DNA of 64,000 nt from an uncultured bacterium (GTDB lineage Bacteria > Fidelibacterota > Marinisomatia > Marinisomatales > Marinisomataceae), in assembly GCA_943788675.1 (NCBI GenBank), contig CALSRE010000001.1:49400-113399 (forward strand). Reading direction: 5' to 3'. The notes below the pieces were generated by a model, which ran no database searches, was not told the origin of the DNA, and saw only the letters and a program-made list of their open reading frames with translations. Every line of letters starts with the position of its first letter. Position 1 is the first letter of the stretch. Positions 1 to 64,000 of this stretch are shown here, in pieces. A program made the position numbers and the translations under genes.

Positions 1-842
1 TAAAATTGATTCAAGGCTCTATTTCAGATAAAGATTTAATACAATCAATTTTTGATAATAATATCATTTCTGAAGTATACCACTTTGCAGCCCTTTTAAG
101 TCAAACAGCTGCAAAAAATCCAAAACTAGCTACAGAAATAAATGAAAATTCATCTATAAATCTTATTAATTGCGCCGCAGTTCATGGAGTAAAAAATAAT
201 ATTAAAGTAAAATTTTTCTTTCCAAGCTCAATAGCAGTTTATGGTCCTAGAAAAATACACAATGCATCTGAATTTGATATAATTAAACCAACAACAATTT
301 ATGGTATTAACAAACTAGCAGTTGAACAGTATGGATCTAAAAAACATACTGAGTTTGACTCAAAAAATTATGGCATTGATTTTAGATCAATTAGATTTCC
401 GGGAGTTATTAGCAGTGACAGTATCCCTTCAGGCGGCACTACTGATTATGCTCCACAAATGATTCATGCTGCAGCAACTAATAAACAATATATATGCAAA
501 CTCTCCAAAGAAACTCTTTTACCTTTTATTAGTATTGAAAAAACAGTTTTATCAATACATCAATTAATGGGGATGAATACTATAAATTCAACTTTAAGGG
601 TTTTTAATATTCAAGAAGCAAGTTTTTCAGTAGAGGATTTATATAAGGCGATTCAACATAAATTTGGTGAATTTAAAATTGAATATGTAATCGATAATAA
701 ATTTCAATCAGTTGCAGATACCTGGCCTTCTAGTTTAAATTGCGATGAAGCAAAAAAGAAATGGAAATTTACTTCCTCAGAAGATTTTGAAAAATTTATT
801 AAAAAGATGATTAATGAAATGATAAAAAATGAAAAAAATTGA
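1..842 (+). CDS. tdh: L-threonine 3-dehydrogenase, extended-SDR (UDP-glucose-epimerase-like) type; 5' end outside window
   Basis: ORF is open to the window edge. It has an extended-SDR core (TIYGINKLAVE Tyr/Lys context, GGTTDYA, ADTWPSS near the C-terminus). It overlaps the downstream kbl, its canonical pathway partner, by 14 nt. Confidence 0.7.
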   Translation, partial: KLIQGSISDKDLIQSIFDNNIISEVYHFAALLSQTAAKNPKLATEINENSSINLINCAAVHGVKNNIKVKFFFPSSIAVYGPRKIHNASEFDIIKPTTIYGINKLAVEQYGSKKHTEFDSKNYGIDFRSIRFPGVISSDSIPSGGTTDYAPQMIHAAATNKQYICKLSKETLLPFISIEKTVLSIHQLMGMNTINSTLRVFNIQEASFSVEDLYKAIQHKFGEFKIEYVIDNKFQSVADTWPSSLNCDEAKKKWKFTSSEDFEKFIKKMINEMIKNEKN

Positions 843-2007
843 TCGCATACTAAATTCTGAACTTGAAAAAATAAAAAATCAAGGAACTTATAAAAGTGAA
901 CGAATTATTGAAACAGCCCAAAAAGCGGAAATTAATGTTTTGGGTAAAAAAGTTTTAAACTTTTGTGCAAATAATTATCTAGGGCTTGCAAATAACCCTG
1001 AAATCAGAAAAGCGGCAATAACTGCAATTGAAGAATGGGGCTTTGGACTAGGATCTGTAAGATTTATATGTGGAACACAGACTATTCACAAAGAACTTGA
1101 AGAAGCTGTGAGCAATTTTCTGCAGAAAGAGGATACAATTTTATATTCTTCATGCTTTGACGCTAATGGCGGTTTATTTGAAACTATTTTGAGCAAAGAA
1201 GATGCTGTCTTCTCTGATGAATTAAATCATGCTTCTATCATTGATGGAATTAGACTATGCAAAGCTGCAAAATATAGATACAAAAATTGTGATATGGTTG
1301 ACCTAGAGAATCAACTGAAAAAATCTTCTGCAAGAATTAAATTAATTGCTACTGATGGTGTATTTAGCATGGATGGAACTATTGCACCAATAGATAAAAT
1401 TATCAAAATAGCTGCAAAATATGATGCTTTGGTTATGGTAGACGATTGTCATGCTACTGGGTTTATAGGATCAACAGGTAAAGGAAGTGGAGAGCATCAC
1501 AATGTTTTGAATAAAGTTGATATTATTACCTCAACATTTGGGAAAGCGCTTGGCGGTGCTTCTGGTGGTTTTGTATCAGCTTCATCAAATATTATAGAAA
1601 CTTTAAGGCAAAAATCGAGGCCATATCTTTTTTCAAATAGCTTAGCTCCTACTTTAGTTGTGGCATGCTTAAAAGCTTTTGAAATAATTAATAATGATAC
1701 TGGATTGATCTCCAAACTACATGATAACACAAATTATTTCAGACAAAAAATACTTGAAGTAGGGTTTGAGATTAAAGGCAATTCACATCCTATTGTTCCA
1801 ATAATGATATATGATGCAAAGAAAACAGTGGCTTTATCTGAAATGCTTCTAGAAAAAAATATTTATGTAATTCCATTTTCTTTTCCAGTGGTTCCGAAAA
1901 ATCAAGCAAGAATAAGGGTACAGCTTTCTTCCATACATAATCGAAAACAATTAGATTATGCAATAGAGGCATTTCATGATTGTGGAAAGACCTTAAATAT
2001 TATTTAA
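829..2007 (+). CDS. kbl: 2-amino-3-ketobutyrate CoA ligase (glycine C-acetyltransferase)
   Basis: 392 aa alpha-oxoamine synthase with motifs NFCANNYLGL, DELNHASIIDG, FSMDG and TFGKALGG (PLP-Lys context). Translationally coupled to tdh. Confidence 0.9.
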   Translation: MKKIDRILNSELEKIKNQGTYKSERIIETAQKAEINVLGKKVLNFCANNYLGLANNPEIRKAAITAIEEWGFGLGSVRFICGTQTIHKELEEAVSNFLQKEDTILYSSCFDANGGLFETILSKEDAVFSDELNHASIIDGIRLCKAAKYRYKNCDMVDLENQLKKSSARIKLIATDGVFSMDGTIAPIDKIIKIAAKYDALVMVDDCHATGFIGSTGKGSGEHHNVLNKVDIITSTFGKALGGASGGFVSASSNIIETLRQKSRPYLFSNSLAPTLVVACLKAFEIINNDTGLISKLHDNTNYFRQKILEVGFEIKGNSHPIVPIMIYDAKKTVALSEMLLEKNIYVIPFSFPVVPKNQARIRVQLSSIHNRKQLDYAIEAFHDCGKTLNII

Positions 2008-2051
2008 AAAATTAGTGAAAAAAGGACTTAATGTATTAAATTCACTCACTT

Positions 2052-3848
2052 ATGGATAATTCAATAAGAAATAGACTGTTAACAATCCTTTTTGTTTTTG
2101 GATTAGGTATTTATGCCCTTTTACCTTCCTTGCGATACGCAATGCTGAGCGAAGAAAGCATCTCTAATCTTTCAAAAGAAGAAGTTGATTATTATGATGC
2201 AAAAACTATCAAGCAAGGATTAGATCTTAAGGGCGGTATATATATAGTATTAGAAGTTGACTTACCTCAATTAATTAATAATCTTGCAAAAAATAAAGAT
2301 AATAACTTTGATTTATTTCTTATTGATTTAAAAAACGAATACAATAGTACCTCTGGAGATTTCTTTTCAATTTTTGAAGAGCTAGCAGATAAAAATGATT
2401 TAAAACTTCCAAGATACTTTATCAATTACGGTAAAACTAGAGATCAAATTATTGCTCAACTATCATTACAATCTGAAGATTCAATCAGAAGAGTTATTGA
2501 GATTATTCAAAATCGTGTTGACCAATTTGGTGTTGCTGAACCTACTATTCAAAAACAAGGGAATAATCGTGTTATTGTAGAGCTTGCAGGAATACAAGAT
2601 TCTGAAAGAGCAAGAGATCTGTTACAAAGTACTGCCTTATTAGAATTAATGATTGTTAAAGATATTGAAAGCACTAATGCTTTAATAAGACAGCTAGATA
2701 GCATTACAGCTACTTCAAATGAAGAAGCTGTAAATGATAATAATGAAATTAATGAGCTTTTTGAAACAACAGGATCAGATAACTTAAATTTTTCTTCATT
2801 GCTAATATCTGTTGGAGGAAATTTAGCAATCTCATCTAAAAATTTAAGCTCCTTCAAAAATATTTTATCTCAAGCAAATGTTAAACAAATTTTGGATGCT
2901 ACAAATAGCACTTTCTTAATAAGCAACTCTTCTATCGCCCTTGTAAATGAAATTGGAGAAGAAGAAGAATCTTACATATTATATCATTTATTTAACAATG
3001 CCGAATTAACTGGCGGCGTTATTGAAGATGCACAAATGAGACTAAGTCAAGCTGGTGTAACAGCGGGACAAGCAGTTGTTGAAGTTGAAATGAATAGTGA
3101 AGGGTCTAGAGAGTGGGCTAGAATCACTGGTGCAAATATTAATAATAGAATTGCTATCGTCTTAGATAGAAAAGTGCATATGGCTCCAGTTATAAGAAGT
3201 CAAATTTTTGGTGGAGGAACGGTTATTGAAGGCTTAGACTCCATAGAAGAAGCTGAAGATATTGCAATTGTACTAAGAGCTGGAGCTCTTCCAGTTCCTG
3301 TTACTATCGCAGAAGAACGAACTGTCGGAGCATCTTTAGGTGCAGACTCTGTTACCAAAGGGACGCTTTCAATGGCTATAGGATTGTTGCTTGTAGTTTT
3401 CTTCATTGTTGTTTTTTATAAAATGTCTGGTATTATCGCTAGTTTTTCAGTTATGTGGACATTGATTTTACTTCTAGGTGTTCTTGCATTGCTTGAGGCA
3501 ACTTTAACACTCCCTGGTATTGCTGGCTTAATATTAACAGTTGGTATGTCTGTTGATGCCAATGTTATTATTTTTGAAAGAATTAAAGAAGAATTAAGGA
3601 ATGGAAAATCTGTTAGATCTGCTATTGATTCAGGTTACGAAAGAGCAATTACCACAATTGTTGATGCTAATTTAACAACAGGTATAGCCGCTGCTGTTTT
3701 ATACCAATATGGTAGCGGTCCAATTAAAGGCTTTGCTACTGTATTATTTTGGGGGATTATTGTAAGTATGTTTACAGCTATAATTGTCACAAGGTTTGTT
3801 TTTGACTTTGCTACATCTAGAAAAAATATTGAAAAATTGAGTATATAA
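2052..3848 (+). CDS. secD: protein translocase subunit SecD
   Basis: 598 aa with an N-terminal TM helix, GLDLKGG motif, large periplasmic domain and C-terminal multi-TM bundle. Immediately followed by secF. Confidence 0.9.
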   Translation: MDNSIRNRLLTILFVFGLGIYALLPSLRYAMLSEESISNLSKEEVDYYDAKTIKQGLDLKGGIYIVLEVDLPQLINNLAKNKDNNFDLFLIDLKNEYNSTSGDFFSIFEELADKNDLKLPRYFINYGKTRDQIIAQLSLQSEDSIRRVIEIIQNRVDQFGVAEPTIQKQGNNRVIVELAGIQDSERARDLLQSTALLELMIVKDIESTNALIRQLDSITATSNEEAVNDNNEINELFETTGSDNLNFSSLLISVGGNLAISSKNLSSFKNILSQANVKQILDATNSTFLISNSSIALVNEIGEEEESYILYHLFNNAELTGGVIEDAQMRLSQAGVTAGQAVVEVEMNSEGSREWARITGANINNRIAIVLDRKVHMAPVIRSQIFGGGTVIEGLDSIEEAEDIAIVLRAGALPVPVTIAEERTVGASLGADSVTKGTLSMAIGLLLVVFFIVVFYKMSGIIASFSVMWTLILLLGVLALLEATLTLPGIAGLILTVGMSVDANVIIFERIKEELRNGKSVRSAIDSGYERAITTIVDANLTTGIAAAVLYQYGSGPIKGFATVLFWGIIVSMFTAIIVTRFVFDFATSRKNIEKLSI

Positions 3849-3850
3849 TT

Positions 3851-4771
3851 ATGAAATTAATGGAAAATACTAAAATCAATTTTATGAAATTTAAAACCAT
3901 TGGGTTTGGATTATCCTCTGCAATGGCTATTGGTTCAATTCTATTGCTTTTAATGGGTGTCAATCTTGGGATAGACTTTAAAGGTGGAACTGCTATTGGT
4001 GTTAGTTTTTCTGAAGATATATCTATTGAAGAGATAAGAAGTTCTTTAAAAACCGTATCTATAAATAATACCAGCTTTGATTTAAGCACAGAAGAAATTA
4101 AATATTTTGGCAGCAATAGCGATGTGATGATTAAAATTAAAACTCTTGAAAATGAACCAGAAAACTTTGGCCAACTAGTAATAAATCATTTGTACGGTTC
4201 GCTAAATAGTAAAGTCCCTGAAAATAAAAATGATTTTATTTTATCTCTTGGTTCTGTAAGCCCTAAAGTAGGATCAGAGCTAAGTGGAAAAGCTTTATGG
4301 TCAGTGTTTTCTGCGCTTGTACTAATATTATTTTATATTTCTGTTCGATTTGAATTCAGATTTGCGCTTGGAGCGATTTTAGCTTTAGTTCATGATGTTA
4401 TTATAACATTAGGAATTTTTTCTCTAACAGGTTTTGAAATTACGTTGAGTACAGTAGCTGCTTTCTTAACTATTGTAGGATATTCTCTGAATGATACTAT
4501 TGTTATTCTTGACAGAATTAGGGAAAACATGAAATCTTCAGGAACTGTAATGTTTGAATCGACTATCAACAAAAGTATCAATCAGTCATTAAGTCGAACA
4601 TTGATAACCTCTTTAACAACATTATTAGTGATTATTGTTCTACTAATGTATGGCGGAGAAGTTATTAGACCTTTTTCTTTTACAATGCTAGTAGGTGTAA
4701 TCATTGGAACATATTCTAGTATCTATATCGCAAGTGCGCTACTTGCTACCATTTATCAGAATTCTAAATAA
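3851..4771 (+). CDS. secF: protein translocase subunit SecF
   Basis: 306 aa with a GIDFKGG motif and C-terminal TM bundle. Lies 3 nt downstream of secD. Confidence 0.9.
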   Translation: MKLMENTKINFMKFKTIGFGLSSAMAIGSILLLLMGVNLGIDFKGGTAIGVSFSEDISIEEIRSSLKTVSINNTSFDLSTEEIKYFGSNSDVMIKIKTLENEPENFGQLVINHLYGSLNSKVPENKNDFILSLGSVSPKVGSELSGKALWSVFSALVLILFYISVRFEFRFALGAILALVHDVIITLGIFSLTGFEITLSTVAAFLTIVGYSLNDTIVILDRIRENMKSSGTVMFESTINKSINQSLSRTLITSLTTLLVIIVLLMYGGEVIRPFSFTMLVGVIIGTYSSIYIASALLATIYQNSK

Positions 4772-5652
4772 TGAATAATAGGATTTTATTTCCTTTTGTA
4801 GCATTGTGCTTAATTTGGGGATCTACATGGTATTTTATTAAGATTTCTCTTAATGCTGGAGTTCCTCCTTTTTATGGAGTTGGTCTACGTTTTCTATTTT
4901 CAGGAATAATATTTTTTTTGTATATATATTATAAAAAACTAAGTATTCCAACTACGCCTCAAGCAATCAAACTTTATCTATCATTTGGTCTATTAAATTT
5001 CAGCTTATCGTATGGAATGACGTACTGGGCAACACAATACATTTACTCTAGCATTTCTTCCATATTATGGGGTCTTTTTCCATTGTTTACTAGCCTTATG
5101 GCACACTTTATGATAAAAAATGATCCCGATGAAAGACTAAATAAAAATAAAATCGTTGCATTAATGATGGGACTAGTTGGAGTAGCAATTATGAGTACCA
5201 ATCAAGAGATTGATTTTAAGTCACAATCCTTTTCCGCAATCCTAGTACTAATTAGCGTGATTATAATTGCAGCCTATCCTAGCGTTCAATACAAAAAATA
5301 TAACGATGAAGTTGGTCCTTATCAAATGAATGCAGTTTGTCAGGTGATGACAGGGATTGTTATGCTTTCTATGTCATCTTTGTTCAAGGAAGATATATCT
5401 GTAATTGTTTGGAATAATGAATTAATTCTCTCAACACTTTACTTAATTGTATTTGGTGGATTTATATCCTGGGGTATCTATTTCTGGCTTTACCAACATT
5501 TAAATGTAACTCAAGTCACATATGTTGCCATTTTTCCGCCTATCGTAGCCATTTTCTTAGGATGGGTGTTTTTAGGAGAAATACTATCTTCGCAGGAAAT
5601 AATAGGAACTTTACTTATTTTAGGAAGTTCAGTACTAATCTATAGGAAATAG
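4771..5652 (+). CDS. EamA/DMT-family transporter
   Basis: 293 aa polytopic membrane protein of about 10 TM with the two-repeat DMT architecture. Its start overlaps the secF stop. Confidence 0.6.
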   Translation: MNNRILFPFVALCLIWGSTWYFIKISLNAGVPPFYGVGLRFLFSGIIFFLYIYYKKLSIPTTPQAIKLYLSFGLLNFSLSYGMTYWATQYIYSSISSILWGLFPLFTSLMAHFMIKNDPDERLNKNKIVALMMGLVGVAIMSTNQEIDFKSQSFSAILVLISVIIIAAYPSVQYKKYNDEVGPYQMNAVCQVMTGIVMLSMSSLFKEDISVIVWNNELILSTLYLIVFGGFISWGIYFWLYQHLNVTQVTYVAIFPPIVAIFLGWVFLGEILSSQEIIGTLLILGSSVLIYRK

Positions 5653-5677
5653 AGGCTATTATTTAATAAATTAAATT

Positions 5678-6298
5678 ATGATACAAAAAATAAAATCAAA
5701 TCTACTTGCTGGTATTGCGACAATTGTGCCTCTAGCGCTTACAGTTTATGTTTTACAAGTAACAATTGAGCTTACAATCTGGATTGGAGGAACTGTTGCA
5801 GAGCCCTTAGAAAGATTTGTAAATGTAACTTTCCCGGGATTTGGCTTATTAAGTTCATTGGTTGGTTTACTTATAGTGTTTTTAGCTCTTTTTGTTTTTG
5901 GAGGATTAGCAAGAAATGTTTTTGGTAAAAGAGTAGTAAAATGGGTTGAAGGTATTTTTAAAAAAATTCCACTGGTTGATTCCATATATGGAACAACAAA
6001 ACAATTAATTGAAACTATATCGGGATCAAACAACGATTCATTCAAAAAAGTTGTATATATTGAATATCCTAGAAAAGGAATGTGGACTCTAGGATTTGTA
6101 ACAAGCGAGTCAACTAATCAAGCTAACGAAGAATTTTATCACCTTTTTGTTCCAACAACTCCCAACCCTACTTCAGGCTTCTTTTTAATTATTGCTAAAG
6201 AAGATACTACTCCTGCAGACATCGATGTTGAGGAAGCATTCAGAATGATTGTTTCAAGCGGCATTGTTGGAAATCATAAAAATTCAATAGTTAAGTAA
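5678..6298 (+). CDS. DUF502-family membrane protein
   Basis: 206 aa with two N-terminal TM helices followed by a KKIPLVxSIYxxxKQ-type segment and a soluble C-terminal domain, which is typical of DUF502. Confidence 0.55.
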   Translation: MIQKIKSNLLAGIATIVPLALTVYVLQVTIELTIWIGGTVAEPLERFVNVTFPGFGLLSSLVGLLIVFLALFVFGGLARNVFGKRVVKWVEGIFKKIPLVDSIYGTTKQLIETISGSNNDSFKKVVYIEYPRKGMWTLGFVTSESTNQANEEFYHLFVPTTPNPTSGFFLIIAKEDTTPADIDVEEAFRMIVSSGIVGNHKNSIVK

Positions 6299-6329
6299 AA
6301 AAAAAGAGCACCTAAGTGCTCTTTTTTTA
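6297..6329. terminator. bidirectional rho-independent terminator between convergent genes
   Basis: A-run, then AGAGCAC (6305-6311), loop CTAA, GTGCTCT (6316-6322), then T7 (6323-6329). A perfect 7-bp stem is flanked by an A-run and a T-run, so it can terminate both strands. Confidence 0.75.
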
Positions 6330-6353
6330 TTAAACCTAAATGATAAAAGTCTA

Positions 6354-6581
6354 TTAACCTCTACCTCTAGCCATAGGTGCGCGTGATACATCACCGTCTT
6401 TATCGATGAAGTATAGGAAACCGCTTTCACGAGTTACGCCTGCGTCAGCAACTTTTTCTGCATTTCCGCCACCAGATCCGCCTCTTGACATACCTGAGCG
6501 CCATACATTACCATCTTTACCTAAATAGTATAGATAGCCTTTTTCTTTACTAACACCTGTTGTTTTTACTTTTTCAGCCAT
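6354..6581 (-). CDS. small Gly/Arg-rich protein made of two tandem ~33-aa modules (uncharacterised)
   Basis: 75 aa. AEKVKTTGVSKEKGYLYYLGKDGNVWRSGMSRGG and AEKVADAGVTRESGFLYFIDKDGDVSRAPMARGRG align with about half the positions identical. Strong SD (AAGGAGAAT) about 9 nt before the ATG, with a terminator downstream. The gene is much more GC-rich than its surroundings. Confidence 0.6.
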   Translation of the reverse strand: MAEKVKTTGVSKEKGYLYYLGKDGNVWRSGMSRGGSGGGNAEKVADAGVTRESGFLYFIDKDGDVSRAPMARGRG

Positions 6582-6744
6582 TTTTTTATTCTCCTTAAAA
6601 GATTATTGATAAGCTTTATTTTTATTACTCTTTAAGTCTACATCTAAACTTAATTTTTTGCAAGAATTTTCTCGTCGGAGCCCCCTCGATAAATTTTTAC
6701 AAAAAAGCTTTAAATATTTTATTATTTGGTTAAATTTGGCCCAT

Positions 6745-6818
6745 GCCCCGGTAGCTCAGCTGGATAGAGCAACGGATTTCTAATCCGTAGGTCACAGGTT
6801 CAAATCCTGTCCGGGGTA
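6745..6818 (+). tRNA. tRNA-Arg (anticodon TCT)
   Basis: Hand-folded cloverleaf. Acceptor GCCCCGG/CCGGGGT (G1-U72). D arm GCTC-AGCTGGATA-GAGC. Anticodon arm ACGGA-TTTCTAA-TCCGT. Variable loop AGGTC. T arm ACAGG-TTCAAAT-CCTGT. Discriminator A. No encoded CCA. Confidence 0.9.
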
Positions 6819-6972
6819 CGACGACAAATCCCCTTTTTACTCTTTTTAAAAACCTCAAAATTACCGACAACAAAACCGACAACAAAAATTCACTGATCTT
6901 CGGCCAACAGTTAGATAATCCGTTGTTCAAATTAGTATTTATAATATATAAGAATTATTATATATTTAGTTC

Positions 6973-7584
6973 ATGAGAAAAATTTTATTATTATTTCTGT
7001 TCTTATTTTTTGGTTGTGATGATAAAGATAATGCTTTTGAACCCAACTATTTAGGAACTTATTCAATTCTTTTTTCTACTTCAGGTTATGGCAATGCTCC
7101 AGTACAAATAATTGACCAATTTTCTGAAAGAGAAAATATTAGTGAAAATAGCTATTATTATCCTGAAATAATTTATGGAAAAGTAACAAGTATTGAGAGT
7201 GAAATCGTTGCTCCAACAGGAACATACACTGATAATCTTGGAAATACGCAACCTTATAATTACCCAATAAGTTCGATTGTAACCTTTGAATATGACCCCA
7301 GAATGTTTGAAGATGAAGAATTAAAAGTTAAAGTTGCTAATGCATTTAATATGGTTACTTCAGAAGTTACATCTTCAACAATAATACGATATGAACTTAT
7401 TTATAGAGCGTTAAGATTTGATACTTTTTTTCCTAATAACTGGAGTTGTCCAGATGGATATGAGGTAACTGGAGGTAGTGTTCCAATTTCTCCAAGATTG
7501 CCCGGCAATGCTAATGATACTTGTTGTTATCAGGGTAACAATAATATGTGGGTTCGTACATTTGTTACATGTTCGCCAGAGTAA
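6973..7584 (+). CDS. cassette 1 cargo: predicted lipoprotein, Cys-rich C-terminus, no recognisable family
   Basis: 203 aa with signal peptide plus lipobox LFFGC|D. The C-terminal part has several Cys (WSCPDG, DTCCYQG, FVTCSPE). It is the only ORF between att copies 1 and 2. Confidence 0.6.
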   Translation: MRKILLLFLFLFFGCDDKDNAFEPNYLGTYSILFSTSGYGNAPVQIIDQFSERENISENSYYYPEIIYGKVTSIESEIVAPTGTYTDNLGNTQPYNYPISSIVTFEYDPRMFEDEELKVKVANAFNMVTSEVTSSTIIRYELIYRALRFDTFFPNNWSCPDGYEVTGGSVPISPRLPGNANDTCCYQGNNNMWVRTFVTCSPE

Positions 7585-7636
7585 TTTTTAAAAATTTTAC
7601 AATATTTATTTAATTTTCTCCTCGATAAACCAACAT

Positions 7637-7679
7637 ATTTCTAATCCGTAGGTCATAGGTTCAAATCCTATCCGGGGTA
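7637..7679 (+). repeat. partial tRNA-Arg copy (anticodon loop to discriminator), T-stem variant
   Basis: Identical to 6776-6818 except C>T and G>A at the paired T-stem positions (ATAGG/CCTAT versus ACAGG/CCTGT). The 5' half of the tRNA is absent. Confidence 0.85.
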
Positions 7680-7832
7680 CGACGACAAATCCCCTTTTTT
7701 CACTTTTTAAAAACTCTATTTTTGACCTACTATAAAACTACTATAACTTTTGGACGATCTTTGGTCAACAGTTAGAAAATCCGTCGTGGTGATTAGTATT
7801 TATTTTAAGATTGAATTAACCTATATTTTTAA

Positions 7833-8555
7833 ATGAGTAAAATTGTATTCATATTTATTTTTTTATTTTTAGCTGGTTGTTCAACTTCTCAGAGCTATTT
7901 AGATGATGAGCTAAAAAAATCTCTCCAGTCAAGTGAAACTCGATCATTGTGTGATACTTACATAAATAATTATGAAAGTGAAGTTTGGAAAAATTGGGGA
8001 GAATCAACTAAAAAAACTGTAGATAGAATGTGTATTGATATTTATTTCACAGAGTATTTAACTCCTTATACATCAAATAGATTGAAACCTGAAGGTTATA
8101 TAATTGATTATACCCCAAAAAAAGAAAATTCAGCAAATAAATCTTTCCTTAAAGAATTAGGAGAATGGACAGAAATTTTATTTGGATTAATAGTTTTGTT
8201 TTCAGAAACCGATTCTTACAGCTCATCAAGCTATACTCCTTCTTATGAATTAAAAGATTATGGATATGACTACAGAGATAAAATTTCTTTTGATAAAAAA
8301 TATGATGTACAAAAATCTTCAAAGGGTGGTGTAAATGTATATAATCCTTCGTATGGAAGCGGTTTTCAAGTTATTGAGTATGGAAATGACTACTATTACA
8401 GAGATGCATTTGGAAATCTAAATGACTTACACATGGATTATTCTGAAAGTGATACCTTTAGTGGAAAAAGAGTTTTTAGAGATCCATACACATCTAAAAA
8501 AATCATACTTAAGCAAAATAAGTATTATAATTATAGTATTGAATTTTCTGACTAA
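7833..8555 (+). CDS. cassette 2 cargo: predicted lipoprotein, Tyr/Ser/Asp-rich, no recognisable family
   Basis: 240 aa with signal peptide plus lipobox FLAGC|S. No similarity to the cassette 1 protein that I can see by eye. It is the only substantial ORF between att copies 2 and 3. Confidence 0.6.
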   Translation: MSKIVFIFIFLFLAGCSTSQSYLDDELKKSLQSSETRSLCDTYINNYESEVWKNWGESTKKTVDRMCIDIYFTEYLTPYTSNRLKPEGYIIDYTPKKENSANKSFLKELGEWTEILFGLIVLFSETDSYSSSSYTPSYELKDYGYDYRDKISFDKKYDVQKSSKGGVNVYNPSYGSGFQVIEYGNDYYYRDAFGNLNDLHMDYSESDTFSGKRVFRDPYTSKKIILKQNKYYNYSIEFSD

Positions 8556-8595
8556 AGAGAAACATTCAGGAATTTTCTCCTCGAGAAGTCAACGA

Positions 8596-8638
8596 TTTTC
8601 TAATCCGTAGGTCACAGGTTCAAATCCTGTCCGGGGTA
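8596..8638 (+). repeat. partial tRNA-Arg copy (anticodon loop to discriminator), chromosomal-side junction
   Basis: TTTTCTAATCCGTAGGTCACAGGTTCAAATCCTGTCCGGGGTA. It is followed by sequence unrelated to the cassette leader (TCTGCTGATT...) and overlaps the 3' end of the convergent SGNH hydrolase gene. Confidence 0.85.
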
Positions 8639-9501
8639 CTCTGCTGATTAATAAAATCTCTTGCTAATTTTTTAATGATTTGACCTCCATCTTCATTGAG
8701 ATGAATATGATCGCATAATAATTTTAATCTATACTTTTTTCCAATATCTTTCCAAGTCCATCCAAACACATAATAGAGTACAACTGCTCTTAATCCTCTT
8801 AGCCTTCTTAGCTCTGATGTAGTATAAGGTAGGCTCTGATTCTCTTCAATTTGTAAATCAAATTCATTATATAAATCAAGTATTTCTATATCATAATTAC
8901 TGGCCAAATCTTTAATGATTTGGTTGTGATTTTTAACAACTTGGATTATTGAAGATTCCTTTTGTTCTCCTAGCCAAGGAAGAGTAAAAATTGAAATCTT
9001 AGCTTTTGTATTCTCCTTAATAGTTTTTATAAACAGTTCTAACTGTCCTTCATACCAATCAATTGATGGCTTTTGTGGCAGCCCTTTAGTTTGCATATAA
9101 TAATCTTGTATCAACTTCACTGGCTGACTTCCAATTGCATCATTAGTCCCAATTAAAATAGTAATGTAGTCAGGATTATGCTTAATAATATCATCAACTC
9201 GTTGATTTAAATTCCAAGTAAGGTCAGCATTTATACCTGCATTAATATATACCTTAGAAGTATCATCTTTTCGCAATGAATCAACCCAATTGTATCCTAT
9301 GTGTCCATGCGTAATGCTATCACCGCAACATACAACTACGGGTTTATTATTATCTTTAAGCTGAACTGAACTAGCATCCATATCTGGAAGCTGCCAAGAC
9401 CTTCTAATCATTGGAAGTTTATAAATATTTAATATGATAGTATTTCTAAAAAAGTATATTAATAATAAAAAAACTGCGATAGATATCAATAAATATAGCA
9501 T
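8620..9501 (-). CDS. SGNH/GDSL-family hydrolase with N-terminal membrane anchor
   Basis: 293 aa with motifs CCGDSITHG (block I Ser), GTNDA (block III) and DHIHLNEDG (block V Asp/His). Confidence 0.7.
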   Translation of the reverse strand: MLYLLISIAVFLLLIYFFRNTIILNIYKLPMIRRSWQLPDMDASSVQLKDNNKPVVVCCGDSITHGHIGYNWVDSLRKDDTSKVYINAGINADLTWNLNQRVDDIIKHNPDYITILIGTNDAIGSQPVKLIQDYYMQTKGLPQKPSIDWYEGQLELFIKTIKENTKAKISIFTLPWLGEQKESSIIQVVKNHNQIIKDLASNYDIEILDLYNEFDLQIEENQSLPYTTSELRRLRGLRAVVLYYVFGWTWKDIGKKYRLKLLCDHIHLNEDGGQIIKKLARDFINQQSTPDRI

Positions 9502-9625
9502 GACTATCTATTTAAAGACTTTAATCTTTCTTGATATATTTTTTTGCTTATTGGATAAAGTATTTTTATTAAGCTAGACAATGATTCATTCATTTGAATA
9601 AATCTAAAGAATTAATAAATGATTT

Positions 9626-10573
9626 CTAATTAATTTCTGGTAGCTCAAATGCTGCAATTCTTTGATCATTATCTACAGCATATAAAAACCATTTACCATG
9701 CATGTAAGCTGTAGCAATCCCATCGGTATATGATACATCTTTAAGATATAAAGTATTGATATAAGATAAATCTTCTCGGTTATACAAATGAAAACGATTA
9801 TCATCTTTGCTTTGCTCAGTACAAATCCAATATCCTTTATTATCGCGATTAATTACTAGGGCAATTCCTTCTGGGTCATTACCTCTATTAAAATCTCCTA
9901 AATCCTCAATTTTTGTCTGACCGGTTTCTAAGTCTAATGCCATCACTTTGTGATACTCTTCCATTTCTTCAGCAACTAACATTGTTTTAAAATGCTTATC
10001 AATATGGATGCTTTCGACTTGGTATAAGGTTGGACTACCAAAAACTGAAGCACTGCTTACTGTAAAAGAATCATTTTCAATATTAAAATCCCATGATAAA
10101 ATTCTATCTCGTCTGGGATTATTGTATTCATAGCTATCGGTTACAAACACTTTATACTGTTTATCATCAACCTTATAAAACGAAATACCATAAGGACTTC
10201 GCAACTCATTTGTACCAAAAGTTCCTAAGAATTCTAATGAAGAATTAAATACAGCAACATGTTTATTATCTCTTTCAGTAACTAATACAAATTGATCATT
10301 TATAACAGTCACTCCATTTGGAAAAGCGCCTTCACGTGAAATAGATTTTTTAAACTTTCCATTCATAGCGCCATAAAGATGGATTTCATTTTTATCTTTC
10401 ACAGTAACAACAATAACATGTTTGCGCATCAGAAATCCAATACTATCAATTCCTGCGTCTTCAATAGGCTCTGTATAAAACATTGGATTAGTTAATGTGA
10501 TTGCATTTGTAGAAGAATTGCAGCTAATTAAGAAAATAGATATTAATACAAATAATCTTTTTAAATACTTCAT
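9626..10573 (-). CDS. beta-propeller phytase-like lipoprotein (tentative)
   Basis: 315 aa with lipobox LISC|N. Segment pattern resembles BPP phytases: ESIHIDKHFKTMLVAEEMEE (compare EGMAADDEYGRLYIAEEDE), DPEGIALV...KGYWICTEQS (compare DIEGLTIYY..KGYLMASSQG) and SYTDGIA (compare SDTDGID). Confidence 0.5.
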   Translation of the reverse strand: MKYLKRLFVLISIFLISCNSSTNAITLTNPMFYTEPIEDAGIDSIGFLMRKHVIVVTVKDKNEIHLYGAMNGKFKKSISREGAFPNGVTVINDQFVLVTERDNKHVAVFNSSLEFLGTFGTNELRSPYGISFYKVDDKQYKVFVTDSYEYNNPRRDRILSWDFNIENDSFTVSSASVFGSPTLYQVESIHIDKHFKTMLVAEEMEEYHKVMALDLETGQTKIEDLGDFNRGNDPEGIALVINRDNKGYWICTEQSKDDNRFHLYNREDLSYINTLYLKDVSYTDGIATAYMHGKWFLYAVDNDQRIAAFELPEIN

Positions 10574-10576
10574 TTA

Positions 10577-11332
10577 CTACTTTACTATACCTAAAAGCTC
10601 AATCTCAAAAATTAATGTTGAAGAAGGAGGAATGACATATTCTCCTTTTTTAACATCTGAAGGTACTCCGCTTGTACCGTAGCCTAGGTTTTGAGGAATA
10701 AATACTTCCCATTTAGAACCAACTGGCATTTTTTGTAAAACTTCTTGCCATCCAACGATGACACTTTTTACTCCAAATGTTGCAGGCTGACCTCTATCAT
10801 AGCTACTATCAAATTTATAGCCGTCTATTAAAAACCCATTATAATGTACAATTACTGTATCATCAAATTCTGGAATTTCTCCCTTACCAGTAGCAATAAT
10901 TCTGTATTGAATTTGACTTCTATTGAATACCTTAACACCTTCTTTGACTTTGTTGTTATCTAGAAATTCTTGGCCTTTTATTTTATTTTCTCTGGAAAGC
11001 TCTCTTGATTTTTCACCCATTTGCTGCATTTTATCACGCTCAATTTGTGAGCTCATAATATTGAATGCTCTTAGAATATCATTTCTTGTAGATATATCCA
11101 ATCTAGGATTTTCTTTATTCCAATAGTCTTCAAGACCTTCAATTAGCAATTCCTGGTTAATTTCAGTATTAGGTAAATTTCCAGCAATACTAATACCCAT
11201 TGCATAACTTAAAGAATCTTGAAAAGTAACCATTAATTCTTTATCACTTTCTGAAGCAATATCTTCTGATGAACTACAAGAATAAAGCAATAAAGAGATT
11301 ATAATAAAATAGATTTTAAATATGTATTTCAC
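10577..11332 (-). CDS. FKBP-type peptidyl-prolyl cis-trans isomerase (FkpA/Mip-like lipoprotein)
   Basis: 251 aa with lipobox LYSC|S, an N-terminal dimerisation-type helix region and a C-terminal FKBP core (VHYNGFLIDGYKFDSSYDRGQPATF...VIVGWQEVLQKMPVGSKWEVFIPQNLGYG). Confidence 0.85.
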   Translation of the reverse strand: MKYIFKIYFIIISLLLYSCSSSEDIASESDKELMVTFQDSLSYAMGISIAGNLPNTEINQELLIEGLEDYWNKENPRLDISTRNDILRAFNIMSSQIERDKMQQMGEKSRELSRENKIKGQEFLDNNKVKEGVKVFNRSQIQYRIIATGKGEIPEFDDTVIVHYNGFLIDGYKFDSSYDRGQPATFGVKSVIVGWQEVLQKMPVGSKWEVFIPQNLGYGTSGVPSDVKKGEYVIPPSSTLIFEIELLGIVK

Positions 11333-11373
11333 GTATGAATTCTAAAATGTTTGACAAGAATAGTAAAGGAAAA

Positions 11374-12207
11374 TTATCTTCCGTCTTTATATCCTTTGTA
11401 ATCATCCATCATATTATATAATCCGTAAAAACTACTTAGCTTAATTAAAAGTGAGCTTGGAAGCAACGCTCGTAATAATACCATTTGATTCATGATCCAT
11501 GGAACTTTTGGGGAGTGAAATCCAAGCTTAATTGCCCTATTAACAATGACTTTAGCCACTTGGTCATGGCTTTTAACCCCCGGGGCTAATAACTGCCCTA
11601 AAAAATTAAGTTTTGTACCTTCAAATAATCCTTTTTTAAGAAAATTTGGGTGAACTGAAGAAAATTTTACTCCATGTTTTCCCATTTTTTTTACTTCTAA
11701 TCGCAGAGATTCTGTTAACCCTGCTACTGCCCACTTCGTTGCTGCATATACTGCTAATTTTGGGGCACCTGTTAAAGAAGAAGCAGAAGAAATATTAATG
11801 ATATGTCCAAAGTTTTTTTCTAACATACCTGGCATAAAAGCGCGAATAGTATAAATCATAGATGTGAAATTTACATTAATAAGATTCTCTAGCTCTTCAT
11901 CGGTTCTATCTAGCATATAGCCAGTATACACTGTGCCAGCATTATTTATTAAAATATCGATGCTTCCAAATTTCTCTTTAATAATTTTAGCATTTTGATA
12001 AACCTGCTCTTTATTAGTTACATCGCAGATTTGAGAAAAAACATCATGACCTTGTTCTTTTAAATCACTTACTGTTGCTGACAAATCGTGTTCTTTAAAA
12101 TCCCAAAGAATTACATGGGCACCTTCATTTAAAATACGCTTTGCAGTGGCTAAACCAATCCCTTTTGCTCCACCAGTAATCAGAACATGTTTACTTTTAA
12201 GATTCAT
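11374..12207 (-). CDS. short-chain dehydrogenase/reductase family oxidoreductase
   Basis: 277 aa with TGGAKGIG cofactor motif, NNAG, and YAATKWA catalytic Tyr/Lys. Confidence 0.8.
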   Translation of the reverse strand: MNLKSKHVLITGGAKGIGLATAKRILNEGAHVILWDFKEHDLSATVSDLKEQGHDVFSQICDVTNKEQVYQNAKIIKEKFGSIDILINNAGTVYTGYMLDRTDEELENLINVNFTSMIYTIRAFMPGMLEKNFGHIINISSASSLTGAPKLAVYAATKWAVAGLTESLRLEVKKMGKHGVKFSSVHPNFLKKGLFEGTKLNFLGQLLAPGVKSHDQVAKVIVNRAIKLGFHSPKVPWIMNQMVLLRALLPSSLLIKLSSFYGLYNMMDDYKGYKDGR

Positions 12208-12287
12208 AATACAAAATAAAGTATAACACAGTAGGATGCTATTGAATTTGTTGCAAAAAAATTCAGTTTAAATACTCAAGTTCAATT

Positions 12288-13262
12288 TTAAAGCGAACTA
12301 TACCATTGAATAGCATATGCTAAAGAAACGCTAATCATTAATCCTAACATTAATCTTAGGAAATCTTTATATAGCATTGGGAAGATTGCTTTCTTATGTC
12401 TACTCGTATAGGTTAATTCACCATATCCTATAGACATCCATATACCGAGCTCTCTTCCAGCAAGCATTCCCATAAAAACAAATGTTGTACTCATGGGGAT
12501 ATTGTTTAATTCCTTGAAATAATAAAGAACAAAACAATATACTAAATCAATAAGTGTTGCTGACCTTACATAACGCGTGTTAGTTTTAGATAGTACAATT
12601 TCTTGTATTTTCCCACCGCGCTCATAAAACATAAAAGCAAGGCCAATAAGCATAGCTGCTAAAACAAATATTTGGAATATTGTTGACTGAACAGTACTGT
12701 ATCTTGGCAAGAAAATCATAATATTTGCTAGATCATGCTTAAGCCATGTTGACCACAACCAACCTGTTGTCAGCCATTGGCCAATCCTCCAATAATTATT
12801 GTATTTATTTTTACCCTTTTCTCCTTCATTTAAAAAATATTTGCTTATTAAATACCATGATATCCAAGCAAAAACAAATGATACTGCATAACCTAGGAAG
12901 CTTTTAAGCAACATCTTTTCCATAACAACAGAAGAGGCAAAAACTGATAATACTAAAAAAGTTGTTGAAACTGGAATTTTCAACCTTGTTAAAGCAACAA
13001 GAACAAGTGGAGCAATGGCATGATACCATTGAATTGTAATTTCAGGAAATTTATCAAGTCTACCGAATGCAGGATCATTAATAGCAAATCCTTGAATCAT
13101 TGTAAGAACAAAAATTCCGCCCATATAAGCAAACATCCAGTACCATTTAACGTCTTGGTTAGATGAGATATAAGTTCCTAATGTCTGAATACTATCATTT
13201 GCAGTAACAGCGTACACTGCAAACAAAAAACCTAATAAAGACCAAATTGTAAGAAAATCCAT
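12288..13262 (-). CDS. polytopic membrane protein, possibly a divergent PiT/PHO4-like inorganic ion transporter
   Basis: 324 aa and highly hydrophobic. N-terminal TANDSIQTLGTYISS resembles the GANDVANxxGTxVxS PiT signature. A second weaker HDLANIM element is present. The assignment is tentative. Confidence 0.35.
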   Translation of the reverse strand: MDFLTIWSLLGFLFAVYAVTANDSIQTLGTYISSNQDVKWYWMFAYMGGIFVLTMIQGFAINDPAFGRLDKFPEITIQWYHAIAPLVLVALTRLKIPVSTTFLVLSVFASSVVMEKMLLKSFLGYAVSFVFAWISWYLISKYFLNEGEKGKNKYNNYWRIGQWLTTGWLWSTWLKHDLANIMIFLPRYSTVQSTIFQIFVLAAMLIGLAFMFYERGGKIQEIVLSKTNTRYVRSATLIDLVYCFVLYYFKELNNIPMSTTFVFMGMLAGRELGIWMSIGYGELTYTSRHKKAIFPMLYKDFLRLMLGLMISVSLAYAIQWYSSL

Positions 13263-13319
13263 TTTTTTTCCTTCTTAAACAGTTTTACTTATTTATGACA
13301 ATAATGACTAAGATTTTTG

Positions 13320-13392
13320 CTCCGGAGGAGAGACTCGAACTCCCGACCTGGTGATTAACAGTCACTCGCTCTACCAACTGAGCTACTCCGGA
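13320..13392 (-). tRNA. tRNA-Asn (anticodon GTT)
   Basis: Reverse complement folds as TCCGGAG-TA-GCTC-AGTTGGTA-GAGC-G-AGTGA-CTGTTAA-TCACC-AGGTC-GGGAG-TTCGAGT-CTCTC-CTCCGGA-G. Confidence 0.9.
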
Positions 13393-13478
13393 ATATGATT
13401 GAAATTTTTGATATTATTACCTAAAAAACAAGAATTATTAATCTTATTTAATAATAATATATTATCTCAAATTAACTA

Positions 13479-16214
13479 TTATAAATCAGCTTTTATTCCA
13501 AAAGTAAATTTTCTATTATAATACTCTTCTTGCATCATATATCTACTACTTCCTTGATAATATCTTAATGGCTGATTGGTTAAATTATTGAAATCAGCAT
13601 AGATAGAGATATTTTCTCTTAAATTATAATTTGCATTTAAATCAACATATGTTGATTTATCATACCATCTATCTTCAGATTTGGAATCACCAAATTCTTC
13701 AAGAAATTCTCCTTGATGATTAAGAGATAAACGTAAGGTCATTGGCCCTCTTTCATATGACATAGAAAGATTGTAACTAAGCTCAGACGTACCTGGCATA
13801 GAATTATCTATTACATCGGGTCTGTCTTCTTGAAGCTTTGGATCTAAATTATCTATTTTTGAATCAATAGCAGTAACATTGGCATATAAACCTAGTCCCG
13901 GTAATATTTGCCTTTGAAATGCAATTTCAACTCCTAATAAAGATGCATTACCACCATTCAATGCTTTGTCTAATTGAAAGCCATTGTAGTCTGGTAGATT
14001 GTCAGCTTGAGTTACATAGCCAGATGTATAAACAACGAAGTTATCTATATCTTTCGTAAACATTCCAGCTGAGAATAACCCAACATCATCAAAATACCTT
14101 TCGAAAGAAATATCAAAATTTGTTGAAATGGTAGGCTCTAGTTCAGGATTACCAACCTTTATCTCTTCATCTTCCACTTTTACTTGTTGATATGGAACGG
14201 TATCAAAGTAATTAGGTCTTGCTAAAGACTTTGTTAAAGCAACCCTAATCTTTGACGCCCCATCTAAATCATATATCAAGTGCAAAGAAGGTAATACATC
14301 AGTATAGTCGTTATCGGCAGCTGTAATTATATTATTTTGATCATTATCCTCATCATAGCTTCTTGCTTCTAAATCATATAAGGTTGTTCTTTCTAATCTT
14401 ATTCCACCTAAAACAAGCAATTGGTCTGAATAATCATATGAAGCCATTCCATAGAATGAAGTGATATCTTCAGAGGCTTTGAAGTTTCCAGCTAACTCTT
14501 CTTCAACAATAACTCTCTCAAAAAGTTCTGTATTTGATAAATCCAAATTTCCAAGAAATTCTCTACTTACATAAGATCCTGAATTATAAGAAGTACCATT
14601 TCCATCATTTAACCATTCGCTTTTATCTTGACTAACGATGTTTGAAAATGCATCTGCTAAAAAAGCATCTTCATCTACTGGTTCAAATTCGTAAAACTCA
14701 TTACGTCTTTCCTTTTTTCTTGAACTAATTTTTAATCCAGCCTCTAATTTTAGGTTGTCATTAAAATTGAAGTCAGCGTCTACCTTGAAGCTTTGTGCTT
14801 TTTCATCAGTATCTCTACTTTCTTCAATTAAGTTTCTAAAATCCCATACATTATTTAAGTCTGCAGCGATTTCATTTGAGAAAGTAAAGTTTGGCTTTTC
14901 GGTACTTTGATTCCACACGGCAGTTTGTTTTTTTAATCTTAAAGCCAGATATCTTTCGTTCGGTCTTAGCTCTGAAGCTTCCGAAATTTTAAAAGAATAA
15001 TCTAGTTTTAGCTTATCTAAAAGACTTGTTCCACCAAATTTATAGGAAAAAAGCTTTTGATCTTCCAGTCTTCCATATTCATTACCTGGCAATCCTGCTT
15101 TAGTTTGTCTTCTAACCTCTTGGCTTCCTTCACCTTCATCTAAATCCTTTATTCTTTGACGATATCTATTTTCGTAATCATCACGATCATTATAATTAAG
15201 ATCTGTATATAGTTCTGTATTACCCAAATTGTAATCGAATCTCAATCCAAGACTCTTTCTCTCGCGATGAACTAAATACTTTCTAATATCATGTTCAACA
15301 ATATTTCCTTCATCGTCCCATTCAGCTTCAACATTATCAGTACCTGTCCAGTTATCATAAAAAGAAAAATTAAACACATAACCAAAATTGTTGTCTTCTG
15401 ATCTATTGGAATGCATTCCAGATAACTGAACTATCTTACCAGCTTCATCCAAGGTATTCTCACCTCTTCCAACAGTTACTGATGTTCGTGCTCCTGCAGC
15501 TTTTCGTGTAATAAGATTAATTGACCCTCCTATTGCATCAGCATCCATATCAGGAGTGAGGGCTTTTATAACTTCTACAGTTTGAATCATATCAGCAGGA
15601 ATTAGGTCCAACTGGTTACTTCTTGTTGTAGCTTCAGCAGATGGCATTCTTTCTCCATTGATCGTTGCTGAATTAAAGCTTGATGGAGTTCCTCTTACAT
15701 GACCGAATCTTGCCTCTCCCATATCATTATAAACTGCAATTCCAGGAACACGTTTCAAGGCATCGCCAATATTTGAATCAGGAAATTTTCCGATCTGATC
15801 TGAGGAAATTACATTACTAATATTTGATTTATTTTTTTGATTATTTAATGCCCTTGCTTGGCCTGATAAAGAATTTCCGATAACATCAATATCGTTTCCA
15901 ACTAATATTCCAACTGATAATTCTACTGAAAAAGTGTTCAAACTTTCTGAATCAATAGAAATATCTTTTTCTTGATTTTTATAGCCAATGTATGAAACTA
16001 CTAGCTTATAATTTCCTAATGGTAGATTTGAAAGATAAACTTTACCTCCAGAATCAGTTATTCCTCCAAAGTTAGTTCCCTCCAAATAAACATTGGCACC
16101 GGGTAATGGAAAGGAACCGTTAGCATCTGAAACAACTCCTAGTAAATTACCGGTTTGTGAAAATAATTGTGTTATAGCAACACATACGTATAGACAAATT
16201 GTTTTTAAACGCAT
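13479..16214 (-). CDS. TonB-dependent receptor with N-terminal carboxypeptidase-regulatory-like domain
   Basis: 911 aa with a signal peptide and CarboxypepD_reg-like segment (GVVSDANGSFPLPGANVYLEG...YKLVVSYIGY). Plug region (SNIGDALKRVPGI, INGER) and a long beta-barrel ending in the aromatic terminal strand FTFGIKADL. Confidence 0.85.
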   Translation of the reverse strand: MRLKTICLYVCVAITQLFSQTGNLLGVVSDANGSFPLPGANVYLEGTNFGGITDSGGKVYLSNLPLGNYKLVVSYIGYKNQEKDISIDSESLNTFSVELSVGILVGNDIDVIGNSLSGQARALNNQKNKSNISNVISSDQIGKFPDSNIGDALKRVPGIAVYNDMGEARFGHVRGTPSSFNSATINGERMPSAEATTRSNQLDLIPADMIQTVEVIKALTPDMDADAIGGSINLITRKAAGARTSVTVGRGENTLDEAGKIVQLSGMHSNRSEDNNFGYVFNFSFYDNWTGTDNVEAEWDDEGNIVEHDIRKYLVHRERKSLGLRFDYNLGNTELYTDLNYNDRDDYENRYRQRIKDLDEGEGSQEVRRQTKAGLPGNEYGRLEDQKLFSYKFGGTSLLDKLKLDYSFKISEASELRPNERYLALRLKKQTAVWNQSTEKPNFTFSNEIAADLNNVWDFRNLIEESRDTDEKAQSFKVDADFNFNDNLKLEAGLKISSRKKERRNEFYEFEPVDEDAFLADAFSNIVSQDKSEWLNDGNGTSYNSGSYVSREFLGNLDLSNTELFERVIVEEELAGNFKASEDITSFYGMASYDYSDQLLVLGGIRLERTTLYDLEARSYDEDNDQNNIITAADNDYTDVLPSLHLIYDLDGASKIRVALTKSLARPNYFDTVPYQQVKVEDEEIKVGNPELEPTISTNFDISFERYFDDVGLFSAGMFTKDIDNFVVYTSGYVTQADNLPDYNGFQLDKALNGGNASLLGVEIAFQRQILPGLGLYANVTAIDSKIDNLDPKLQEDRPDVIDNSMPGTSELSYNLSMSYERGPMTLRLSLNHQGEFLEEFGDSKSEDRWYDKSTYVDLNANYNLRENISIYADFNNLTNQPLRYYQGSSRYMMQEEYYNRKFTFGIKADL

Positions 16215-16410
16215 GGCCTAATCTCCTTTTTTATAAAAATTAGCTTCAACTTTTAAAAACGCCCCCTAAGACTTTTTTAATCGCATGGCCAGACTTGTTT
16301 TCTCATCCACGTCTGCTTCAACTCTTAAAAAGTAGTGAAACTCTTTTTAAGTGCATGGCCAGGTCAATTTTTTCATTAAGACCTGCTTCAACATCTTAAA
16401 AAGCGATTTT
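16205..16410 (-). repeat. three tandem ~71-bp copies of the receptor gene translation-initiation region, each with a covarying hairpin
   Basis: Minus-strand units are TTTTTAA(G/A)A(T)GTTGAAG-C-stem-loop-stem-GGCCATGC(G/A). Stems are CTAAT/ATTAG (unit at the real ATG), CAGAC/GTCTG and CAGGTC/GACCTG. Unit starts on the plus strand are 16211, 16283 and 16353. Confidence 0.8.
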
Positions 16411-16419
16411 AACTACGGG

Positions 16420-16449
16420 ATAATAAACAATTAGAAAAATATTTGTCAA
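16420..16449 (-). promoter_or_regulatory. candidate sigma70-type promoter upstream of the triplicated leader
   Basis: Minus strand has TTGACA (16449-16444), an 18-nt spacer, then TATTAT (16425-16420). The promoter consensus of this lineage is unknown. Confidence 0.3.
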
Positions 16450-16464
16450 TTTTTTTTTTAGAAT

Positions 16465-18324
16465 TTATAATTCTAGCTCAATAAATATTTTTTTTGATAA
16501 ATCAAATTGTCCATGAGATTGAACATTTTCTGAAATCTGAATATTATTATTCGAAGAACATTTTCCGATATTAGCGTGAGTAGATTTTAATCCTCCATAA
16601 TACCATCTTACGTCTGATATGTATGCGAAATCACCTTCCTTTGCACCAAGCTCATCCATTAATCTTTGCGGTAAATTAATTTCGTTAGATGTGTTTTTAG
16701 CAACTTCAATCATCTCGCCATTAAAGGTAATTTTACTTCCAGCATTTTCATTTACTGTTGAACCCTTGAAATACTCTGGACCATCTTTAATGGTCCATAA
16801 AGTTAATCCTTTAATTTTTTCATAATGATCATTACCAGGCTTAGTAGTTAACAATGTTACAATCACTCCAATAGTTGTGCAGGCAAATACATTATAGAGC
16901 GCTCTTATGTATGACCATGGTTTTGCTTCAACGTACTCTATTCCATGTGAGAATGGTTGAACAAAAAATTGTGGATACTGGATACCTAAGAATATAAAAA
17001 CTGCTCCTAATAAAAACGTTAATATGGCAGCCCTCGAAGAGAAGCGTTGCCAGAAAATTCCTAAAAATATCACTGTGACCATAGGTGGAGTTACCACACT
17101 GTGAAAAGCTCCATGTGCTTCATATATTGTTCCATATTGTGCAAATAAGAATGCTGCTTGAATACCAATAAAAGTTACCAGCAGAGAAGTAAGCATAGAT
17201 ACTCTCAGACGTGTTTTCTCTGAAGGATTTTTGCTTAATGGAGTATATACATCGTTTACAGCAACTGCTGCTGAAGCGTTAATTTGAGAATCTAGACTTG
17301 ACATTAAAGCTGCAACAACAGCTGCAACTAAAAATGCAAAAATTGGTTCAGAATTAGATACTAAAGAAGCAACTACAGTGAAGATTCCATTAGGATTTGT
17401 TGTTTCAGGAATGATATTAGGATTAATATTAGCGATAGCTCTTGCAATCCATCCGGAATTAGAAACAGCTACAGTTCCAATTGGTAGAAATACGAGTACA
17501 TTCATCATTGTTGCTCTTCTAGCATGCACTACAGAGCGAGATGCTAAAAATCGCATAATTACTGCTTGATTCATAAAGGCAAATCCAACTGATCCTACCA
17601 CTCCATCTTGCCAGAAAATGCCAACAAAATTAAAATCTGGAGGTGAGTTAAAATCAGCTAATGGTAATTTATTTGTTGTAGAAAGATTATCCCAGAATAA
17701 ATCAAATCCACCAATGTATGCAATACCTAACCCAAAAATTAATAAGCCTGCAAAGAGTAAAATTACTCCTTGAAGAAAATCAGTAAAGATGATAGCAGTT
17801 TGCCCGCCGAGCGAAACATATACTCCTGAAATCACCGCAACTACAATAATAATAGTATTTATTTCCCATCCTAATATGGGCTGCAATAATGATCCAAGCG
17901 CTAATAACCCAATACCAATATAGCCAATAAGATATAATAACATAGTAACTGTTGATAAATTTCTTACTGTTGAATTAAAACGTCTTTCAAAATATTCAGG
18001 AATAGAATTAACCTGCATATAATAAATAATTGGTATCCAGCCAAATAACAATAATGGCATGAAGAACCAATCATTCATGTAAGTCATTGTGGATGAAAAA
18101 CCATATTCAAATCCTTTAGATGCATACTTTGCAAAACTATGAGACCCCACACCAGTAGCTAACATAGACATTCCAATTAACCACCAAGAAAATCTTCTCC
18201 CTCCGAAGAAAAAGTCTTCAGTAGACTGATTATTTCGAGCAAAAAATAAACCAGCACCTAAGACAAAAAATACATATGCAGTAAGAATAACCCAAAAAAG
18301 TTCTGTTGTTGGAATCGTTGTCAT
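16465..18324 (-). CDS. sodium:solute symporter (SSF) family transporter with ~110-aa soluble C-terminal extension
   Basis: 619 aa. The first ~500 aa are polytopic with SSF-like organisation (GGRRFSWW..., GGQTAIIFTDFLQG). The tail (KIKGLTLWTIKDG...FIELEL) is hydrophilic. Confidence 0.75.
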   Translation of the reverse strand: MTTIPTTELFWVILTAYVFFVLGAGLFFARNNQSTEDFFFGGRRFSWWLIGMSMLATGVGSHSFAKYASKGFEYGFSSTMTYMNDWFFMPLLLFGWIPIIYYMQVNSIPEYFERRFNSTVRNLSTVTMLLYLIGYIGIGLLALGSLLQPILGWEINTIIIVVAVISGVYVSLGGQTAIIFTDFLQGVILLFAGLLIFGLGIAYIGGFDLFWDNLSTTNKLPLADFNSPPDFNFVGIFWQDGVVGSVGFAFMNQAVIMRFLASRSVVHARRATMMNVLVFLPIGTVAVSNSGWIARAIANINPNIIPETTNPNGIFTVVASLVSNSEPIFAFLVAAVVAALMSSLDSQINASAAVAVNDVYTPLSKNPSEKTRLRVSMLTSLLVTFIGIQAAFLFAQYGTIYEAHGAFHSVVTPPMVTVIFLGIFWQRFSSRAAILTFLLGAVFIFLGIQYPQFFVQPFSHGIEYVEAKPWSYIRALYNVFACTTIGVIVTLLTTKPGNDHYEKIKGLTLWTIKDGPEYFKGSTVNENAGSKITFNGEMIEVAKNTSNEINLPQRLMDELGAKEGDFAYISDVRWYYGGLKSTHANIGKCSSNNNIQISENVQSHGQFDLSKKIFIELEL

Positions 18325-19103
18325 GAAAGCTTCCTTGTTAACAGCATCACATTAAATACATACATTAATAAAATAACAAAATATAATTGCGGGGAATCAT
18401 TCAAAGCAGAAACAGTCATTAATAAATGAATAGAGGAAACATAAATGAAGCCCCAAACAAGAATTTGAATCCAAATCTTATATTCATTCCAAAATTTTTG
18501 ACCTCCATATGCTTTAAATACTGCAAACAATCCACCGCCAAAAATTAAAACTCCAAAACCGTATTGATATATAAAAGGAAGCCATGAATGTGAAAATAAA
18601 TCCATTATAGACTCTTCCTGAAATAAGGTAGATAATTGCTTAAATGTATCATCCAATGTTTGAGGCATTACTTTGGTATTGCCAATTACAGGCATAAACG
18701 ATGTATCTGATTTCCATCTAGGAACAATATGAAAATGTAAATGTGATTGGATAGATGCTCCAGAACCTTCACCTATATTTGCTCCAAAGTTAAAACCATC
18801 ACAATTGAAATTTGCTCTTAATATTTTCATAATTTTTTTTGATAAAGTAATTATTTCACTTAATGTTGCATCTTCTAAATCTTCAAATCTATCTACTTCA
18901 TTATAAGGAACAACCATTAGGTGTCCATTATTGTACGGATAATAATTCATTATAACATAACAATTATTAGAGCGATGCAATATCAAATTTTCTCTATCAT
19001 TCGATTCGTTCGCTTTATCTAAAAATATTTTCTGAGAATCTCCTTTTTTATTTTCAAGGTAATCCATTTTCCATGGAGCCCATAAATGTTTTTGATTACT
19101 CAT
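18321..19103 (-). CDS. HIT-family nucleotide hydrolase/transferase fused in frame to a ~95-aa multi-TM C-terminal segment
   Basis: N-terminal LWAPWKMDYL, NYYPYNNGHLMVVP and the histidine triad HLHFHIVPRW. The C-terminal residues ~165-260 form about three hydrophobic helices. A 4-nt overlap (ATGA) joins it to the downstream SSF gene. Confidence 0.7.
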   Translation of the reverse strand: MSNQKHLWAPWKMDYLENKKGDSQKIFLDKANESNDRENLILHRSNNCYVIMNYYPYNNGHLMVVPYNEVDRFEDLEDATLSEIITLSKKIMKILRANFNCDGFNFGANIGEGSGASIQSHLHFHIVPRWKSDTSFMPVIGNTKVMPQTLDDTFKQLSTLFQEESIMDLFSHSWLPFIYQYGFGVLIFGGGLFAVFKAYGGQKFWNEYKIWIQILVWGFIYVSSIHLLMTVSALNDSPQLYFVILLMYVFNVMLLTRKLS

Positions 19104-19380
19104 ATACTTTATCTGTTTTTGCTTGTTCTATTAAATCTCTTAATACGGGCTTAATATAAACATTTTCAAGATTAATTTGACTAAAACACTTTGCCAAAAC
19201 ATGTAATCGTTGATCCAATGGTTTGTGTTTATTGATTACAATGGTATTGTTTGCAAAAAGTAAACAATTGTCTCCGTTAAAATCTCCTTTATCATGGATA
19301 ATTTTAATATCACACTTTTCTCCTAGAGATAAAAAGTCTTCTAGCAATTGAGTTTTTTTCTTATCAAGCTTTCTTTTCAT
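19096..19380 (-). CDS. hypothetical 94-aa protein
   Basis: Intact ORF that overlaps the HIT gene by 8 nt and the upstream broken cytidylyltransferase by ATGA. No family recognised. Confidence 0.45.
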   Translation of the reverse strand: MKRKLDKKKTQLLEDFLSLGEKCDIKIIHDKGDFNGDNCLLFANNTIVINKHKPLDQRLHVLAKCFSQINLENVYIKPVLRDLIEQAKTDKVYE

Positions 19381-19795
19381 TTACCAAGACCTGTTAAATC
19401 ACTACTACTTCGTATTTTTGATCCTAAACCATCTACCATCTTAATATTATATTTTTCCATTACAGCAGTTTCAGGTATCTCATTTAATAGATCTATCTCC
19501 TCCATTAGCAAAGATATCAGGCTATAATGCGCTCTAAGCTCTTACACACACTTTTATCATTCATCAATACTTAAAAAAACCTCATCAACACATCTTAAGG
19601 CAGCTACTATCTCCATTCTGTCTTTTTCATCCATAAATGTTGAGCCTTTTTTTAGCTTTGCTTGTAGATTATTATTAATAATAACTATTAAATTATCTCC
19701 TAGTTTTTTTGCCAATTGCTAGATATTCTAAGATGTCCTACATGTATTGGATCAAAATACCCACTTACAGCTACTGTTGTTAATTTTTTATTCAT
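19377..19795 (-). pseudogene. cytidylyl/adenylyl-transferase-like gene (HldE-domain-II-like), multiply frameshifted
   Basis: Starts MNKKLTTVAVSGYFDPIHVGH. Stitching frames recovers LEYLAIGKK, KKLGDNLIVIINNNLQAKLKKGSTFMDEKDRMEIVAALRCVDEVFLSIDE, DIFANGGDR-like and MVDGLGSKIRSSS segments. At least 5 frame changes or stops are needed, and no ORF of 60 aa or more is present in the track. Confidence 0.6.
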
Positions 19796-20232
19796 TTATT
19801 TCTCCAATCTGTTATTTCTATTTCCCAATTTTCTCTTAAAGTTAACGTATCCGGATATACTAAAAATTTTTCTGATAATAAATTCTCGCTAAAAGATCCT
19901 GTATCAAGCAATCTGATTATTATTTCTATCTTGAAAAGCTATTAACTGATAGCTCTCCTTCAACAGCATTGATTATACTAAATTTTCCATCAATACCTAC
20001 ATTGGCTAAAAAGGAATGAGATTTATTACTAATTCTTACAATCATTGGTAGTATAAAATTTCCACTAACTTTTCCTAATAAGGTTGCATTACTAGTCTAC
20101 ATCAATTTCTTCAGTTGCAAGACTATCTGCTTCTTCTATTAATTGCTTGTTAAAAAAGAAATTTGCTTTACCTATGATATCCTTTTGAATGGATATTTGC
20201 GACAAGACTGCTGAAAGATACAATATTATCAT
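19792..20232 (-). pseudogene. unidentified gene, broken by several stops/frameshifts
   Basis: Begins MIILYLSAVLSQISIQKDIIGKANFFFNKQLIEEADSLATEEIDVD, then continues in other frames (LLGKVSGNFILPMIVRISNKSHSFLANVGIDGKFSIINAVEGELSVNSF; LLDTGSFSENLLSEKFLVYPDTLTLRENWEIEITDWRNK). ATGA overlaps with both neighbours indicate a real gene slot. Confidence 0.4.
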
Positions 20233-20530
20233 TCAGAGTTTAATCTTCTATTATATTTATCTACAGCCAAAATAGTATAATCATCATAGGGTAGAAAATC
20301 AAAATTGTAAGAGCTAGATCCTGATAATATATAGTCTGGCTCAATGCTTAACATTTCCTCTTTGCTAATCTTGCCTTGCCACAACAAAATAGATGGCTTA
20401 GTAAATGACACCATATATTTCTCCACGAATCTTACCATCATTTATTAAACTTGATAAGCTAAATGGAATCACTATATCCTCCTTTAAGCTTGACATTATG
20501 TTCGTCTGCAAAATTTGAGTTTAATGTCAT
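20229..20530 (-). pseudogene. unidentified gene, at least two frameshifts
   Basis: MTLNSNFADEHNVKLK, then EDIVIPFSLSSLINDGKIRGEIYGVIY, then FTKPSILLWQGKISKEEMLSIEPDYILSGSSSYNFDFLPYDDYTILAVDKYNRRLNSE, read in three frames. Confidence 0.4.
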
Positions 20531-20543
20531 TATATAGGTTTTA

Positions 20544-20837
20544 TTATGTTATCAAGACCGCTTGGAAGTCGTTACAACCACCTCTATCTCCTTTATATTC
20601 ATATTGAATTTTTTCATTTACATTTGGGAAAATTTCAATTGCTTTTTTTAAAGACTCCTCCTGAATGTACTCATTAAAAAAAAGGGTTATATTTTGTTCA
20701 GATGATAAATTAGTTAAATCGCTAGGCAATGTTTTTTTTAACTACAGGTGGCATTGAGTCTTCATCGCCGCCAGAAGGAGACATGACCGATGCACAAGAA
20801 CATAAAAAAATAATGATAATAAATAAATATTACGCAT
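20544..20837 (-). pseudogene. small lipoprotein gene interrupted at two homopolymer runs
   Basis: MRNIYLLSL.. then IIIFLCSCASVMSPSGGDEDSMPPVVKK (lipobox LCSC) then LPSDLTNLSSEQ...AVLIT. Frame changes fall in plus-strand A7 (20804-20810) and T8 (20732-20739). The start overlaps the bcp stop. Confidence 0.5.
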
Positions 20838-21290
20838 TAAGTGACTCAAGAACGTCTTTTGCATGTGTAACAGTTTTAACTTTATCATATGTTTTTTCAA
20901 TATTTCCTTCTTCATCAATTAAATATGATATTCTAAGAATACCTTCATATTCTTTTCCATACATTTTTTTTAATCCCCATGCTTTATATGCTTTAAGAAC
21001 CTTTCAATTCTTCATCTGATAGAATATCAAATTTAAAACTATTTTTGATACAGAAAGTTTTTTTGTGCTTTTATTGAGTCTTTGCTTATACCGATAATTG
21101 AAATATTTTTTTTCTTATATACTTTTATTTGATCATTCAATCCAATACCTTCTTTAGTGCACCCGCTAGTACTTGCCTTTGGAAAAAACCAAATGAATAC
21201 TTTAGATCCTATAAAGTCTGATAAAGAGATATTTTTATCATCTTGATTTTTTAAAACAAACAATGGAGCTTTTTGGCCTACTTCTAACAT
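20830..21290 (-). pseudogene. bcp: peroxiredoxin Bcp (thiol peroxidase), two frameshifts
   Basis: N-terminal ORF 21039-21290 carries FFPKASTSGCTKE (peroxidatic Cys). The remainder (FCIKNSFKFDILSDEELK; VLKAYKAWGLKKMYGKEYEGILRISYLIDEEGNIEKTYDKVKTVTHAKDVLESLNA) is in other frames. The first shift is in T7 at 21058-21064. Confidence 0.7.
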
Positions 21291-21293
21291 TTT

Positions 21294-22415
21294 TTAATTA
21301 TCATAATTTTGTAAATATTCTTCTGACCATTTTACAAAAGTATTATTATTAATTTCATTTTTTATTTCTTTAATCAAATCAAAATAGTAGGCAATATTTG
21401 TAAGTGTAGCAATTCTCAATCCAAACATTTCATTAACTTTAAAAAGGTGACGTAAGTAGGATTTTGAAAATTGTGTTGCAAATTCAATTGAGCTATGTTG
21501 ATCAATTGGGGAGGTATCATGTGTATATTTACTATTCGTTATATTTATTACACCATCGTGCGTAAAGATTTGTCCATTTCTTGCATTTCTAGCAGGTAAT
21601 ACACAGTCAAACATATCTACGCCTCTTAAAATAGCTTTTACTAAATCTGTCGGTTTTCCAACCCCCATCAAATATCTTGGCTGATCAATTGGCATATTTT
21701 TTCCTAATAGCTCTACTGTATCTAGCATAGGCTCTTTTTTTTCTCCAACTGAAAGTCCACCTATAGCAATTCCACACTTTGCAAACGGAAGCATTTGTTC
21801 TAAGCATTTCATTCTTTCCGATGGGTCTATTCCACCTTGAATAATTGGAAACATAGTTTGGTTATGTCCATACACATTGGACTTACTTTCGATATACTCA
21901 AACGCCTTCCTAGTCCAATCTTCAGTAAGTCTCGAAGCTCTTTTAAGTTCTTTTTTTGAACAGTCTGCAGGAGGACAATAATCAAATGCCATAATAATAT
22001 CTGAACCAAGCTGCCTTTGAACTTCCATGGATTTTTCTGGAGTAAAAAAATGTTTACTTCCATCTAAATGCGAACGGAAATTAACTCCTGTTTCAGTAAT
22101 TTTATTCATATTGCTTAAAGAAAATACTTGATACCCGCCACTATCTGTTAAGATACTTTTATTCCAATTTAGAAATTTATGCAACCCACCATTTTCATGA
22201 ATGATTTCCGTTCCTGGCCTTAAATATAGATGATAGGTATTTGATAACATTATCTCTACTTCAAGATCATGAAGGTCGTTAGGAGAAAGTGATTTTACTA
22301 CTCCGTGAGTTCCAACTGGCATAAAAACAGGTGTTTCGATTATAGAATGATCTGTTTCAATTTTACCAGTACGTGCTAATGAATGATCATCTTCCGATAA
22401 AACAGTGAATTTCAA
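21294..22415 (-). CDS. tgt: queuine tRNA-ribosyltransferase
   Basis: 373 aa with TPVFMPVGTHG, DSGGYQVFS and a conserved C-terminal region. Confidence 0.9.
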   Translation of the reverse strand: MKFTVLSEDDHSLARTGKIETDHSIIETPVFMPVGTHGVVKSLSPNDLHDLEVEIMLSNTYHLYLRPGTEIIHENGGLHKFLNWNKSILTDSGGYQVFSLSNMNKITETGVNFRSHLDGSKHFFTPEKSMEVQRQLGSDIIMAFDYCPPADCSKKELKRASRLTEDWTRKAFEYIESKSNVYGHNQTMFPIIQGGIDPSERMKCLEQMLPFAKCGIAIGGLSVGEKKEPMLDTVELLGKNMPIDQPRYLMGVGKPTDLVKAILRGVDMFDCVLPARNARNGQIFTHDGVINITNSKYTHDTSPIDQHSSIEFATQFSKSYLRHLFKVNEMFGLRIATLTNIAYYFDLIKEIKNEINNNTFVKWSEEYLQNYDN

Positions 22416-22421
22416 TCTTGT

Positions 22422-25400
22422 TTACCAATCATAGCCAAAGGATACAATATATTGGGGCTTAGAGTACCCACCACTTGGATATTTATCCCACGCTGTATCA
22501 ATTCTAATTAATGCAAAAGGAGTAAATATTTTAGTACCAAATCCAAAAGTAGTCAAAACTGGAGAAGCTTTAGGATCAGTTAATCCATACTTACTTCTAA
22601 CAAGCTCACTGTTATCAAATTCATCTAGAAGAATCCCATGCAGCACCAACATCTAAAAATATATGGCCAAAAATGTTTCCAAATCTTATTCTAGCAGGAA
22701 AACTAACGTCTACATAGTTTACAAATGGGAATCTAAATTCAAAATTTGCAACAGCAACATTTTCACCAACTCTTTCCCTATATCTAGCTCCCCTTAAAGG
22801 AAAAACATATTCACTGAAATATACATCTTCAAGGATGCTTGTATTATCATAGTCCAAAACTCTTTGAGCGTAAAATCCAGAATCATCCCTTCCTTCAGTT
22901 TGAGTATCAGAAAAAATCATCATTTGAGAATTACCACCTAAAAAGAATTTTTGAGGCTTATCACCCATACTCTTACCAAGCATCAATCTAGCTGCAAAGC
23001 TATAATTTCTACTTAGCTTAAAGTACTTTCTCATATCAAATTTAATGGTTTGAAAAGGAACAGAATTGCTACCAATATCTGGACTAAATTGGAAAGTTAA
23101 GTATTGCTTAAATCCATCTATTGGACCCGTATACCCATTTGTAGAATTATCAAATACAAAACTAGTTAGTGGAACAATAGCTTTTAAATTTTCTTCATAG
23201 ATAGTAGATGTATTGAAAGTAAAAATATCTAGTTCTTTGACAGTATAATTTACAGATCTAAGTGTTGCTCCAAAATCTATTCTTGAAAATTTAGAAAATG
23301 GATACTGACCGAAAAATCCAACGCCATAATCTTTAAGCTGACCTATAAAATCATAATTTAAGTTATAACCTAATGAAAATGTATTTGCTTGTTGAAACAG
23401 TGTAGTATAAAAATTTGTTCGATTTTTCAAATATGCGTACTGAATTACTAAATCGCTATTATCTAAATCTATTACAAGATTTGTTCCTATATTAATGCGA
23501 TGATCTCCCATTACATCGCTCCAAGCTAAATTTGCAACTCCCCTTGATCCAAAGAGGTTGTCAATAGTTGCTGATGTTGAAATATAATCAACTGAAAATT
23601 CTGTTTGATATTTTCTTGATATAAATTGATTATTAAATCTTAAAGAATCGATCTTAGATTCTTTCTGCTCTTTATTATCTGAATTTTTATATTTATAATT
23701 TTTGGCAAAAATATGGCTTGAATAGTTTTGCTGAGTAGCAACTTTTTTATTTTTCTTTAAAAATCTTAAATCTTCAAAATCATTGCTTATACCTTTTTCT
23801 GCAAAATATTTTGTTTGTTTAACTTCCTTTTCTAAAACTTGATTAGCATTACTCATCAAGTATAAATCCCATCCTCGTTCTTTATATCCTGAAAAAATTA
23901 TATTATTATTTTTATCTATATCAATTTGCTGTATACCTGTAATCACGTTAGTGATTGGAAATGAGTCGTTGCTAGAAAGATTGTGTTTAAAAATATTAGT
24001 AATACCATTAAAGTCTGAAGTATAAAATAAATCTCCATCAGCATTTGCCAAAGGGTAATTTTCATTTGCAGATGTATTAGTAATTTGGGTTACTTGAGTA
24101 TCACTAAAGTCATATTCATAAATATCTGTTTGTGAAAAATCGACATCAAACATTGCATTAATATCAGAATTAACTCCTCTGTCTGATGTAAAATATATTT
24201 TTGATCCATCAGGTGACCAGCTTGGTGAGGCTTCGGAAAATATATCGTTGGTTATATTTTTTACTTCATTACTGTCCAAGTCAATAACATATATATCACT
24301 TGAATCATCTTTATGTCCCATAAATGCAATTCGGTTTTCAGATGGATGCCAAGACGTTGTAAAAACTCCATCTAAGTCAATTGGGATTTTTTCATATTTT
24401 CCAGATTGTACATCTACAATAATGATTGAGTCTTGTTCTCCGCTTTTAGAAGCAAAAGATATAAACTTGCCATCAGGTGACCAAGAAATACCTGGTTGCA
24501 ACCATTTCAATTCCTCAAAATCTGGGGTTGTATTACCTCTAATTAACCTCTTTTTTTGTTTTTCTGATTCAACTTCATATAGAATTAAATCCATATAACC
24601 ACTCTGATCTGTAAAATATGCTACTGTATTTCCATCTGGAGAAAAAGAAGGACTCACATTATAAAAATTTCTCGTCTTTGATCTATCAGTAATTTTTGTT
24701 GAAAAGTCATCAAAGTTTTCTCTATTTATCAGGTCAGGCCAGTATTCTCTTTTCAAAAAATCATGCCAATTATCGGTGAGTTTTTCAAAATCAACTCCTA
24801 AAGCACTTTCAAAACCTCTTTCGGCATTTTGAGTTCTCCTCATTTGTTGAAATATTTCTCCAACTTTTTCTCGACCATATTTTTGGGTAATATATTGCCA
24901 AACTGATTGTCCCCCTTTATAGGCAAGAATAGAATAATTTAGTTCTGGAATCGACGGCAACCTTTCTTCAATAGCTAAATCTCTAAGTACCATGTCCGAA
25001 TTAGTGTCCCAGTCTACTGATAAAAATTCTGCTAAACCCTCATTAGCCCATAAAGGTACTTGTAGTAATATTCTACCACTAATAAGACCTTGAGCATTTC
25101 CACCGTAAACTAATTCATTTATTGCGGCATGTACCAACTCATGATGTATGACATGTTCAAATTGTGCATAAGATCCTTCAAAAGGGATTACAATTCTATT
25201 CTTATAGAGCTCTGTAACTCCTCCTACACCTTCAGACATATAAACATTAACAATATTGGTCTGCTGGAAATCATTATGGGAAGTATACACAATGATTTTA
25301 ATTGGCTTATTACTGGTCCATCTAAGATGCTTTCCAATCTGCTCCAATGATTTTTCAGCTACTTTAGAGGTAAAAATGGCTAAATCATAATTATCTCCGT

Positions 25401-25530
25401 AGTAATATACATTGGTATTTGGACTAACAACATATTCCCAGTCAAACGTATCATACTGTACTTTATTTTGACCAAAACTTTGGGCAAATAGTTGATTTAC
25501 AAATAATATTAGAATTAATATAGCTTTCAT
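22422..25530 (-). CDS. large outer-membrane protein: MA-type peptidase-like N-domain + TolB-like beta-propeller repeats + Omp85-type C-terminal barrel (one frameshift near the 3' end)
   Basis: Signal peptide, then an HHELVHA motif. Repeated xSxSPDG blades follow (PSFSPDGNTVAYF, SWSPDGKFISFA, PSWSPDGSKIYFTSDR). The long beta-rich C-terminus ends ...KPQYIVSFGYDW. ORFs 22621-25530 and 22422-22652 overlap, and the protein continues across them. Confidence 0.6.
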
Positions 25531-25677
25531 ATGATTTTATAAGTTAAAAAATTGATAAAGTTTCTAATAATTTAAAGACTGAAATTATTTTTTACTATCA
25601 AAGAATGAATAATTAGGTTTAAAAAAGATATAATATTAATTCATTGATGCAATTTTGATAAAAGATTAAGTTTTTCC

Positions 25678-26409
25678 ATGCAATTACCTATTTACTTTTT
25701 TGGAGATAATCATTTTTCTCCTACCCCATCTTTGTCAAATGATAAGAAAGTTAAAAAACTCAAAGAGTTTATTAATTCTCTTAAAGAAAACAATGGAAGC
25801 ATATTTATAATGGGAGATTTCTTTGATTATTACTTTGAGTACAAAAAAAATAATCCTGATAATTTTGAAGATATTTTTTTAATTCTCGATCAAATAAAAA
25901 AAAGAGGTTTTGAGATTTATTTCATGGCTGGTAATCATGACTATTGGATTGGAGATAAATTTCGTTCTTACACTACTAAATCATATCTAACCGATCAAAC
26001 TATATCCTCTGGGTCCAAAAAGATATATGTAACACACGGAGACGGAATACTATCATGGGACAAGGGATACAGAATTTTAAAAATAATTTTAAGAAGTAAG
26101 TTATTTAATTTTTTATACTCAATTCTTCCTAAGTCTGTTGCATTGAAGATAGCAGAAAAAATCTCTTATGAAAGAAAAGATTCTCATCAAATTAACAACA
26201 AATTACTAGAAAAAATTCACAATGAATTGATTAAATTTTCTAGAAAAAAGTGGAAAGAAGGATCAGATTTAGTAATAATGGGACACTATCATCACTCTTT
26301 CCATTACACTGAAAACAATAAAGAGCTTATCATTATTGATGATTGTTCAGAAGATGAGTTTAATTATGTCAAATATGATGGACAATCTATATCAATTAAT
26401 AGACTCTGA
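25678..26409 (+). CDS. lpxH: metallophosphoesterase, LpxH-like UDP-2,3-diacylglucosamine diphosphatase
   Basis: 243 aa with FFGDNHF, IMGDFFD, AGNHDYW, THGDG and MGHYHH calcineurin-fold motifs. Size and layout match LpxH. Confidence 0.55.
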   Translation: MQLPIYFFGDNHFSPTPSLSNDKKVKKLKEFINSLKENNGSIFIMGDFFDYYFEYKKNNPDNFEDIFLILDQIKKRGFEIYFMAGNHDYWIGDKFRSYTTKSYLTDQTISSGSKKIYVTHGDGILSWDKGYRILKIILRSKLFNFLYSILPKSVALKIAEKISYERKDSHQINNKLLEKIHNELIKFSRKKWKEGSDLVIMGHYHHSFHYTENNKELIIIDDCSEDEFNYVKYDGQSISINRL

Positions 26410-26410
26410 T

Positions 26411-27334
26411 TTAAGCCTTATCTGCCAATGAAACCATAATTGCATTTTGAGTATGTAATCTATTTTCAGCTTGTTCGAAAACAATAGAATTAGCAGAATC
26501 AATAACTCCGTCTGTTACCTCTCTACCTCTTTCAGCTGGAAGACAATGCATAAACATATAATCATCTTTTGCATGTTTTATAAGCTCTTCATTGACTTGC
26601 AATGGAGAAAATATTTTGATTCTTTCATCGATTTCTTCTTTTTGACCCATTGATGCCCATACATCAGTATAAATAACATCTGCATCCTGAACTCCCTCAA
26701 CAGGATCATGAGAAATATTAATTGTTGAAATTTCCTTAGATTTAGTAAAAGATATTGTATCAGCATCTGGTTCAAACCCTTCTGGACATACACACGTAAA
26801 TTCAAAGGGAAGTATAGCTGCTAATCTAATCCAAGAATTCACAATATTATTTCCGTCACCTACATAAACAATTTTAAGATTTTCAAGATTATCCTTTTTT
26901 TGCTCCCAAATAGAAAACATATCAGTAAGTATTTGGCACGGATGATTATAGTCAGTCAAACCATTGATTACTGGAACGGTCGCATGCTTTTCAAAATCCA
27001 GCATATCTTTATGACTAAAAACCCTTGCCATAATCATATCGTTATATCTGCTAAAGAGCTGAGCTAAATCTGAAGCGCTTTCACGAGTCCCTAAACCTAT
27101 ATCTTGCGGAGCTAAATAAATAGCATGACCTCCCATCCAAGCAAATCCAGTTTCAAAAGACACTCTAGTTCGCGCAGAAGGCTTTGCAAATATCATTGCC
27201 ATAGAATAATCTTTGAATGGTGTATAGCTTTCTTTGTTTCTATATTTTGCTTTCAACTCAGCCGCTAATTCAAATAAATCTAGTATTTCATTCTTACTGA
27301 AATCGTCAACTTTAATACAATGTTTTACACTCAT
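26411..27334 (-). CDS. argF: ornithine carbamoyltransferase (or closely related acyl-ornithine transcarbamylase)
   Basis: 307 aa with SARTRVSFE, HPCQILTD and HCLPAERG motifs. Confidence 0.8.
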   Translation of the reverse strand: MSVKHCIKVDDFSKNEILDLFELAAELKAKYRNKESYTPFKDYSMAMIFAKPSARTRVSFETGFAWMGGHAIYLAPQDIGLGTRESASDLAQLFSRYNDMIMARVFSHKDMLDFEKHATVPVINGLTDYNHPCQILTDMFSIWEQKKDNLENLKIVYVGDGNNIVNSWIRLAAILPFEFTCVCPEGFEPDADTISFTKSKEISTINISHDPVEGVQDADVIYTDVWASMGQKEEIDERIKIFSPLQVNEELIKHAKDDYMFMHCLPAERGREVTDGVIDSANSIVFEQAENRLHTQNAIMVSLADKA

Positions 27335-28623
27335 TATTCTTTCCTTTGATTTGCATTTTTAATATTTAATATTTTACGATATTTGGCTACAGTTCTTCTT
27401 GCAACTAAAAAATCTTTTATCATTAATTTTTCAACTATATCTGAATCAGAAAGAGGATTATCCTTATCTTCTTTTTCAATAATATTTGAAATCATATATT
27501 TTAACTCATTAGAAGATGAAACTTTTCCAGAATTTTTTATTAATGCGCTAGAAAATAAACTTTTTAAACTAACAAGTCCAATAGGAGAATCAATATATTT
27601 ATTTTTGATTACTCTACTAATGCTTGAAATATCTTTTTCAATTTTTTTTGCTATATCTTCTAACTTTAAAGGATTTAAAAATTTTGATTTTTCTGATAAA
27701 TAGTCGCCTTGTACCAACAAGATTTGTTCAATGACGTCTTTCAAAACTGTTGACCTATAATTAAGTGTATCTAGAATATTTTGAGCACTACTAATATGGT
27801 TTTTTAAAAAAGACTTCTCTTGTTCTGACGATTTTTCATTGATTGCTGCATCTAAATAATCTTGAGATATTTGATATTTATTTAAAAAACTATCATTGAT
27901 TAAAATGAGCCACCCATCATCTTTCAACTTCACAACTGCGTCGGGTATAATATTTTCATCCCCTAAATCAATATCAAATATTGGTGAAAAATTTTGATCT
28001 GCAATTATTAGCAATGCTTGATCAATTTCTTCTGAACTATAACTTAATGCATTCTTGATAGCTTTTATATCCTGATTTAGAAATTGTTCAAAATAATTTT
28101 CAACGATTTCAGCTGAAAGGTTATTAACATCATTTAATTGAAAAATTAAATATTCTTTTAAATCTCTAGAGGCTATTCCTTTAGGATTTAATTGCATTAC
28201 ATATTTTCTAATTTTGTTTATCTCTTCTACGCTCAATGCATGACTGTCAGCAATTAATTCTAATTCGGTATCTAAAAAACCATTCTTATCTAAATTAAAA
28301 ATTATTTCTTTTGCTATCAGCTTATGGCTATTATCCAAATCTGAAGTATCTATTTGATTAATCAAGTCATCAGATACATCTTTTTTTTCAGGAAGATTCG
28401 CTAAAAATAAATCATATGAGCCTTGATCTGAAAACCCATCCTTATATTGATTGATTGGTTCAGATTCTTGTATACTTTTTTCTTCTAAAACTGGATTAAT
28501 TTGAATTTCACTTTCTAAATCTTTTTCAAGCTCTTCAATAGAAAGCTCTAATAATCTAGACTTTATAATTTGTTGAGGAACAATAGATTGTTTTTGTTTA
28601 AGCTTGGTGGATAGTTTACTCAT
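27334..28623 (-). CDS. rpoN: RNA polymerase sigma-54 factor
   Basis: 429 aa with an N-terminal Gln/Leu-rich region I and the C-terminal RpoN box ARRTVAKYR. Classic position downstream of lptB. Confidence 0.85.
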   Translation of the reverse strand: MSKLSTKLKQKQSIVPQQIIKSRLLELSIEELEKDLESEIQINPVLEEKSIQESEPINQYKDGFSDQGSYDLFLANLPEKKDVSDDLINQIDTSDLDNSHKLIAKEIIFNLDKNGFLDTELELIADSHALSVEEINKIRKYVMQLNPKGIASRDLKEYLIFQLNDVNNLSAEIVENYFEQFLNQDIKAIKNALSYSSEEIDQALLIIADQNFSPIFDIDLGDENIIPDAVVKLKDDGWLILINDSFLNKYQISQDYLDAAINEKSSEQEKSFLKNHISSAQNILDTLNYRSTVLKDVIEQILLVQGDYLSEKSKFLNPLKLEDIAKKIEKDISSISRVIKNKYIDSPIGLVSLKSLFSSALIKNSGKVSSSNELKYMISNIIEKEDKDNPLSDSDIVEKLMIKDFLVARRTVAKYRKILNIKNANQRKE

Positions 28624-29351
28624 TGATCAAGTTTGAAATTTTTCCCAAGATAAATTCTTCTAACTTCTTCATCATTTGCAAGCGTTTCAGCGTTGCCTGA
28701 TTTTAAAATTTTTCCACCATACAATAAATATGATCTATCTGTTATAGACAATGTCTCTCTTACATTATGATCAGTAATTAATACGCCTATGTTTTGTTTT
28801 TTTAATGAAATAATCATCTGTTGAATATCCTCGACTGCAATTGGATCAACGCCCGCAAAAGGCTCATCAAGTAAAATAAAATCTGGCTTAAGAGCTAAGG
28901 TTCTACAGATTTCAACCCTTCTTCTTTCACCGCCAGATAATCCTGCGCCAATATTATGTCGAATATGATCAATGTTGAATTGATTAAGTAGCTTATCAAT
29001 TAATGTGTCTTGCTCTTCTTTATCCGGGATAATAGTTTCTAAAACAATTTTTAAATTATCTTCTACGCTAAGTTTTGCAAATATAGATGGCTCTTGAGCT
29101 AAGTACCCAATACCCATTCTTGCTCTTTTATACATTGGAGATTTTGTAATATTTTTATCCCCAAAAGTAATCTGTCCAGAAGTTGGCCTAATCATGCCAG
29201 TAATCATATAGAATGTTGTTGTTTTACCTGCACCATTTGGACCTAACAATCCTACAACCTCTCCTTTATGCAAATTTAAATCAATATCATTGACTGCATA
29301 AAAATCTCCATATTGTTTTACTAAATTTTTCGCTTTTAAAATCTTACTCAT
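28620..29351 (-). CDS. lptB: LPS export ABC transporter ATP-binding protein LptB
   Basis: 243 aa with Walker A GPNGAGKTT, signature LSGGERRRVEI and Walker B ILLDEP. Lies in lptC/rpoN context. Confidence 0.9.
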   Translation of the reverse strand: MSKILKAKNLVKQYGDFYAVNDIDLNLHKGEVVGLLGPNGAGKTTTFYMITGMIRPTSGQITFGDKNITKSPMYKRARMGIGYLAQEPSIFAKLSVEDNLKIVLETIIPDKEEQDTLIDKLLNQFNIDHIRHNIGAGLSGGERRRVEICRTLALKPDFILLDEPFAGVDPIAVEDIQQMIISLKKQNIGVLITDHNVRETLSITDRSYLLYGGKILKSGNAETLANDEEVRRIYLGKNFKLDQ

Positions 29352-29871
29352 TGTTAATTGAACCTCTAGGATTTAAAATATTCCAATTTGTTAAATCTAT
29401 ATTTGATTCAAACCCTTTACCATAAAATGTATCCGTATCTGAAGTTATAAACTCTAAAGTAGCTTCGGTAAATATTTTGTCTGAACTATTATCCCAAAGC
29501 AAGGAATCTGTCAATAGCTTCTTGCCATCATTTGACTCAACGCTAACATTTCCAAAAGCTTTTATTACATTATCTTTCTCATCAACAATTGCTGATTGAG
29601 ACTTAATGAGGGATTTATGCATAAAATTTTCATCATATAAATCAACAAATACATTATCATATAGCTCTAATTGCAAAGACTCATTATTTTTTTTGAGAAT
29701 ATCAGATTGAATCTTTGCTGTAATATTGCCTTTTTTTGTTAAAGTAATTTCTACATTACTGGATACCTGATTATGTCGATCTTGTACAATATTTTCACTG
29801 GATTCAGGGCTTGAACATCCAATTAGATAAAACATTATAAGGAATGAAAAATTATTAAATCTTTTAATCAT
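29344..29871 (-). CDS. lptC: LptC-like LPS export protein (lipoprotein form)
   Basis: 175 aa with lipobox LIGC|S and a beta-jellyroll-like repeat pattern (LLTDSLLWDNSSDKIFT). Located between kdsC and lptB. Confidence 0.55.
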   Translation of the reverse strand: MIKRFNNFSFLIMFYLIGCSSPESSENIVQDRHNQVSSNVEITLTKKGNITAKIQSDILKKNNESLQLELYDNVFVDLYDENFMHKSLIKSQSAIVDEKDNVIKAFGNVSVESNDGKKLLTDSLLWDNSSDKIFTEATLEFITSDTDTFYGKGFESNIDLTNWNILNPRGSINNE

Positions 29872-30410
29872 CTTAATTCTTCGATAAGCTTATCTAAATG
29901 AGCTGTATAGTCTCCTCTTGATTCAATCAACATATCAATAACCTCTCTAACAGCTCCTTCTCCTCCTACTAAAGTGGTCGTGTAATGTACATAATTAGCA
30001 ATATATTTAGGAGCATTAGGCACTGTAACTGCAAAACCAACTTTCTCAAGAATAGGAATATCAATTATGTCATCTCCAACAAAACATATTTCATTATCTG
30101 ATACGCTATACTTCTTTTTTAATTCGCTGTATGCGTCAATTTTTCTAATAACACCATTATAAATATCATCAATTTGTAATTCTTTGGCTCTTAGTGTAGT
30201 AGTTTCAGATTCTCTACCAGTAATCCATGCTGTTTTAATATTAAGCTTTAATAAACGAAGCATAACAAATCCTACGCCATCTAAAACATTGAAGGATCTC
30301 ATTTCTTCTCCTGAAGTGCTTTTGATAAGTGCTCCATCAGTTAATACTCCGTCAATATCACAAATAAAAAGTTTAATTCCTGAAAGCTTTTCTTTTAATT
30401 GTTTATCCAT
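29868..30410 (-). CDS. kdsC: 3-deoxy-D-manno-octulosonate 8-phosphate phosphatase
   Basis: 180 aa HAD with DIDGVLTDG and GDDIIDIP motifs, between kdsA and lptC. Confidence 0.85.
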   Translation of the reverse strand: MDKQLKEKLSGIKLFICDIDGVLTDGALIKSTSGEEMRSFNVLDGVGFVMLRLLKLNIKTAWITGRESETTTLRAKELQIDDIYNGVIRKIDAYSELKKKYSVSDNEICFVGDDIIDIPILEKVGFAVTVPNAPKYIANYVHYTTTLVGGEGAVREVIDMLIESRGDYTAHLDKLIEELR

Positions 30411-31229
30411 ATTTTAAATAAGTCTCCCTAAATGCTAGTATTGATTTTAAAGTTTTTTCAAGCTTACTAATTGGCCACTGAGTACTAGCATCGCTTAAGG
30501 CATTTTCAACATCATCGTGTACTTCCATAAAAATACCATCTGCGCCAGATGATATAGCTGCGAAAGTTTGAGATGGAATATATTCTCTATTTCCACTAGT
30601 AGTTTTTTCATGATTTCCCGGAATCTGTGCGCTATGTGTTGCATCAAAAATGATTGGGAAACCAAACTGTCTCATGATTGGAATTGACCTTAAATCAGTA
30701 ACTAAGCTATCAAAGCCAAATGTATTACCTCTTTCAGTTATTAAAATATTATCGTTGCCAGCTTCTTGAACCTTCTTAATAATATTTCCAACTTTGTAAG
30801 GAGATAAAAATTGTCCTTTTTTAATATTGACTACCTTTCCTGTTTTAGCTGCTGCGATTAAAAGGTCTGTCTGCCTACATAAAAATGCTGGAATTTGGAT
30901 AATGTCCACCACATCACACACTTCGTTTGCATGCTCTGGAAGATGAATGTCTGTAGTAACAGGAATATTAAAATTATTTTTGATTTCTTCTAGAATTTTT
31001 AGTCCATCTTCAATGCCATTTCCCCTATAAGAAGATATTGAAGTACGATTTGCTTTGTCAAAAGAGCTTTTAAAAATAAATGGTACATTTAATTTAGACA
31101 CAACCTCCGTGATCTGTTCTGCCATACCAAAACAATGATCCCTACTTTCTATAACACAAGGCCCTCCAATAAAAGGAATTGCATTATCTCCAAAAACAAT
31201 ATTTTTTGTCTGTACTTTATTTACTGCCA

Positions 31230-31230
<1 letters not shown>
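30403..31230 (-). CDS. kdsA: 3-deoxy-8-phosphooctulonate synthase
   Basis: 275 aa with GPCVIES, FKSSFDKANRTS and DATHSAQIPG motifs. Confidence 0.9.
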
Positions 31231-33506
<2,276 letters not shown>

Positions 33507-33510
<4 letters not shown>

Positions 33511-33818
33511 TGGCTTTCCTTTTTTACAGTTAAAGGCACTTTAATATAATCTCCATTTGAACTTGGACTATTTTTTAAAACATCTTCTTTACTCAGAGAG
33601 CTATTAACCGTATCAGCTCTTAATGATGTGTGCATATCATGAACGTTATTAAGCTCTTGAACATCTTCGGTATCAATCTCATTTAATATATCCATATAGT
33701 TCAAAATATTATTCATATCTTCAGTTCTCTTTTCAAGCTCACTCTTTGTTAAAGATAGCCTTGAAAGACCTGCAATTTTTTTAACTTCTTGTTCAGTGAT
33801 TTTATTTTTTTTAGACAT
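33507..33818 (-). CDS. gatC: Asp/Glu-tRNA amidotransferase subunit C
   Basis: 103 aa with GatC-like size and N-terminal VKKIAGLSRLSLTKSELEK pattern. Confidence 0.7.
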
Positions 33819-33877
33819 AAATAATTTGAATGAATTTAGATGATTAAGAACTTTGCAGCAAGCAAAAGGCTACAAGC

Positions 33878-35146
33878 TTAATCGTATCTCATTGAATCTA
33901 TAGGATTTAGCCTTGATGCTCTTATCGCTGGATATAAACCAAAAATAATTCCCATAGATGCACAAATTTGTAAACTGTAAAATACCCAATCAAATGGGAT
34001 TACTGGGTCCTGCTGTAAAAATATTGCAACAATACTTCCAAATGATAATCCTAAAATAATTCCCACTATTCCACCAAGAAGAGAAATCAAAATTGCCTCT
34101 ATCAAGAACTGTAAGAAAATGTCTATTCTTCGGGCACCTAATGCTTTTCTAATACCAATCTCTTTGATTCTTTCAGTAAGAGATACTAGCATGATGTTAG
34201 CAATCCCTATTCCTGCAACCAATAATGAAATCCCTGCAATTAATCCCACAAAAATTGATAGTGAAGAAGTAAAACTTCCAAAAGTATCCATTAGTTGATC
34301 ATTTGTTGCGATGTAAAAATTATTTGGTTCACCTGGAGGAATTTTTCTAATTGCTCTAAATACCCCGATAGCTTCATCTGTAGCATCTGCCAAGGTATCC
34401 ATCGATTCAGCTTCTAGAATAAGTTGAAGATCAGGTCTTCCTCTCCAGCCTTTTGTGCCAAAATATTTCAAGAAGGTACTAATTGGAATACCAATCATGC
34501 TATCCATATTTTGCCCCAGCAGTTCACCTTTTGGCTCTGTTAAAGCAATTATTTCAAATGGAATATTATCAATTTCGATTGATTGACCAACCGGGTTCGA
34601 ATATGGAAAAAGTTGTTCTTTAATATAGTATCCTACAATAGCGACTCGACGAGAATTTTCTATGTCAATCTCTTGTATATTTCTGCCATCAAGAATATCA
34701 TATTTAGAAACAGATAAAACATCTCCATCTGACCCCCATAAACTTGCAAGTCTACTTTTTAATTCTTCTTTTCCAACAGATATCGTTCTATCACTAGGCT
34801 CTTCAGTTGTTGTGGCAGCCATATTTGTTGTTAAAGTAAGAGTACGTTTTAACTGTTCGTATTCATCCCATGTAATTCTTGGAATTCTTCCTTTACGACC
34901 AACGCTAGGTCCAAATTGAACATTAATAGGATTATCTTTTGTGATATAAAAAATATTGGTTTTCATGTCGCTAACCAGCATCTCAGTTTGCTTTTCAAAG
35001 GTAGCTAGGACAGTCATAATTGCAATGATTGAGGAAACTCCAACAGTAATACCCATCAAAGTCAGTGCAGTACGTAATTTTGTTTGACCAAAATAGAACA
35101 AAACGCCTCCAATGGCATCAACAAGATAATTAAATATTCTATTCAT
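33878..35146 (-). CDS. ABC transporter permease, MacB/FtsX-like
   Basis: 422 aa with an N-terminal TM helix, a periplasmic MacB_PCD-like domain and the C-terminal FtsX 3-TM bundle (RKALGARRIDI). Confidence 0.8.
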   Translation of the reverse strand: MNRIFNYLVDAIGGVLFYFGQTKLRTALTLMGITVGVSSIIAIMTVLATFEKQTEMLVSDMKTNIFYITKDNPINVQFGPSVGRKGRIPRITWDEYEQLKRTLTLTTNMAATTTEEPSDRTISVGKEELKSRLASLWGSDGDVLSVSKYDILDGRNIQEIDIENSRRVAIVGYYIKEQLFPYSNPVGQSIEIDNIPFEIIALTEPKGELLGQNMDSMIGIPISTFLKYFGTKGWRGRPDLQLILEAESMDTLADATDEAIGVFRAIRKIPPGEPNNFYIATNDQLMDTFGSFTSSLSIFVGLIAGISLLVAGIGIANIMLVSLTERIKEIGIRKALGARRIDIFLQFLIEAILISLLGGIVGIILGLSFGSIVAIFLQQDPVIPFDWVFYSLQICASMGIIFGLYPAIRASRLNPIDSMRYD

Positions 35147-36402
35147 CTCTTAAGGCATCTATTGGATTTAAATTTGCTGCAGTTCTAGCAGGAATCATAC
35201 CAGCTAATACGCCAATTACTACGCAAACCATAAAAGTATAAAAAATTAAAATAGCGTCAAAGCTTACCGGGAGAGTAGAACCGTTAAAACTTGCAATTGG
35301 AAAAGAAGAAATACCAAAGACTGTTAGTCGAATAAGCAGGATTCCAACAGACCCTCCAATAATTGCAATAGCAACAGCTTCGCTTAAAAATTGCGTTAGA
35401 ATATTAAAGTTTGTAGCACCCATTGCTTTTCTTAAACCAATCTCTCTAGTTCTTTCTCTAACAGAAACAAACATTACATTCATAATTCCAATAGCAGATA
35501 CAACTAAAGAAATTCCTGTAACTAAAAATCCCATCCCAGCAATAGCATTTTTCATATCATTAAACTGAGTTTGGTAAGCATCGGCAGAATTCACAGAAAA
35601 ATTATCGTCATCACCTGGAGGAATTTTTCTAGCGACTCGCATAATCATCCCAACTTCCTCTTTAGCTAAGGGAATATTGTCTGGATTAGTTTGTAATACT
35701 AATTCATCAAATCCCCATCTAGTCAAAATACGTTCGAATGTTGTTGAAGGCATAAGCACAAGAGAATCCAAACTGCCTCCCGGAACCATTCCCATACCTT
35801 GTTTTTTTAGCTCGCCTATAATTTCGAATGTAACATTATTCAATCTAATTTTTTTCCCAATGGGATCTTTGCCTTCAAAAAATCCATCTCTAACACTTGC
35901 GCCTACAATAATTACTCTTCGTTGTAATTCCCATTCATTTTGGGAAAAAAAAACGTCCATTGACAATCTCTGTTCCGCTGAGCATGTCTTGATAACTAGG
36001 GTACACTCCATTAAGTTGTAGCCATGAAGCCTTATTACCAAAACTTGCTTTAGTCCAAGTGTTTTTCTTAATACTTACATCTGTTACGTATTCACTGTAT
36101 TGATTAATATACTCCAAAGAAGATTCTTCAATTTTTGGACGGTTTCTATATTTCCACCAATCAAAATCAAAAGACCATGGCCAAGTACCTACATATATTT
36201 TATCGTTTCCATAGTAGTCCATAGATTTTGCAAATTCCTTATCAATACTAGAGATTGAAGCTGTTACTAAACTAACTGTAAAAATACCAATAGTTAATCC
36301 AGTTGAAGTAAGAATAACTCTGGTCATATTTGACCTAATTGAAAATAAACCGATTAAAATATTTTTAAAAAAATTATTCATCTCTTGCAATTTTTCCGTC
36401 AA
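35139..36402 (-). CDS. second MacB/FtsX-like ABC permease, interrupted by one frameshift in a 9-nt homopolymer
   Basis: ORF 35935-36402 (N-terminal TM plus periplasmic start, ends ...IVNGRFFFPK) and ORF 35139-36041 (…FFSQNEWELQRRVIIVG... FtsX bundle, RKAMGATNFNI) overlap at A9 (35945-35953). Confidence 0.7.
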
Positions 36403-37063
36403 AAATGTCTATTCTTCTTTTTGAAAGCTTTGCAACAGATTCTTCATGCGTAACCATAATGATAGTATTTCCAGCTTTATGCAATTTGGCGAAAAATTTT
36501 AATATATCATTTCCGCTTTTAGAATCAAGATTACCAGTTGGCTCATCAGCTAGAATAATAGAGGGTTTATTAACAAGAGCTCTAGCAATTGCAACTCGTT
36601 GTCTTTGCCCTCCTGAAAGCTCATTAGGCTTATGTGTCATTCTATCTTGTAAACCAACAATACTCAAAGCTTCTTCAACTCTTACAGTTCTATCTTTTTT
36701 ACCCAAAGAAGAATAAATCAGAGGCACTTCAACATTTTGCATTGCATTTAATTTTGGTAACAGGTTAAATGTCTGGAAAACAAAACCAATTTTTTGATTT
36801 CTAATATTTGCAAGTTGGTTATCATTCATTTCTGATATTAATTCACTATTAAATTTATAATCACCTTTTGTTGGAACATCTAAACATCCAATGATATTCA
36901 TTAATGTTGATTTACCTGATCCTGAAGGACCCATAATAGATATATAATCATTTTCATAAATACTTAACGATACATTATCTAAGGCTTTAACAACTGTCTC
37001 TCCAAGATGGTAAATTTTTGAAACAGATTGTATTGCGATAATTTCTTTTTTGTTTTTAGCCAC
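36374..37063 (-). CDS. ABC transporter ATP-binding protein (MacB/LolD family)
   Basis: 229 aa with GPSGSGKST, LSGGQRQRVAIARAL and ILADEPTGNLD motifs. Confidence 0.9.
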   Translation of the reverse strand: MAKNKKEIIAIQSVSKIYHLGETVVKALDNVSLSIYENDYISIMGPSGSGKSTLMNIIGCLDVPTKGDYKFNSELISEMNDNQLANIRNQKIGFVFQTFNLLPKLNAMQNVEVPLIYSSLGKKDRTVRVEEALSIVGLQDRMTHKPNELSGGQRQRVAIARALVNKPSIILADEPTGNLDSKSGNDILKFFAKLHKAGNTIIMVTHEESVAKLSKRRIDIFDGKIARDE

Positions 37064-38318
37064 GTTTACGTCTTTGTATGGAGTTTTCTTTTACTTTCAC
37101 AGCTGCCCCATCATATAGCTCTCTACTTATGGCAATGAAGCTTCCTGTAACAATTTTTTCACCCTTTTCAAGACCTGAAAGAATCTCATAGTCTCTGTCA
37201 CCAACAATACCAGCTTCTACAACGCGCTGCTCTACTGTATTATCTTCTTTTAATACAAATACAACGGTTGATTTAGACTTGTTACCTGAATTTCTTTTCA
37301 TTTGAGACCAATCATTTCCTCCTGAAGAAACTTCTACAGACATTGATGGTTTTTTCCCTTCAGATTTTTTAGAAGGCCTTGGAGTTGTTAATGCTTGAAT
37401 TGGTATAGCAATCGCTCCCAATCTTTCTTCAGTAATAATATCGACTGTAGCACTCATCCCTGGGCGCATTCCATCTTCTACATCTAACATTTGAACTTTA
37501 ACCTGAAAATTTGTGACCTGCTGCGATGATCCGCCGCTTGAAGTAGTGGCCGCGTATGCAACCTCCTTGACAATGCCTTTAAATTTTTTATTTTGATAAG
37601 CATCTACTTGAATTAATGCAGTATCATTGATAGAAATATCAGCAATGTCATTTTCATTCACATTAACATATACTTCCATTTTTGATAAATCAGATAACTT
37701 CATTAAAACAGTTGGGCTAAACATACCTCCTTGCGCCAAGTCACCTTCTTCCCCATCTATAAATGTAATTGTACCATCTTGAGGAGCAATTAATCTCAAT
37801 TTTGATAATGCATCTTCATCTTGAATTAATCTAGATTGTGCACCATTAAAAGAGCTTAATGCTGAAGCATATGAAGAATTTGTAGTCTCCATTTCTTGAT
37901 CTGATATAAGCCCCTGCTCATAAAGCTTAGACTGTCTCTCTTGTTGTTTCTTTCTTTGTTCAAGCTGAACCTTTGCAGCTTCTAGACTTGCTCTTGAAGC
38001 TTCCGTAGCTGCGCTTTGTTGCTCATCATCAAGTGACATTAAAAAATCACCTTTCTTTACAACATCTCCTTCTTTAACAGCAATCTTGGTAATATAAGTA
38101 GTACTATTTGCACTAAGTTTTACTTCTGTTTCAGGAGTTAATACTCCATCAGCTACTACTTTACTGCTTAAATCTTTGGTGCCAACCTCTTGCACAGATA
38201 CTTCAAGTATACTGTCATCATCACCTCTACCAAAAAAAGAAAAGGCTAATGCGATTACTACCAAAACACCAAGTGCTTTAATTTTATTTTGTTTAACTAA
38301 ATCAATGAACTTTTTCAC
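37056..38318 (-). CDS. efflux periplasmic adaptor (HlyD/MFP family)
   Basis: 420 aa with an N-terminal anchor, lipoyl-like hairpin (GDVVKKGDFLMSLDD), a coiled-coil and beta-barrel domains. Confidence 0.8.
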   Translation of the reverse strand: MKKFIDLVKQNKIKALGVLVVIALAFSFFGRGDDDSILEVSVQEVGTKDLSSKVVADGVLTPETEVKLSANSTTYITKIAVKEGDVVKKGDFLMSLDDEQQSAATEASRASLEAAKVQLEQRKKQQERQSKLYEQGLISDQEMETTNSSYASALSSFNGAQSRLIQDEDALSKLRLIAPQDGTITFIDGEEGDLAQGGMFSPTVLMKLSDLSKMEVYVNVNENDIADISINDTALIQVDAYQNKKFKGIVKEVAYAATTSSGGSSQQVTNFQVKVQMLDVEDGMRPGMSATVDIITEERLGAIAIPIQALTTPRPSKKSEGKKPSMSVEVSSGGNDWSQMKRNSGNKSKSTVVFVLKEDNTVEQRVVEAGIVGDRDYEILSGLEKGEKIVTGSFIAISRELYDGAAVKVKENSIQRRKRG

Positions 38319-38327
38319 AAAAACTCC

Positions 38328-39596
38328 TTATTTGTATTTTCTATCTAACGTCCCAATTAAATCATCTAAGCTAGCTGATTGAATTGCTGCATCATATTTT
38401 GTACCAACTAACGATGAGCTAGCTTGAATAACAGTTAATTGAGCGTCTAATAATTCTAATATAGTTGCTGAACCTAACTCATATTTTTGCTGAGCTAGTT
38501 TCAAGTCTTCTTCTGCTGACAATAATACTTCTTCTTGAATAGGTATCAATTCCTGATAATTATTTAATCTATTAAGCGCTGCATGCAAGTCTACCTGTGC
38601 ATTTTTTAATGCAGAAGTGTATGATGATTCTTGTTTTGATAATTGTAATTTGGAAATTTTGATATCATTTCGTTTTCTAAATCCATTAAATATTGGAATA
38701 CTTAAGGTCAAATTAGCACTTTTGATATAATTATCTTCGAAATGTTGCTTTGTAATTTGATCATTTGAATTAGCGTTGTATCCCACGCTCATACTTAAAC
38801 TTGGTAAGGTTGAAGCCCATGATTGCTTAACGCTAATTTTCGCAGAATCTATTCTTTTATCCAAAATATTTAAACTTGGACTATTTTGAGACATCAACTG
38901 GTACGCCTCTTCAAATGAAGGAATAATTAAGTTAATTTCAACTTTCTTGGGTAGGTTGATAGAAATGTCTGTTCCAATTAATCCCATACTATTTCTTAAA
39001 TTTTTTACAGAGTTATTAAAGTTAAGTTCTCTGTTTAACAATGTAGATTTAGCAGTACCATATCTAACAGTTGCTTTTAAATAGTCTGTTTTGCTGACTG
39101 CGCCTAATTCAAATTGTTGCTTTACAAGATCTAGTTGTTTTTTTGATAGCAATAGATCTTCTTTTGCAATTTCGAATAGTTCTGAATTTTTTAAATACTG
39201 ATAATAAAATGTGTAAACATTTAAGATAATTCTAGAAGTTGTTTCTCTTTTTTGAATCTTAGAAATCTGATAAGTATTATCGCTCTGACGAACTGAATTT
39301 ACTCTACTACCAAAATTAAAAAGGCTTTGAGATAAATTAACTCCTCCTGAATATGATTCTCCTCCTAAGACTAATGAATTGCCATATGTAGTTTCTCTAA
39401 AAGAATTACTTGCACTTATAGATGGAAGCAATAATGCTGCAGAAGATCCTCTATTGAGCTTGGCAATAGTAACATCTCTTTCAGCATTAATGATTGGTGA
39501 TTTGTTTTCAAGCGCAATTCTTACCGCCTCATCGATACTTAATGTTTGTCCATTTGCTAAACACAGTAATAATATTGTTAATACTTTTGTCTTCAT
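38328..39596 (-). CDS. TolC-family outer-membrane efflux protein
   Basis: 422 aa with a signal peptide and two OEP repeats (LSIDEAVRIALENKSP..., tandem helical/strand repeats). First gene of the efflux operon. Confidence 0.8.
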   Translation of the reverse strand: MKTKVLTILLLCLANGQTLSIDEAVRIALENKSPIINAERDVTIAKLNRGSSAALLLPSISASNSFRETTYGNSLVLGGESYSGGVNLSQSLFNFGSRVNSVRQSDNTYQISKIQKRETTSRIILNVYTFYYQYLKNSELFEIAKEDLLLSKKQLDLVKQQFELGAVSKTDYLKATVRYGTAKSTLLNRELNFNNSVKNLRNSMGLIGTDISINLPKKVEINLIIPSFEEAYQLMSQNSPSLNILDKRIDSAKISVKQSWASTLPSLSMSVGYNANSNDQITKQHFEDNYIKSANLTLSIPIFNGFRKRNDIKISKLQLSKQESSYTSALKNAQVDLHAALNRLNNYQELIPIQEEVLLSAEEDLKLAQQKYELGSATILELLDAQLTVIQASSSLVGTKYDAAIQSASLDDLIGTLDRKYK

Positions 39597-39697
39597 CTTA
39601 ATCCTTGATATTCTTTAGACATAATTTATATCTAAAAGTTTCAATATTTCTCATTATTTGCGAGCAAGCAATTTATATACATTTAATAACTATTACA

Positions 39698-39719
39698 AAT
39701 GTAAAGTTTGCTTTACATT
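39698..39719. other. perfect inverted repeat AATGTAAAG-TTTG-CTTTACATT (terminator of cca or operator of the efflux operon)
   Basis: 9-bp arms with a 4-nt spacer in the 169-bp gap between the cca stop and the TolC-family gene start. No strong T-run follows on the minus strand. Confidence 0.3.
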
Positions 39720-39765
39720 CATGTTAAAAAATATTCAAATCATACAACAATTATGAAAGCAATAA

Positions 39766-41187
39766 TTAAAGCTTTTCTTGTTTAATTTTATCCAGAAAAG
39801 ATAGTGCTTCTGAGTAGTCATTCTTTATTTCACCATTAATTATAGCTTCTTCAATCAAATTCTTAATTTTTCCTACTTCTTTACCTGGTTCCAGATCAAA
39901 CATTTTCATTATTTCATCTCCTCTAACTGGAGACTGAAAAGCTTTCAATTGATCTATTTCAATAACTTCTTTTATCCTTTTTTCTACTCTATCAAAATTT
40001 CCTAAATATTTAGCAATATTTTTTGGGTTCTTTGTTGTGATATCGGCTCTACACAAAGTCATTAAATCATTAATTTCTTCTCCAGCATCTACTATAAGTC
40101 TTCTTATCGCAGAGTCGGTAACTTCCTTTTTGGCAAGACTTATCGGTCTTAAATGCAGAGCAGTTAATTTGGTTATATAGTCTCTAGTTAAATTTGCAAA
40201 CTTCATTCTACGAGAAATACCTTTTAACATTCTGGCTCCAACATCATCATGCCCATAAAAGGTATATCCTTTAACCTTATTTAATCTTCTTGTTTTTGGC
40301 TTAGCAATATCATGCACAAGTGCTGCCAATCGAAGCTCTACTTTTGAAGATAAATTTGCTGCATTATCTACAACCTCTAAAGTGTGGTAAAAAATGTCTT
40401 TATGATGATATTCATTTGATTGGTCAAGGCCATACATTATTGAAATTTCGTTAAATACAAATTCCATTAGTCCTGCTTTTTGTAAAATATCTAACCCAAT
40501 TGAAGGTTTATCTGTACCTAAAATTTTGAATAATTCATTAGTAATTCTTTCTTGTGATACAATTTTAATTCTTTCACAATTCCTCTGCATCGATAAAAGA
40601 CACTCTTGGTTAATTTCAAGTGACAATTTTGAAGCAAAGTATGCTGCTCTTATCATCCTCAACGGATCATCAGAAAACGTAGAATCTGGCTCAAGAGGAG
40701 TTCTTAAAATTTTATCTCTTAAATCATCTAAACCTTTAAAAGGGTCAATAAATTCTCCATAATTATTTTTATTTAAGGATACTGCCATTGCATTTACTCT
40801 AAAATCTCTTCTCATTAAATCGTCTTTTATGTCCGCCAAAGTAACCGACGAGGGGCTTCTTGAACCTTTGTCATAAGTTTCAAGTCTAGCAGAAGCAACC
40901 TCAATTTCACATTCTTTGTATGGAATTTTAGCAGTTTCAAATTTTGGAAAAGGGACAATTTTGCCAACACCAAGTTTGTTAGCTAGTTGTTGAGCAAATT
41001 GTATTCCATCTCCTTCAACCATAATATCAATATCTATTGAGTCAACTCCCGGGTCTAGCATCAGATCTCTTACACATCCGCCTACTAAAAAAGAAGGTAT
41101 TTGAATTTCTTCGCTCAATTCTGCGATGACTTCTGCAATACTACTCAAGCGTTTATTTTGGTTAATTATGTCTTTAATTATTGTCAT
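39766..41187 (-). CDS. cca: CCA-adding tRNA nucleotidyltransferase / poly(A) polymerase family protein with HD domain
   Basis: 473 aa with GGCVRD, DIDIMV and RRDFRVNA head-domain motifs, plus an HD region (YHHKDIFYHTLEVVD...LVHDIAKP). Confidence 0.8.
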   Translation of the reverse strand: MTIIKDIINQNKRLSSIAEVIAELSEEIQIPSFLVGGCVRDLMLDPGVDSIDIDIMVEGDGIQFAQQLANKLGVGKIVPFPKFETAKIPYKECEIEVASARLETYDKGSRSPSSVTLADIKDDLMRRDFRVNAMAVSLNKNNYGEFIDPFKGLDDLRDKILRTPLEPDSTFSDDPLRMIRAAYFASKLSLEINQECLLSMQRNCERIKIVSQERITNELFKILGTDKPSIGLDILQKAGLMEFVFNEISIMYGLDQSNEYHHKDIFYHTLEVVDNAANLSSKVELRLAALVHDIAKPKTRRLNKVKGYTFYGHDDVGARMLKGISRRMKFANLTRDYITKLTALHLRPISLAKKEVTDSAIRRLIVDAGEEINDLMTLCRADITTKNPKNIAKYLGNFDRVEKRIKEVIEIDQLKAFQSPVRGDEIMKMFDLEPGKEVGKIKNLIEEAIINGEIKNDYSEALSFLDKIKQEKL

Positions 41188-41217
41188 TGTGTAAATTAAA
41201 AAATATATAGGTCTATT

Positions 41218-42087
41218 ATGCTAAGAAAACTAATAAAATATACTTTTGCATTTAAAGTGGTTAAATATATCATCATTGCAATTTTGTTTTCAAATCTTCA
41301 TGCTCAATTTAAAGAAGCAACAATTTCGTTTGATGATAGATTGCTAAGAGATGATGAAAAATCTTCTCTTTTCAATTTAAATAATAATATAAAAAAATTT
41401 TATGTTGATACTGTGTGGAATAATGAATATCGTGATTTAGAACTTAATTTAAATATTCAAATTATTTTTGAAGGAAATGCAAATATAGGTAGCTCTGAAG
41501 CCTTTTTAATTCAATCTCTTTTTAGCAACAATATAGATTTACATTTTTTTGATAAAGGGTCTCAATTTTCATTGAATCAAAATTCATCACTTTACTATGA
41601 TAGTGTCTATTATGACCCCTTATCAAGTTTACTTGGATTTTATGGTAATTTAATTTTAGGAGCTGAGCTTGATAGCTGGAGTTTGTACGGTGGAAACGAG
41701 CATTATGAAAAAGCAAGGAGCATTGCTGTGCGTGCTAGTGCCTCTAATTTTTCAAGAGGATGGGAACAAAGACTTTTACTAATAAATATTCTTTCTGACA
41801 ACACTGGATTACGCAAGCTTCGGTATTCTACCTACCTGAGCTATGAACTGTTTGAAAATGGAAATATTGATGAATGCCTTAAATTATTTGAAGAAGTCAT
41901 TAACAACCTCAATGAAATTTATGAAAATTATACTCAAGAAAATTATACTAGCATGTTTATGAAATATCATGGACCTAAAATTGGGGAAATAATGGAAAAA
42001 TTAGGGCAAAAAGAAATGTTATCTAAAATGCAGTATTTAGATTCTCAAAGATCAAATATATATAAAGATTTTCAATCAAATATTTGA
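41218..42087 (+). CDS. DUF4835-family protein
   Basis: 289 aa with an N-terminal signal/anchor. The pattern LLGFYGNLILGAELDSWSLYGGNEHYEKARSIAVRA...SRGWEQR matches what I remember of DUF4835. Confidence 0.5.
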   Translation: MLRKLIKYTFAFKVVKYIIIAILFSNLHAQFKEATISFDDRLLRDDEKSSLFNLNNNIKKFYVDTVWNNEYRDLELNLNIQIIFEGNANIGSSEAFLIQSLFSNNIDLHFFDKGSQFSLNQNSSLYYDSVYYDPLSSLLGFYGNLILGAELDSWSLYGGNEHYEKARSIAVRASASNFSRGWEQRLLLINILSDNTGLRKLRYSTYLSYELFENGNIDECLKLFEEVINNLNEIYENYTQENYTSMFMKYHGPKIGEIMEKLGQKEMLSKMQYLDSQRSNIYKDFQSNI

Positions 42088-43088
42088 GAAAAGTATTTTT
42101 TACCTTTAAAAAAATAATCCATAGCAATACTATTTTCATAAATTGAGTCTATTGCTGAATTTCTCAGATGATTATTTTTACGAATATTGTATAAAGTCCT
42201 GCAATTATATATTAACCATAAATGTGAAGTAAAAATTGCTAACAATCTATTAAAGTCAAAAGTAAATATCGAATAAATAGCAGCCATTTCGTCCAAAATA
42301 TATCTTTTTAAAATTAGCGAACCCCTTTCAAAAGATTGTGAATTTTTGATAAACAAAATCCATGAATTTCGGTGATTAAAATAATGTGAATTGAATGAGT
42401 TTTCTTTTATTGTCTGCTTACCATAATGATATACCGATGAAGAAGGAACATACCAAACACTCCAACCTAAAGACTGCAATCTCCAACAAAGATCAATCTC
42501 TTCCATGTACGCAAAATATATATTATCGAAATAGTTTAATTCTTCTAATAAGCGCCTACTGATAATAAAAGCTGCACCTGAAGCCCAAAAGATTTTTTTT
42601 GGATTGTTATATTGATTATTATCCTTTTCAAGAGTATTAAACAATCTTCCTCTAACAAAAGGAAAACAATATTTATCTATAAATCCTCCAGCTCCTCCAG
42701 CATAATCAAACGTATCTTTATTAACTGCATTAAGAATTTTAGGCTGAGCTGCGCCAACTTGAGGATTTTTTTCTAAAAAACTTACCAACTCTTCTACCCA
42801 ATTTTTAGTATGTAAAGTATCATTATTTAAAAAAATTATATACTTTCCCTTTGCCTGCTTTGCACCAAAATTACATCCACCGCTATAGCCTAAATTTGAT
42901 TCTGCTTTTAATAAATTAATAGAAGGAAATTTTGCTTTAACATCATCTGCTGAAAAATCATTTGACATATTATCAACGACAATTATTTCGAAATCTTTAG
43001 TTGTTATATTTCTATATATTGAATTAACACAATCTAATAATAGCTTTTTGCCATTATGATGTGGAATGACTATAGAAACATTAATCAT
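42072..43088 (-). CDS. family 2 glycosyltransferase
   Basis: 338 aa with VSIVIPHHNG, VDNMSND, FLNNDT and YMEEIDLCWR (DxD/ED motifs). Confidence 0.8.
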   Translation of the reverse strand: MINVSIVIPHHNGKKLLLDCVNSIYRNITTKDFEIIVVDNMSNDFSADDVKAKFPSINLLKAESNLGYSGGCNFGAKQAKGKYIIFLNNDTLHTKNWVEELVSFLEKNPQVGAAQPKILNAVNKDTFDYAGGAGGFIDKYCFPFVRGRLFNTLEKDNNQYNNPKKIFWASGAAFIISRRLLEELNYFDNIYFAYMEEIDLCWRLQSLGWSVWYVPSSSVYHYGKQTIKENSFNSHYFNHRNSWILFIKNSQSFERGSLILKRYILDEMAAIYSIFTFDFNRLLAIFTSHLWLIYNCRTLYNIRKNNHLRNSAIDSIYENSIAMDYFFKGKKYFSQIFD

Positions 43089-45964
43089 GAAGATTCTAAT
43101 AGAATAATTTCTTCTAATAATTGTTGAGCATTACTATCTGCTGGATTCTTATCAATCCATTCCTCTAAAAGAATTTTGGCCTCTGTATACATTTCTAGAT
43201 TCTTATAACTTAAAAATAATAAATAAATGATTTCAGGTAATGATTTTTGCCATTCACTCCATTCTGCTTGTGAAATTTTAGTTGCGGTAAATCCTCTTTT
43301 AGAAATAGCTCTTTCAATAACTTTATAATTTTGATAGATAGTTTCAAAAATTAATTTTGATTCCTCATAATTTTCTAAAGACTGGATAAATGTTTTGCCA
43401 TATAATAAATAATCAGATAGTGCTAAATCTTTGCGCGCAACTAACTCTTTCATATGGTATGTCATTTTTTCTTGATTACCGGTGCCGCTGTAAACTTGCG
43501 CAATTTGATATTGTAATTCTTTTGATGGTATTGGGACCACATTGCTTGGCATTATCTCTTCCATTTTTAGTAAAGCTTTTTCTGCTTGATGGAAATTATT
43601 TTCTAAATAATGTGATATAGACAGTCTTACAAAACCTGTTCTATAATTTTGAATTAATCTTCCTAGTTGAGGATCTACGTGAACCTCTGGATTTGCTAGA
43701 TTTCTATAGATATACCCTCTTTGATACTCCTTTGATATAGAATCTTTTAATATATTTTTTTTGTTTGCGTCATAATCTTTAAACCACAATTTATCTCCTA
43801 TATAATTCATAAGATTTTCAGTCATTTTCTCTTGGTTTATAACATCCTTAGAATTATTGATAAGCCTATAAGCTAACCCTTCCATCTGTAAATAATTATC
43901 AAGATTCAACATGCTAGTCGGGGAAACTGTCACTGCAAAATACACCGGCCTTTTCCAGTTATTATCATTTACTATCCTTAATACCATAATATCTTGAGTT
44001 CTTAATGCAACACCTAAATATGTTGGATTTAGTTCCCATTTTATTTTTCCATCTGTATTATTTTCATCTTTTGGTGCATTTATTGAAATTGTTTTTGTTT
44101 CCCATCTTTTAAAGTCTAGTTGTTCAATTTCAGAGTCACTAATTTTAATAAAAGGATTTTTTGGATATCTTTCCCTTAGTTGCTCAACATACCATGGAGT
44201 ATTTAATAAGCTTAAATTTGCAACAACTACATCCTTTCTGATGCCTTCCACTTCTTGCAAATACCATAATGGAAAAGTATCATTATCTCCATTTGTAAAT
44301 AAAATTGCATTCGGTTCACATGTTTGAAGCATATTATAAGCCATATCCCATGCAATATAATTTCCTGTTCTATCATGCCCTTCATAGTTGGCTAACAACA
44401 TTCTTAAAGGCATAAATAGAATAAATAAAGAAATCATAAAATATGAAAATTTCAGCTTTATAGATTTTTCTAGAAATGTATCTGAGATAAAATTAATAAA
44501 TGTATAAACCCCTAAACCAATCCAAATAGAGAATGTCATAAAACTTGCTACATATGAATAATCTCTTTCTCTCGGTTGCGGGGAATCTTGATTCAAATAA
44601 AAGATAATTGCTAAGCCAGTCATTAAGAATAATACCATTAAAGAGAATGCATCGTACCTATTTTTTCTAAAATGATAAACCATTCCTATTAAACCCATTA
44701 TCAAAGCTAGAGGTAATCCAAACTGTCTCCAATCTACTCCGTCTTCACTTGCATTTGCGCCAACAGCAGTTACAAAAGGGTCGTCACTATCTCCTTTACC
44801 AGCAAATTGCCAAAGAAAATACCTTATATACATTTTCTTGATTTGATAATTCCATAAAAAACTCACTTGGGATGGAATTTCATACATCATATAATCTATA
44901 TTTTGACTCATAGAAAAATCACTACTTCCATTTTCAGGCGAACCAACAATTGATATCTTAGAAGGTAATGAATTAAATTTTCTTGGTAAAATTGTCATCT
45001 GCCCGTATTGATCTCTATTCAAATATTTTATCGCTTCTTCAACGGTTTCAGGATTATTTTCATCAATATTAGGGTCTTGACCCGATCTAATAAATATTGC
45101 AAAATAAGTTGAATAGCCCATAATAATTAAAACTATGGATGTCAAAAAAATGGACACTACTGTCTTGTTATTCTTGATTGTATATGCACTAAAAACTAAT
45201 AGAGATAATAAAGATAATAGCAAGCCATATAGGCCGATAGTATTTGTTAAAACAGGTAAACCTTTTATAATTCCATCCTGAATACCAACAAAAACTGCCA
45301 GTGACATAGCTATTGTTACTAAAAAATTAACCTTACTTAAATGTCCTAGGGTAAAATATATAATTAGACCAATAAAAGGTATTGTTAACAAATTAAGTAG
45401 ATGTAGACCTGTAGCAAGTCCAATGATATAGGCAATGATAATCAGATAAATAATATGATTATCTTTGTGAATATTTTTAGACCAATGTATAATCAAATAC
45501 ACTACAAGCGCAGTCATGAAACCGCTAAAAGCATATACTTCTGTTTCAACTGCATTAAACCAATGACTATGAGTAAAGGCAAAAGTCAAAGACGCAGTTA
45601 ACGAAGACCACATCTTAAAAAATTTTGCCTCGTCTTTTGTATCAATCCTATTTATAAATTGATTACATATTAAAAATAATAAGCTCACGGTTAATGCGCT
45701 GATAATTGGTGAAAAAATATTGAATCTAAATGCAATATCAGAGCTGATAGGAATTAATGTAAAAAACTTACCAATAAGTAAAAATAATGGACTACCAGGA
45801 GGATGAGGCACTCCAAGAATGTGGGACGTTGCAATAAACTCTCCAGTATCCCAAAAAGAAACAGTCGGAGCCATTGTAGAAAAATAAATAGCAAACGTAA
45901 TGAAAAATATTATTACTGCTATTGTATTTTCTAATTTTTTACTGTAGGAAGTGAAAAAATTCAA
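43085..45964 (-). CDS. DUF2723 (PMT_2-like) polytopic glycosyltransferase-like membrane protein with C-terminal helical-repeat domain
   Basis: 959 aa with the signature SFWDTGEFIATSHILGVPHPPGSPLFLLIGKFF, about 12 or more TM helices and a soluble TPR-like tail. Overlaps the GT2 gene by 4 nt. Confidence 0.7.
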   Translation of the reverse strand: MNFFTSYSKKLENTIAVIIFFITFAIYFSTMAPTVSFWDTGEFIATSHILGVPHPPGSPLFLLIGKFFTLIPISSDIAFRFNIFSPIISALTVSLLFLICNQFINRIDTKDEAKFFKMWSSLTASLTFAFTHSHWFNAVETEVYAFSGFMTALVVYLIIHWSKNIHKDNHIIYLIIIAYIIGLATGLHLLNLLTIPFIGLIIYFTLGHLSKVNFLVTIAMSLAVFVGIQDGIIKGLPVLTNTIGLYGLLLSLLSLLVFSAYTIKNNKTVVSIFLTSIVLIIMGYSTYFAIFIRSGQDPNIDENNPETVEEAIKYLNRDQYGQMTILPRKFNSLPSKISIVGSPENGSSDFSMSQNIDYMMYEIPSQVSFLWNYQIKKMYIRYFLWQFAGKGDSDDPFVTAVGANASEDGVDWRQFGLPLALIMGLIGMVYHFRKNRYDAFSLMVLFLMTGLAIIFYLNQDSPQPRERDYSYVASFMTFSIWIGLGVYTFINFISDTFLEKSIKLKFSYFMISLFILFMPLRMLLANYEGHDRTGNYIAWDMAYNMLQTCEPNAILFTNGDNDTFPLWYLQEVEGIRKDVVVANLSLLNTPWYVEQLRERYPKNPFIKISDSEIEQLDFKRWETKTISINAPKDENNTDGKIKWELNPTYLGVALRTQDIMVLRIVNDNNWKRPVYFAVTVSPTSMLNLDNYLQMEGLAYRLINNSKDVINQEKMTENLMNYIGDKLWFKDYDANKKNILKDSISKEYQRGYIYRNLANPEVHVDPQLGRLIQNYRTGFVRLSISHYLENNFHQAEKALLKMEEIMPSNVVPIPSKELQYQIAQVYSGTGNQEKMTYHMKELVARKDLALSDYLLYGKTFIQSLENYEESKLIFETIYQNYKVIERAISKRGFTATKISQAEWSEWQKSLPEIIYLLFLSYKNLEMYTEAKILLEEWIDKNPADSNAQQLLEEIILLESS

Positions 45965-45965
45965 T

Positions 45966-46283
45966 TTATTCTTCAGTATCTTTATTTTTTTCTTCTAAAG
46001 ATTTGTCTGAATTACTTTCTTCATTTTTTTCAACTTCTATGTAATTCATTTTTGCTTCTGATAATACTTTATCAATGTACTCTCTTTCTTCGTCTGATAA
46101 GCTTGCGTGCATTTTGTTATTTATCATTCCTAACATTTCTATTTGAATTGAAGCTTGGGTAAGATCTATTGAGGTCTCTCCATTAACTGGATTTTGTAGC
46201 TTTCCTAAAGATACCCAAATACCATATGCTGTTTGAGAAATTAAAGCATCAAATAATTGTTTTTCTGTTGGTTTTTCTTTCAT
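45966..46283 (-). CDS. DUF1844-family protein
   Basis: 105 aa. The pattern LISQTAYGIWVSLGKLQNPVNGETSIDLTQASIQIEMLGMI..K....LSDEE is typical of DUF1844. Confidence 0.55.
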   Translation of the reverse strand: MKEKPTEKQLFDALISQTAYGIWVSLGKLQNPVNGETSIDLTQASIQIEMLGMINNKMHASLSDEEREYIDKVLSEAKMNYIEVEKNEESNSDKSLEEKNKDTEE

Positions 46284-46290
46284 TTTTTCC

Positions 46291-48390
46291 TCAGTTTACT
46301 GTTGTTTTTAAAAATAATTTTAAATATTCGTTATCAAATTTTTCTTTGATAATTAAATGTTTTTCTAGGGTTAAATTTGCATCATTCTTAATAATTTCAA
46401 AAGCATTCATTCGAGCATTTCTGATTATTGGCCCATCCATTGTTAAATCAGCAATTCTAAATTTGATAAACCCGCTCTGTTTTTCACCAAAAAACTCTCC
46501 CGGCCCTCTTAATTTTAAATCTTCATCTGCTATATCAAATCCATTCCTAGAGTTAACAATAATTTGTAGCCTTTCTTTTGTTTTAGGAGATTCGCTATCG
46601 CTGCATAATAGACAATAACTTGTTAAAGATCCTCTTCCAACTCTACCCCTTAACTGATGAATCTGACTTAATCCGAATCTTTCTGTATTATTAATTAATA
46701 TTACATTTACATTGGGATTATCTATTCCAACCTCTACCACTGTTGTAGAAACCAGAATATTGATTTCTCCATCCATAAACTTTTTCATTTCATTATTTTT
46801 AATTTCATTATCTAATTTCCCGTGCATTAATCCAACTTTTAAATCAGGAAATATATTATCTCTTAAATATTCATATGATTCAACTGCTGCTGAAAGATCT
46901 TGATTTTCGCTTTCATTTATTAGTGGATATACGATAATAGTTTGTCCGCCATCATCAACTTTTTCTCTAATAAAATTATATGCTGTAGATAGATTATCTT
47001 TTTCAATATATGAAGTATGTATTTCTGGTCTATTTTTTGGCAATTCATCAATTATTGATATATCCATATCTCCATTATACGTAATAGCCAATGTTCTTGG
47101 AATTGGCGTAGCTGTCATTGCCATTAGGTTAGGATTCTTGCTCTTAGCTAATAATTTTTCTCGTTGATTTACTCCAAAACGATGTTGTTCATCAATCACT
47201 ACAAAACCCAAATTTTTAAATACTACATCTTTTTGAAATAATGCATGTGTTCCAATAACTATTTTAGATTCACCTTTTTTTATTTGCTGTAATACTTCCT
47301 TCTTCTCATTTGCTTTTAAGCTTCCAACTAATAATGAGCACTTAATATTAGCTTGTTCAAAATGTGACTTAAAATTCCTAAATAACTGTTTTGATAGCAA
47401 ATCTGTGGGTGCCATAATAGCAACTTGATAATTATTGTTCACCACAATCGCTGAAGCAAGAACTGATACAATTGTTTTACCGCAACCAACATCTCCTTGA
47501 ATCATTCTATTCATTGGATTCTCAGATAAAAAATCATCTACAATTTCTCTCAATGTAAGTTTTTGACTCCCAGTCAATTCAAAAGGGAGATTATTTAAAA
47601 CATTATTATAAGTACTTGTTTTGAATTTTATCGAATCACATTTATTCTCTTTGATTTTATTTTTTCTCAAGGCTAATAGCAATTGCAGGAAAAAGTGCTC
47701 ATCATACTTTAATCTATGGATAGAGCTATCTAAAGACGTAAAATCTTTTGGGTAATGAATATTGCGCAAAGATGTATTTAAATCTTCTATTTCAAACTTA
47801 TTTCTTAACTCTTCATCAAAATGGTCATCGATACTATCAATTGATTCTAAAGCTAGATATATTATTTTTCTTAAGTTTCTGTTATCTAATCCAGATTTTT
47901 TTAAATCTTCTGTCAGAGGATACACAGGTATAATAAAGCCGGTTGTTAATGAAATTTCGTTAGCATTTAATTTATCGTACTCAGGATGAACAATTTGCGG
48001 ATTTCCTTTGTAAGCTGCCACTTTACCATGAATAGTAATTAAATCTCCAACTTTTAAAGACTGATGAATATAATCTGCTGCATTAAACCACATTAATCGC
48101 ACCGAGCCGGTATGGTCTGCTACAGTTGATGTAACAAAATTACCTTTTTTCATTCTTTTCAAACTGACTGACTTCACTCTTCCAACAAGATTGACTTCTT
48201 CTCCTTCTTTGATTGATCCTATGGTAGATAAAGAAGTTCTGTCTACATATTTTCTTGGAAAATAATACAGCAAATCTTTGATAGTAAAAATATTTAGAGA
48301 CTCAAGGGCATTAGCTCTTTTAGGACCGACCCCTTTAATATATTGTATAGGTGTTTCTAACGAGTTAGAGCTGTTTGATGCTTCGCTCAA
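46291..48390 (-). CDS. recG: ATP-dependent DNA helicase RecG
   Basis: 699 aa with a wedge/OB N-domain, GDVGCGKT, DEQHRFG and QLRGRVGRG motifs. Confidence 0.9.
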   Translation of the reverse strand: MSEASNSSNSLETPIQYIKGVGPKRANALESLNIFTIKDLLYYFPRKYVDRTSLSTIGSIKEGEEVNLVGRVKSVSLKRMKKGNFVTSTVADHTGSVRLMWFNAADYIHQSLKVGDLITIHGKVAAYKGNPQIVHPEYDKLNANEISLTTGFIIPVYPLTEDLKKSGLDNRNLRKIIYLALESIDSIDDHFDEELRNKFEIEDLNTSLRNIHYPKDFTSLDSSIHRLKYDEHFFLQLLLALRKNKIKENKCDSIKFKTSTYNNVLNNLPFELTGSQKLTLREIVDDFLSENPMNRMIQGDVGCGKTIVSVLASAIVVNNNYQVAIMAPTDLLSKQLFRNFKSHFEQANIKCSLLVGSLKANEKKEVLQQIKKGESKIVIGTHALFQKDVVFKNLGFVVIDEQHRFGVNQREKLLAKSKNPNLMAMTATPIPRTLAITYNGDMDISIIDELPKNRPEIHTSYIEKDNLSTAYNFIREKVDDGGQTIIVYPLINESENQDLSAAVESYEYLRDNIFPDLKVGLMHGKLDNEIKNNEMKKFMDGEINILVSTTVVEVGIDNPNVNVILINNTERFGLSQIHQLRGRVGRGSLTSYCLLCSDSESPKTKERLQIIVNSRNGFDIADEDLKLRGPGEFFGEKQSGFIKFRIADLTMDGPIIRNARMNAFEIIKNDANLTLEKHLIIKEKFDNEYLKLFLKTTVN

Positions 48391-48396
48391 AAGACA

Positions 48397-49728
48397 TTAT
48401 TTCCATTCTTTTTTGTAAGTGTATGTGATAAGCTCAGTAGCTCCAGCTTCAATCTCCAAAGGAAAATAAATTGTGGAAGCATCTTCTTTAATATACATTG
48501 ATGAAGATTCTTTGATGACCCAATCACCAACAATTTTTTCTATAGCCTTAACTTTGATAGATTGATTACTAGTATTTAAAATTTGTAATGATATAGTTGA
48601 TTCTTCGCTATTGGTTTGTCTGTCGAAGTTTAAAATTCTTCTTTTCCCGATAATATCAAATGCTTTACCTCCATCCAATATAGCTGTTCCGCCTTTATAC
48701 AATTGAGATAAGCCATTTCTACCAATGAAATTTAATTCGCCGGCAGTGCTTTTTTCATACAAGTATAATACTCCAGATGGAAGAGGAAGCTCTAGGTTGT
48801 TTTCAGCTGAATTTTCAAATGACACTTCAATGCTTAAAGGTTCATCTCCTTGATCTCTTTCAGAATTTTTAAAAATATATTTCTTATCATATGTAATACT
48901 TCTTGCTTTCATCATAGGTAATTGAACTGTTTGCATGGCATCTAGATTCAAATTTTTTCCAAGATTAAAAACATAAAAATCTCCTAACGAAGCGCGATTT
49001 TCCATGGCACTTCCTCTAGATTCCATCATTTGATAACTGGAATTTTTTCTAGAAGAATGCAAGGGTACATTACCTTCTACAACATCTAAATCTAAAGCAA
49101 ACAAATTAATATTAGAGTTATTAGAAACCTCAGCATTCACTGAAAGTGTAGCCAAGGAATCAGAATCATTGATTGTTAATGTATAAATAGGTTTCCAAGA
49201 AAAACCAGATGTAATATAAGATAATTCAGCATTTACAGATTTATCATCATCAGAAATAATTTCCCAACGAATTTCAGGAGTGAACTTATCTTGAACAGAT
49301 GATGATTTTAAAATAAAATAACTCAACTGCGATCTCTGAAAAACTACTAACCCCTTGTTTGTCTTGATTGAAATAGTTGAACCATTATAGTCCATAAGTA
49401 TGCCTTGAACATTTGAACCATCATTAGGTTTTACTTCAATAGCAGCACCAATATTATTTTTTAAGAATGTATCAGTGGAAGAAAAATTTCTATTCAAAGT
49501 TTGTGATAAAACCTGGACACCTTCCACATTCAATACAGGTGAATCAAAAAGAAGATTTTGAGATAAATTTGTAAAAGAAGAAATATTTCTTCCCAATTTC
49601 AAATTCCAAACAATAGGCTCATTTACTAAAGCAAAATTATCTTTATATATGGTAAGCGATCTAGTAGGATTATCTAGCTGTGCAAAAACAAGATTTAACG
49701 ATAATAAGAGTAAAATTATTTTTTTCAT
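48397..49728 (-). CDS. DUF4139-like secreted protein
   Basis: 443 aa with a signal peptide and beta-rich sequence. The N-terminal LTIYKDNFALVNE pattern resembles DUF4139/MuiA-like proteins, from memory only. Confidence 0.4.
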   Translation of the reverse strand: MKKIILLLLSLNLVFAQLDNPTRSLTIYKDNFALVNEPIVWNLKLGRNISSFTNLSQNLLFDSPVLNVEGVQVLSQTLNRNFSSTDTFLKNNIGAAIEVKPNDGSNVQGILMDYNGSTISIKTNKGLVVFQRSQLSYFILKSSSVQDKFTPEIRWEIISDDDKSVNAELSYITSGFSWKPIYTLTINDSDSLATLSVNAEVSNNSNINLFALDLDVVEGNVPLHSSRKNSSYQMMESRGSAMENRASLGDFYVFNLGKNLNLDAMQTVQLPMMKARSITYDKKYIFKNSERDQGDEPLSIEVSFENSAENNLELPLPSGVLYLYEKSTAGELNFIGRNGLSQLYKGGTAILDGGKAFDIIGKRRILNFDRQTNSEESTISLQILNTSNQSIKVKAIEKIVGDWVIKESSSMYIKEDASTIYFPLEIEAGATELITYTYKKEWK

Positions 49729-52349
49729 TTTAATACCTCAATATTAGAAAGAATTTTTTCTCTTTCAATGATAAAATCATTTAGTTTATTTTTTTCTCCA
49801 TCAACAACTTTTTCAGGAGCTTTATCAATAAATTGCTTATTTGATAATTTAGCTTCAATTGATACAATTAATTTATTAAGCTCAGACAGTCTTTTATTAA
49901 GCTTTAAAATTTCTTCTTTCTTATCAACAAGTTCACCTAATGGAATATATATTTCTGCTATTCTACAAACTGCAATTGCTGAGTTAGAAGGCTTTTCTAT
50001 TTTAATACCTAAATCAATTTTATCAGTATTTGAAAGCTTACTTATCAAATGCCTGTAATGGTTGATAGCATTTATCTCTGAATCACTTTTAACTGACACT
50101 ATAATATCAATTTTCTTAGATGGAGCAATATTTAACTCAGAACGTATTGTTCTGATAGATGTTACAATTTCTTTAAAATCTTTAATGCTATCAACATCAT
50201 AAGACTTTACTCTACTGCTAGTTGATGGCCATTGAGATATAATAATATCTCTATCATCTTTATCTTTTAAATGGTTCCAAATTTCCTCAGAAATAAATGG
50301 TGAAATTGGATGTAATAGTAATAATATTTTTTTGATAATGTGTTTTGAGATATTAAATGCATTACTGCGGAGAGATAAGTTTGAACTATTAAATCTGTCT
50401 TTTACAATTTCAATGTACCAATTACAGAATTCATTCCAGGTAAAATCATATATTTTTTTGATTGCTTCATTGAACTGATACTTATCGAACGATTTATTTA
50501 CTTCCCTTATTGTATCATCTAATGAGCTTAAAATCCATTTATCAAAGTTGTCAATATTATCATAATCAATTGCATCAGAGAAATCTTCGTTATGATTTAG
50601 CATAATAAATCGACTAGCATTCCAGATCTTTGTCATGAAATTTCTACCAACCTCAATTCCTGACTCTGAAAAATACACATCAGATCCCTGTGGAGACATA
50701 AGCATTATCGAAAACCTGGTTGCATCAGTACCGTATTTATCAAAAAGGGTTATTGGATCAGGCGAATTTCCAAGTGACTTACTAAGCTTTCTACCTTTTT
50801 CATCTCTTAAAATACTGGTAAAATAAACATCTTTAAATGGCAAATCTCCCATAAATTCGTATCCTGACATAATCATTCTTGCAACCCAAAAAAATATGAT
50901 ATCTGGACCAGTTACTAATGCATTAGTTGGAAAATAATTGGTCTTTTCTTTATCTGGCCACCCATGCACAGCAAAAGGCCATAGCCAAGAACTGAACCAT
51001 GTGTCTAGTACGTCTTCATCTTGCTCCCAATTTTCTATGTCTGGAGGAGGGGAGGTAGAAATATACCAGTTCTCTTGATTAGCTCTATCTACATCTTTCT
51101 TATACCATACTGGTATTTGATGCCCCCAATATAACTGCCTACTAATACACCAATCTTGGATATTATCCATCCAGTGATTGTACGTTTTTACCCAATGATT
51201 TGGATAAAAATTTATTTCTTTATCTTTGACAGCTTTGCTAGCAGGTTTAGCTAGATTTTTCATTTTTAAAAACCATTGTTCAGATAAATAATATTCAATA
51301 GGCACGTTTCCTCTTTCTGAAAACCCTACTTTATGTAAATAGTCTTCTTCTTTAGTTAAGCATCCTAAATCTTTAAGATTATTTACAATTTCTTTTCTTG
51401 CGTCCTCTCTGCTCATGCCTACATATTTATCTGGAGCTTTATTACTTATAGATCCATCAGAGTTCATAATATTTATCACTTCAAGGTTATGTCTAATGCC
51501 TACTTCATAATCATTCAAGTCATGAGCTGGAGTAATCTTTACACAGCCAGTACCAAATTCTGGATCGACCATACTATCAGCAATAATTGGAATGTTTCTA
51601 CCTACTAATGGCAGGGATGCTGTTTTACCAATCATTTTTTTATATCTATTATCTTTAGGGTTTACAGCAATAGCTGTATCCCCAAGCATCGTTTCAGGCC
51701 TAGTTGTAGCTATTTCAATAAATGAGTCACTATCATTAATTGCATATTTAATATGCCAAAGTTTTCCATTCACCTCTTTAAACATGACTTCTTCATCACT
51801 TAATGCAGTTTGTGATTTTGGACACCAATTAACAAGCTTACTGCCCTTATATATTAAACCCTTATTATAAAGTCGAACAAAAGATTCTAACACCGCTTTA
51901 GAATAGTGTGAATCCATTGTAAAATTGGTTTTATCCCAATCGCATGAACATCCTAGTTTTTGCAATTGATTAATAATAGTTCCACCATATTTTTCTTTCC
52001 ATTTCCATGCGTGCTCTAGGAACTCATCTCTAGATAAATCTTTTTTGTTAATTCCTTTTTCTAATAACATTTTTGCGACTTTTGATTCAGTAGCAATTGA
52101 TGCATGATCAGTTCCAGGAATCCAGCAAGCGTTTTTACCTTCCATTCTGGCTTTTCTAATTAATATATCTTGAATCGTATTATTAAGCACATGCCCCATA
52201 TGAAGTTTACCAGTGACATTGGGAGGGGGAATAACAATTGTATAGTGATTATCGGATTCTTGACTTGAAAAGTATTTTTTTTCAAGCCAGTAATCATACC
52301 ACTTACTTTCAATCTCAGATGGTATATGTTTTTTTTCTAATAATTTCAT
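49725..52349 (-). CDS. valS: valine--tRNA ligase
   Basis: 874 aa with PPPNVTGKLHMGH (HIGH), KLSKSLGN (KMSKS) and a C-terminal coiled coil. Confidence 0.95.
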   Translation of the reverse strand: MKLLEKKHIPSEIESKWYDYWLEKKYFSSQESDNHYTIVIPPPNVTGKLHMGHVLNNTIQDILIRKARMEGKNACWIPGTDHASIATESKVAKMLLEKGINKKDLSRDEFLEHAWKWKEKYGGTIINQLQKLGCSCDWDKTNFTMDSHYSKAVLESFVRLYNKGLIYKGSKLVNWCPKSQTALSDEEVMFKEVNGKLWHIKYAINDSDSFIEIATTRPETMLGDTAIAVNPKDNRYKKMIGKTASLPLVGRNIPIIADSMVDPEFGTGCVKITPAHDLNDYEVGIRHNLEVINIMNSDGSISNKAPDKYVGMSREDARKEIVNNLKDLGCLTKEEDYLHKVGFSERGNVPIEYYLSEQWFLKMKNLAKPASKAVKDKEINFYPNHWVKTYNHWMDNIQDWCISRQLYWGHQIPVWYKKDVDRANQENWYISTSPPPDIENWEQDEDVLDTWFSSWLWPFAVHGWPDKEKTNYFPTNALVTGPDIIFFWVARMIMSGYEFMGDLPFKDVYFTSILRDEKGRKLSKSLGNSPDPITLFDKYGTDATRFSIMLMSPQGSDVYFSESGIEVGRNFMTKIWNASRFIMLNHNEDFSDAIDYDNIDNFDKWILSSLDDTIREVNKSFDKYQFNEAIKKIYDFTWNEFCNWYIEIVKDRFNSSNLSLRSNAFNISKHIIKKILLLLHPISPFISEEIWNHLKDKDDRDIIISQWPSTSSRVKSYDVDSIKDFKEIVTSIRTIRSELNIAPSKKIDIIVSVKSDSEINAINHYRHLISKLSNTDKIDLGIKIEKPSNSAIAVCRIAEIYIPLGELVDKKEEILKLNKRLSELNKLIVSIEAKLSNKQFIDKAPEKVVDGEKNKLNDFIIEREKILSNIEVLK

Positions 52350-53683
52350 CTTACAAACTCTTCTAACTTTATTTGTAATGATTGTAGTTCATTCATTGAT
52401 GTTCCTTCAGCAAAAATTCTTAGGATGGGCTCAGTATTAGATTTTCTAATATGAAGCCATTTGTCTTTCCAAATAAATTTAACCCCATCTAATTTATTAA
52501 TTTCGTCAGAATTGAAAACACTATCAAGACTATCAATATCTATTTCTTTACCTGAATTAAGTTCGATTTTATCTTTAACAAATACATATTGGGGAATTTC
52601 AGTAATAATATTGCTCAGAGACTTACTTTTAATTGACATTAGATTTAATACCATAGCTGTGCCAACCAATGAATCTCTACCTAGGTGTGCTTCTTTAAGA
52701 ATGATTCCACCATTACCTTCTCCACCAAGGTTAACATTATATTTTTTCATCAAGGATACAACATTCGCTTCTCCTATTTTTGATCTTATCAATGTCCCGT
52801 TAAAACTACTAACAACATCATCAACCATCATTGATGTGGATAAATTTGTAACAAATGTTTCAGGCTCGCTAGAGTAAAAACTATAATTCATAATAGCTAA
52901 TGGTAAAGAAAGCTCTTCGCCAATAGCTATTCCCTTATTCGAAACAATAGATAAACGATCGCCATCCGGATCTGTAGCTAAGCCTATATCAGCATTTTCT
53001 TTTATAACTCTTCTTTCTAGTTCATTTAAATTGATTGATAATGGTTCAGGATTTCTAGAATAATTTCCATTACCATCACAACTAATCATTGTAACTGAAC
53101 AGTGTAGTGCTTTGCACAAAGCAGGTAGAATATTCGAAGCTCCACCGTTCGTAGCATCTATAACAACTTTAAATTTATTATTCTTTATCTTTTCTGGCTC
53201 AATACATGACAAGTTTAAGATTGCTTCTATATGATCCTCATCAGCATCTTTATAGTTTGAAATTTTTCCAATAGATGTTGATGATTCTTTTTGAATTTTA
53301 TTATCAACTGATTTAAATAGTTTTTCGCATTGTTTTGGAGATAAAAAAGTTCCGTCAGCTTGCAAAAATTTTAATCCATTGTATTCTGCTGGGTTGTGAC
53401 TTGCCGTAACAACAATGCCTCCATCACACTGACTTTTTTCTGTAATTAATTGCATAGTGGGAGTAGTTGCTAATTCGCAGTTAACCACATCAACTCCGTT
53501 TTTAACTAAAGAATCTATAACCCATTCCGAAATTTTGGCTCCAGATTTTCTCCCATCTGTTCCTATAGCACATTTATTAATATTTTGATTTTGTATGTAA
53601 GAGGAAATGTATTGATCTATGATAGCTGAAGAAAAATCTTCTTTTGCTATTCCTCTTAAGCCTGATGCACTTCTTATAAACAT
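52346..53683 (-). CDS. phosphoglucosamine mutase / phosphomannomutase family protein
   Basis: 445 aa with TASHNPAEYNGLKF (active-site Ser), DPDGDR and GGEGNGG motifs. Confidence 0.8.
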   Translation of the reverse strand: MFIRSASGLRGIAKEDFSSAIIDQYISSYIQNQNINKCAIGTDGRKSGAKISEWVIDSLVKNGVDVVNCELATTPTMQLITEKSQCDGGIVVTASHNPAEYNGLKFLQADGTFLSPKQCEKLFKSVDNKIQKESSTSIGKISNYKDADEDHIEAILNLSCIEPEKIKNNKFKVVIDATNGGASNILPALCKALHCSVTMISCDGNGNYSRNPEPLSINLNELERRVIKENADIGLATDPDGDRLSIVSNKGIAIGEELSLPLAIMNYSFYSSEPETFVTNLSTSMMVDDVVSSFNGTLIRSKIGEANVVSLMKKYNVNLGGEGNGGIILKEAHLGRDSLVGTAMVLNLMSIKSKSLSNIITEIPQYVFVKDKIELNSGKEIDIDSLDSVFNSDEINKLDGVKFIWKDKWLHIRKSNTEPILRIFAEGTSMNELQSLQIKLEEFVR

Positions 53684-53735
53684 AGTAGAAGGTTAGAAAT
53701 TTTTAACTAGAATTGAAAGAGGAGTTATCGACTAA

Positions 53736-53930
53736 TTAGTTATTAAACTTAGCTAGTCTTACTGCTCTACGGATAGTTTGTTTTTTAGCGATTCTCTTTG
53801 TTACGCTTGGCTTCTCATAAAATGCTTTTCTTTTTACATCTTTAAGCACACCCGAACGTTCCCATTTCTTTTTGAAACGTCTTAAGGCTCTTTCTAGAGA
53901 TTCGTTATCTTTTATATTTACTTCAATCAT
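53736..53930 (-). CDS. rpsU: 30S ribosomal protein S21
   Basis: 64 aa with ESLERALRRFKKKWERSGVLKDVKRKAFYEKPS. Confidence 0.9.
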   Translation of the reverse strand: MIEVNIKDNESLERALRRFKKKWERSGVLKDVKRKAFYEKPSVTKRIAKKQTIRRAVRLAKFNN

Positions 53931-53967
53931 TGTGCGGAAACTTAACGATAAAATTCAGAAATGCCAA

Positions 53968-54729
53968 TTATGATATAATATTGTTTGAAATATCAACAAA
54001 TTGCTGAATTGATAGCTGCTCAGGTCTTTGTTTAAAATCTACTAAACATTTGTTATGATCAATTTCTAGCGACGAAAGAGAATTTCTTAACATTTTTCTT
54101 CTTTGATTAAATGCCATTCGAACAACTTGACTAAATTTTTTTGTATCAATCTTATTAATATCATATTTATTATTTTTTTTAATAGATATGAACGCTGAAT
54201 CGACTTTAGGCTTAGGCTTAAAAACATTCGGAGAAATATAAAAACAAATATTAATATCAAAATAAAGGCTAGTCATTACAGTAATTCTGCTATAATCTTT
54301 TGTTCCACTTTTTGCAACTAATCTTTGCGCAACTTCTTTTTGTACCATTAGAAAAGATTCATCCCAAAATGGCAAGTTATCAATTAACCAAAAAATTATT
54401 GGGGATGTGATATTGTATGGAATATTCCCAATTACTTTAGGATTATCTATGTCTATATCTTTAATGTTTGTCTTTAAAATATCTTGATTTAGAAGTGGAA
54501 AATGTGATATAGCCAAATTCTGTTTAATTGATTGTATTAAATCAGTATCAATTTCAACCATTGTAAGGTTTTTCGTTTTTAAAGCAATCTTTTCAGATAG
54601 GGCACCATGCCCTGGCCCTATTTCTAACACTCTACTTTCTTTGCTTAAATCAACTGTATTGATAATTTTTTCAAGTAGGTTGTTATCTACTAAAAAATTT
54701 TGTCCCCATTTTTTCTTTGCAAATACCAT
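53968..54729 (-). CDS. rsmA: 16S rRNA (adenine1518/1519-N6)-dimethyltransferase
   Basis: 253 aa with KKKWGQNFL, EIGPGHGALS and GNIPYNITSP motifs. Confidence 0.9.
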   Translation of the reverse strand: MVFAKKKWGQNFLVDNNLLEKIINTVDLSKESRVLEIGPGHGALSEKIALKTKNLTMVEIDTDLIQSIKQNLAISHFPLLNQDILKTNIKDIDIDNPKVIGNIPYNITSPIIFWLIDNLPFWDESFLMVQKEVAQRLVAKSGTKDYSRITVMTSLYFDINICFYISPNVFKPKPKVDSAFISIKKNNKYDINKIDTKKFSQVVRMAFNQRRKMLRNSLSSLEIDHNKCLVDFKQRPEQLSIQQFVDISNNIIS

Positions 54730-55488
54730 TTATATTTTAAAAAAATTTTGTGCATTTCTTGTTGTAGCTTCTGCAATATTTTTAATACTATCTGATCTTA
54801 TTTCAGCAATTTTTTCTACAATAGTATGTACATGAGCAGGTTCATTTTTTGTACCTCTAAATGGATGTGGAGCTAGAAATGGACAGTCTGTTTCAAGGAC
54901 AAAATCACTCAATGAAATACTTTGAACAACTTCAATATTAGTTGCATTTTTAAATGTTACATTTCCTGAAAATGATAATAATATGTCCAAAGAAATAAGT
55001 TTTTTCGCAAAGGATAAATCGCTTGAAAAACAGTGCGATAAAGCCTTATAGAATTTGTAATTGTTTAAAACCTCAAAAATATCATCATCTGCATTTCTAT
55101 TATGAAAAACAATTGGAAGATTTTGTGATATTGCCAACTCCATCTGCTCAATCATTACTTTTTTTTGAATATTGATTGGAGATAAATTTCTAAAATTATC
55201 AATACCTATTTCTCCTACTGCTACTACCTTATCATGTTTTGATAGCTCTTCTAATTGCATGATATAATCTGAAGGTACATCCTTAGCATCGTGTGGATGA
55301 ATGCCAACAGTAGCAAACACATTATCATATTTTTCTGCAATCTTGACTGATTTTAGCGAAGTATCAATATCTGTTCCTATGCAGACAATTTTATTTACTC
55401 CTTTGGAGCCTGCTCTTTCAATCACTTCTGAAAGCACGCTTTCCATGCTTTCATAGTAAAGATGAGCGTGTGTATCAATTAAAGACAT
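54730..55488 (-). CDS. tatD: TatD-family metal-dependent hydrolase
   Basis: 252 aa with IDTHAHL, GEIGID and ETDCPFLAP motifs. Confidence 0.85.
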   Translation of the reverse strand: MSLIDTHAHLYYESMESVLSEVIERAGSKGVNKIVCIGTDIDTSLKSVKIAEKYDNVFATVGIHPHDAKDVPSDYIMQLEELSKHDKVVAVGEIGIDNFRNLSPINIQKKVMIEQMELAISQNLPIVFHNRNADDDIFEVLNNYKFYKALSHCFSSDLSFAKKLISLDILLSFSGNVTFKNATNIEVVQSISLSDFVLETDCPFLAPHPFRGTKNEPAHVHTIVEKIAEIRSDSIKNIAEATTRNAQNFFKI

Positions 55489-56963
55489 TAATTTATTCTT
55501 GGAAAGATTGGTTTAGAAAGTGTGATACTAGAACTAGGTTTTATTTTTCCCCATACTAAACTTTTTTCTTTTGTTCCTAAAATTTGAAGGATATCCTCTG
55601 ACTTTGATGGCATAACCGGCGACAAAAGAATTGATGACAACCTTAGTGCTTCTGCGCAATGAAATAGTATATTTCCTGCCTTATTTTTATCCTCTTTAAC
55701 CAATTTCCATGGTTCATTTTTTTCCATAAATACATTTACACTTCTTATGAAAGTCATTGTACTATTAATTAATTTATCTATTTGTAAATTATCAAGCTTA
55801 TCTTTTAAAATAATTTTCTTATAGTTCTTTGCTAAATCGCTTTCCATCGTAGATGGAATTGGAATTTTAGAATCAAAATTATTATTTATTAAAGTTGAAA
55901 CCCTACTAACAAGATTTCCAAAATCATTAGCTAGGTCACTATTATATTTCTTTTCAAAAGATTCAGATGAAAATGTAGCATCCATTCCAAGCACCATTTC
56001 TGACATTAAGTAATATCTGACTGCATCAACACCAAAATCATCAATAAGCAATAATGGACTTACAACATTACCTAAAGATTTACTCATTTTTTCGTTATCT
56101 GTTAACCACCACCCATGAGCAAAAATTCTTTTAGGAAGGGGGATGTTCAATGATAGTAGCATGGTTGGCCAGTATACTGAATGTGTAGTTAAAATATCTT
56201 TACCAATTAAATGAACATCTGCTGGCCATAGTTTTTTGAAATTTTCTGTATTTTTAAAGGCTCCTATTGCAGATATATAATTAATTAAAGCATCAAACCA
56301 GACATAGGTCACATAGTCTTTATCAAATGGCAATTCAATTCCCCATTCTAAGCGCGACTTTGGTCTTGAAATACATAAATCTGACAGCTCATTCCTTAAA
56401 AACCCTAATACTTCATTTTTTCTACTAACGGGTTGAATTAACAGTTCATCAGATTCAATTTTTTTAATTAGTTGTGTTTGATATTTGCTCATTTTAAAAA
56501 AATAATTTTTTTCTTTAATCTTTTTTACTTGACCGAACTCTCCACTATCTAGTTCTTTTTCTGTAATAAACCTTTCTTCTGAAACAGAATACCATCCCTC
56601 ATACTCATCAATGTAGATATCTCCATTTTTGTGCACTTCATCAAGAATTTTTTGTACAACAGTAGTGTGCCTTTCTTCTGTTGTTCGGATAAAATCTGAA
56701 TATTTTATATTTAATTTTTCCCAAAGATTTACAAAAGCTGGGGCCATATCATCGCAATGGTCTTTCGGAGATTTACCATTTTTTTCTGCTGCTTGTTGCA
56801 CTTTAAGACCATGTTCGTCAAGACCTGTTAAAAGTATTGGCTCTTCACCTAACAAGACTCGGTATCTTGCAATAGTATCTGCTAAAATAGTTGTATAGGC
56901 ATGCCCTATATGCGGCTTATCGTTGACATAATAAATAGGAGTAGTTAAATAATATTTTTGCAT
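55488..56963 (-). CDS. metG: methionine--tRNA ligase (short form)
   Basis: 491 aa with YYVNDKPHIGHAYT (HIGH) and KMSKSLGN. Confidence 0.9.
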   Translation of the reverse strand: MQKYYLTTPIYYVNDKPHIGHAYTTILADTIARYRVLLGEEPILLTGLDEHGLKVQQAAEKNGKSPKDHCDDMAPAFVNLWEKLNIKYSDFIRTTEERHTTVVQKILDEVHKNGDIYIDEYEGWYSVSEERFITEKELDSGEFGQVKKIKEKNYFFKMSKYQTQLIKKIESDELLIQPVSRKNEVLGFLRNELSDLCISRPKSRLEWGIELPFDKDYVTYVWFDALINYISAIGAFKNTENFKKLWPADVHLIGKDILTTHSVYWPTMLLSLNIPLPKRIFAHGWWLTDNEKMSKSLGNVVSPLLLIDDFGVDAVRYYLMSEMVLGMDATFSSESFEKKYNSDLANDFGNLVSRVSTLINNNFDSKIPIPSTMESDLAKNYKKIILKDKLDNLQIDKLINSTMTFIRSVNVFMEKNEPWKLVKEDKNKAGNILFHCAEALRLSSILLSPVMPSKSEDILQILGTKEKSLVWGKIKPSSSITLSKPIFPRIN

Positions 56964-56966
56964 ACG

Positions 56967-58031
56967 CTAATTTAAGGCCTTATTTGAATTAATTATCATG
57001 TTCATTAGAGATAATTGAGGATTTGCATTTGCATTTAAAGATTGATGAAAGTCTTCAATATTTTTAACTAGCTCTGTATGATTCATGTTTATGTATTTAG
57101 AGCTTACTATTGATGCAAGATCCTCAAACTCATTAAAACCAATTTTTGAATCAATAGATTCATTTTGCATAGAAAGTAATTTGATGAATTTTTTAATTAC
57201 CTTGAAAGATAGGTTGAATTCATTTCTTGATGAACTATATAAATCCAAAGTTGAATTTTTGAAGCTTGAAATTGAATCTGCATTTTTATATCTGATTGCA
57301 TTTATATAGCTTTTAACACATCCAAGAATTTTTACTTCATTCCACAACATCAGGCTATCAATTGTATTTAAATTATTATCTGAAATGAAAGATATGAAAT
57401 CGGTTGAAAAACTCTTATTGCTTAAAAATATCTTTGAAATAATATCTGAAGTTATTCTTGGAACGTATACTGTTTGGCACCTAGACTTAATTGTTGGCTT
57501 TACTTGATCTATCAAATCGGTAACTAGTATAAATGTGGTATTCTTAGGGGGTTCCTCAAGAATTTTTAATAACATATTTGCTGATTCAGCGCTACCATGT
57601 GATAAAGCTTCAGAATTAAAAATTAATACTACTTTTCTCTTTTTAGATTTGAAATAAATTTTTTCTTTTAGGTTTTTTATTGCTTCTACAGGAATATTTC
57701 TACTGTCTGATAATATTTTTTTTTGCAGTGGATTATGGATTTTATTACTTAAAAATTTTTTCCATTTTTTATACTCCTTTGAGTCGAATGATTTGCTCTT
57801 AAAAAGTTTTTCGTAAAAATCTTTTTTTGCTGGAATAATAAAAAAAATATTATCGCTAGAGATAAACTTCTCTGAATTTGTAGATGATATTACTTTGGCA
57901 AATTCTATTGCTAACGCTTCCTTTCCTGACCCAGATGTTCCATAAAAAATATAAGCATTAGAAATTCTTTGCTCATTTATTGCAGCATTTAAGAGCTTTG
58001 ATATTTCGCTTTGAATAATCTTAATTTCCAC
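56967..58031 (-). CDS. holB: DNA polymerase III subunit delta'
   Basis: 354 aa with an AAA+-like N-terminus (NAYIFYGTSGSGKEALA), LKILEEPP and the SRCQ sensor motif. Confidence 0.7.
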   Translation of the reverse strand: MEIKIIQSEISKLLNAAINEQRISNAYIFYGTSGSGKEALAIEFAKVISSTNSEKFISSDNIFFIIPAKKDFYEKLFKSKSFDSKEYKKWKKFLSNKIHNPLQKKILSDSRNIPVEAIKNLKEKIYFKSKKRKVVLIFNSEALSHGSAESANMLLKILEEPPKNTTFILVTDLIDQVKPTIKSRCQTVYVPRITSDIISKIFLSNKSFSTDFISFISDNNLNTIDSLMLWNEVKILGCVKSYINAIRYKNADSISSFKNSTLDLYSSSRNEFNLSFKVIKKFIKLLSMQNESIDSKIGFNEFEDLASIVSSKYINMNHTELVKNIEDFHQSLNANANPQLSLMNMIINSNKALN

Positions 58032-59190
58032 TTACTAACCAACTTTCAGGATTAAGTTTTTGATTATTTCCCCAGATTTCAAAATGAATAATATTATCAC
58101 TGGAAACATACCCAATATTTTGACCTTCTCTAATATTTGTATCTTCTGCTATCAACAAGCTTTCAAGATGTGTAAATACAGTATAATAGCTATTATTATG
58201 ATCTACTATAACAGTTGTCCCATATCCAGCAATAAATGTAATAGTAGAAACATATCCATCAAAAACGCTTTGTACTGGTGTTGTCGCTCTAGCACTTATA
58301 TCTATGCCTGGATTATCAAGCGTTGTATTTAATTTGGGATTCCATTGAGGTCCAAAGGATTTTACTATCTTTCCTTTGACTGGCCACTGCAATTTCCCTT
58401 TATATTTTCTTATATCTCTATCAATTTTATTTAAACTTGCCAATTGCTGAGCATTATATTTTTCTTTATCAGCAATAATTTTCTTTCTTAGTTTTTCTAA
58501 AGATTTTATCTGCTGTAATTGTTTATCAATTTCAACCCTAACAAGTTTTTCTTCATTTTTAAGTTTGCTTAGTAGTTTTTCTTGATATTTTTTTTTACCA
58601 TTTAACTGTACTATTTCATTTTTTTTGGAGTTTTTGCTAGATTCAACTTTTACCACTAGCAATTCAATTTCTTTAGTTTTTTGCTTATTAAATCTTTGTG
58701 TTGTTTTAATTTTATTCACTGATTCTTGGTTAATCTCTGATATAATATTGAAATATTTTAACCGATAAATCATTTGTGAAAAACTTTTAGAGTTAAATAT
58801 ATAATTTGAGAGGCCAAGGTTCTTATTCTTATAAAGACTGATTGATCTTTTTTCATAAGATTTCTTTATTTCTCCAATTGTTGAATTATTTTTTTTAATG
58901 GCAATTTCAAGATTATTCAATTGCTTATTATAAAGCTTAATTTGTTTATCGTAAGTATCTATCAATTTATTTGAATTCTTAATATTTTTTTTGGTCAGTG
59001 CTAATATTTCTTTTGTTTTCTTTGACTGCGACTGGAGCTTTTTAACTTCATTATTTCCAGCATTGATTGAATTTTTCAATTGCTTAATTTGATTTTCAGT
59101 ATCTTTAATTGATTGATCAAAACTTTTTTCTTGAGGAATAACTACAGATATAGTTAACAAAATTATAAGATAGAATTTTAGTGTTTTCAT
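58021..59190 (-). CDS. M23-family peptidase with N-terminal coiled coil (EnvC-like)
   Basis: 389 aa with a signal peptide and a long Lys/Gln/Glu coiled coil. C-terminal LytM domain (GIDISA...GYGTTVIVDHNNSYYTVFTHL...HFEIW). Confidence 0.8.
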   Translation of the reverse strand: MKTLKFYLIILLTISVVIPQEKSFDQSIKDTENQIKQLKNSINAGNNEVKKLQSQSKKTKEILALTKKNIKNSNKLIDTYDKQIKLYNKQLNNLEIAIKKNNSTIGEIKKSYEKRSISLYKNKNLGLSNYIFNSKSFSQMIYRLKYFNIISEINQESVNKIKTTQRFNKQKTKEIELLVVKVESSKNSKKNEIVQLNGKKKYQEKLLSKLKNEEKLVRVEIDKQLQQIKSLEKLRKKIIADKEKYNAQQLASLNKIDRDIRKYKGKLQWPVKGKIVKSFGPQWNPKLNTTLDNPGIDISARATTPVQSVFDGYVSTITFIAGYGTTVIVDHNNSYYTVFTHLESLLIAEDTNIREGQNIGYVSSDNIIHFEIWGNNQKLNPESWLVSGN

Positions 59191-59212
59191 TTAAATAAAA
59201 TTAAAACCTAAA

Positions 59213-59794
59213 TTGTTAATAATGATTAAAAAACTAAATATTGTTGTTTTATTAATAGCTGTCTTCCTTGTTGGAAATTTATATGCTAAATCTGATAAAA
59301 TTTTACTAAAAGGAGAATGCAATTCTGATAATATTTTACTTCTTACCTCATTCTTGAATGATCGTTCTAACATTACAGTTTCTATAAAAAATAGTATGGA
59401 TGGTGATTATGATTTTAATAATCATGCAATTATTTTCTTATGCTCTAATGAGTATCTGAAGCTATCTGAACTTGAGATTATCAGCCTTCAAAAAAATATA
59501 TTAAATGGTTCATTATTAATTATTGATAATTTTAATTCTGATTATACTTTTTCAATTTTTTTAAAGAAGATGCTTCCTGAGTATTCGTATAGTCAATATC
59601 CTCTCACTGTTGTTGCAAAAGATAATCCATATAAAATAAATTTTGGAAATATTGATCTAAATACTAGGCAGATTTTCATTGGAGAAAAACTAAGAATTTT
59701 AGCTATTCAAGATAAAAGCTTGCTAGGTGAAATGAATAATGAAAATCTCGATTATACCAAGTTTCTTGCAACTGTAGTATTTAACTACTTATAG
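59213..59794 (+). CDS. DUF4159-like secreted protein (tentative)
   Basis: 193 aa with a signal peptide. The pattern AIIFLCSNEYLKLSELEIISLQKNILNGSLLIIDNF recalls the DUF4159 core (PFLYMTGHG..FS..E...LR.YL..GGFL..DD). Confidence 0.4.
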   Translation: MLIMIKKLNIVVLLIAVFLVGNLYAKSDKILLKGECNSDNILLLTSFLNDRSNITVSIKNSMDGDYDFNNHAIIFLCSNEYLKLSELEIISLQKNILNGSLLIIDNFNSDYTFSIFLKKMLPEYSYSQYPLTVVAKDNPYKINFGNIDLNTRQIFIGEKLRILAIQDKSLLGEMNNENLDYTKFLATVVFNYL

Positions 59795-59798
59795 GACA

Positions 59799-60224
59799 CT
59801 AGATTTTCTTTTTTTCAGCTTCATAAACTCTTTTTCTTAGCTCAGAAGTTGAATATCCATGATCTCTTGAGTTAAATATACATTTAATAGGCAGTTCATG
59901 TCCTGTAAATTCTGTTCCCTTTATGATCTGCGCCTAAGAATTCTAACATCAGGATTAACCTCTTTTAAAACTTTAATTAAATCAGATTCAGTATTATAAG
60001 GAATCACTTCATCTACAAACTTTAAAGAACTTACTAATTCCCATTCTTTCAATATGCGTTTGTATAGGTGAATTTTTTTCAGGTCTGTCAATACTGGGAT
60101 CTGACTGCACTCCAACAATTAAGTAATCACAGTACTGCTTGCACTCTTCAAACATTAATGCATGTCCATAGTGACATAAATCAAATGATCCAAAAGTTAT
60201 TCCTCTAATTTGCTTTTTCTTCAT
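59799..60224 (-). pseudogene. TagD/HldE-domain-II-like cytidylyltransferase, about three frameshifts
   Basis: MKKKQIRGITFGSFDLCHYGHALMFEECKQYCDYLIVGVQSD... then LKEWELVSSLKFVDEVIPYNTESDLIKVLKEVNPDVRIL, then GADHKG, then EFTGHELPIKCIFNSRDHGYSTSELRKRVYEAEKKKI, spread over different frames. Confidence 0.65.
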
Positions 60225-60988
60225 TTTTTGCTTTTTCCCAATAATTTAAAAGTTCTTTTAAAGATAAATCCTCAATGTTTTGTTTTTTACTCTTCAGCTA
60301 CATTTTCAATGTAATGAAACCTATTATAAAATTTTTTATTTGTTTTCTTTAGCGCAAGCTCAGCAGATACATTAAAAAATCTAGCTATATTCACAACTGT
60401 AATTAATAGAGTCTCCTATCTCTTCTTCAATATTTTTATCATCATTTTTTTAATAGCATTTTTTAATTCATTTAACTCTTCATCAACTTTAAGCATTGCC
60501 TGCTTAGCATTTTCCCACTCGAAACCAACAGCTCCAGTTTTATCTTGATATCTTTGAGATATAATAAGGGAAGGAAGAGAATTTGGAACTCCATCTAAAA
60601 TTGATTTTCTCTTTTTTTCTTTTTTCTTATTTAGCTCCCAATTCTTAACTTTTGAAGGATCTTCTCCTTCATAATTTTTATCAAAATATGTGGGATGGCG
60701 TTCAGTTAATTTTTTATTGATATTTTTTATAATATCATCAAGCTCAAATTGATTTCTTTCTGAAGCAATAACTGCTTGAAAAATAATGTGCAATAATAAA
60801 TCTCCTAACTCTTCTTTTAGGTTTTCAGTATTATTATCTAGGATTGCATCAACTACCTCATATGTTTCTTCAATTAAATGAGGAGTTAAAGATTCTGGAG
60901 TCTGTTTTTTATCCCACTCACACCCATTATCTGACCTAAGTGTAATTACAATATCTATCAACTCTTTTAAAGATTCAAACTTCATCAC
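60221..60988 (-). pseudogene. mazG: nucleoside triphosphate pyrophosphohydrolase MazG, about three frameshifts
   Basis: The first MazG repeat is intact (CEWDKKQTPESL, EETYEVVDAI, EELGDLLLHIIF). The second repeat (NDDKNIEEEIGDS; LLITVVNIARFFNVSAELALKKTNKKFYNRFHYIENVAEE; KKQNIEDLSLKELLNYWEKAKK) needs frame changes, the first at T7 60445-60451. Confidence 0.7.
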
Positions 60989-61023
60989 ATAGTTTTTTGT
61001 TAAAATTTGATATTACTTGCTCT

Positions 61024-61410
61024 TGTTTTTCAAACATTTCTTTTTTTTTTCTTTAGAAGTATCATTAAATCCAATCAAATGTAAGATTCCGTGAACTATT
61101 AAGCGTGATATTTCATTATTTAATGACACTTTGAATTCTTTTGCATTCTGATTGCCATCTCATGACTTATATATATTTCTGCTTCAAGCTCAGAATCATT
61201 TCTTATTGGAAAGGTTACAATATCTGTAAGCACATCATCATTAAAGTATTTTACCTTGAAATCATTTAATGTCTGATCGTTACAAAAAATGAAGTTCAAA
61301 TTTATTTTTTCATAATGAATTTCATTTAATGTTAGATGTACTAATTCGCGTACTTTAGAATCTTCAATTTTAAGATTTAGTGCTTTATTGAAAATATTAA
61401 TTTCAATCAT
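61024..61410 (-). pseudogene. ybeY: rRNA maturation endoribonuclease YbeY, frameshifted before the catalytic His motif
   Basis: MIEINIFNK...EIYISHEMAI is in one frame. NAKEFKVSLNNEISRLIVHGILHLIGFNDTSKEKK (the HGxLHLxG zinc motif) is in another. A T10 run at 61041-61050 makes the 3' end ambiguous. Confidence 0.7.
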
Positions 61411-63696
61411 CTTTTGAAGGATATTCTGGTCTTGAATGATATAGCCCTGAAAGTACTGGTATAAGACCATGCTTACCGTCTCTTCTGCCTTTAATCTTTT
61501 GCAAGTCAGCCATTGTTAGAGGGCACTCGTCTAATTGTCCGTCTTCTAATCGACTACGTATTGCTTTATCTATCATTTTTTCAAACTTTTCAAGTGTAGG
61601 ATTTTTAATAGAATTTGCTTGCGCCTCTATTGCTTCAGCAATCATTACAATACCAGTCTCTTTAGAGTTTGGCTTAGGGCCAGGATATCTAAATTCATTC
61701 TCATCAACCGATTCTGGATTATCTGCATTTGTTAAAGCTTTCTGATAGAAAAATTCCATTCTATTTTTAGCATGATGTGTTTCAATAAAGTCTTTAACAA
61801 TCTTAGGCAACCCATATTCATCAGCTAAAGAAATTCCATCTGTAACATGCTGTTTTAGTATTTTAGCACTCATATGTGGAGAGATAGAATCATGCTTATT
61901 TTCTCCAGTTTGATTTTCAGCATAATATTCAGGCTTTTTAATTTTACCAATATCATGATAATATGAACCTACCCTACAAAGTAGTGCACGCGCTCCTATA
62001 GCATTAGCACATGACTCAGCCAATGTACCAACTTTCACGCTATGGGTATGTGTTCCTGGTGCATCTTCCATTAGTTTTTTCAAGAAGCGGTTGATCATAA
62101 TCAAGTAACTCTATTAAGCTTAAATCAGTTGTAATTCCAAAGAATGATTCAAATAATGGTACTAAACCAAAAGAAAGAATTGGACAAAGAAAACTAGCTA
62201 AGGCTAAATATCCGACTGTAGAATAATTATAATCAAGAAAATCAATTCCCTTAAAAAGCATCACAGAAAAGAATACAAACAAACTACAGAAAACTAATGT
62301 TATCATTGTTGCAATAATTTGTCTTCTTTTACGAAGCTTCCTAACACTAAATATTGCAATACAAGCTATAATAAACTGAATTATAGCAAAATCTAAATCG
62401 TTACCAATTAGTAATGATATTAACAGAATCAGAATAGTGGAAGAAATTAATGCAACTGTTGTATCTAGCAATACGGTTATTAGGATAGAAAACATTGCTA
62501 TAGGAATGATATAAACAGGGAACTGATAATTAATAATTATCCATGAAAAAAAGACTATTGAGTACATTAGAAAACCAATTAAAACTAAAATCTTATAGAT
62601 TTTCAAAATAGTTTCCTCTATAGATATAAAAAAATGAAAAAAGTAAGAAAAGCAATATAGAAACAACAAAAAATGCTCCTAAGTATTCTCTAAATTTATC
62701 TGCAGCCTTTTCATAGCCCAATCTTCTTTCAGATTCAAATCTTAAAGATTTTAATTTTAATAAAACTGAATCTGTAATTCTGTTATTAGTATCAACAATT
62801 AATTCATTTGCAAGCACTGTTCCTTGAAAACGCGATACTCTATCCAAGCGCTCTTTTTGCCTTGACTCAGTCAATTCTTTATCAAAAATAATATTTGGTT
62901 TTGTAAACTCATTAATGAGTTCGTAGCTCAATATAGATTTAATATCTACATCATTTTCATAAATAAGATTTACTTCTTCTTTATTTTTTTTCCAGGCTGA
63001 TTCTATATCGTTATAGTTCTTGGTTGGAGCAATAATAAGCTCTCCGCCTTGCACTATACTAATTTCGCTACTCAAAATATTTGTCTAATGGTTCATCGAT
63101 TATGCCCTCAGCCCATCTATTAAGACATATTTGTTTAACTTGATTTTTGAATATCTCTAAGTTTATAGGCTCTGCTAAACTTTCATTAATTCCTAACAAT
63201 TGATCCCATTGATTTTTTTTAATTTGAAACTGATATTGATCTAAGAACTCATTATAAAGCGTTACATACGTTGTGCTATCTGCAATAAAGCTAGTCTGAA
63301 AACTTTCAAATTCTGGTTCATATCGATATTTATATAGTGAATCTTGTGAGGATATAAATAATTCATGTGAGCTATAAATATCATTTAAATAAATAAAAAA
63401 AGTATCAATGGAAGCAATTTGGTTATCAACAAAATCTTGATTTCTGCTAAAAGAAAAAGGTACTGATTTCTTTGCTTCATCTAGGTCTTTTATTAAGCTT
63501 TTGATCTGTTTTAAGAATTCCAAAATCAAAAGGTGCAATTATTGGTTCATTAGCAATATCATTCAACTGATAAGAATATCTAATTGAAAATCCAGTTGGA
63601 AAAGTTAAAGATATAGCAAATGATAAGAGGAAAAACCAAAGTATTGGAAATCTATTTTTTAAGTAAAAAATCTTTGAGCTGTTTAAAATTATTCAT
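61403..63696 (-). pseudogene. 7TM-receptor/HD-hydrolase membrane protein (YqfF-like HDIG protein), split into at least five pieces
   Basis: Pieces are the N-terminal start MNNFKQLKDF (63696), extracellular-domain ORFs 63068-63538 and 62593-63075, the 7-TM ORF 62040-62669, and the HD-domain ORF 61403-62104 (HTHSVKV...YHDIGK...THHAKNR). The order and the yqfF-ybeY synteny are canonical. Confidence 0.7.
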
Positions 63697-63697
63697 A

Positions 63698-64000
63698 CTA
63701 CCATTTAATTGCTGCCGATGCCCAAGTATATCCTGCGCCGAATGCTGTTAAAATAATATAATCACCCTTTAGAAAATTTATTTTCCTGCTAAAGCTTCAC
63801 ACATTGCAATTGGAATAGTAGCAGCAGTTGTATTTCCATATTTATGAATATTCACAAACATTTTTTCCATTGGCAAATTCATTCTTTTAGCACAAGTCTC
63901 TAATATTCTTTTATTTGCTTGATGAGCAATAACCAATGATACATCATCTATGTGTAAGTTATTGTGTTTTAGTGCAACATCTATAGCTTCAGGCATTCTT
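63698..64000 (-). CDS. fabH: 3-oxoacyl-ACP synthase III, C-terminal part (gene continues beyond the window; one frameshift near the 3' end)
   Basis: ORF 63778-63996 has VIAHQANKRILE and YGNTTAATIPIA. The last ~27 aa (INFLKGDYIILTAFGAGYTWASAAIKW) are in another frame after a short A/T run near 63780. Confidence 0.75.

Follow-up and report, generated by a model that had tools for sequence, protein, structure and literature searches.

The mRNA of a TonB-dependent receptor from a Marinimicrobia (SAR406, Marinisoma-like) clade carries a leader of three tandem repeat units, which we tentatively interpret as a new cis-regulatory, switch-type leader RNA. Between species the leader hardly changes, and no described RNA family matches it; it is therefore most likely a new gene-control RNA. 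The receptor gene (13479..16214, minus strand) lies in the 64-kb stretch of DNA that was analyzed, hereafter the window, and encodes 911 amino acids with CarboxypepD_reg, Plug and β-barrel domains of the TIGR01782 subfamily. The window holds no receptor paralogs for comparison. The gene context, comprising the TIGR01782 receptor, a PiT-like transporter and an SSF symporter, points to no ligand or effector. For the downstream gene, of 324 amino acids, Pfam and NCBIfam yield a sub-threshold PHO4 hint only, and the PDB contains no sequence match.

Architecture of the leader

The three units are arranged in tandem ahead of the receptor gene at 16201-16403 of the minus strand, with unit 1 (distal) at 16403-16343, unit 2 (middle) at 16332-16272 and unit 3 (proximal) at 16260-16201. 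Each unit comprises TTTTTAAnnGTTGAAGC, a variable hairpin and GGCCATGCnnTTAAAAA. A repeat search identified one family of three 58-nt copies with 71-72% identity, spaced by 72 and 70 nt, and the pattern GTTGAAGC-N14-34-GGCCATG has exactly three matches in the 64 kb, compared with 0.00 expected from 100 shuffles. The three tandem ~71-nt units described in the first-pass annotation are thus borne out. Tandem Repeats Finder did not report an array in this region because the unit identity (~71%) is near the program's threshold.

The inner arms of units 1, 2 and 3 read CAGGTC/GACCTG, CAGAC/GTCTG and CTAAT/ATTAG, the distal and middle loops read AATGAAAAAA and GATGAGAAAA, and the 16-nt proximal loop contains the Shine-Dalgarno (SD) motif AAGGAG (16228-16223), all as first annotated. 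The compensation reported between the middle and proximal stems also stands, but not the count of four changed positions: three of the five pairs differ (A-U to U-A, G-C to A-U and C-G to U-A), each of them compensated. The apical loops of all three units are A-rich. An outer inverted repeat, CTTTTTAAG/CTTAAAAAG, is present in every unit, and the ATG with codons 2-4 is likewise repeated in each.

Unit 1 has outer arms CUUUUUAAG/CUUAAAAAG and the boxes GUUGAAGC (16392-16385) and GGCCAUGC (16360-16353), which flank hairpin H1 (16385-16360). The corresponding boxes of unit 2, GUUGAAGC at 16322-16315 and GGCCAUGC at 16290-16283, flank hairpin H2 (16315-16290). Unit 3, the proposed expression platform, has outer arms GUUUUUAA/UUAAAAAC (codons 3-5), and its box GGCCAUGC contains the receptor start codon (16214-16212). 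In its hairpin H3 (16243-16218), CUAAUUUU(U) faces (G)GAGAUUAG such that U·G and U-A pairs join the U-run to the SD. Two further helices are predicted between units. RNAalifold pairs the unit 1 3' arm CUUAAAAAG with the unit 2 5' arm CUUUUUAAG around a variable 10-nt loop, forming the linker hairpin LH (16324..16351). RNAalifold and the minimum free energy (MFE) fold also agree on a long-range helix, P1, between the 5' strand UUAAAA-U-CGCUUUUUAAGA (16394..16412), which extends into the 5' arm of unit 1, and the 3' strand UCUUAGGGGGCG-U-UUUUAA (16253..16271), which comprises the unit 2-3 linker and the unit 3 5' arm and is common to the unit 3 outer stem.

A promoter is located directly upstream (16420..16449, minus strand), with a -35 TTGACA at 16449-16444, an 18-nt spacer, a -10 TATTAT at 16425-16420 and an A-run ahead of it. 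It scores 11/12 in a consensus scan, and TTGACA-18-TAnnnT-(5-8 nt)-AG is preserved in 30 distinct upstream regions with variable spacer and discriminator. The candidate named in the first-pass annotation is therefore present and conserved among relatives, so that all three units should be transcribed. In the 27 leaders aligned, the sequence is variable upstream and invariant from AGTTAAAA on. This sharp border falls 6-7 nt past the -10 hexamer, that is, at the predicted transcript start (~16414), and the predicted RNA would begin with the invariant 5' end AGUUAAAAUCGC (16403..16414). Judged from these sequence features, the leader sits in a predicted 5' UTR, downstream of a promoter and on the sense strand, as is generic for riboswitch-like elements.

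Distribution and conservation

Each of 14 Marinimicrobia species has the triplet once in its genome, always at the same locus, and 14 of 38 metagenome stretches contain it. A search for other copies of the unit, suggested in the earlier annotation, returned none beyond the leader locus, either with the pattern in the 64 kb or with a unit covariance model in 379 kb of related DNA, which retrieved leader units only (E ≤ 1.6e-7; next best E ~0.9). Further copies were absent from the window, from 40 related loci, from the vicinity of distant orthologs and from viral contigs, unlike the many scattered copies of REP- or MITE-like dispersed repeats. By these searches the element is single-copy and Marinimicrobia-restricted. 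A receptor ortholog of 68% identity is preceded by a plain AAGGAG leader without any unit; the array is therefore an innovation of one clade.

An Rfam scan of the whole window at gathering thresholds returned two tRNAs only. A permissive scan of 15800-16900 gave best scores of 16-24 bits, to eukaryotic snoRNA and miRNA models, against gathering thresholds of 37-75 bits. Among 4227 Rfam models, including the cobalamin riboswitch (RF00174), the T-box and IMES/marine motifs, there was no sequence or structure match, in agreement with the initial statement that the leader has no known riboswitch signature and no B12 box. A T-box reading in which UGGC pairs with the 3' end of tRNA-Asn was rejected, UGGCCA being merely palindromic. 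The literature search on Marinimicrobia/SAR406 regulatory RNAs returned nothing relevant.

Between species pairs the leader is 91-98% identical, compared with 81-83% for the receptor coding sequences of the same pairs, ~50-55% at their fourfold sites and 46-84% for the 70 nt upstream of the leader. In these alignments the leader is far more conserved than neutral sites. The boxes GUUGAAG and GCCAUGC of units 1 and 2 are invariant in the 27 leaders. The unit 2-3 linker is also invariant except for one G-to-A change, which converts a U·G pair to U-A, whereas the equivalent unit 1-2 linker is variable. Sequence conservation of the leader goes far beyond structural need, which counts against the two-state proposal below.

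Covariation and competing folds

H1 and H2 each occur in nine haplotypes with compensatory changes and G·U intermediates. At pair 33-53 of H1 (numbered as in alignment A2), 16 leaders carry A-U, 10 G-C and one G·U, and further G·U variants exist. In H2, 18 leaders have U-A at pair 105-123, seven have C-G and two U·G, and pair 106-122 is seen as U-A, A-U or G·U. In LH 98.8% of cells are paired, with a closing pair that is C-G in 16 leaders, A-U in eight and unpaired in three. G·U pairs account for 19% of cells in H3 and 21% in P1, all 486 cells of which (18 bp in 27 leaders) are paired. The sense strand pairs better than the antisense strand in P1 (100 vs 79%), H2 (96 vs 92%) and H3 (99.5 vs 80.5%). 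When the units are compared with one another, both sides change in six of eight inner-stem pairs, and the covariation score of 0.277 (0.127 in shuffles) was matched by none of 500 shuffles. The compensatory and G·U changes, together with the better pairing of the gene strand, indicate that the leader is an RNA under selection, as first suggested for its hairpins. The P1 columns are invariant apart from one one-sided change and contain no true covariation. The layout is again one generic for riboswitch-like elements, a conserved unpaired core (the boxes) flanked by covarying stems (H1, H2 and LH), with P1 contributing invariant pairs only. An apparent covariation between the boxes of unit 3 in receptor-less lineages (G-to-A with C-to-U) was discounted, as AT-biased decay predicts the same changes, and the UGAAG/GCCAU internal loop was, on inspection, not accepted as a K-turn or loop-E because the 3' strand has no GA.

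P1 and the unit 3 outer stem both use GUUUUUAA, and this alternative pairing is a prediction. The P1 model pairs 98.9% of cells, compared with 95.9% for three self-closed units, and mutations disrupting the self-closed stems in units 1 and 2 are tolerated. In five species the two folds differ by 0.8-4.6 kcal/mol, nearest-neighbour energies being imprecise for helices rich in A/U and G·U pairs. In the predicted ensembles P1 has a mean probability of 0.72, anticorrelated with the closure of unit 1 (0.21) and unit 3 (0.23). A shifted-register fold, consisting of a 5' hairpin and both linker hairpins, was rejected: the mean probabilities of its two diagnostic helices are 0.00 and 0.02, and its stability falls short of the self-closed fold by 4-9 kcal/mol and of the P1 fold by 8-10 kcal/mol. 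Of the original description of a triplicated initiation region, the three units therefore hold, but not three equivalent initiation regions; the comparative data and predicted ensembles favour a separate domain of units 1 and 2 that P1 closes, unit 3 being the expression platform.

Loci without the receptor

The receptor gene is deleted in 13 loci, where unit 3 is left without SD, AUG and boxes and the domain of units 1 and 2 is still ~97% conserved. In one group of these loci (B) the 165-nt domain is 97% identical, compared with 67% at the fourfold sites of the adjacent gene, and the unit 3 remnant has fallen to 79-82%. In the other (A), unit 3 has lost its SD and AUG, and the start of the next gene follows ~60 nt downstream, behind an SD of its own. 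Since the domain is kept in lineages without the receptor, its role cannot be solely that of a ribosome stand-by or decoy for the receptor gene, and the translational mechanism proposed below cannot operate in group A. There, a transcriptional, stability or trans role fits the retention of the domain at least as well.

Proposed two-state mechanism

The ~200-nt, promoter-proximal leader may have arisen when the receptor's own translation-initiation hairpin was triplicated. In state I, the invariant 5' end UUAAAAUCGCUUUUUAAGA would pair with the unit 2-3 linker and unit 3 5' arm UCUUAGGGGGCGUUUUUAA, such that P1, H1, LH and H2 form a four-way junction enclosing units 1 and 2, with the boxes GUUGAAG and GCCAUGC as its joining strands. 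The outer stem of unit 3 would thereby be blocked and the receptor AUG exposed, with the SD held in a weak hairpin facing the U-run. In state II, units 1 and 3 would self-close, so that the AUG would be buried in an internal loop flanked by two helices and initiation blocked. An effector stabilizing one of the states would then set the level of receptor synthesis; the junction might bind a small ligand or an ion, and an RNA-binding protein or temperature are further candidates. After deletion of the receptor, the domain would act on whatever is downstream.

The leader resembles translational riboswitch leaders, especially those with tandem or pseudo-symmetric aptamers (glycine riboswitch) and the btuB cobalamin riboswitch that precedes a TonB-dependent receptor gene, in that the mRNA of a transporter or receptor begins with a long 5' leader. 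As in translational riboswitches, conserved joining strands or internal loops lie between covarying stems, two homologous sub-domains are adjacent as in the tandem type, and the 3' strand of the closing helix P1 is predicted to overlap an expression platform at the start codon. Unlike riboswitches, the unit derives from the gene's own start region and keeps its AUGs, the element is confined to one Marinimicrobia clade and has no Rfam match, and the domain outlasts the regulated gene. Temperature as the effector would find a parallel in fourU and ROSE-type thermometers: the unit 3 U-run pairs with the SD purines (U·G and U-A) in a weak hairpin beside the start codon, and the outer stems are nearly pure A-U. 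In the predicted ensembles H3 is closed at both 15 and 37 °C. Known thermometers, however, are single short hairpins in contrast to a leader with an extra conserved upstream domain of 165 nt, and the leader is conserved far above the needs of melting.

A more far-reaching version of the proposal, which we regard as speculative and rather doubtful, is a new class of RNA switch born from triplication of a start hairpin, in which units 1 and 2 would form a pseudo-symmetric four-way-junction sensor closed by the G·U-rich P1, P1 and unit 3 would compete for the 8-nt arm that gates the start codon, and the domain would in addition lead a gene-independent life as a small RNA.

Alternative explanations

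The leader could instead be a constitutive stabilizer and translation enhancer that senses nothing, its hairpins and paired 5' end blocking 5'-end-dependent decay and its A-rich loops and pseudo-starts loading ribosomes through S1. The 5'-terminal nucleotides are paired in the predicted P1, the loops of all three units have the required composition, and the promoter is strong, with an upstream A-tract. SD-independent loading is plausible, since an SD is missing from many of the window's genes, and upper-ocean metaproteomes contain TonB-dependent transporters of Marinimicrobia (PMC5776962). The ompA leader is similarly long and structured, with a paired 5' end, on an abundant outer-membrane β-barrel mRNA, but has no repeated units, internal start codons or evident competing folds. 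A stabilizer would need structure rather than 91-98% identity in loops, boxes and linkers, near-isoenergetic competing folds would serve it no purpose, and the ortholog of 68% identity manages with its plain leader. We consider this explanation unlikely.

Somewhat more unlikely is that the 5' UTR gives rise to a small RNA or protein sponge acting in trans, in which the ~165-nt domain of units 1 and 2 would end at the GC-rich base of P1 and the following UUUUU and outlive the receptor gene. Its survival in the 13 receptor-deleted loci while unit 3 decays fits this idea, as do the repeated hairpins with conserved loops and boxes and the terminator-like outline of the P1 base (CGC/GCG), with UUUUUAAAA directly after it and a complementary A-tract before it. 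Listeria SreA/SreB and CsrB/RsmZ likewise have a promoter-proximal domain of repeated hairpins, a possible end at a stem and U-run, and independence from the downstream gene. Unlike these, the leader has two to three repeats only, of which the small RNA would hold two, and no canonical terminator: a terminator scan of both strands of 15900-16700 detected no intrinsic terminator, and P1, which closes a multibranch insert of ~125 nt, is atypical for termination, differing from a GC-rich, short-loop hairpin with a U-tract. Nor is it CsrB-like or a CsrA/RsmA sponge, since the unit 1 loop UUAAUGAAAAAAUU lacks GGA, which occurs only in some unit 2 loops and in the unit 3 SD. Neither target complementarity nor a partner protein was identified.

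The start codons of units 1 and 2 open two short reading frames, uORF1 of 12 codons (MHLKRVSLLFKS; 16318..16356) and uORF2 of six (MRLKKS; 16266..16286), both on the minus strand. Ribosomes translating them might melt LH and the P1 3' strand, and termination-reinitiation might feed the receptor start, coupling it to translation status. The repetition of the AUG and codons 2-4 in all units, the constant uORF lengths across 27 leaders and the positions of the stops, in box 1 of unit 2 (uORF1) and in the P1 3' strand (uORF2), are consistent with such a relay. In trp-type attenuators, too, short uORFs lie within mutually exclusive hairpins; here these would involve four UUAAAA(A) and three UUUUUAA segments. 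The relay is nonetheless improbable: neither uORF has an SD, constant length is trivial given the nucleotide conservation, the unit 2 AUG is ACG in leader L015, and uORF1 substitutions are mostly non-synonymous. The peptide changes (V/F, S/L, L/V, K/E, R/Q and H/R) reveal no regulatory codon run. In contrast to trp-type attenuators there is also no terminator hairpin, and the shifted-register helices have the negligible probabilities given above. Longer reading frames are absent from the gene strand of the leader, and indels in the loops of other species disrupt the plus-strand frames of 27-42 amino acids.

Repressors often control TonB-dependent receptor genes, and inverted repeats in tandem ~71 bp apart could be three operator or iteron sites for a regulator such as a Fur-like repressor, or a neutral relic of tandem duplication, yet either is highly improbable, as the palindromic inner arms differ by unit and only the non-palindromic boxes are conserved, G·U pairs make sense-strand pairing the better in P1, H2 and H3, the repeats lie downstream of the promoter, and 91-98% identity against ~50% at synonymous sites excludes a neutral relic.

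Implications for Marinimicrobia

Few uncultured bacteria of the ocean interior are as abundant as SAR406/Marinimicrobia, and we know of nothing reported on their gene regulation. The leader is a sharply bounded RNA of 200 nt whose conservation is very strong, whose helices can be tested and for which there is now a concrete two-state model; the transporter family that it precedes is visible in Marinimicrobia in ocean metaproteomes (PMC5776962). The leader offers a rare look at a regulatory RNA domain evolving through tandem duplication of a start-codon hairpin, and the receptor-less lineages constitute a natural experiment in which the sensor domain's function can be told apart from the expression platform's. 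If the far-reaching version of the switch is true, life as a small RNA would explain how the sensor domain survives repeated receptor loss in wild SAR406 populations. If a ligand exists, it would indicate the substrate or signal of an uncharacterized and very abundant marine receptor.

Organization of the leader

The gap between the sodium:solute symporter gene (16465-18324) and the gene for a 911-residue TonB-dependent receptor (13479-16214, minus strand; CarboxypepD_reg, Plug and beta-barrel domains, subfamily TIGR01782) contains three tandem units when read on the minus strand. These are unit 1 (distal, 16403-16343), unit 2 (middle, 16332-16272) and unit 3 (proximal, 16260-16201). A repeat search resolved them as one family of three 58-nt copies with 71-72% identity, spaced 72 and 70 nt apart. 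In the 64-kb window (31% G+C) the pattern GTTGAAGC-N14-34-GGCCATG has exactly three matches, with 0.00 expected. The ATG and the codons that follow it recur in every unit (ATGC-NN-TTAAAAA), thus creating upstream ORFs of 12 codons in unit 1 (uORF1) and 6 codons in unit 2 (uORF2). Each unit also carries the outer inverted repeat CUUUUUAAG/CUUAAAAAG, so that a lone unit would fold as a long hairpin whose 5x5 internal loop, UGAAG/GCCAU, holds the AUG. The units, boxes and other details listed in the first-pass annotation were all found, the sole exception being the number of stem pairs that differ between the middle and proximal units: every change is compensated, as it had stated, and the pairs number three, not four.

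In most species the apical loops of the inner hairpins of units 1, 2 and 3 (H1, 16379-16366; H2, 16307-16298; H3, 16238-16223) share the A-rich sequence AUGA(A/G)AAA. From the loop AUG of units 1 and 2 a further small ORF, 9 codons long, runs in another frame (MKKLTWPCT* and MRKQVWPCD*). H1 and H2 each have a palindromic UGGCCA at the 3' foot, through which pairing between units 1 and 2 would in principle be possible.

Conservation and distribution

Between species the ~200-nt leader is 91-98% identical, the receptor DNA 81-83% and its fourfold synonymous sites only ~50-55%; the 70 nt upstream of the leader are 46-84% identical between the same species. Conservation starts sharply at AGTTAAAATCGC, 6-7 nt past the -10 hexamer. 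The promoter candidate named in the first-pass annotation is kept in 30 distinct upstream regions as a near-invariant TTGACA, an 18-nt spacer and a -10 element of the form TAnnnT, and with conservation beginning just after it, all three units should be transcribed, as had been proposed. On the plus strand, a promoter-like site (TTGTCA-17-TATAAT, 11/12 matches, 16443-16471) overlaps the leader -35 element and is directed into the symporter 3' end; in AT-rich DNA such a match may be due to chance.

The unit matched 17 stretches in a pattern scan that covered bacteria and archaea with one genome per species. Of these, 14 are Marinimicrobia/SAR406 genomes, each having one locus with one to three units; the other three matches lie singly in unrelated organisms and were put down to chance. 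Among 38 metagenome stretches fetched in a scan for the invariant 5' end, 14 carry the leader. The genome and metagenome loci, two ortholog contigs and the window made up a comparison set of 33 loci with 27 distinct leaders. Searched with a covariance model of the unit, 379 kb of related DNA gave no matches other than the leader units, and no unit was present in the viral contigs searched. One locus per Marinimicrobia genome and no further copies identify a single-copy, clade-specific element rather than a dispersed repeat; a REP or MITE element was ruled out after its defining features were sought and not found. The triplet accompanies receptor orthologs of 93% and 88% identity; an ortholog of 68% identity has a plain AAGGAG leader without the unit. 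The Rfam search returned no family for the leader, in agreement with the earlier remark that it bears no known riboswitch signature.

Covariation of the inner stems

The inner stems of H1 and H2 vary between leaders yet remain paired. Nine haplotypes occur for each; one H1 pair exchanges A-U (16 leaders) for G-C (10 leaders) with one G·U intermediate, while H2 shows U-A/C-G and U-A/A-U/G·U exchanges. Both sides change in 6 of the 8 inner-stem pairs over 35 distinct units, and the observed covariation score was reached in 0 of 500 shuffles, which bears out the earlier proposal of selection on RNA structure. Owing to G·U pairs, the gene strand pairs more completely than the antisense strand (P1, the long-range helix described below, 100 vs 79%; H3, 99.5 vs 80.5%; H2, 96 vs 92%). 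On the gene strand, no ORF of the leader exceeds uORF1 and uORF2 in length. Together these data show an RNA of the sense strand that is transcribable, present in single copy and strongly constrained, and whose inner stems covary.

A predicted long-range helix and junction

In RNAalifold and single-sequence folds, the invariant 5' end UUAAAA-U-CGCUUUUUAAGA (16412-16394) pairs with UCUUAGGGGGCG-U-UUUUAA (16271-16253), which comprises the unit 2-3 linker and the unit-3 5' arm. P1, as this 18-bp helix is called, has 486 of 486 cells paired across the 27 leaders, a count that rests on invariant columns; four of its U·G pairs are consecutive, and one U·G is replaced by U-A among leaders. Whereas the unit 1-2 linker varies, its unit 2-3 counterpart is invariant. 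Within P1, the unit-1 3' arm and the unit-2 5' arm form a linker hairpin closed by C-G in 16 leaders and by A-U in 8, so that units 1 and 2 would form a four-way junction with the conserved boxes as joining strands.

The P1 model pairs 98.9% of cells, compared with 95.9% for three self-closed units, and an A-to-U change in 12 leaders that disrupts the self-closed unit-2 stem is harmless under it. The two folds lie 0.8-4.6 kcal/mol apart in the five species tested. Mean ensemble probabilities over the 27 leaders are 0.72 for P1, 0.21 for unit-1 closure and 0.23 for unit-3 closure, both closures being anticorrelated with P1. A shifted-register fold was rejected on folding energies and ensembles. 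Because GUUUUUAA is contested by P1 and the unit-3 outer stem, formation of P1 is predicted to free the receptor AUG, and its loss would let unit 3 bury it.

Loci without the receptor gene

In the window, a gene for a 324-residue membrane protein (12288-13262, minus strand) lies downstream of the receptor gene. The protein has no significant match in Pfam, NCBIfam or PDB; it carries an N-terminal TANDSIQTLGT motif and a PHO4 match below threshold, a few relatives (78-79% identical) carry PF01384, and it is probably a divergent PiT-family (PiT/PHO4-type) transporter. More than 120 near-identical clusters make it very abundant in marine metagenomes. In more distant lineages the PiT-like gene (protein 79-80% identical) lacks the leader and is preceded by a predicted lipoprotein ORF of 56-65 residues (L061:4802-4999; L064:4829-4999) that stops one base before the PiT start (TAATATG), an arrangement that suggests translational coupling.

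Close relatives are polymorphic for the presence of the receptor gene, which is deleted at 13 loci, nine in group A (L007, L015, L017, L018, L029, L044, L046, L059 and L063) and four in group B (L009, L022, L033 and L042). In both groups the deletion is clean: the leader is followed by a remnant of the signal-peptide codons and then the 324-residue gene. In group B the 165-nt domain of units 1 and 2 is 97% identical, against 67% at fourfold sites of the neighbouring gene, with 79-82% identity in what remains of unit 3. The corresponding values in group A are 95-98% for the domain and 83% for fourfold sites; unit 3 of this group lacks the Shine-Dalgarno sequence (SD), the AUG and both boxes. 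Since the domain is kept where the receptor has been lost, its function does not need the receptor gene; unit 3 behaves like an expression platform for the receptor. In L016 the deletion is a different one, running from unit 1 into the receptor C-terminus; L035 has a premature stop at receptor codon 167, and L066-L071 and L073-L077 (L066 and L073 types) have no cassette.

A tRNA-Asn(GTT) gene lies between the receptor and PiT-like genes in the window (13319-13392, minus strand) and recurs in relatives (L002:213-286; L063:4590-4665; L066:4308-4382). In L002, L010, L041 and every receptor-less locus it precedes the leader, and relatives without leader and receptor have the order symporter - tRNA-Asn - PiT. 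The leader-receptor cassette precedes the tRNA gene in the window and follows it in L002. The sequence preceding the tRNA gene is homologous in both arrangements, and L002 has a duplicated remnant of the symporter 3' end ahead of its promoter; the promoter-leader-receptor cassette has thus been rearranged around the tRNA gene. Between L002, which has the receptor, and group A, the PiT genes hardly differ (fourfold identity 0.85-0.98, ~0.95 for most of the group) but the leaders are only 82% identical, which suggests recombining alleles. Selection of the phage-receptor type could underlie the presence and absence of the receptor.

Proposed function

We tentatively propose that the leader is a two-state cis-regulatory switch. 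P1 and the four-way junction of units 1 and 2 would form a sensor domain that sets access to the receptor start codon through the contest over the unit-3 5' arm, with a putative effector stabilising one of the two states. A constitutive stabiliser or ribosome-loading leader is possible at a clearly lower probability. Slightly less probable again is a 5'-UTR-derived sRNA or sponge ending at the GC-rich base of P1, which is followed by UUUUU; it accounts best for a domain that outlives the receptor gene. A relay through the uORFs is improbable; their peptides vary non-synonymously among leaders, and one start codon is missing in L015. DNA-level or neutral explanations, contradicted by the strand asymmetry and the conservation, are the most doubtful of all.

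As a switch, the leader would have its nearest counterpart in translational riboswitches built of tandem homologous sub-domains; among receptor genes, the btuB cobalamin leader is the classic case. The present leader, however, matches no Rfam family, and its repeat derives from the start region of the gene itself. In unit 3, U's face the SD as in a fourU thermometer. A CsrB-like RNA and a canonical, terminator-based attenuator were ruled out, their defining features having been looked for and found absent. The leader is classed among the structured 5' leader RNAs, where its extreme conservation, unusual origin and host make it notable.
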